DNA of 6,468 nt, taken from a virus (taxonomy: Duplodnaviria > Heunggongvirae > Uroviricota > Caudoviricetes). The notes beneath the pieces are model-generated. The model did no database searches, had not been told where the DNA came from, and worked only from the letters and a program-made list of their open reading frames with translations. Positions within the stretch are counted from its first letter, which is position 1. Each line of letters opens with the position of its first letter. Both the position numbers and the translations under genes were made by a program. The stretch lies in IMG/VR virus record IMGVR_UViG_2778261231_000010. The stretch is one strand, 5' to 3'. Shown one piece after another: positions 1 to 6,468 of this stretch.

Positions 1-153
1 TCGGTGGAGCTGCATGACAAAGTCATCGGGCATTATCTGAACATAAAACACTATCAATAAGTTGGAGTCATTACCCATTAATAGTTCATCCCGCTCTTCA
101 AAACTGATGTTATATTTAGCTGAACAAAAATCAGCCACTTTGTTCTTCCTCAT
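1..153 (-). CDS. Hypothetical protein, N-terminal 51 codons only; gene continues beyond the left edge of the window
   Basis: Hand translation of minus strand from ATG at 153-151 gives MRKNKVADFCSAKYNISFEERDELLMGNDSNLLIVFYVQIMPDDFVMQLHR with no stop before position 1. An in-frame TAA lies 5' of the ATG. No convincing Shine-Dalgarno. Not recognised. Confidence 0.35.
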   Translation of the reverse strand, partial: MRKNKVADFCSAKYNISFEERDELLMGNDSNLLIVFYVQIMPDDFVMQLHR

Positions 154-202
154 CGTCTTTTATTTCGTGGTATGAGTAATTGCAGTAGTTAAAGAAAATT
201 TC

Positions 203-313
203 TTATGCTCCGTCATGAATTTCCTCAGGTGTTGCGTCATCGTCCACTTCGAATACATCCTCAAAATCTCCACCAGCTATTCCCGTTTCAATAATAATTT
301 TGAACTTTCGCAT
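203..313 (-). CDS. Small acidic hypothetical protein (36 aa)
   Basis: Minus-strand ATG 313-311 to TAA 205-203 encodes MRKFKIIIETGIAGGDFEDVFEVDDDATPEEIHDGA. Below the ORF-track length cut-off; only a weak SD-like GGCGG upstream. Could be a chance ORF. Confidence 0.25.
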   Translation of the reverse strand: MRKFKIIIETGIAGGDFEDVFEVDDDATPEEIHDGA

Positions 314-447
314 TTCACTACCGCCCTTTCGGGCGGCCTCCTGATGTTCTGAGGGTGCAGAAATCCATCCGGTTAAGGATTAAATTTTATTTACAGAACT
401 GAATTTAATTATTCAGATATACGTATCTGTAGCCTTACGAATCTACT

Positions 448-497
448 CACTGGATGCCTCTTTCATAAAAATAATCCAGTGGGTTTTATCGTTTTTT
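448..497 (+). terminator. Candidate weak rho-independent terminator, plus-strand orientation
   Basis: 8-bp inverted repeat cactggat (448-455) / atccagtg (474-481) with an 18-nt loop, followed by T-rich ggttttatcgtttttt (482-497). Large loop and modest GC make it weak. No plus-strand gene is identified upstream. Confidence 0.25.
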
Positions 498-575
498 CCC
501 TGTTCGTTGACAGATAACAGGTTTTCTGTCTGTCAGTGCCAGAATCTGGCTTACCGGTATTTGCGTTTCATTCCA

Positions 576-932
576 TTAAAAAATCAGAACGCCGTGCGGC
601 CTCAACACCCGAAAGGCTTCTTTAAATCTCTGTCGCGAATCATCACGCCAGGCATCTTTATTCAGCCGTCCATATTTCTTTCCCATCCAGGCGTTATCAC
701 CAACACTCTCAAGATGCGGAGGGTCTAATACAACCATCGAAAAAGATGCGTCTGCAAATGATAATGCACGAAAATCTGCGATAATGTCAGGGCTGATAAT
801 CAAGCGTCTCCCATTGCGTAATGTGTATCCTTCTTTTCTGATATCGCTGAATATCGCCCGTTCGTCAGACTTATCGAACCAGAACATGCGGCTGCCACAG
901 CACATATCAAGAATGGTTGCCGGTGCACTCAC
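576..932 (-). CDS. SAM-dependent amino-methyltransferase-like protein (118 aa), apparently C-terminally truncated; possible pseudogene or minimal domain
   Basis: ORF-track protein has a motif I-like ILDMCCGSR near the N-terminus, an acidic residue after a hydrophobic strand (RRLIISPDI) and a motif IV-like VVLDPPHL ([D/N/S]PP[Y/F/W/H] class), then ends at HGVLIF. Starts with GTG at 932-930, overlapping the upstream stop (GTGA). 118 aa is shorter than a complete Rossmann methyltransferase fold. Confidence 0.55.
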   Translation of the reverse strand: MSAPATILDMCCGSRMFWFDKSDERAIFSDIRKEGYTLRNGRRLIISPDIIADFRALSFADASFSMVVLDPPHLESVGDNAWMGKKYGRLNKDAWRDDSRQRFKEAFRVLRPHGVLIF

Positions 933-1225
933 TGCGCCACGTCCTGAAAATTACCCTGATAGAAAGCCAGTATGCGCTGCATAACTTCGCTCTTCCGGCA
1001 CTCGCGACAGATTATGTTTAGGCGACTGTCGTAGCGACGTATTTCTCCGTCAGGTGATGACCAGATAAGGTCCGGATCAACCACAGCAGGTTTCTTCACC
1101 TTTGCCCTCGAGAGTTTTTTGCGGGCGTTTTGCCAGTCCTTACGCGCCTGTTCAGAGGGGAATAACCCGTAGCCGGAGTTGTATACATCGCCACTGGCTA
1201 CCAGCTCTCTGGCAAGAACGCTCAT
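929..1225 (-). CDS. Hypothetical prophage early protein (98 aa)
   Basis: Minus-strand ORF with GGAGG (revcomp of cctcc 1233-1237) 8 nt upstream of ATG 1225-1223. Its start overlaps the stop of the upstream ORF by 1 nt (TGATG). Not recognised. Confidence 0.6.
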   Translation of the reverse strand: MSVLARELVASGDVYNSGYGLFPSEQARKDWQNARKKLSRAKVKKPAVVDPDLIWSSPDGEIRRYDSRLNIICRECRKSEVMQRILAFYQGNFQDVAQ

Positions 1226-1509
1226 CAGATAGCCTCCATAATCGCAGGCACTAGCGCCGTGAACTTTTCACGCTTATCCCTGGTGTCGATAGCCTTCCAG
1301 CGTTCGAATATCTTCACTCGATTAACACCAAGCGCTCGCTGATCAACCGCGCCACCTTCATCTGTGACACGCTGAACATCGATGTTCGGGCGCTCTTTCA
1401 AAGCCCAGAATGCTTCAGTGATTAATATCGTCGCCTGCTCCTGTGTCATTCCTGGTCGACATATCCAGGCATCCAGAGCCTCACGAGCCTGTTCAGGAGT
1501 GATTTTCAT
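1225..1509 (-). CDS. Hypothetical prophage protein (94 aa) immediately downstream of dicC; positional equivalent of Qin ydfX
   Basis: Minus-strand ORF whose start overlaps the dicC 3' end by 17 nt. Position matches ydfX in K-12 Qin; sequence identity is not confirmed from memory, so no symbol is assigned. Confidence 0.6.
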   Translation of the reverse strand: MKITPEQAREALDAWICRPGMTQEQATILITEAFWALKERPNIDVQRVTDEGGAVDQRALGVNRVKIFERWKAIDTRDKREKFTALVPAIMEAI

Positions 1510-1720
1510 TGTTCAACCGCCCCGCCCGCTTCGTCTTACGATATTCATCATAAACTTTGGGATCATACTGAAGCTCCCCGCCAGATGCCTCCTGTAGACG
1601 CATCGCGCGACCTTCAGGAACCAGTATCCCCCAAGCAGCAACACTTGCCAGCCTCACTCCTGCGGCATTGGCAAGCTTTGTTTTGCTGCCAAAAAAAGTA
1701 ATTGCGTCAACTTTAAGCAT
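1493..1720 (-). CDS. dicC: DicC, Cro-like repressor of the Qin-type immunity region (75 aa from ATG at 1720)
   Basis: Protein MLKVDAITFFGSKTKLANAAGVRLASVAAWGILVPEGRAMRLQEASGGELQYDPKVYDEYRKTKRAGRLNNENHS closely matches my recollection of K-12 DicC. Divergent from dicA. SD AGGGGG (revcomp of 1726-1731) precedes ATG 1720-1718. The track start at 1723 is a TTG too close to the SD. Confidence 0.9.
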   Translation of the reverse strand: MLKVDAITFFGSKTKLANAAGVRLASVAAWGILVPEGRAMRLQEASGGELQYDPKVYDEYRKTKRAGRLNNENHS

Positions 1721-1733
1721 CAAATCCCCCTCT

Positions 1734-1751
1734 TGTTAGACTTTACTAACA
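1734..1751. promoter_or_regulatory. Operator-like palindrome TGTTAG-N6-CTAACA in the dicC/dicA divergent control region
   Basis: tgttag (1734-1739), acttta, ctaaca (1746-1751): perfect 6-bp inverted arms. Lies in the 80-bp gap between divergent repressor genes. Same half-sites recur at 2245-2262 and 2281-2298. Confidence 0.55.
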
Positions 1752-1800
1752 TTATTGTGCGCGGGATACCTAAGTCAAGAAAAATTAGAATTACCTAACT

Positions 1801-2208
1801 ATGGATACAAGAACCCTGGGCCAGCGAGTTCTGGCGCGACGAAAAGAATTACGCTTAACACAACGAGAAGCCGCGCGCCTCGCTGGAGTTGCTCACGTCA
1901 CAATTTCACAATGGGAAAGAGACGAAACCCAGCCAGTCGGAAAACGATTGTTTGCTTTAGCGGATGCTCTGAAGTGCTCACCTACATGGCTAATGTTTGG
2001 TGACGAAGACAAGGCACCAGTGCCTGCACAAGAACTTCATGTGGAAACAGAGCTAACTCCCAACCACAAAGAATTGATCGAATTATTCGATGCTCTTCCA
2101 TCTTCCGAGCAGGAAGCCTTGCTGTCTGAAATGCGCGCAAGAGTAGAAAACTTCAACAAACTCTTCGAAGAAATGCTTAAAGCGCGTAAAAATAAATCAA
2201 TAAAATAA
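1801..2208 (+). CDS. dicA: DicA, XRE-family HTH repressor (135 aa)
   Basis: HTH segment LRLTQREAARLAGVAHVTISQWERDETQP and C-terminus EMRARVENFNKLFEEMLKARKNK closely match my recollection of K-12 DicA (135 aa). Divergent dicC and downstream ydfABC-dicF-dicB synteny agree. Confidence 0.92.
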   Translation: MDTRTLGQRVLARRKELRLTQREAARLAGVAHVTISQWERDETQPVGKRLFALADALKCSPTWLMFGDEDKAPVPAQELHVETELTPNHKELIELFDALPSSEQEALLSEMRARVENFNKLFEEMLKARKNKSIK

Positions 2209-2244
2209 CATTCTTTTCAAGTGATTAGTTGCGCCCACCCTTTT

Positions 2245-2262
2245 TGTTAGATCAATCTAACA
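2245..2262. promoter_or_regulatory. Operator-like palindrome TGTTAG-N6-CTAACA upstream of the ydfA-dicB operon promoter
   Basis: tgttag (2245-2250), atcaat, ctaaca (2257-2262). With flanks this is a 20-bp palindrome, ttgttagat-ca-atctaacaa (2244-2263), directly upstream of a -35-like TTGCCT. Confidence 0.55.
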
Positions 2263-2270
2263 AAAAACAC

Positions 2271-2299
2271 TTGCCTCTCATGTTAGGTTATTCTAAATT
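2271..2299 (+). promoter_or_regulatory. Candidate sigma70 promoter of the ydfABC-dicF-dicB operon with an embedded third operator
   Basis: -35 TTGCCT (2271-2276), 17-nt spacer, -10 TAAATT (2294-2299). Spacer and -10 overlap the imperfect operator tgttag-gttatt-ctaaat (2281-2298). Lies about 80 nt upstream of ydfA. Confidence 0.45.
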
Positions 2300-2376
2300 A
2301 TTTTCCATCAAGACACCGCACGGTGTTCTCAGCAAACAGTTCCGCTACCCCGGCGTTAAGGGGAAATGAGGTCAGC

Positions 2377-2532
2377 ATGGATACTATCGATCTTGGCAAC
2401 AACGAATCTCTGGTGTACGGCGTGTTTCCAAACCAGGACGGCACGTTCACCGCAATGACGTATACCAAAAGCAAAACGTTTAAAACCGAATCTGGAGCGC
2501 GTCGCTGGCTGGAAAGAAATTCAGGTGGGTGA
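2377..2532 (+). CDS. ydfA: YdfA-like small protein (51 aa), first gene of the dicB operon
   Basis: From the internal ATG at 2377, preceded by GAGGT: MDTIDLGNNESLVYGVFPNQDGTFTAMTYTKSKTFKTESGARRWLERNSGG, matching recalled K-12 YdfA in length and sequence. The track ORF from 2323 is an N-terminal over-extension. Confidence 0.85.
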   Translation: MDTIDLGNNESLVYGVFPNQDGTFTAMTYTKSKTFKTESGARRWLERNSGG

Positions 2533-2533
2533 T

Positions 2534-2662
2534 ATGGATTTCGACACAATCATGGAAAAGGCTTACGAAGAATACTTCGAAGGCCTTGCCGAAGGCGAAG
2601 AAGCTCTCAGCTTCAGCGAATTTAAACAGGCGCTTTCCAGTTCGGCAAAATCTAACGGCTGA
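2534..2662 (+). CDS. ydfB: YdfB-like small protein (42 aa)
   Basis: ATG at 2534, two nt after the ydfA stop, with AGGTGG upstream. Hand translation: MDFDTIMEKAYEEYFEGLAEGEEALSFSEFKQALSSSAKSNG, stop TGA 2660-2662. Length and position match K-12 ydfB. Absent from the ORF track only because of length. Confidence 0.8.
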   Translation: MDFDTIMEKAYEEYFEGLAEGEEALSFSEFKQALSSSAKSNG

Positions 2663-2691
2663 TAAGCGAAACAGCACCGCAAGGAATCAGT

Positions 2692-2910
2692 ATGCAGAAA
2701 CGAGAACCCGTTATCATCGCGCCAGACTATACCGATGATGAACTTTATGAGTGGATGCACCAGAAAATTAATGCAGCGCAGGATCTGAAATGGGCTAATG
2801 AAGCCAGGGCTAAGCAGGCTGAAAATCTGTTCTCTCTGGAGCAGGATATCACCAATCTGGAAAAAGCAGCGGCATTAAGCATTGCCAGAATGATTACATA
2901 CCCGCGTTAA
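2692..2910 (+). CDS. ydfC: YdfC-like protein (72 aa)
   Basis: ORF-track protein MQKREPVIIAPDYTDDELYEWMHQKINAAQDLKW... with AAGGA SD upstream. Size and position match K-12 ydfC between ydfB and dicF. Confidence 0.85.
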   Translation: MQKREPVIIAPDYTDDELYEWMHQKINAAQDLKWANEARAKQAENLFSLEQDITNLEKAAALSIARMITYPR

Positions 2911-3251
2911 TAGCTAACCAACGAAGCTAAGGTTGGTAATTAAGGAGTTCTCCACGGGTGAGGTGGAGTGCGTGCGCCGGACACGGGTGAGCATCCGGCA
3001 CTGACAGTTTACTGAAAGGATATTTCCCTGAAAAGTCAGACCATAACGCGAAAGCGCACGGCGAGGTAGCTGGTTCATAGATAGCCTGTCGTTAAATTTT
3101 CGTCGACCGTGCGCTTCCGGTTGTGGCAATCCGCGAAATGGCGCGGCGGTAAGTATGGCGGGGTTATTCCTTCCCCCGTTGAGGACACCGGGTTGTCAGG
3201 TTGACCATACGCTTAAGTGACAACCCCGCTGCAACGCCCTCTGTTATCAAT

Positions 3252-3309
3252 TTTCTGGTGACGTTTGGCGGTATCAGTTTTACTCCGTGACTGCTCTGCC
3301 GCCCTTTTT
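3252..3309 (+). ncRNA. dicF: DicF small regulatory RNA (about 53 nt plus U-tail) with intrinsic terminator
   Basis: tttctggtgacgtttggcggtatcagttttactccgtgactgctctgccgccc (3252-3304) then TTTTT (3305-3309) matches the E. coli DicF sequence as I recall it. Terminal GC-rich pairing (ggcgg 3266-3270 with ccgcc 3299-3303) plus U-run. Confidence 0.88.
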
Positions 3310-3478
3310 AAAGTGAATTTTGTGATGCGGTGAATGCGGCTAAGCGCACGCGGAACAGTTAAAACCAAAAACAGTGTTATGGGTGGATTCTCTGTATCCG
3401 ACGTTAATTGTTAACTGGTTAACGTCACCTGGAGGCACCAGGCACCGCATCACAAAACTCATTGTTGAGGGCGCGATA

Positions 3479-3667
3479 ATGAAAATGTTATTACCAAACG
3501 TTAATACGTCTGAAGGTTGTTTTGAAATTGGTGTCACTATCAGTAATCCTGTATTTACTGAAGAGGCCATTAACAAAAGAAAACACGAACGGGAGTTATT
3601 AAATAAAGTATGCATTGTTTCAATGCTGGCCCGTTTACGTCTGATGCCAAAAGGATGTGCACAATGA
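3479..3667 (+). CDS. dicB: DicB, cell-division inhibitor (62 aa)
   Basis: From ATG 3479 (GAGG 8 nt upstream): MKMLLPNVNTSEGCFEIGVTISNPVFTEEAINKRKHERELLNKVCIVSMLARLRLMPKGCAQ, nearly identical to recalled K-12 DicB. The track ORF from 3374 is an over-extended GTG start. Confidence 0.9.
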   Translation: MKMLLPNVNTSEGCFEIGVTISNPVFTEEAINKRKHERELLNKVCIVSMLARLRLMPKGCAQ

Positions 3668-3855
3668 ATCCAGTATTTGCACTTATTCTGACGGTTTTTC
3701 TTGTTTCCGGAGAGCCAGTTGATATTGCAGTCAGTGTTCACAGAACAATGCAGGAATGTATGGCAGCAGCAACCGAACAGAAAATTCCCGGTAACTGTTA
3801 CCCGGTCGATAAAGTTATTCACCCGGATAATATCGAAATCCCGGCAGGTCTTTAA
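3664..3855 (+). CDS. ydfD: YdfD-like small membrane protein (63 aa); lysis-associated in E. coli
   Basis: ATG 3664-3666 overlaps the dicB stop (ATGA). MNPVFALILTVFLVSGEPVDIAVSVHRTMQECMAAATEQKIPGNCYPVDKVIHPDNIEIPAGL has a hydrophobic N-terminal segment and matches recalled K-12 YdfD. Confidence 0.88.
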   Translation: MNPVFALILTVFLVSGEPVDIAVSVHRTMQECMAAATEQKIPGNCYPVDKVIHPDNIEIPAGL

Positions 3856-3948
3856 AACAGTTCCGTAATAAATATCCGGTTTCATTCTTATATGCCAGCA
3901 ATGGCAGGGATTTGTTCATCCTTAAATCTGTCATGAGGTTAAAACAAA

Positions 3949-6144
3949 ATGAGTAAAGTCTTTATTTGCGCCGCCATTCCGGGCGAACAGGCAATAAAGG
4001 AAGAAGGTGCCGTCGCTGTAGCCACTGCCATTGAAGCCGGTGATGAACGTCGCGCCCGCGCAAAATTTCACTGGCAATTCCTGGAACATTATCCGGCTGC
4101 TCAGGACTGCGCTTATAAATTTATTGTCTGCGAGGATAAACCTGGCATACCCCGCCCTGCCCTCGATTCATGGGATGCTGAATATATGCAGGAAAACCGC
4201 TGGGATGAGGAGTCTGCTTCTTTTGTCCCGGTTGAGACTGAATCCGATCCGATGAACGTCACTTTTGACAAGCTGGCCCCTGAAGTACAGAACGCTGTCA
4301 TGGTTAAGTTCGACACATGTGAAAACATCACCGTTGATATGGTTATTAGCGCACAGGAATTGTTGCAGGAAGACATGGCAACATTCGACGGACATATCGT
4401 TGAAGCGTTGATGAAAATGCCAGAAGTTAACGCCATGTACGCTCTCTGGCCTGGTGATGTGGATGCCGGAAACATTGACGGCAGCATCCATCGCTGGGCA
4501 AAAAATGAAGTTATCGACAACGACCGCGAAGACTGGAAGCGTATCTCGGCATCAATACGCAAACAGCCTGATGCCCTTCGCTACGACCGCCAAACTATTT
4601 TTGGCCTTGTCCGTGAGCGTCCGATCGACATTCACAAAGATCCCGTAGCACTGAACAAATATATCTGCGAATACCTGACGACAAAGGGCGTGTTTGAGAA
4701 TGAAGAAACAGACCTGGGCACTGTTGATGTTCTCCAGTCATCAGAAACACAAACTGATGCAGTGGAAACTGAGGTATCTGATATCCCAAAAAATGAAACC
4801 GCACCGGAAGCTGAACCATCTGTAGAGCGTGAGGGGCCGTTCTATTTCCTCTTCGCAGATAAGGACGGAGAAAAATACGGTCGCGCAAACAAACTTTCTG
4901 GTCTGGATAAGGCACTGGCTGCTGGCGCCACTGAAATCACAAAAGAAGAATATTTTGCCCGAAAAAATGGCACATACACGGGCTTACCGCAAAATGTAGA
5001 TACCGCTGAAGATTCAGAACAACCAGAGCCGATAAAAGTTACCGCTGACGAAGTAAACAAAATTATGCAGGCAGCCAATATCAGCCAGCCTGACGCCGAT
5101 AAGTTGCTTGCTGCATCACGTGGTGAATTTGTTGAAGGGATTAGTGACCCGAATGATCCGAAATGGGTTAAGGGGATCCAGACCCGCGATTCTGTGAACC
5201 AGAACCAGCATGAATCGGAACGGAACTACCAAAAAGCGGAACAAAACAGCCCAAATGCGTTACAAAACGAGCCAGAAACGAAACAGCCTGAATCAGTGGC
5301 GCAACAGGAAGTGGAAAAAGTCTGCACCGCCTGCGGTCAGACCGGCGGCGGCAACTGCCCTGATTGTGGCGCGGTGATGGGCGACGCAACATACCAAGAA
5401 ACATTCGATGAAGAGTATCAGGTTGAAGTTCAGGAAGATGATCCGGAGGAAATGGAAGGCGCTGAACATCCACACAAGGAGAACGCTGGCGGCAATCAGC
5501 ATCACGATAGCGATAATGAAACTGGCGAAACGGCAGATCACTCAATTAAGGTGAACGGTCATCACGAAATCACATCCACCAGCAGGACGTGTGACCATCT
5601 AATGATCGACCTTGAAACCATGGGAAAAAATCCTGATGCCCCGATCATCTCAATAGGTGCAATATTTTTCGATCCGCAAACCGGAGATATGGGACCGGAA
5701 TTTAGTAAGACTATCGATCTGGAAACTGCTGGCGGAGTCATTGATCGGGACACCATTAAATGGTGGCTTAAGCAATCACGCGAAGCGCAATCGGCCATTA
5801 TGACCGATGAAATCCCGTTAGATGATGCACTGTTACAATTGCGGGAATTTATCGACGAAAACTCCGGTGAATTTTTTGTTCAGGTTTGGGGAAATGGAGC
5901 CAACTTCGACAACACGATTTTGCGCCGTTCATACGAACGGCAGGGGATCCCCTGCCCGTGGCGTTACTACAACGATCGCGATGTACGCACAATCGTTGAG
6001 CTGGGGAAAGCCATAGACTTCGATGCCAGAACGGCTATTCCATTCGAAGGTGAGCGCCATAATGCACTTGATGACGCCCGTTACCAGGCAAAATACGTTT
6101 CAGTTATCTGGCAAAAACTGATCCCGAGTCAGGCTGATTCTTAA
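3949..6144 (+). CDS. ydfE: Multidomain protein (731 aa): YdfE-like N-terminal region, acidic low-complexity linker with a C4 zinc ribbon, C-terminal DEDDh (DnaQ-like) 3'-5' exonuclease domain
   Basis: Single uninterrupted ORF, GAGG 10 nt upstream of the ATG. Occupies the ydfE position after ydfD. The N-terminus (MSKVFICAAIP...FHWQFLEHYPAAQDCAYKFIVCEDKPG) resembles what I recall of K-12 YdfE. The C-terminus carries Exo I (MIDLETMG, D554/E556), Exo II (GNGANFDNTIL, D654) and Exo III (HNALDDARYQAKY, H704/D709). CxxC-x7-CxxC lies at residues 459-473. Symbol assigned on position and partial recognition only. Confidence 0.85.
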   Translation: MSKVFICAAIPGEQAIKEEGAVAVATAIEAGDERRARAKFHWQFLEHYPAAQDCAYKFIVCEDKPGIPRPALDSWDAEYMQENRWDEESASFVPVETESDPMNVTFDKLAPEVQNAVMVKFDTCENITVDMVISAQELLQEDMATFDGHIVEALMKMPEVNAMYALWPGDVDAGNIDGSIHRWAKNEVIDNDREDWKRISASIRKQPDALRYDRQTIFGLVRERPIDIHKDPVALNKYICEYLTTKGVFENEETDLGTVDVLQSSETQTDAVETEVSDIPKNETAPEAEPSVEREGPFYFLFADKDGEKYGRANKLSGLDKALAAGATEITKEEYFARKNGTYTGLPQNVDTAEDSEQPEPIKVTADEVNKIMQAANISQPDADKLLAASRGEFVEGISDPNDPKWVKGIQTRDSVNQNQHESERNYQKAEQNSPNALQNEPETKQPESVAQQEVEKVCTACGQTGGGNCPDCGAVMGDATYQETFDEEYQVEVQEDDPEEMEGAEHPHKENAGGNQHHDSDNETGETADHSIKVNGHHEITSTSRTCDHLMIDLETMGKNPDAPIISIGAIFFDPQTGDMGPEFSKTIDLETAGGVIDRDTIKWWLKQSREAQSAIMTDEIPLDDALLQLREFIDENSGEFFVQVWGNGANFDNTILRRSYERQGIPCPWRYYNDRDVRTIVELGKAIDFDARTAIPFEGERHNALDDARYQAKYVSVIWQKLIPSQADS

Positions 6145-6216
6145 TGTTCAACTGTCGCCGGTTGTGACTGGTATTCTGCAACCGGCGCTCGTCTGATGTA
6201 AGAGATAAAGAAATCG

Positions 6217-6468
6217 ATGAGCGAAGTAATCATGATTGTCTCTCCCGGCAAATGGGTATCCGAAGAGCAGTTAATTGCGCTGAAAGGAATAAAAAAAGGT
6301 ACGTTAAAAAAGGCCCGGGAAAAATCGTTTATGGAAGGAAGGGAATATAAGCATGTCGCTCATGACGGTATGCCATGGGATAACAGTCCATGCTTTTACA
6401 ACCTGGAAGAAATTGATCGCTGGATTGAGCGCCAGGCATCAGCAAGACCAAGACGTCATCTTACTTGA
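6217..6468 (+). CDS. xis: Excisionase-like protein (83 aa)
   Basis: Complete ORF (stop TGA 6466-6468). Basic protein with a GREYKH motif, resembling the lambdoid-prophage excisionase-like family as I recall it. Position at the distal end of the early-left operon, where xis then int normally sit. Confidence 0.65.
   Translation: MSEVIMIVSPGKWVSEEQLIALKGIKKGTLKKAREKSFMEGREYKHVAHDGMPWDNSPCFYNLEEIDRWIERQASARPRRHLT

Follow-up and report, generated by a model that had tools for sequence, protein, structure and literature searches.

PamA, the phage adenine methyltransferase of the S. aureus prophage mΦ11, is a described enzyme that can be set beside the gene discussed here. It is only 141 aa long, has NPPY at residues 64-67 and methylates GATC (PMC12435837). 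It is like the family we are concerned with, the DPPH family, in being a tiny orphan enzyme of a prophage, in having motif IV ~65 residues from the N-terminus and in lacking a separate target-recognition domain. It differs in having NPPY, not DPPH, and in being described as Dam-like, a comparison that we make by description and not by sequence (PMC12435837). The intact DPPH family has no match to Pfam Dam (PF05869).

The Trm11, RsmC, RsmD and TrmN enzymes, together with (D/N)PP(Y/F) enzymes of the M.TaqI type, can also be compared. They share only 13-18% identity with the family, at TM scores of ~0.45-0.6. Their additional substrate-binding domains (THUMP, TRD) have no counterpart in the DPPH family, and they have an aromatic residue where the DPPH family has His. 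None of the Pfam or NCBIfam models of these families reaches threshold. The combination that makes a TRM11 protein (a THUMP domain, a methyltransferase domain with DPPY and a match to the Trm11 model) was not found either.

Our locus lies in a viral DNA stretch of 6,468 nucleotides, and by the window we mean the whole of it. Its direct homologues are the intact E. coli members of the family (P0002, P0004, P0006), to which the window ORF is 82-86% identical and with which it shares motifs I-IV, DPPH included. The window copy also holds the position typical of PHROG 954 members, in an early operon beside DUF977/LygF or Ead/Ea22 genes. What separates it from the intact members is a premature stop (K119*), a +1 frameshift, nine further replacements at conserved residues, and the absence of αE, β6 and β7. 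We believe, with a probability of about 0.9, that the feature is a pseudogene: the twice-broken remnant of a ~160-residue class I SAM-dependent methyltransferase in a defective Qin-type E. coli prophage. The pseudogenes of other E. coli cryptic prophages (Qin, Rac, CPS-53 and others) show the same decay of accessory and replication genes by nonsense changes, frameshifts and deletions in a defective lambdoid prophage that is passed on vertically, and nothing notably different is seen here.

The DPPH family and its possible substrates

The intact proteins form a ~160-aa phage and prophage family, held as PHROG 954 and in PADLOC as PDLC03288 (MTase_II) and PDLC03730 (oMTase); E. coli WP_201479387.1 is an example. 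These profiles cover an intact protein from end to end (PHROG 954 'DNA methyltransferase', E 7e-88; PADLOC MTase_II, 1e-73, and oMTase, 2e-49). Pfam and NCBIfam contain no family-specific model for the window ORF or four intact members, which match only the generic Methyltransf_11 and Methyltransf_25, near or below threshold. The same five proteins do not reach the gathering threshold of the curated DNA amino-methyltransferase Pfams (PF01555, PF02086, PF05869, PF02384), and only 2 of 95 diverse members match PF01555 (N6_N4_Mtase) at all, weakly, with E 3e-4.

The family is large. An exhaustive profile search gave 2,439 clusters (50% identity), of which 320 reach E <= 1e-30, and tblastn finds the gene in 256 phage records. 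The hosts of these phages include Streptococcus, Vibrio, Acinetobacter, Porphyromonas, Listeria, Gordonia, Lactobacillus, Enterococcus and Staphylococcus. Among phages of Proteobacteria, Firmicutes, Actinobacteria and Bacteroidetes the protein is 45-65% identical to that of E. coli, an unusually high value for a phage accessory protein; it has no target-recognition domain. The ~155-aa DPPH methyltransferases of Corynebacterium and Bacteroides phages also fall within this range. Many metagenomic homologues have N- or C-terminal extensions; these are not conserved and contain no Pfam domain, which points to miscalled starts or fusions as their probable origin. Intact copies sit in the early operons of lambdoid and P22-like prophages, beside Ead/Ea22 genes; in the P22-like ones the gene lies in the PL-side accessory region, between abc2/DUF2737 and Ead/Ea22.

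Across the 95 diverse members D30, R32, P48, P71 and P72 are invariant. At least 90% of them share L8, D9, C12, G13, D49, D53, F54, D70, H73, Y87, G88, W95, E105 and R108, and beyond codon 118 also K119, W120, T150 and K157. The first-pass annotation had called the DPPH of the window ORF unusual. The motif is indeed present there, but it is a hallmark of the whole family and not a peculiarity of this copy. Because the His is conserved family-wide, we also reject the idea that DPPH is a degenerate DPPY. Our literature search for DPPH as motif IV, or for DPPH against DPPY, turned up nothing relevant.

What would such an enzyme do? The intact protein is most likely an orphan, early-expressed nucleic-acid amino-methyltransferase. 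This reading draws on the gamma-type motif order with DPPx after β4, on the placement in early operons, whether behind the replication genes as at our locus or in the PL-side region, and on the occasional adjacency or fusion of copies to parts of larger phage DNA methyltransferases. Its predicted role would be to methylate DNA at N6-adenine or N4-cytosine and so shield replicating phage DNA from host restriction. Small size is no obstacle to DNA methylation, since PamA methylates GATC with 141 aa. It is important to realize that the name 'DNA methyltransferase' is a database label for this family and not a result. We found no biochemical or experimental report on any DPPH-family member in the literature, the ST131 methylome paper makes no mention of the family, and a minimal ~155-aa DPPH family without a target-recognition domain has apparently never been characterised.

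The alternative that survives best is that the intact family acts on something other than DNA, namely RNA (e.g. m2G or m6A in tRNA or rRNA), protein or a small molecule, with the window copy as a relic. We consider this possible but unlikely. The arguments for it are not trivial: the family has no target-recognition domain, its 45-65% identity across the phages of four phyla suggests a universal substrate, PGAP names one intact member a 'TRM11 family methyltransferase', its Pfam matches are confined to generic models, and the top structural neighbours include Trm11, Bud23, RsmC, TrmN and small-molecule N-methyltransferases. Fold searches do not tell DNA, RNA, protein and small-molecule methyltransferases apart. 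A PDB sequence search with the family profile gave nothing significant (best E 0.19). The fold class is certainly Rossmann, and in our view the substrate cannot be read from a modelled fold. Against this alternative, DPP[YFWH] after β4 marks nucleic-acid and protein amino-methyltransferases, a signature reportedly set out by Malone, Blumenthal and Cheng in 1995. PHROGs and the PADLOC restriction-modification and orphan models class the family with DNA methyltransferases, some copies adjoin larger phage DNA methyltransferases or are fused to parts of them, and PamA demonstrates that tiny phage DNA methyltransferases exist.

A somewhat different version of this doubt concerns specificity. High cross-phylum conservation without a recognition domain is unusual for sequence-specific DNA methyltransferases, so a non-specific or non-DNA substrate is conceivable. 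The family might methylate DNA independently of sequence or act on ssDNA, on a conserved RNA site, or on a defence-linked nucleotide or small molecule. We hold a substrate other than a specific dsDNA sequence to be a tentative proposition, and an orphan nucleic-acid amino-methyltransferase stays our preferred reading of the intact enzyme.

Some homologues of ~248 aa from enterobacteria (P0009, P0076, P0106) have an extra C-terminal domain of ~85 aa, with matches to PHROG 16025 and to the C-terminal end of PHROG 111, the latter being large phage DNA methyltransferases. In E. coli A19 there is an overlap between the small methyltransferase gene and the beginning of the gene for a 328-aa 'DNA-methyltransferase' (L005 3020-4006).

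The broken gene at 443-932

The ORF at 576..932 is on the minus strand, starts with GTG at 932-930, stops with TAA at 578-576 and encodes 118 aa. Motif I, the SAM-binding loop ILDMCCGSR (residues 7-15; 888..914, minus strand), makes up β1 and the following loop in the AF2 model. Motif IV, VVLDPPH (residues 67-73; 714..734, minus strand), follows 60 residues later at the end of β4. Beyond the TAA the same frame continues as WNETQIPVSQILALTDRKPVICQRTGKKR, 29 codons, and then meets a second TAA at 488-486. The first-pass annotation had noticed the ORF, the motifs and the open codons, all of them with correct coordinates.

The methyltransferase likeness it had proposed is far above chance. A profile search puts the ORF in PHROG 954 'DNA methyltransferase' (E 6.7e-58) and PADLOC MTase_II (E 4.5e-45), and a protein-collection search, for which the query was the ORF plus the post-stop peptide, returned 2,814 homologous clusters. 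The gamma-type order that had been suggested also holds for the family, which has motif I LDxCCG, an acidic motif II (D30), motif III (D53-F54) and motif IV DPPH. The acidic residues that bind ribose and adenine in class I methyltransferases, D30 and D53-F54, are all kept in the window ORF (FSDIR, ADF). A (D/N/S)PP(Y/F/W/H) tetrapeptide directly after β4 defines the exocyclic-amine (N6-A/N4-C/N2-G) nucleic-acid methyltransferases, and DPPH at residues 70-73 comes after model strand 64-69. The marks of class I are present in the intact protein too: a seven-stranded β-sheet with strand order 3-2-1-4-5-7-6 and a glycine-rich motif I loop after β1.

Both profile matches break off early. The window ORF covers positions 52-165 of the 229 in PHROG 954 and positions 3-122 of the 169 in MTase_II, and intact P0006 reaches positions 204 and 164. 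The window ORF is therefore a homologous fragment and not a complete member. Intact homologues, which go by the name 'class I SAM-dependent methyltransferase', are ~157-167 aa long and align to 95-99% of the query made of the ORF and the post-stop peptide. The first-pass annotation had judged 118 aa too short for a full enzyme. This is right in that the ORF is truncated against its homologues, but the intact protein itself has only ~160 aa, so that 43 residues, and not half of the enzyme, are missing.

The ancestral gene, now a pseudogene, can be traced by collinear DNA alignment over 443..932 on the minus strand, ~162 codons from GTG 932-930 to the ancestral TAG at 445-443. This span is collinear with the intact gene of E. 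coli A19 (L005 3999-4487) and with other copies. The first lesion is the premature stop TAA at 576..578 (minus strand), where the family has AAA for Lys119; at column 358 of alignment A3 the window reads TTTTTTAATGG and other E. coli copies read TTTTTAAATGG. Lys is found here in 94 of 95 family members. The second lesion, 26 codons further on, is a GGG run with one extra G at 498..500 (minus strand), a +1 frameshift in codon 145 or 146. Intact or other copies have GG at this place, and column 436 of the same alignment shows ACAGGGAAAAAACGAT in the window against ACA-GGAAAAAACGAT. The shift turns QRTGKNDKTHWIIF into QRTGKKR*, so that GKNDKTHW becomes GKKR*, and it produces the second stop TAA (486..488, minus strand; seen by translation past the first stop). 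With both lesions corrected the translation runs ...LIFKWNETQ...QRTGKNDKTHWIIFMKEASSE*. Comparison with full-length homologues thus locates the truncation point exactly, at K119*, and reveals a second lesion besides.

In summary form the family sequence reads ...LIFKWNETQIPVSQILALTD.KP.I.QRTGKNDKTHWIIF.KE. The protein alignment gives ...GVLIFKWNETQIPVSQILALTD.KP.I.QRTGKNDKTHWIIF.KE, with Lys at the window stop and ...GKNDKTHWIIF.KE past the second one. Since the family sequence runs through this stretch, the post-stop peptide is homologous coding sequence. Among the family residues past motif IV (K119-W120, P138, T150, F155, K157), K119 has become the stop, and T150, F155 and K157 are out of frame.

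AF2 models intact P0006 as a compact Rossmann sheet, with pLDDT 94.7 and pTM 0.89. The 95 diverse representatives were needed in the alignment for a confident model; 24 close homologues gave pLDDT 50. In it we see β1 at 7-9, β2 at 26-30, a hairpin at 34-46, β4 at 64-69, αD at 95-109, β5 at 110-121, αE at 127-131, β6 at 138-141 and β7 at 150-156. The stop at codon 119 strips 43 residues: the end of β5, αE, β6 and β7. On the strength of this model, any 118-aa product that might be made would be expected to be unstable and inactive. The fragment may still be translated, with motifs I-IV and a start coupled to the upstream gene both kept.

The rest of the gene has drifted as well. In 24 enterobacterial orthologues 92 positions are conserved at 90% or more, and the window allele departs from them at 10 (H36Y, C39R, D40N, P58S, V66M, F69L, R76S, T94A, G102R, K119*); for intact members the median is 1 and the highest count 3. 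F69, G102 and K119 are conserved at 94-99% even over the 95 diverse members; position 69 is Phe in 94% of the family and Leu in the window copy. Truncation against full-length homologues, the two lesions and these excess changes at conserved sites bear out the decaying orphan methyltransferase that the first-pass annotation had offered as one of its readings. Of the two things it had named as telling against decay, a homologue of 118 aa that is active on its own and a lack of any match to the methyltransferase fold, we found neither.

The broken allele is common. Of 5,426 complete E. coli genomes, 382 contain a stretch at least 99% identical to window 430-940, which is nearly always chromosomal, and 480 records have copies at 95% identity or above. 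All four near-identical copies that we inspected (PhiR42_1, ATCC 8739, and strains H1 and 2022CK-00450) have both lesions. The same two lesions in a phage record and three complete genomes exclude sequencing error as the origin of the stop. A conserved 118-aa isoform is rejected as well, because the database proteins of 118 aa (P0007, P0008, P0024, P0032) are all at least 95% identical to the window ORF.

Annotation pipelines already treat near-identical copies as pseudogenes in some genomes. PGAP calls two 98.8% variants with the same two lesions (L011 1514-1958, L012 1511-1955) 'frameshifted; internal stop'. The identical 118-codon ORF in ATCC 8739 (L003 7147-7503) and in many other genomes is an ordinary CDS to PGAP, WP_001310834.1. 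Other copies have broken in other ways: a separate copy of the methyltransferase gene in an E. coli O157:H7 prophage remnant (L004 4029-4502) decayed independently through W95*, and what phage HannyBb (L002 2934-3140) has left is a fragment of 68 codons, divergent after ...ADFRAL. Loss of this accessory gene is evidently frequent.

Could the 118-aa product instead be a selected minimal domain, such as a SAM-binding regulator, a dominant-negative partner or half of a split enzyme? The first-pass annotation had raised a minimal regulatory domain, and one can point to the intact motifs I-IV, the translationally coupled GTGA start, the frequency of the allele with every inspected copy truncated, and the many genomes in which PGAP accepts the ORF. 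We think it highly improbable. Only one lineage of near-identical alleles (95% identity or more) has the 118-aa length, and it resides in a cryptic prophage that is inherited vertically, so its frequency in 382 genomes reflects descent and not selection. The excess of conserved-site replacements speaks against selection, truncation after β5 would lay the core sheet of the AF2 model bare, and no downstream ORF in a usable frame supplies the missing β6-β7, a segment that is itself frameshifted.

The weakest alternative, a full-length enzyme made by TAA read-through, alone or with a programmed frameshift at the G/A run, is scarcely credible even though the 29 codons after the TAA encode a peptide homologous to the family and the second lesion lies inside a GGGAAAAAA run that is slippery in look: a full-length product would take two independent recoding events, the stop context is TAA then T with no evident downstream stimulatory structure, and intact relatives have AAA and GG in one unbroken frame, so the window state is derived damage and not a conserved recoding signal. 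The readthrough-extended product that had also been suggested does not hold, since read-through alone still meets the frameshift and would give 148 aa without β7 (KTHWIIF).

On the pseudogene reading the ancestral gene encoded a ~160-residue stand-alone class I methyltransferase of a very widespread temperate-phage accessory family. The copy in this Qin/dic-type cryptic prophage was broken twice: the codon of Lys119, a nearly invariant residue, became TAA through an A-to-T change, and 26 codons on the frame was shifted by one extra G. Replacements at conserved residues have built up as well.

We see the window copy as one more decayed accessory gene, from which no unexplained methylation is expected. 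The inconsistent RefSeq annotation has a practical side: methylome or pan-genome studies could count the broken ORF WP_001310834.1 as a candidate methyltransferase. The intact DPPH family is abundant and unusually conserved, which makes it mildly interesting and a reasonable methylome target; the window copy is ordinary.

The prophage around the gene

The surroundings identify the prophage. Window 300-1231 matches Escherichia phage PhiR42_1 at 99.9% identity, and window 75-1231 matches the Qin prophage of E. coli ATCC 8739 at 100%. A complete DicF antisense sRNA lies at 3253-3304 on the plus strand (Rfam RF00039, 76.7 bits, E 3.7e-16), which marks a prophage of the Qin/dic type. The operon holding the pseudogene begins with a Cro/DicC-like gene at 1493..1723 on the minus strand (Pfam P22_Cro, E 5.1e-12), with a promoter-like -35/-10 match at 1778-1751 on the same strand. 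A cI/DicA-like repressor of 135 aa (1801-2208, plus strand) diverges from it. The cro-side placement claimed at first sight is thus correct: the methyltransferase remnant is downstream of the P22_Cro-type gene and on its strand.

In ATCC 8739 and PhiR42_1 the order is dicC, a YdaT/cII-like gene, an O-like replication protein, LygF/DUF977 and the methyltransferase. Compared with both, the window lacks 1,346 bp of this early region, with the junction at 1225-1231. The deletion joins the first 94 codons of the YdaT/cII-like gene (1225-1509, minus strand) to the last 98 of LygF and removes the O-like replication gene, so the prophage is defective and does not replicate itself. What is left of LygF/DUF977, its C-terminal 98 codons, is the upstream neighbour of the remnant (929..1225, minus strand; Pfam DUF977 E 8.5e-17, profile positions 48-134 of 134). 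The full LygF of PhiR42_1 and HannyBb has 140 aa and contains this sequence. A search of the literature for 'LygF' gave only lysozyme papers and Salmonella genome notes. The LygF stop TGA overlaps the methyltransferase start GTG (GTGA), and such stop/start overlaps are usual in coupled phage genes.

Several smaller observations concern the rest of the window. Just downstream of the methyltransferase remnant, at 131-313 on the minus strand, is a further decayed gene, which PGAP annotates in near-identical genomes as 'DUF7167 family protein, internal stop'. Window 1632-2127 has no megablast-level match to the dicC-dicA region of ATCC 8739, and its flanks match at 95-98%. It holds the N-terminus of the Cro-like gene, the operator region and most of the 135-aa repressor, and it looks like an immunity-module swap. 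At 3949-6144 on the plus strand a 731-aa protein carries a C-terminal Rv2179c-like 3'-5' exoribonuclease domain (Pfam E 2e-67). Its homologue in PhiR42_1 is annotated as exodeoxyribonuclease VIII. The ATCC 8739 homologue has 825 aa, and the window lacks ~280 bp of it, with the junction near 4438.

Follow-up and report, generated by a model that had tools for sequence, protein, structure and literature searches.

Introduction

The dicBF operon has long been studied as a model of the control that a prophage exerts on host cell division, and of small RNAs that are cut from mRNAs. RNase III processing is known from this same operon, and from the same interval as is considered here (Faubladier, Cam and Bouche, 1990; Ragunathan et al., 2023). 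According to later papers that cite Faubladier (1990), namely Balasubramanian (2016) and two reviews, DicF has two 3′ ends: that of the 53-nt form derives from the terminator and that of the 72-nt form from RNase III, which acts on the read-through full-length transcript at a "downstream processing site" (PMC5069750; PMC9438474; PMC6582626). The DicF literature also attributes the 5′ end of a 190-nt DicF to a second RNase III cut. The available text of the DicF and RNase III literature that was searched describes no helix, no partner cut before dicB and no folded RNA between two arms, nor does the DicF literature searched describe any structured RNA between dicF and dicB; in two published transcriptome-wide RNase III maps DicF appears as a citation only, and no site is given for this repressed operon.

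Intercistronic RNase III sites are found in phage early operons, as in the R1.1-type sites of T7 and the N-leader and sib sites of lambda. These are simple hairpins, often with internal loops, and host RNase III cuts them, whereby upstream and downstream RNAs are separated and their ends set. The predicted duplex described below is likewise about two turns of dsRNA between the cistrons of a phage early transcript, whereas it closes a 110-nt pseudoknotted domain that belongs to a conserved family of its own.

That family is related to STnc100/PasD, a group of prophage sRNAs. STnc100 proper is a stand-alone sRNA gene of the late region, beside tRNA or stx genes, and mostly has no ORF downstream; the last part of its Rfam model (RF02076), from about position 155 to 206, is a terminator. 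The literature on STnc100/PasD that was searched makes no mention of dicF, dicB, a pseudoknot or RNase III.

Results

The window, i.e., the whole stretch of 6468 nt that was analyzed, is the early-left region of a Qin/Kim-type lambdoid prophage, with a lambdoid early-left operon devoid of an N gene. DicF was recognized at 3253-3304 (Rfam RF00039, 76.7 bits), and the ORF at 3479-3667 is 94-97% identical to database DicB proteins (PF05358). A 501-nt stretch around the repeat discussed here was matched in 4651 of 5426 complete E. coli genomes; the match in K-12 MG1655 is of 95.8%, with dicB and ydfD annotated there and the gene order dicA, ydfA, ydfB, ydfC, [dicF], dicB, ydfD. No tRNA or tmRNA gene was found in the window with ARAGORN. 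DicF was the only Rfam family in the window at the gathering threshold, and lowering the requirement to E ≤ 10 added a credible STnc100; a tsr32 match at E 0.09 was rejected as noise. The features of the interval are collected in Table 1.

Table 1. Features of the dicF-dicB interval, in window coordinates.
Feature	Position	Strand	Remarks
DicF sRNA with terminator hairpin and U-tail (3305-3309)	3252-3309	+	RF00039; directly 5′ of the element
P1 5′ arm	3312-3332	+	Perfect 15-mer 3318-3332; outer extension 3312-3316; A3317 faces C3458
Junction AAU (invariant)	3333-3335	+	Same in all 36 relatives
P2 hairpin, GCGGC/GC-A-CGC	3336-3340 with 3346-3347 and 3349-3351	+	A3348 bulged, loop UAAGC; minimum free energy structure
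Pseudoknot 5′ strand, CAGUUAA	3356-3362	+	Pairs with UUAACUG 3411-3417
Variable central region	3363-3399	+	Length and sequence differ among relatives
P5 hairpin	3400-3407 / 3419-3426	+	Loop holds pseudoknot 3′ strand UUAACUG 3411-3417
P6 hairpin, CCUGG-AGGCA-CCAGG, loop invariant	3428-3442	+	Third pair U-A here, G-C in STnc100 proper
P1 3′ arm	3443-3463	+	Perfect 15-mer 3443-3457; extension 3459-3463
Local hairpin (9 bp, predicted) over the dicB ribosome-binding region	3459-3467 / 3474-3482	+	−8.0 kcal/mol; K-12 −8.7
dicB, cell-division inhibitor, 62 aa	3479-3667	+	PF05358

An earlier note on this DNA had drawn attention to a perfect inverted repeat of 15 bp just upstream of dicB, and string comparison bears it out: 3318-3332 (TTTTGTGATGCGGTG) is the exact reverse complement of 3443-3457. 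In a repeat search the pair reaches 19 nt at 95% (3314-3332 / 3443-3461), with 110 nt between the arms, and the 6468-nt window has no other inverted repeat of 12 nt or more whose loop measures up to 300 nt. The palindromes reported inside the bracket (3400-3407/3419-3426 and CCTGG-AGGCA-CCAGG at 3428-3442) and the tandem AGGCACC repeat are likewise present. On the dicB side the repeat is upstream of the Shine-Dalgarno (SD) sequence as described, and two details needed correction: the SD is GAGG at 3467-3470 and the perfect arm therefore ends 9 nt before it, and the dicB ATG is at 3479, not 3480.

When G.U pairs and one A.C mismatch are allowed, the arms extend to a helix, P1, of 3312-3332 / 3443-3463, which here comprises 20 pairs and the mismatch. 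Folding of 3305-3490, which the earlier note had proposed as a check, gave −65.2 kcal/mol (z = −4.8) and a multi-branched domain that is closed by the arms. In the predicted fold of a 3252-3530 transcript the pairs from 3312-3463 to 3332-3443 have probabilities of 0.91-1.00, save A3317.C3458, and the long dsRNA stem that had been supposed in the operon transcript is thus predicted at about 21 bp, longer than the 15 bp first claimed. The P1 duplex is worth −28.2 kcal/mol here and −27.3 in K-12. The comparison with K-12, also proposed at the outset, revealed C3328U and C3446U, each opposite a G and giving a G.U wobble, together with C3458U, which converts the A.C mismatch to A-U; the K-12 helix is therefore one of 21 contiguous pairs.

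Natural variation of the arms follows the pairing. Across 88 dicB loci all four combinations of C and U at 3328 and 3446 were found, each of which pairs on the + strand RNA, whereas on the opposite strand the same variants would be A.C mismatches. Compensatory double changes were observed in one variant locus at A3325-U3450 (to G-C) and U3314-A3461 (to C-G; L151), in a Klebsiella phage at G3324-C3451 (to A-U) and U3323-A3452 (to C-G), and in a further locus at U3323-A3452 (to G-C; L144). In an alignment of 22 distinct variants 95.7% of the cells of the 21-pair helix are paired and five pairs are changed on both sides, these five not including 3323/3452, a column gapped by MAFFT at which the L144 and Klebsiella changes were paired by hand; sliding the partners by one to three columns lowers pairing to 33-41%. 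Absence of covariation between the arms in related prophages had been set beforehand as what would speak against a role of the repeat; the arms were found to covary, with changes that preserve pairs. One or two P1 mismatches do occur in natural variants (L044, L041, L062, L214), and some prophages (L043, L052, L018, L049, L074) have retained dicB although the element is reduced to its 3′ half, so the stem is not indispensable for keeping dicB. Judged by these substitution patterns, the repeat is an RNA helix of the + strand, and it is real and functional.

DicB homologues were sought for a deeper comparison and turned out to be essentially confined to Escherichia and Shigella, a scan of one genome per species yielding seven loci; because of this the wider diversity was drawn from the RNA motif instead. 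Scanning IMG/VR with the shared 3′ motif CACCNGGAGGCACCNGGCACC returned at least 120 stretches, and almost all the matches listed have GGTGAA 73-111 nt upstream of the motif with flanks that pair. Many elements among the matches listed are bona fide STnc100 (52-148 bits with the Rfam model), often in tandem and often just 3′ of tRNA genes. From the matches listed 36 representative elements on phage contigs were taken as the covariation set. All 36 have the same inner part of P1, GGUG/CACC, and the same AAU junction (in the window the arms read GAUGCGGUG/CACCGCAUC), and the next four pairs covary, with 9-13 of the 36 sequences changed on both sides at each pair; at one of them GC occurs in 21 sequences and AU in 11, at another UA in 17 and CG in 9. 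None of 500 shuffles reached the observed covariation score.

What the arms enclose, over 110 nt, is a conserved RNA domain with a pseudoknot; it is related to STnc100 of Rfam, and the repeat is its closing helix. Its order is P1, AAU, P2, pseudoknot, variable region, P5 and P6; the inner palindromes of the earlier note correspond to P5 (3400-3426) and P6 (3428-3442), and the AGGCACC tandem spans the P6 loop, the 3′ strand of P6 and the beginning of the P1 3′ strand. Alignment with diverged loci brought out two blocks, TGCGGTGAATGCGGCTAAGCGCACGCGGAACAGTTAAAA and CCGGCGTTAATTGTTAACTGGTTAACGTCACCTGGAGGCACCAGGCACCGCA, that are conserved well beyond the dicB context. In the 36 relatives P2 is 99% paired, with wholesale swaps of CG to GC between two subtypes, P6 is 100% paired, its third pair being GC in 28 and UA in 8, and P5 is 69% paired on the MAFFT alignment; RNAalifold, applied to the 36 representatives, finds P1, P2 and P6 de novo. 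The pseudoknot, which is absent from the Rfam STnc100 model, is an observation of the present analysis: in nearly every member the P5 loop is complementary to the junction that follows P2, through many different sequences, and in 34 representatives cognate pairing averages 7.1 bp vs. 4.9 bp for non-cognate strands (p = 6e-16).

The relation to STnc100 was also apparent in a permissive Rfam scan, in which RF02076 aligned with 3316-3456 at 37.8 bits (E 3.7e-7), below the gathering score of 47; in the Rfam alignment the outer 8-bp helix of the model is the inverted repeat. Related copies score below the threshold as well, with 34.4 bits in K-12, 35.5 in the Rac type, 40.4 in the D6-type plasmid and 43.0 in L092. 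The window element shares with STnc100/PasD a closing helix ending in GGUG/CACC and followed by the AAU junction, a 5-bp P2 hairpin with a bulge, the P5 hairpin and a P6 of the form CCNGG-AGGCA-CCNGG that directly abuts the 3′ strand of P1; P2, P5 and P6 stand in the same order and at the same spacing, and all members are borne by phages or prophages. It differs, besides its lower score, in the P2 sequence, swapped to GCGGC...GC-A-CGC, and in the length of P1 (21 bp vs. 6-10 bp). It also lacks the 3′ terminator part: model positions 21-154 of 206 are aligned, and where the remainder would stand the window has the SD and ATG of dicB. By comparison, about half of 73 distinct flanks 3′ of the GGG-type 3′ motif, mostly those of bona fide STnc100, have a hairpin and T-run within 90 nt. 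Finally, whereas STnc100 proper is a gene in its own right, the window element lies inside an operon, 32 nt before the start of a gene. The element is thus a relative of the STnc100/PasD family of prophage sRNAs, though a divergent one that scores below threshold.

At the level of the whole family P1 is 6-10 bp long, and about 8-10 bp in the 36 representatives, of which 19-25 show no pairing at the four columns beyond it. Among the matches listed, a P1 of more than about 12 bp was found only in the dicB and Rac types, and a long P1 only in copies that follow a DicF-type terminator hairpin. Its length is 15-21 bp in copies of the dicB type; Rac-type copies before kilR have 10 bp, a 1-nt bulge and about 12 more bp, and the Klebsiella phage copy has 10 bp, a bulge and 4-6 bp. 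The copies of the DicF-terminator type sit 32-44 nt upstream of the start of a small ORF, namely dicB, kilR, a small membrane protein in D6-type plasmids, and others. The kilR gene, whose leader carries such a copy in E. coli strain L73, is annotated in PHROG as "Kil protein for bacterial septation inhibition." P1 has been lengthened to about two helical turns in the lineage that lies between a DicF-type terminator and a division-inhibitor gene, which is dicB in Qin-type and kilR in Rac-type prophages.

The published processing of DicF can be placed on this helix. Counting 72 nt from the 5′ end of DicF (3252/3253) leads to 3323/3324, with an upper limit of 3327, since the annotated end of the 53-nt form (3304) may omit up to about 4 nt of the U-tail. 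We infer that the 72-nt end, at 3323-3327 with an uncertainty of a few nt, maps to the left arm of P1, at a distance of 6-10 bp from its inner end; in the predicted folds 3323-3327 takes part in no other duplex. RNase III asks for about two turns of duplex, i.e., about 20 bp or more, a size that 3312-3332 / 3443-3463 attains. The suggestion that the stem is an RNase III substrate is strengthened by the covarying arms, by the helix of about 21 bp and by the reported 72-nt DicF, whose end would fall inside the left arm, and the long stem is very probably the RNase III site of the dicBF transcript.

Discussion

The reading that best accounts for these observations, and to which we give a probability of about 0.8, is that a stem of about 21 bp closes a conserved STnc100-like domain and that RNase III cuts both of its strands, separating DicF, the structured RNA and the dicB mRNA. 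The domain would be transcribed within the dicBF operon once RNA polymerase reads through the DicF terminator, and the lengthening of P1 to about two helical turns would provide the size needed by RNase III. A cut in the 5′ arm, at about 3323-3327 if its placement on P1 is right, would make the 3′ end of the 72-nt DicF, and a cut in the 3′ arm, which a stagger of 2 nt would put at about 3450-3454, would create a new 5′ end of the dicB-ydfD mRNA 25-29 nt upstream of the AUG. Between them, the two cuts would free the folded core as a separate RNA of about 122-130 nt, and the outer duplex left behind is predicted to be weak (−3 to −12 kcal/mol). The stem would accordingly be a site of processing between cistrons, through which DicF, the structured RNA and the dicB mRNA become independent of one another, and not a direct mask of the ribosome-binding site.

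The earlier note had offered, besides RNase III, the possibility that the stem is a translational gate, its formation or cleavage deciding whether ribosomes reach the dicB start. As read from the predicted folds this is unlikely, although some features speak for it. The ribosome-binding region has a local hairpin of its own (Table 1), with the SD GAGG at its loop, the AUG (3479-3481) in its stem and its pairing kept in all natural variants. The 5′ arm of this hairpin overlaps the five outermost pairs of P1 (3459-3463), which would compete with it; the AUG is predicted to be unpaired with a probability of 0.55 in the full-length fold, compared with 0.00-0.17 in shorter or processed forms and 0.00-0.01 in the predicted processed leaders; and the distance from an element of this subtype to the start of an ORF downstream is always 32-44 nt. 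A coupling between the hairpin and the outer P1 pairs is thus possible in thermodynamic terms. Against a gate, SD and AUG lie outside the stem, since its perfect arm ends 9 nt short of the SD and the extended helix, at 3463, 3 nt short of it, and the separate hairpin buries the AUG with or without the long stem: it forms in every construct that starts after the DicF terminator (3310-3530 and both processed leaders) and is partly displaced in the full-length fold only. The Rac-type version before kilR has the stem, but a different leader without the hairpin, and the natural recombinants that lack the left arm keep dicB with the right arm alone. What speaks for a gate comes from thermodynamic prediction. 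In the full-length minimum free energy structure the SD also pairs with the 3′ strand of the DicF terminator (3301-3306 with 3467-3472), a pairing that is not conserved in K-12 and was set aside.

That the stem controls read-through into dicB, as a terminator, an attenuator or an antiterminator of the HK022 put type, is highly improbable. Its position, preceded by the DicF terminator and followed by a gene within an N-less early-left operon of lambdoid type, would suit such a function, but the right arm is followed by CUCAUUGUUGAGG rather than by a U-run, and a scan of 3000-3700 gave no + strand terminator, although it also missed that of DicF, whose loop exceeds the limit of the scan. The element lies downstream of the DicF terminator and for this reason cannot act on it. 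As to put, the genome of the reference phage HK022 has no match to the motif, and the best nhmmer hit with the family profile (E 0.29) lies outside the region of the put sites. A search for promoters inside the element yielded one promoter-like match on the minus strand, i.e., the level expected by chance (1 found vs. 0.9 expected).

An action of the repeat as DNA, be it as MITE-like terminal inverted repeats, a recombination site or a protein-binding palindrome, is hardly credible. A unit of about 150 bp does recur in unrelated contexts (before dicB and kilR, in D6/P7-type phage-plasmids and in a Klebsiella phage), and mosaic joints occur inside it. We nonetheless rejected a MITE or DNA palindrome because the variation is strand-specific, a G.U pair of the + strand being an A.C mismatch on the other strand or in DNA, because the arms vary yet stay complementary, as in an RNA helix, whereas ends recognized by a transposase would keep their sequence, and because no direct repeats flank 3312 or 3463; the interior, moreover, has covarying helices and a pseudoknot of its own. 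A chance repeat without function is practically untenable: inverted repeats of 10-11 nt do arise in windows of such size (on average 2.2 10-mers and 0.6 11-mers per shuffled window), but a comparable 15-mer appeared in only 3 of 1000 dinucleotide-preserving shuffles (analytic expectation about 0.002), in line with the improbability claimed for it at the start, and the covariation data, with pairing conserved and compensated across diverged relatives, refute it.

Turning back to the processed stem, its RNase III part taken alone is a confirmation of old knowledge, in substance essentially that of Faubladier (1990) as the later papers report it. What is apparently new is the identity of the stem, a lengthened helix that closes an unannotated relative of STnc100/PasD with a pseudoknot, and the occurrence of this module before both dicB and kilR; we regard this RNA as apparently new because the literature searched on STnc100/PasD and on DicF makes no mention of it. 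A 3′ processing of DicF by RNase III that has long been known, and that is structurally undescribed in the literature searched, can now be tied to a specific 21-bp helix. The dicF-dicB "spacer" is a conserved relative of a pseudoknotted sRNA family, and the same module stands before the unrelated division inhibitor KilR, which makes it a candidate for a third RNA product, or for a leader module that acts in cis, at two toxic prophage loci, the Qin one in K-12 and a Rac-type one in another E. coli strain. The phage RNA family to which it is related is poorly understood, and it also gains members that standard Rfam annotation misses.

How the fold acts is a more speculative matter. We suggest tentatively, and with more doubt than confidence, that the STnc100/PasD superfamily, with the unannotated copies before dicB and kilR counted in, is a compact pseudoknotted fold that acts through its shape and not as an ordinary base-pairing sRNA, and that in the dicBF and Rac early-left operons the long P1 lets RNase III excise a third RNA of about 125 nt, beside DicF and the mRNA of the division inhibitor. 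Shape-based roles of this kind may include a protein or ligand partner, or a module for processing or stability, and phages may deploy the STnc100/PasD fold in several operon positions.

The other RNase III cut of the operon was looked at by length as well. A 9-bp complementarity between 3108-3116 and 3342-3350, considered as a possible long-range partner for this upstream site, is probably due to chance. The 5′ end of the 190-nt DicF would fall at about 3119, a position that belongs to the 3′ arm of another long hairpin (3041-3127, −37.4 kcal/mol), and this local structure explains the upstream site.

A module shared by dicB and kilR/kil

The layout of the dicBF region, in which a DicF-like terminator hairpin is followed by an STnc100-like element and then by a division inhibitor, also occurs upstream of kilR/kil in Rac-type prophages and in Stx phage 75/02 (loci L089, 2451-2908, and L214, 1440-1898, in their own coordinates). 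The terminator hairpin at these two loci scores 38-39 bits, below the DicF threshold. The module is therefore common to two unrelated division-inhibitor genes.

Within the element, the junction following P2 forms a pseudoknot with the P5 loop (Table), and this pairing covaries across the STnc100-like family (L092-L211), with strand pairs such as CUGGUG/CACCGG, CCAGUC/GACUGG, AUCAGCG/UGCUGGU and GAACUGGCA/UGCCAGUUC. It is absent from the Rfam STnc100 consensus structure. Bona fide STnc100 copies were observed in phage contigs (L102, 2265-3380; L093, 8044-8560; L103, 1142-1942) as tandem arrays, with five copies in L102, and directly 3' of tRNA gene clusters. D6/P7-type phage-plasmids carry a copy between tRNA genes (L090).

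Table. Features of the dicBF region (window positions)
Feature	Position	Description
Second long hairpin, 5' of DicF	3041-3127; arms 3041-3066 and 3100-3127	about 25 bp, -37.4 kcal/mol
DicF terminator 3' strand and U-tail with dicB SD	3301-3306 with 3467-3472	GCCCUU with GAGGGC; full-length MFE
Pseudoknot	3356-3362 with 3411-3417	post-P2 junction and P5 loop
ORF in dicB frame	3374-3667	97 aa, GTG start at 3374; spans P5, P6 and right arm
Local hairpin over dicB start	3459-3482	9 bp; start codon buried, SD at loop edge

Leader and start of dicB

The local hairpin over the dicB start shares sequence with the five outermost pairs of the long stem P1. Its natural variants remain paired: L083 has C-G in place of U.G, L047 carries a G to A change, and several loci have A to G. 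In the full-length MFE structure the dicB SD pairs with the DicF terminator, in its 3' strand and U-tail; this pairing is not conserved in K-12, where the SD region reads GAGGAC. As to the 97-aa frame, we argue that its part upstream of dicB is non-coding, since the covariation there is of RNA type and the same sequence precedes kilR in a different frame context; this agrees with the reported internal start of DicB.

The 5' end of the 190-nt DicF is made by RNase III (PMC10448788) and, when placed by length, falls at about 3119, in the 3' arm of the second long hairpin, so that duplexes of RNase III size lie on both sides of DicF.

Mosaic structure of the element

Mosaic joints were observed within the element (L043, L052, L018, L049, L074 and L115, at about locus 1115-1200; also L047). 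In several prophages unrelated sequence is followed by the 3' half of the element alone (from TATCCGRCG, window position about 3394) and dicB, and a single locus has its joint within the right arm. The STnc100-like element seems to be a recombination seam between prophage modules. In three further loci (L021, L086 and L088, at about locus 960-1070) the same downstream block, equivalent to window 3302-3362, follows differing DicF variants whose terminator hairpins are altered in sequence, and the element centre (3363-3395) is shortened or replaced.

An E. coli dicBF region also occurs in a contig whose label is Veillonella parvula MAG (L085), and the element has a 98% match in 'Aeromonas phage AP1' and an 85% match in an 'Actinobacillus phage' (H47, H64); these labels probably reflect contamination or wrong host assignment.

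Follow-up and report, generated by a model that had tools for sequence, protein, structure and literature searches.

The window, a 6,468-nt stretch of prophage DNA, contains at 3949-6144 an open reading frame that very probably encodes a modular protein of the Qin prophage type, in which a RecE-type scaffold is joined to a DEDDh 3'-5' exonuclease, and not a protein of the RecET type. The element carrying it appears to be a Qin-type (dicB-ydfD-ydfE) lambdoid prophage of E. coli, and the gene is an intact version of ydfE, a pseudogene in the Qin prophage of K-12. The enzymatic identity is already known from Pfam and from RefSeq, which names the gene "3'-5' exonuclease/exoribonuclease". The gene is very common, and its DEDDh segment taken alone is present in ~75% of complete E. 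coli genomes. Names used in phage records include 'exodeoxyribonuclease VIII' and 'exonuclease VIII, ds DNA exonuclease'.

Gene architecture and neighbourhood

The gene and its parts were located as follows, with the supporting evidence in parentheses.

3949..6144 (stop codon included), + strand: YdfE-family prophage gene, 731 aa (ORF list)
3949..4440, + strand: N-terminal YdfE_N-type region, aa 1-164 (BLASTP against P0121, 823 aa)
4456..5547, + strand: RecE-homologous middle, aa 170-533 (BLASTP against K-12 RecE; NCBIfam NF007259)
5323..5367, + strand: zinc-ribbon-like CxxC-x7-CxxC, C459, C462, C470 and C473 (read from the sequence)
5401..5592, + strand: acidic low-complexity tether of the exonuclease domain, ~aa 485-548 (composition; predicted disordered)
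5593..6120, + strand: DEDDh exonuclease domain (DnaQ-like, DexA/Rv2179c-type), aa 549-724 (PF16473, AlphaFold, Foldseek)

This three-part order, with the RecE-homologous middle lying between the N-terminal region and the DEDDh exonuclease, is that of a YdfE-family protein. Precomputed Pfam assignments for the exact 731-aa protein give PF27430 (YdfE_N), PF27432 (YdfE_C) and PF16473, and the protein matches PHROG 2082 'exonuclease'. The CxxC-x7-CxxC motif is nearly identical in RecE, where it aligns to 'CNACGQTGGDNCPDCG', and the putative zinc-ribbon segment gave a weak match to an NCBIfam zinc-ribbon model (E=0.015). AlphaFold modelling of the full-length protein from a 23-sequence alignment produced a poor model (pLDDT 58, pTM 0.32) that serves only to outline ordered segments, namely aa 103-250, 295-345 and 549-724; pLDDT was below 50 across aa 463-545, and no fold could be assigned from this model to the N-terminal or middle regions. 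Separate translation of the domain, with M552 as an internal start, was considered and rejected, as the sequence upstream of this codon contains no Shine-Dalgarno-like element.

The surrounding genes place the open reading frame in a leftward early operon, next to the excisionase gene.

1801..3855, + strand: upstream part of the same leftward early operon, which includes ydfA/B/C (annotations of near-identical loci)
1801-2208: dicA-like repressor gene (annotations of near-identical loci)
3253-3304: DicF sRNA (Rfam, 76.7 bits)
3479-3667: dicB (annotations of near-identical loci)
3664-3855: ydfD (annotations of near-identical loci)
6217..6468, + strand: excisionase gene (xis), directly downstream (PF06806 DUF1233; 'excisionase family protein')

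Between the exonuclease gene and xis (6217) there is no recT or other annealase gene. The same slot is filled by standalone DEDDh genes in Salmonella and E. coli prophages. A scan of 3600-6468 found no promoter-like site on the strand of the gene and no convincing terminator, a result consistent with, though not proof of, co-transcription with dicB-ydfD. The gene is probably expressed from the DicA-repressed early-left transcript.

Catalytic motifs and predicted fold of the C-terminal domain

The original prediction placed all three DEDDh motifs in a segment beginning at nt 5590, which corresponds to codon 548.

5599..5625, + strand: Exo I, LMIDLETMG, catalytic D554 and E556 (translation, family alignment, DexA alignment)
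5890..5910, + strand: Exo II, GNGANFD, catalytic D654 (translation, family alignment, DexA alignment)
6058..6075, + strand: Exo III, H-x4-D, general base H704, metal ligand D709 (translation, alignments)

Translation of 3949-6141 (+) bears out the reading of Exo I (codons of D554 and E556 starting at nt 5608 and 5614) and, in the same frame, that of Exo II (D654, nt 5908). The predicted spacing also holds, with 100 residues from D554 to D654 and 50 from D654 to H704. The Exo III assignment, given as H704 with D708/D709 in HNALDDA (codon starts at nt 6058, 6070 and 6073, respectively), needs to be narrowed: H704 and D709 are catalytic, but D708 is a neighbouring residue. This was apparent from 127 diverse full-domain relatives, the representatives of clusters at 50% identity, since D709 is kept in 125 of them and D708 in just 92. 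Conservation at the remaining positions was similarly high for D554 (126), E556 (123), D654 (124) and H704 (126), and the complete D-E-D-H-D set is present in 122 of the 127. Catalytic residues have been lost in the other five, two of which are long fusion proteins, while their reading frames are still open; these catalytically deficient relatives hint that the scaffold may have a function that does not need the nuclease.

Residues 550-721 match Pfam PF16473 (Rv2179c-like) over profile positions 2-177 of 177 with E=2e-67 and 226.7 bits against a gathering cutoff of 27 bits, which, as a comparison of sequences, lies far beyond anything expected from chance. PF00929 (RNase_T), a weak match, was the only other Pfam family found in aa 1-731 in this search. 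The non-catalytic signature of PF16473 is also present and nearly invariant among relatives: W605/W606 (the WW after the third strand), W671, R680, T681 and Q713, together with the PW..N.RDVRT block. The exonuclease domain is under purifying selection, with dN/dS of 0.12-0.17 against diverged homologues, and Escherichia phage Tritos has a copy with 100% protein identity over the final 186 residues, a span that takes in the entire domain.

An AlphaFold model of the exonuclease domain (pLDDT 88.1, pTM 0.85) showed the DEDDh fold that had been anticipated. T4 DexA was the best Foldseek match (PDB 8KEL, E=1e-10, TM 0.75), followed by RNase T, a DnaQ domain, REXO2, Cap18, Orn (oligoribonuclease) and RNase AS; the top PDB fold matches listed are all DEDDh enzymes. 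The family profile matched DexA with E=1e-21, and in this alignment (8KEL) D554, E556, D654, H704 and D709 pair one to one with DexA D7, E9, D119, H186 and D191. The published labelling of the DexA catalytic motif gives these same residues, except that the figure legend prints the Glu as E12 rather than E9 (PMC12153337). D554-x-E556 also aligns to the DxE of Orn and of a DnaQ domain. Given the alignment to solved DEDDh structures, the five residues would be expected to cluster around a metal site.

Homology to RecE and exchange of the nuclease module

The original prediction had also argued that the C-terminal domain is DnaQ-like and not a RecE-type PD-(D/E)XK nuclease, and this is supported by the PF16473 match, the DEDDh fold and the absence of any match to PF12684 or another PD-(D/E)XK family in Pfam. 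Its suggestion that the exonuclease VIII label is owed to gene position does not hold. The label is owed to real homology, as aa 170-533, about half of the protein, align by BLASTP to residues 278-591 of K-12 RecE with 40% identity (E=6e-62), rising to ~85% (judged by eye from the alignment) across RecE ~460-591. The NCBIfam RecE equivalog NF007259 matches aa 169-533 only, at profile positions 288-602 of 877, and its score of 277.9 bits is below the cutoff of 1269 bits. The first ~280 residues of RecE (PF06630) are unmatched. In RecE the nuclease domain has been assigned to residues 564-866, and no function is known for the N-terminal domain (PMC11611040). The mislabel is common because the DEDDh domain is fused to the front portion of RecE, which is non-catalytic.

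The junction can be placed at aa 533/534, where homology to both RecE and the protein P0272 (900 aa) stops, just before the RecE nuclease domain. P0272 is 97% identical to aa 164-533 of the window protein and yet carries the RecE nuclease; PF12684 matches K-12 RecE and P0272 at ~E=4e-28 and is likewise carried by P0280 (900 aa). In P0273 and P0280, which have the P0272-type architecture, the gene is followed by recT. The DEDDh fusions of the window and of the loci L001, L002, L005-L009 and L012-L015 lie directly before xis-int or int without recT, and in the contexts examined recT was found only beside PD-(D/E)XK alleles. As the PD-(D/E)XK module comes with recT and the DEDDh module comes without it, we conclude that the locus reflects a swap of the nuclease module and is not a RecET recombinase.

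State of this copy

Relative to the common 823-aa form, the window gene has a 276-bp (92-aa) in-frame deletion. By BLASTP against P0121 (823 aa), aa 1-164 correspond to 1-164 and aa 164-730 to 256-822, so that the junction falls at aa 164; the DNA shows a 'TA' microhomology at this point. The surrounding prophage is degraded, with int truncated to 182 aa, an IS1 abutting the window and a replication region short by ~1.35 kb. The gene may thus no longer have a role in vivo, because 92 N-terminal residues are missing and the prophage has decayed. The literature yielded no functional study of ydfE.

Proposed activity and alternative explanations

By analogy with its family, the domain would hold two Mg2+ ions through D554, E556, D654 and D709, while H704 would activate a water molecule for cleavage of the 3'-terminal phosphodiester, releasing nucleotides singly in the 3'-to-5' direction. 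Enzymatic activity and 3'-5' polarity are thus expected from membership in the DEDDh family. The C-terminal 180 residues, assigned to the DexA/Rv2179c family PF16473 with its DnaQ fold, would be tethered by a stretch of ~140 residues that is predicted to be disordered and is acidic in its C-terminal part; ahead of the tether lies the region homologous to the non-catalytic N-terminal and middle parts of RecE, with its zinc-ribbon-like CxxC...CxxC. The RecE-type scaffold would thereby have had its 5'-3' PD-(D/E)XK nuclease exchanged for one of opposite polarity, the DEDDh module sitting in the last gene before xis-int, with no annealase. The main substrate is probably DNA rather than RNA, given that no characterised relative is closer than T4 DexA and that the scaffold derives from an enzyme of DNA ends. 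Trimming of 3' tails, modulation of recombination during induction and attack on the DNA of competing phages are candidate roles.

That the window protein is itself RecE, a 5'-3' PD-(D/E)XK double-strand DNA exonuclease working with RecT, is scarcely credible, although several phage records annotate the gene as exonuclease VIII, the homology to RecE 278-591 and the partial NCBIfam match are real, and alleles near-identical in the N-terminal part are genuine RecE-type proteins. The homology ends at RecE 591 and the C-terminal fold is DEDDh; PD-(D/E)XK matches are lacking, the equivalog score is 278 bits against the 1269-bit cutoff, and recT adjoins none of the DEDDh-allele contexts examined. 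At the level of sequence and fold, exonuclease VIII identity is therefore refuted. A more serious contender, though we consider it unlikely, is a mainly 3'-5' exoribonuclease like M. tuberculosis Rv2179c/RNase AS, which would work on transcripts of the host or the phage from their 3' ends or, in a variant covered by the same judgement, would attack the genomes of RNA phages in the manner of the ISG20-like TONDO proteins. RNA may be a substrate because the Pfam family is named after the exoribonuclease Rv2179c/RNase AS and RefSeq often uses "3'-5' exoribonuclease"; RNase AS (6s0m) is also a structural match (E=4e-6), and DEDDh enzymes often accept both nucleic acids. Against this, RNase AS ranked 50th among the fold matches and DexA first, and Rv2179c/RNase AS was absent at E<=1 from PDB sequence searches run with the protein alone or with either of two family profiles, in which the DexA profile match reached E=1e-21; the scaffold, moreover, descends from a DNA-end enzyme. 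Prophage DEDDh proteins with auxiliary domains do defend against RNA phages (PMC13344964), but the TONDOs were found through homology to ISG20, not to DexA or Rv2179c, and are described by their authors as distinct in sequence from other defence-associated DEDDh domains (PMC13344964). The comparison with the window protein draws on this published description.

Less probable still is a prophage-borne anti-phage exonuclease of the HREX/EcD type, selective for the 5-hydroxymethylcytosine (5hmC) DNA of T-even phages. The window domain falls into one DexA-like family with EcD, a homologue from E. coli for which degradation of T4 DNA and protection of cells have been reported (Kang et al. 2025, PMC12153337); the window gene is prophage-borne, its DEDDh segment is as widespread as noted above, and the slot beside int is often occupied by accessory genes (PMC12315714). 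However, opposite the DexA residues reported to read 5hmC, the window protein has Y674 (for W152) and A688 (for D169). Y674 lies in the well-conserved PW.(F/Y)xN.RDVRT block, so the Trp is absent from a reliably aligned position, which is W in 59 and Y in 23 of the 127 relatives; the D169/A688 equivalence is less certain because sequences vary there and an insertion is present. The defensive, dimer-only type is said to be defined by loss of the Asp that forms the tetramer, DexA D90 (PMC12153337), but this residue aligns to D626 and the Asp is retained. A PADLOC scan of the whole 731-aa protein gave no match, and the gene sits in a DicA-repressed lytic operon, not in a position expressed during lysogeny. 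The most plausible of the alternatives, which we still regard as rather unlikely, is that in this genome the gene is a decaying relic without current function despite its intact motifs. It draws on the 92-aa in-frame deletion in the N-terminal region, the degraded state of the prophage (int of 182 aa, IS1 at the window edge, ~1.35 kb of the replication region gone) and the interruption of the K-12 ortholog, the pseudogene ydfE, by IS2. Arguing the other way, the reading frame is open through all 731 codons, the identical protein is recorded in 6 contigs, other 731-aa variants are known at 87-98% identity, and the exonuclease domain is the same as that of phage Tritos. The question of a relic addresses the present use of the gene and not the identity of the domain.

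Significance

The worth of the RecE-scaffold/DEDDh assignment lies mainly in annotation. In many phage and prophage records the gene is called "exodeoxyribonuclease VIII", a label extended even to DEDDh genes that stand alone. The name suggests a 5'-3' nuclease that acts in recombination together with RecT, which is wrong for the window gene; searches of prophages for RecET-type recombineering systems would be misled by it. The swap is also a clean case of mosaic module exchange within a coding sequence, the scaffold being 97% identical between the two versions. It bears on the role of the N-terminal two thirds of RecE, and the two natural chimeras make this question experimentally approachable.

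Speculatively, and with low confidence, the non-catalytic RecE/YdfE region can be viewed as an interchangeable targeting scaffold for nucleases of opposite polarity. If this were true, the PD-(D/E)XK module with recT would make 3' tails for annealing, and at these same DNA ends the DEDDh module without an annealase would have the opposite task. Removal of 3' tails could then block recombination by the host or by rivals, or incoming phage DNA could be destroyed in a defence resembling HREX. The gene, whose DEDDh segment is found in roughly three out of four complete E. coli genomes, would then encode an uncharacterised factor for end processing or exclusion, and the catalytically dead long variants P0127 and P0132 would show activity of the scaffold independent of the nuclease.

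Comparison with known systems

RecE of the Rac prophage shares with aa 170-533 of the window protein the zinc-ribbon-like motif and the acidic stretch. Both are large nuclease genes of a leftward early operon, located between kil/dicB-type genes and xis-int. They differ at both ends and in their partners: RecE has a PF06630 N-terminus, a PF12684 PD-(D/E)XK 5'-3' nuclease and an adjoining recT, whereas the window protein has a YdfE_N-type N-terminus and a DEDDh 3'-5' domain, and its locus is without recT. Zheng et al. (2025, PMC12315714) noted genes for DnaQ-type nucleases close to int in lambdoid phages, and these agree with the window gene in class and position; within the available portion of that paper, no description was found of the fusion to a RecE scaffold or of the swap with the RecE nuclease and recT.

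T4 DexA (PDB 8KEL/8KEN) belongs to the same DEDDh subfamily as the window domain and is its best match in both sequence and fold, at 21-23% identity. DexA is a standalone protein of 227 aa with extra loops from a lytic phage, while the window domain is the C-terminal part of a 731-aa fusion from a temperate phage. Rv2179c/RNase AS has the Pfam family and fold in common with the window domain but is a distant member, a standalone RNA exonuclease of a non-phage host, in contrast to a domain within a phage fusion. EcD (GenBank HAK9828821.1) is an E. coli-encoded, DexA-like DEDDh member with catalytic residues reported as conserved, and was compared here by its published description. It begins MIDTET, a motif present in no close relative of the window protein that was retrieved, and it appears to be standalone from its primers and from a model in which only surface loops and helices are missing relative to DexA, whereas the window protein is a fusion, is without the Trp of the DexA-type W/D pair and probably lacks its Asp. 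In exact scans, the 20-nt gene-specific part of the EcD reverse primer gave one chance match each in viral_contigs, where the ORFs were checked, and in genome_contigs (an Acetatifactor MAG, judged from the organism), and no retrieved protein combined a MIDTET start with a primer-consistent C-terminus. As no EcD sequence match was recovered, the relation to EcD is known at the family level only.

The K-12 Qin pseudogene ydfE is the same gene at the same chromosomal locus, beside rspB/rspA/ynfA, and is nearly identical over the first 164 residues. In K-12, the gene is cut by IS2E after ~300 codons and the exonuclease domain is lost; the window copy, in contrast, has kept the exonuclease domain and has given up 92 internal residues.

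A DEDDh exonuclease domain at the C-terminus

The window contains a single long plus-strand ORF, 3949-6144, encoding 731 aa, and nt 5590, where the stretch flagged for its catalytic motifs begins, is codon 548 of this exonuclease gene. The original prediction, made from the sequence alone, had assigned three motifs to D554/E556, D654, H704 and D708/D709; all of these codons lie exactly where they were placed, with the claimed spacings of 100 and 50 residues between motifs. Codon reading of the ORF gives:

Plus strand, D554 and E556: Exo I, LMIDLETMG
Plus strand, D654: Exo II, GNGANFD
Plus strand, H704, D708 and D709: Exo III, HNALDDA

Exhaustive searching of 1.84 billion cluster representatives with HMMER returned 12,156 relatives at E<=1e-3, and conservation was scored in 127 diverse family members spanning the full domain. 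D554 and H704 were each retained in 126 of these, D654 in 124 and E556 in 123, and the whole catalytic set was intact in 122. D709 was kept in 125/127 but D708 in only 92/127, so Exo III, proposed as H-x3-DD, is the canonical H-x4-D with D709 as the catalytic acid; H704 stands as assigned while D708 does not. Catalytic residues were lost in five representatives: P0127 (contig locus L013, 6001-8259; E->K in Exo I, D->A in Exo II), P0132 (E->K, D->N and D->G), P0216, P0265 and P0172. Two of the five are long open fusion proteins, and these relatives may be pseudo-nucleases with a scaffold-only function.

Pfam model PF16473 (3'-5' exoribonuclease Rv2179c-like domain) covers aa 550-721 (model positions 2-177 of 177, E=2e-67), a full-model match that rules out a chance motif pattern; PF00929 (RNase_T) is a weak second match. 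An AlphaFold2 model of the C-terminal 191 residues, built with 30 homologues (pLDDT 88.1, pTM 0.85), has a strand and helix order compatible with the RNase H-like (DnaQ-type) fold, which is established by the Foldseek matches. The top PDB match was T4 DexA (8KEL/8KEN; E=1e-10, TM 0.75), followed by many RNase T entries, a DnaQ domain (8H18), REXO2, CBASS Cap18 (7T2S), oligoribonucleases and ERI-family enzymes, with RNase AS, which is Rv2179c (6S0M), at rank 50. A 75-sequence family profile matched DexA over the full domain (E=1e-21) and also paired all three motifs with those of oligoribonuclease and a DnaQ domain. By hmmalign, D554, E556, D654, H704 and D709 correspond to DexA D7, E9, D119, H186 and D191, the catalytic motif labelled in the DexA paper except that its figure legend prints the glutamate as E12 (PMC12153337). 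Taken together, the Pfam match, the DEDDh enzymes recovered by Foldseek and the motif alignment to DexA uphold the DnaQ-like 3'-5' exonuclease class and show that the protein is a DEDDh family member with an intact catalytic set. Given the equivalences with DexA and other DEDDh enzymes, the five side chains would cluster at the active site.

RecE homology and exchange of the nuclease module

The original prediction also argued against a RecE-like PD-(D/E)XK nuclease and attributed such annotations to gene position. The first argument holds: in a Pfam scan PF12684 (PDDEXK-like) was absent from the window protein and present in K-12 RecE, the NCBIfam RecE equivalog matched aa 169-533 (profile positions 288-602 of 877) at 278 bits against a cutoff of 1269, and the homology stops just short of the RecE nuclease domain, residues 564-866 (PMC11611040). 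The mislabel is real, but position alone does not account for it, as BLASTP aligns aa 170-533 to K-12 RecE 278-591 at 40% identity. Read by eye, identity reaches ~85% over RecE ~460-591, a stretch that includes an acidic tail and two elements seen in the same alignment:

5101-5190, plus strand: LLAASRGEFVxGISDPNDPKWVKGIQTRD block
5323-5367, plus strand: CxxC-x7-CxxC zinc-ribbon-like motif

These are the most conserved parts common to both proteins; both lie in a low-confidence AlphaFold region and may be where the scaffold binds a partner or DNA. The function of the RecE N-terminal domain is not known (PMC11611040). In the full-length AlphaFold model, ~140 low-confidence residues join the DEDDh domain to the RecE-like scaffold, a tether that is probably disordered. 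The domain fold is common in phages, and a viral structure library names it "Exonuclease", "DexA", "3'-5' exoribonuclease" or "Exodeoxyribonuclease VIII", the last put even on a 195-aa protein.

A search with aa 1-545 recovered hundreds of 812-826-aa DEDDh alleles and also ~900-aa proteins (P0272-P0281, P0333) with a precomputed Pfam architecture of YdfE_N, YdfE_C and PF12684. Window aa 164-533 share 97% identity with P0272, which changes to RecE nuclease sequence (VEDIEPGIYYGISNENYH...) at the very point where the window protein changes to KVNGHHEITSTSRTCDHLMIDLETMG; this divergence puts the swap breakpoint at aa 533/534, about nt 5548. In both 900-aa contexts read (P0273 in contig locus L022, 1632-5136; P0280 in L023, 8001-11493), the PF12684 nuclease replaces DEDDh, and the genes downstream are, in order, recT, a DUF1187 gene, xis and int. 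In all DEDDh-allele contexts read (the window, L001, phage Tritos (L002), L005-L009 and L012-L015), xis or int comes directly after the gene and there is no annealase gene; the L012 allele is a variant whose N-terminus is of the RecE type (PF06630), with kilR upstream of it. Nuclease type thus covaries with recT, and a RecET-type recombinase reading of the DEDDh form is ruled out by the missing annealase gene in these contexts.

The L022 and L023 loci are Qin/Rac hybrid prophages, integrated beside genes for a PF01171 protein and a dbpA-type helicase, the arrangement found around Rac in K-12 (ttcA-dbpA). In Salmonella and E. coli prophages, standalone DEDDh genes of ~185 aa fill this slot immediately before xis-int (L016-L018, 7001-7570; L019, 2576-3127); those of Salmonella come after a DndB-like gene. 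The 456-aa, 157-aa and 183-aa ORFs of L019 resemble a full-length gene broken by frameshifts.

Prophage setting and conservation

The window is a Qin-type lambdoid region, with the gene order:

First in order, minus strand: DicC/Cro-like gene
1801-2208: DicA-like repressor gene
After the repressor gene: ydfA, ydfB, ydfC
3253-3304, plus strand: DicF antisense sRNA (full-length Rfam match RF00039, 76.7 bits)
After DicF, in this order: dicB, ydfD, exonuclease gene, xis

DicF precedes dicB in the presumed operon that also carries the exonuclease gene. This gene corresponds to ydfE of K-12, a pseudogene truncated by IS2E, but is intact. A 9-bp GC-rich inverted repeat, CGCCGGTTG ... CAACCGGCG, with a 14-nt loop lies 13 nt past the stop codon (6157-6188, plus strand) and is followed by no T-run.

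Six contigs carry exactly this 731-aa protein; rspB/rspA/ynfA adjoin its gene wherever flanks were read, and int is truncated to 182 aa wherever called, which indicates a decaying prophage. Compared with the common 823-aa form, the gene has lost 276 bp (92 aa) in frame after residue 164 (4438-4441, codons 164/165), with 'TA' microhomology at the junction. Its 5' 491 nt are 96.1% and its 3' 1707 nt 99.9% identical to the L001 copy, so the gene itself is mosaic. At 929-1509 (minus strand), the DUF977 and YdaT ORFs are 98 and 94 aa against 141 and 174 aa in L001, and the 322-aa gene between them in L001 is absent, a second deletion of ~1.35 kb in this remnant. The window opens within the terminal inverted-repeat end of IS1, and positions 1-75 gave no alignment to the closest complete genomes; directly upstream, the matching contig L005 carries IS1 insA/insB.

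Over its last 186 residues, which take in the entire exonuclease domain, the protein is 100% identical to its counterpart in Escherichia phage Tritos, and dN/dS against diverged homologues is 0.12-0.17. DEDDh segment DNA (nt 5548-6144) was found in 4053 of 5426 complete E. coli genomes, at up to 7 copies per genome.

Predicted activity and comparison with known systems

Like other DEDDh enzymes, the protein would use two-metal catalysis to remove nucleotides from 3' ends. Its substrate is more likely to be DNA, since among characterised relatives DexA is by far the nearest and the scaffold derives from an enzyme that acts on DNA ends; RNA, suggested by the family namesake Rv2179c and by the RefSeq name for the protein, would be the less probable one. 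The E. coli DexA homologue EcD is reported to degrade 5hmC DNA and protect against T4 (Kang et al. 2025; PMC12153337), but an anti-phage defence role of this type is improbable here: by hmmalign the 5hmC-reading residues W152 and D169 of DexA correspond to Y674 and, in a less reliable stretch of the alignment, A688, and DexA D90 to D626, a PADLOC scan of the protein gave no match, and the gene sits in a repressed lytic operon. Zheng et al. noted DnaQ-type nuclease genes near int in lambdoid phages, left them out of the recombination module and commented that 3'-5' nucleases of this kind usually inhibit homologous recombination (PMC12315714).

The DEDDh finding is correct but ordinary. Pfam recognises the domain, the YdfE_N/YdfE_C/Rv2179c-like architecture is precomputed in public data, RefSeq uses the names "3'-5' exonuclease", "3'-5' exoribonuclease" or plain "exonuclease", and published work already mentions both the nuclease class and where it sits. 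To this we add D709 as the corrected Exo III acid, a reason for the RecE mislabel (real homology to the non-catalytic part of RecE), the exact swap breakpoint, and the tie between nuclease module and the presence or absence of recT.

Follow-up and report, generated by a model that had tools for sequence, protein, structure and literature searches.

The phage DNA analysed here, a window of 6,468 nucleotides, encodes a 731-residue exonuclease whose acidic middle region contains four closely spaced cysteines (C459, C462, C470, and C473), and raises the question of what such a motif does in the middle of a nuclease and whether it is a feature of this protein alone. We have addressed this by comparing the gene and its product with related phage and prophage proteins, and describe a small, mobile, four-cysteine domain that is carried by several otherwise unrelated phage proteins.

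Results

Organization of the exonuclease gene

The exonuclease gene shares 98.5–98.7% nucleotide identity with genes annotated as 'exonuclease' in phages HannyBb, PhiR42_1, and Tritos, and its product matches the phrog_2082 exonuclease profile. An excisionase gene lies just downstream, placing the exonuclease gene at the end of the early-left operon, and HannyBb has the same order of exonuclease, excisionase, and integrase (Table 1). Minus-strand open reading frames of 78–125 codons overlap positions 4595–5545, but were rejected because the plus frame has both strong homology and a plus-frame pattern of synonymous substitution.

The C-terminal domain can be assigned with confidence to the DnaQ-like / Rv2179c-like DEDDh exonucleases, matching PF16473 with an E-value of 2e-67 (226.7 bits, cut-off 27) and containing the catalytic-type residues D554, E556, D654, H704, and D709; it also matches the 'Exodeoxyribonuclease' 8kel_A in the PDB (E 1.3e-6). 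A Pfam scan of residues 1–289 gave no match, including to PF06630 (Exonuc_VIII). The N-terminal region differs from that of 823-residue relatives by an in-frame deletion of 92 residues after residue 164 (at about nucleotide 4440), such that the alignment with the HannyBb protein stops at residue 164 and restarts at HannyBb residue 256. The prophage carrying the window copy is probably defective.

Table 1. Positions of the exonuclease gene, its protein segments, and the adjacent excisionase gene within the window.
Feature	Residues	Nucleotides	Strand	Basis or properties
Multi-module prophage exonuclease gene	731 aa	3949..6144	+	ORF call; translation from 3949-6141
N-terminal region	1-250	3949..4698	+	phrog_5943 (annotated unknown function) over aa 1-206
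Acidic spacer 1	251-295	4699..4833	+	14 D+E vs 2 K+R; E/D/Q/P/S/T/N 69%; pLDDT <50
Module A (GPFYFLFADKDGEKYGRANKL...), small predicted alpha/beta unit	296-345	4834..4983	+	Net charge +1, ordinary composition
Acidic spacer 2	346-361	4984..5031	+	5 D+E, 0 K+R; pLDDT <50
Module B (...DADKLLAASRGEFVEGISDPNDPKWVKGIQ), predicted helical	362-412	5032..5184	+	Common to RecE from aa 382 (alignment with Rac-SA53 RecE)
Q/N/E-rich spacer 3	413-456	5185..5316	+	E/D/Q/P/S/T/N 70%; hydrophobic 11%; pLDDT <50
Cys4 mini-domain (KVCTACGQTGGGNCPDCGAVMGDATYQETFD)	457-487	5317..5409	+	Conserved among diverse carriers
Acidic, His-rich spacer 4	488-546	5410..5586	+	17 D+E vs 3 K+R; pLDDT <50
Mosaic segment common to the non-catalytic middle of RecE/exonuclease VIII	382-529	5092..5535	+	Protein and nucleotide alignment
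DEDDh 3'-5' exonuclease domain (C-terminus)	550-721	5596..6111	+	PF16473, Rv2179c-like
Excisionase gene		6217..6468	+	phrog_539 excisionase, E 1.4e-35; downstream of exonuclease gene

The initial annotation of this stretch described a low-complexity linker of about 230 residues between two globular regions. The region separating them (residues 251–546, 296 residues) is indeed acidic and polar, with 64 Asp and Glu residues against 24 Lys and Arg (net charge −40) and an E/D/Q/P/S/T/N content of 53%, but continuous disorder overstates the case: two islands, at residues 296–345 and 362–412, have ordinary composition, with 26–27% hydrophobic residues and net charges of +1 and −2, respectively. The middle region may therefore be viewed, tentatively, as four low-complexity acidic spacers around two further conserved modules, A and B, for which folding is predicted. 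The AlphaFold2 model of module A has pLDDT values of 63–83 in ten-residue blocks over residues 291–340, with predicted strands at 298–304 and 307–313 and helices at 316–324 and 332–339, and the module is also present in some RecE-like (DUF3799) proteins (P0165 and P0167). In module B, most alignment columns of residues 363–422 are at least 90% conserved among 57 homologues; helices are predicted at 366–376 and 380–390, at pLDDT values of only about 50–58 in a model that is poor overall. The full-length AlphaFold2 model (mean pLDDT 39.6) serves solely as a coarse guide to order and disorder, and even the known exonuclease fold is badly modelled in it because the alignment is shallow and one-sided.

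Relationship to RecE

The middle of the protein has a clear relative in RecE. Residues 382–529 align with residues 471–611 of the Rac-SA53 RecE at 112 of 148 identical positions (76%), a segment that includes the whole Cys4 mini-domain, and the nucleotide identity is 84.8% over gene positions 1177–1591. The RecE equivalog model NF007259 of NCBIfam scores 277.9 bits against a cut-off of 1269 and aligns with residues 169–533 only (profile positions 288–602), and the window protein thus falls outside that family. The two proteins have a common plan, in which an N-terminal region is followed by acidic spacers with small modules and then by a nuclease, but the nucleases are different: DEDDh 3'-5' (PF16473) in the window protein and PD-(D/E)xK 5'-3' (PF12684 / DUF3799) in RecE. 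A Pfam scan of the window protein did not find the latter domain, which occupies residues 860–1024 of the Rac-SA53 RecE, and the PF06630 domain at the RecE N-terminus is also missing. No RecT-type annealase gene is adjacent to the exonuclease gene; the excisionase lies downstream, and the upstream open reading frames were scanned with no annealase match. Many DEDDh proteins carrying the mini-domain are named 'exodeoxyribonuclease VIII' only because they have this middle segment in common with RecE.

A 2025 survey described DnaQ-like 3'-5' nucleases within lambdoid Rec modules, together with 'RecE-2' proteins that have no nuclease; the Cys4 mini-domain does not appear in it, and it leaves the 'shuffling of partner interaction domains' unanalysed (PMC12315714). 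Reviews assign no function to the N-terminal two-thirds of RecE, although more efficient recombination of two linear DNAs is reported for the full-length protein (PMC11611040, PMC11610958). A search of the literature on RecE/exonuclease VIII, on Rv2179c-like proteins, and on the motif did not yield a description of the mini-domain.

A conserved Cys4 mini-domain

The core motif, CTACGQTGGGNCPDCG, spans nucleotides 5323–5367, with the cysteine codons at 5323–5325, 5332–5334, 5356–5358, and 5365–5367, and translation of the plus strand confirms the position and cysteine numbering first assigned to it. Its CxxC-x7-CxxC arrangement is not easily obtained by chance: when eleven cysteines were placed at random in 731 positions, a CxxC-x(4-20)-CxxC pattern arose in 101 of 300,000 trials (about 3e-4). 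Conservation of the four cysteines, chosen beforehand as the test of the zinc-ribbon idea, is extensive, in that all four are retained in approximately 102 of 106 close protein clusters as well as in distant carriers whose flanking sequences cannot be aligned. Among 125 distinct copies they are present at 112/113, 107/115, 115/118, and 121/121 of the non-gap positions.

The conserved unit is longer than the 16-residue motif, extending through the sequence VMGDATYxxM/F, with the consensus CxxCGxxGGGxCPDCGxVMGDATYxxM/F over about 27–30 residues. Fourteen diverse carriers are 45–86% identical to each other inside this unit, with unalignable flanks, and all fourteen agree at twelve positions (C, C, G, C, P, D, C, G, V, G, T, and Y). 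The unit has conserved Asp residues and no conserved Lys or Arg, and residues 457–487 have a net charge of −3 within strongly acidic flanks. The codons for identical residues often differ, as at 11 of the 19 identical positions between the window and a Klebsiella Dam copy, indicating that selection acts at the protein level. A nucleotide-level element such as a repeat or an RNA was considered and rejected, since no tandem DNA repeats were found under the middle region and it is the amino acids rather than the codons that are conserved. The motif is absent or broken in five natural alleles (P0169, P0170, P0200, P0134, and P0161) and is therefore dispensable for persistence of the protein, although prophage gene decay may account for many of these cases.

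The carriers are varied. They include the K-12-type 866-residue RecE/exonuclease VIII (C517/C520/C528/C531), the Rac-SA53 RecE, a hybrid protein joining a RecE N-terminus to a DEDDh C-terminus (P0125), and two RecE-like proteins in which no nuclease domain is recognisable (P0133 and P0126). In Dam (PF02086) methyltransferases of ten genera and of P2-like phages the mini-domain is at the extreme C-terminus, in some copies with six rather than seven residues between the knuckles. It is also present in proteins with phrog_6680 or phrog_154 N-termini, in one Aeromonas phage protein, in further small phage proteins, and in stand-alone proteins of 60–80 residues that contain little else and are encoded close to MuB, Kil, and GemA in the early regions of Mu-like prophages. 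All nine non-RecE carriers scanned with the NCBIfam RecE model match it only at profile positions ~511–567. The RecE and DEDDh copies are 85–96% identical in nucleotide sequence, whereas the Dam, Mu-like, and Aeromonas phage copies share only 65–72% identity with many synonymous changes, indicating long independent maintenance rather than hitch-hiking. These comparisons establish that the mini-domain is conserved and mobile and is selected at the protein level, and an independent unit with the four cysteines as its core, as opposed to a feature of the linker, is well supported.

The mini-domain is also abundant. Of 5426 complete E. coli genomes, 4735 contain the 131-nucleotide segment that encodes it, at a median of two copies and a maximum of nine, which places it among the commonest prophage protein modules of the species, even though no Pfam or NCBIfam model describes it. 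The yield of searches depended on the method used: a 42-column alignment profile recovered only 11 short fragments from a collection of 5.8 billion proteins, where the word-index step seems to favor short proteins, and so was of no use for surveying domain architectures; a profile scan of viral contigs returned 80 identical E. coli-type copies, but a degenerate DNA pattern (of the GPVMGDATY type) was more productive. One archaeal locus matching the DNA pattern (L026) was dismissed as unrelated, having CxxC-x17-CxxC spacing and no GDATY; our guess is that it encodes a transposon-type zinc ribbon.

Probable zinc binding and structural analogues

The four cysteines form two CxxC knuckles that are conserved across homologues, as in Cys4 ribbons and knuckle pairs, and their conservation makes the initial suggestion of a small zinc ribbon a reasonable one. 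Judged by its sequence, the mini-domain probably binds zinc and looks like a minimal zinc ribbon with two rubredoxin-type knuckles. Classical Cys4 ribbons likewise have CxxCG and CPxCG knuckles with a hydrophobic stretch after the second, and CPECGLVVGD of the TFIIB ribbon resembles the CPDCGxVMGD of the mini-domain. However, the connector between the knuckles is only seven residues (or six), and the additional invariant GGG and VMGDATY positions set the mini-domain apart as a separate sequence family. No Pfam zinc-ribbon model reaches its threshold (DZR, E 0.12, 12.9 bits against 27.3; Zn_Ribbon_TF, E 1.1). AlphaFold2 gave a mean pLDDT of 56.6 for the cropped region (about 60 at the motif), where it placed no more than isolated beta-bridges, and the motif scored 41–48 in the full-length run; a Foldseek search of the PDB with the cropped model, at that confidence, returned no match.

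The PDB sequence that best matches the mini-domain profile, at a borderline E-value of 0.0071, is MtrI of Methanosarcina mazei (9QTR chain i, KCEACGRESDTKYCNDCGKVM). The 15-residue N-terminal CxxC-x8-CxxC ribbon of this oxygen-stress-responsive small protein binds zinc as determined by ICP-MS, and is disordered in the map, with a structural role suggested by the authors (MtrI study, PDB 9QTR). The ribbon is of similarly minimal size and MtrI is a small protein docking onto a larger complex, but it is archaeal and its context is unrelated; it is an analogue of the mini-domain and not a demonstrated homologue.

Discussion

Protein or nucleic-acid binding, as first proposed for the motif, is its most plausible role. 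We favor the view, to which we assign a probability of about 0.5, that the CxxC-x7-CxxC motif binds metal at the core of a mobile mini-domain, which serves as a zinc-stabilised docking tag for one conserved partner. Temperate phages of the Enterobacterales and neighbouring orders shuffle it between proteins as a cassette, and the window copy came along with the RecE-like segment into the flexible central part of its DEDDh exonuclease. The zinc-stabilised surface, composed of V, M, D, T, and Y together with the knuckles, would contact the partner, which is more likely to be a protein of host DNA metabolism than DNA itself. A carrier enzyme such as RecE, the DEDDh exonuclease, or the Dam methylase would be tethered through flexible acidic spacers, and a stand-alone mini-domain protein of 60–80 residues would merely occupy the partner. 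The sequence features suggest that the ligand is a protein, because there is no conserved basic residue, Asp residues are conserved, and the flanks are acidic, and because the non-metal positions are conserved across four unrelated phage types, including stand-alone versions that consist of little else.

A direct nucleic-acid-binding knuckle, recognising DNA ends or single-stranded DNA and raising the substrate affinity or processivity of its carrier, seems to us rather unlikely. All of the identifiable carriers act on DNA (RecE, the DEDDh exonuclease, Dam, and a phrog_154 'replication initiation' protein), zinc ribbons and knuckles are frequent nucleic-acid binders, and the conserved Tyr could stack on bases. 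The charge pattern that favors a protein ligand weighs against this, as does conservation of the non-ligand positions above that usual for generic DNA-binding ribbons, and it is not obvious what catalytic purpose DNA binding would serve in stand-alone versions of 60–76 residues.

Less likely again is a structural staple with no ligand, cross-bracing floppy regions and spread passively by prophage mosaic recombination. The RecE and DEDDh copies have clearly moved through recombination, motif-less alleles persist, and the authors of the MtrI study proposed just such a role for a comparable ribbon, but the long independent maintenance of the Dam, Mu-like, and Aeromonas phage copies is hard to reconcile with passive spread; in Dam and the small proteins the mini-domain is a terminal appendage rather than a brace within a linker, and a bare staple has no need of invariant V, G, T, and Y residues.

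We consider it very improbable that the four cysteines form a rubredoxin-like iron centre, or a redox or zinc-availability switch over the stability or activity of the carrier: the CxxCG and CPxCG knuckles agree with the rubredoxin signature and the closest PDB sequence, MtrI, responds to oxygen stress, but the seven-residue connector is too short for the rubredoxin fold, the loci examined contain no nearby redox partner genes, and zinc binding by MtrI is demonstrated. The earlier idea that the acidic region mimics DNA and that the cysteine motif is incidental to it has a net charge of −40 across 296 residues in its favor but is otherwise unsupported and equally improbable, as the acidic spacers have low pLDDT values, predictive of disorder, and are missing from most other carriers, such as the Dam fusions and small proteins, and scans of the middle region and the whole protein with Pfam and PADLOC gave no match and thus no known DNA-mimic or anti-defence family (Ocr / ArdA-like).

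The docking-tag reading can be taken further, though we regard the extension as a long shot. The mini-domain and an acidic F-D-[D/E] patch following it could together be a portable hub-docking tag of lambdoid, P2-like, Mu-like, and Aeromonas temperate phages, directed at a single conserved hub of host DNA metabolism, for which the SSB interaction network is the foremost candidate, and in RecE could be the element behind the stronger linear-linear recombination of the full-length protein. The tails of Dam versions, TFDDLEAF-COOH for example, have the same spacing as the E. coli SSB tip, DFDDDIPF-COOH.

Recombineering relies heavily on RecE, and the mini-domain provides a discrete, conserved, and mutable element within its poorly characterised N-terminal part. 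The presence of the same element on Dam methylases and on small Mu-like early proteins points to a partner in common; should this prove to be a host protein, it would reveal a route of recruitment or takeover common to several temperate phage lineages.

A DEDDh exonuclease with a RecE-type middle region

The window protein is encoded by the last gene of the early-left operon of a lambdoid prophage, with repressor, Cro-like and CII-like genes on its upstream side; the next gene downstream encodes an excisionase. Residues 550-721 match PF16473 (Rv2179c-like DEDDh 3'-5' exonuclease; E 2e-67, 226.7 bits against a cut-off of 27), the DEDDh-type residues D554, E556, D654, H704 and D709 are all present, and the closest solved structure to this domain is PDB 8kel ('Exodeoxyribonuclease', E 1.3e-6); we confidently predict that the C-terminus is an Rv2179c-like DEDDh 3'-5' exonuclease domain. 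The nearest phages by this gene, HannyBb, PhiR42_1 and Tritos (98.5-98.7% nucleotide identity), encode versions of 823 aa. The 823-aa proteins of HannyBb, Tritos and E. ruysiae have 92 aa that the window copy lacks: an in-frame deletion in the N-terminal region, after residue 164 (window ~4438-4443), which leaves the frame and the downstream modules unbroken. The methyltransferase, Ren-like and CII-like ORFs at 576-1723 (minus strand) cover their PHROG profiles only in part, and the O-like replication gene that lies between CII and Ren in HannyBb is absent. The source of the window is probably a defective prophage.

Assignment of the protein to exonuclease VIII was rejected (277.9 bits against a cut-off of 1269, with PF12684 and PF06630 both absent), and its sequence is that expected of a DEDDh exonuclease with a RecE-type middle region. 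DEDDh relatives in phage records H2, H3 and H16-H21 are labelled 'exodeoxyribonuclease VIII' or 'exonuclease VII', probably an annotation error copied between records, and apparently made only because these relatives share the RecE middle segment.

The initial annotation described the middle region as a low-complexity acidic linker of about 230 residues. Its acidic and polar composition is evident, with 64 D+E against 24 K+R and 53% E/D/Q/P/S/T/N across residues 251-546, but it is not one continuous stretch: four spacers alternate with three islands, and to call it a single long disordered linker oversimplifies it. No tandem DNA repeats were found beneath it. AlphaFold2 places two beta-hairpins and two helices in the region of Module A (~aa 291-340, pLDDT 63-83), and Module B has at least 90% conservation in most columns among 57 homologues. 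The order and disorder assignments for the islands are tentative because the full-length model is weak (mean pLDDT 39.6).

Features of the exonuclease gene and of the middle region of its product
Feature	Position	Strand	Description
Exonuclease gene	3949-6144	+	single long ORF, 731 aa; contains the mini-domain
Spacers	aa 251-295, 346-361, 413-456, 488-546	+	islands lie between them
Module A	aa 296-345	+	net charge +1
Module B	aa 362-412	+	two helices predicted
Mini-domain	aa 457-487 (nt 5317-5409)		third island; the cysteine motif

Conservation of the cysteine mini-domain

The CxxC-x7-CxxC motif reported initially is present as CTACGQTGGGNCPDCG, with cysteines 459, 462, 470 and 473 (nt 5323-5367); when the protein's 11 cysteines were placed at random, only 101 of 300,000 trials yielded a pair of CxxC motifs separated by 4-20 residues. 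A search of 1.84 billion representative proteins with residues 290-500 returned only 81 clusters, and the pattern C-x2-C-G-x2-G-G-G-x-C-P-D-C-G-x-V-M-G-D-A-T-Y-x-x-M/F recurs wherever the Cys region is covered and intact, even in copies with unalignable flanks. Aligning 14 diverse copies shows no variation at C, C, G, C, P, D, C, G, V, G, T and Y, and almost none in GGG. All four cysteines are kept in ~102 of the 106 close Escherichia clusters covering the site, and in 125 distinct copies cysteine occupies the four positions in 112/113, 107/115, 115/118 and 121/121 non-gap cases; this retention across close and distant carriers leaves the proposed metal site unrefuted. The window and Klebsiella Dam copies are identical at 19 of 24 residues, 11 of these 19 by different codons, and distant carriers have nucleotide identities of only 65-72%, so the mini-domain is conserved at the protein level.

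Some Dam copies have the layout CxCC-x6-CxxC, and Plesiomonas- and Aeromonas-type copies C-x6-C-x2-C-x2-C. The motif is deleted or broken in P0169, P0170, P0200, P0134 and P0161. P0169 (756 aa) has lost the first knuckle and ~280 residues by deletion between two GGGN repeats, and in P0146 (703 aa) another C-terminal sequence, presumably RecT-like, takes over from the RecE N-terminal part immediately past the first knuckle; these two RecE variants are natural deletion derivatives in which the putative zinc site is broken. The GGG loop is encoded by the G-rich stretch GGCGGCGGC, and several database 'proteins' (window 5210-5377 in the +1 frame relative to the gene, P0159, P0174 and P0202) are frameshifted or truncated readings across it, which suggests that mutational frameshifts or sequencing errors are frequent there.

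Carriers of the mini-domain

The mini-domain is mobile, being carried by differing protein types. In addition to DEDDh exonucleases of the window type, it is present in RecE/exonuclease VIII, both in Rac-SA53 RecE (residues 471-611 are 76% identical to window residues 382-529) and in the 866-aa K-12-type RecE (C517/C520/C528/C531); in a hybrid with a RecE-type N-terminus and a DEDDh C-terminus (P0125); and in RecE-like proteins without a recognisable nuclease domain (P0133 and P0126). It forms the extreme C-terminus of Dam-family D12 methyltransferases (306-332 aa, PF02086 at residues 8-265) of at least two lineages, found in Salmonella, Enterobacter, Kluyvera, Citrobacter, Klebsiella, Yokenella, Trabulsiella, Raoultella, Kosakonia and Hafnia, and in P2-like phages such as SI7, SW5 and phiT5282H. 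Further carriers are small proteins whose N-termini match phrog_6680, phrog_154 or nothing, a 299-aa Aeromonas phage protein, and stand-alone proteins of 60-76 aa in Mu-like prophage early regions (L109-L112), which consist of a short N-terminal segment plus the mini-domain and adjoin MuB-like, Kil, DUF3164 and GemA genes. In all nine non-RecE carriers scanned, the NCBIfam RecE model matched only at profile positions ~511-567. In E. coli, 4735 of 5426 complete genomes contain the 131-nt segment that encodes the mini-domain; the copy number has a median of two and reaches nine.

A putative zinc ribbon

Like zinc ribbons, the mini-domain has knuckles CxxCG and CPxCG followed by a hydrophobic stretch, and TFIIB CPECGLVVGD is a weak match. 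No Pfam zinc-ribbon model scored above threshold against the window protein, and a model of the cropped region, of only moderate confidence (pLDDT ~60 at the motif), had no Foldseek match. Among PDB sequences the match is best to MtrI, a small archaeal protein (E 0.0071), whose N-terminal 15-residue CxxC-x8-CxxC ribbon binds zinc by ICP-MS, indicating that so small a motif can be a genuine zinc site; MtrI is an analogue, and homology is not demonstrated. The zinc-ribbon reading is reasonable, and we infer that the mini-domain is zinc-stabilised; a rival reading of the four cysteines is an iron or redox centre.

Proposed role

The mini-domain probably binds a ligand; a less likely reading is a passive structural staple. 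Direct DNA binding is disfavoured by the lack of any conserved basic residue, by two conserved Asp residues and by the strongly acidic flanks in the exonucleases. A protein ligand seems more likely, both for these reasons and because the non-ligand positions V, M, D, T and Y are conserved over carriers that come from temperate phages of four unrelated types and the stand-alone Mu-like proteins contain little else. That conservation also suggests that the putative partner is shared among carriers and thus probably host-encoded. The acidic spacers would act as flexible tethers, with the mini-domain docking the carrier enzyme onto its partner, and the stand-alone proteins are candidate small proteins directed at a host target. 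The earlier idea that the acidic region is a DNA mimic finds no support.

The Dam-fusion tails may point to such a target. Among 18 distinct tails (L013-L023, L114-L122), 14 end in Phe, 8-20 residues after GDATY, and in most of these acidic residues precede the Phe (TFDDLEAF, AFDDGEVF, AFDDQEAF, SFDDRNIF, LDADPF and ETQEPF). E. coli K-12 SSB ends in ...MDFDDDIPF, and its DFDDDIPF tip has the same F-D-D-x-x-x-F-COOH spacing, for which reason we hypothesize that the tails may copy the SSB tip. Many partners of SSB dock onto this C-terminal tip. SSB binds the lambda annealase Beta (cited in PMC12315714). In the window protein a TFDEE lies internally, straight after the mini-domain (aa 485-489, window 5401-5415), and cannot present a free C-terminus.

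Significance

Reviews describe the RecE N-terminal region as of unknown function, and report more efficient recombination between two linear DNAs with the full-length protein (PMC11611040; PMC11610958). A 2025 survey of lambdoid recombination modules noted DnaQ-like nucleases and nuclease-less 'RecE-2' proteins, leaving interaction-domain shuffling unanalysed (PMC12315714), and no description of the mini-domain was found in Pfam, NCBIfam or PHROGs annotations or in the searchable literature. The structural kind is already known; the family is unrecognised until now, very common and promiscuously fused. Its presence in K-12 RecE itself makes its function directly testable there by mutagenesis.
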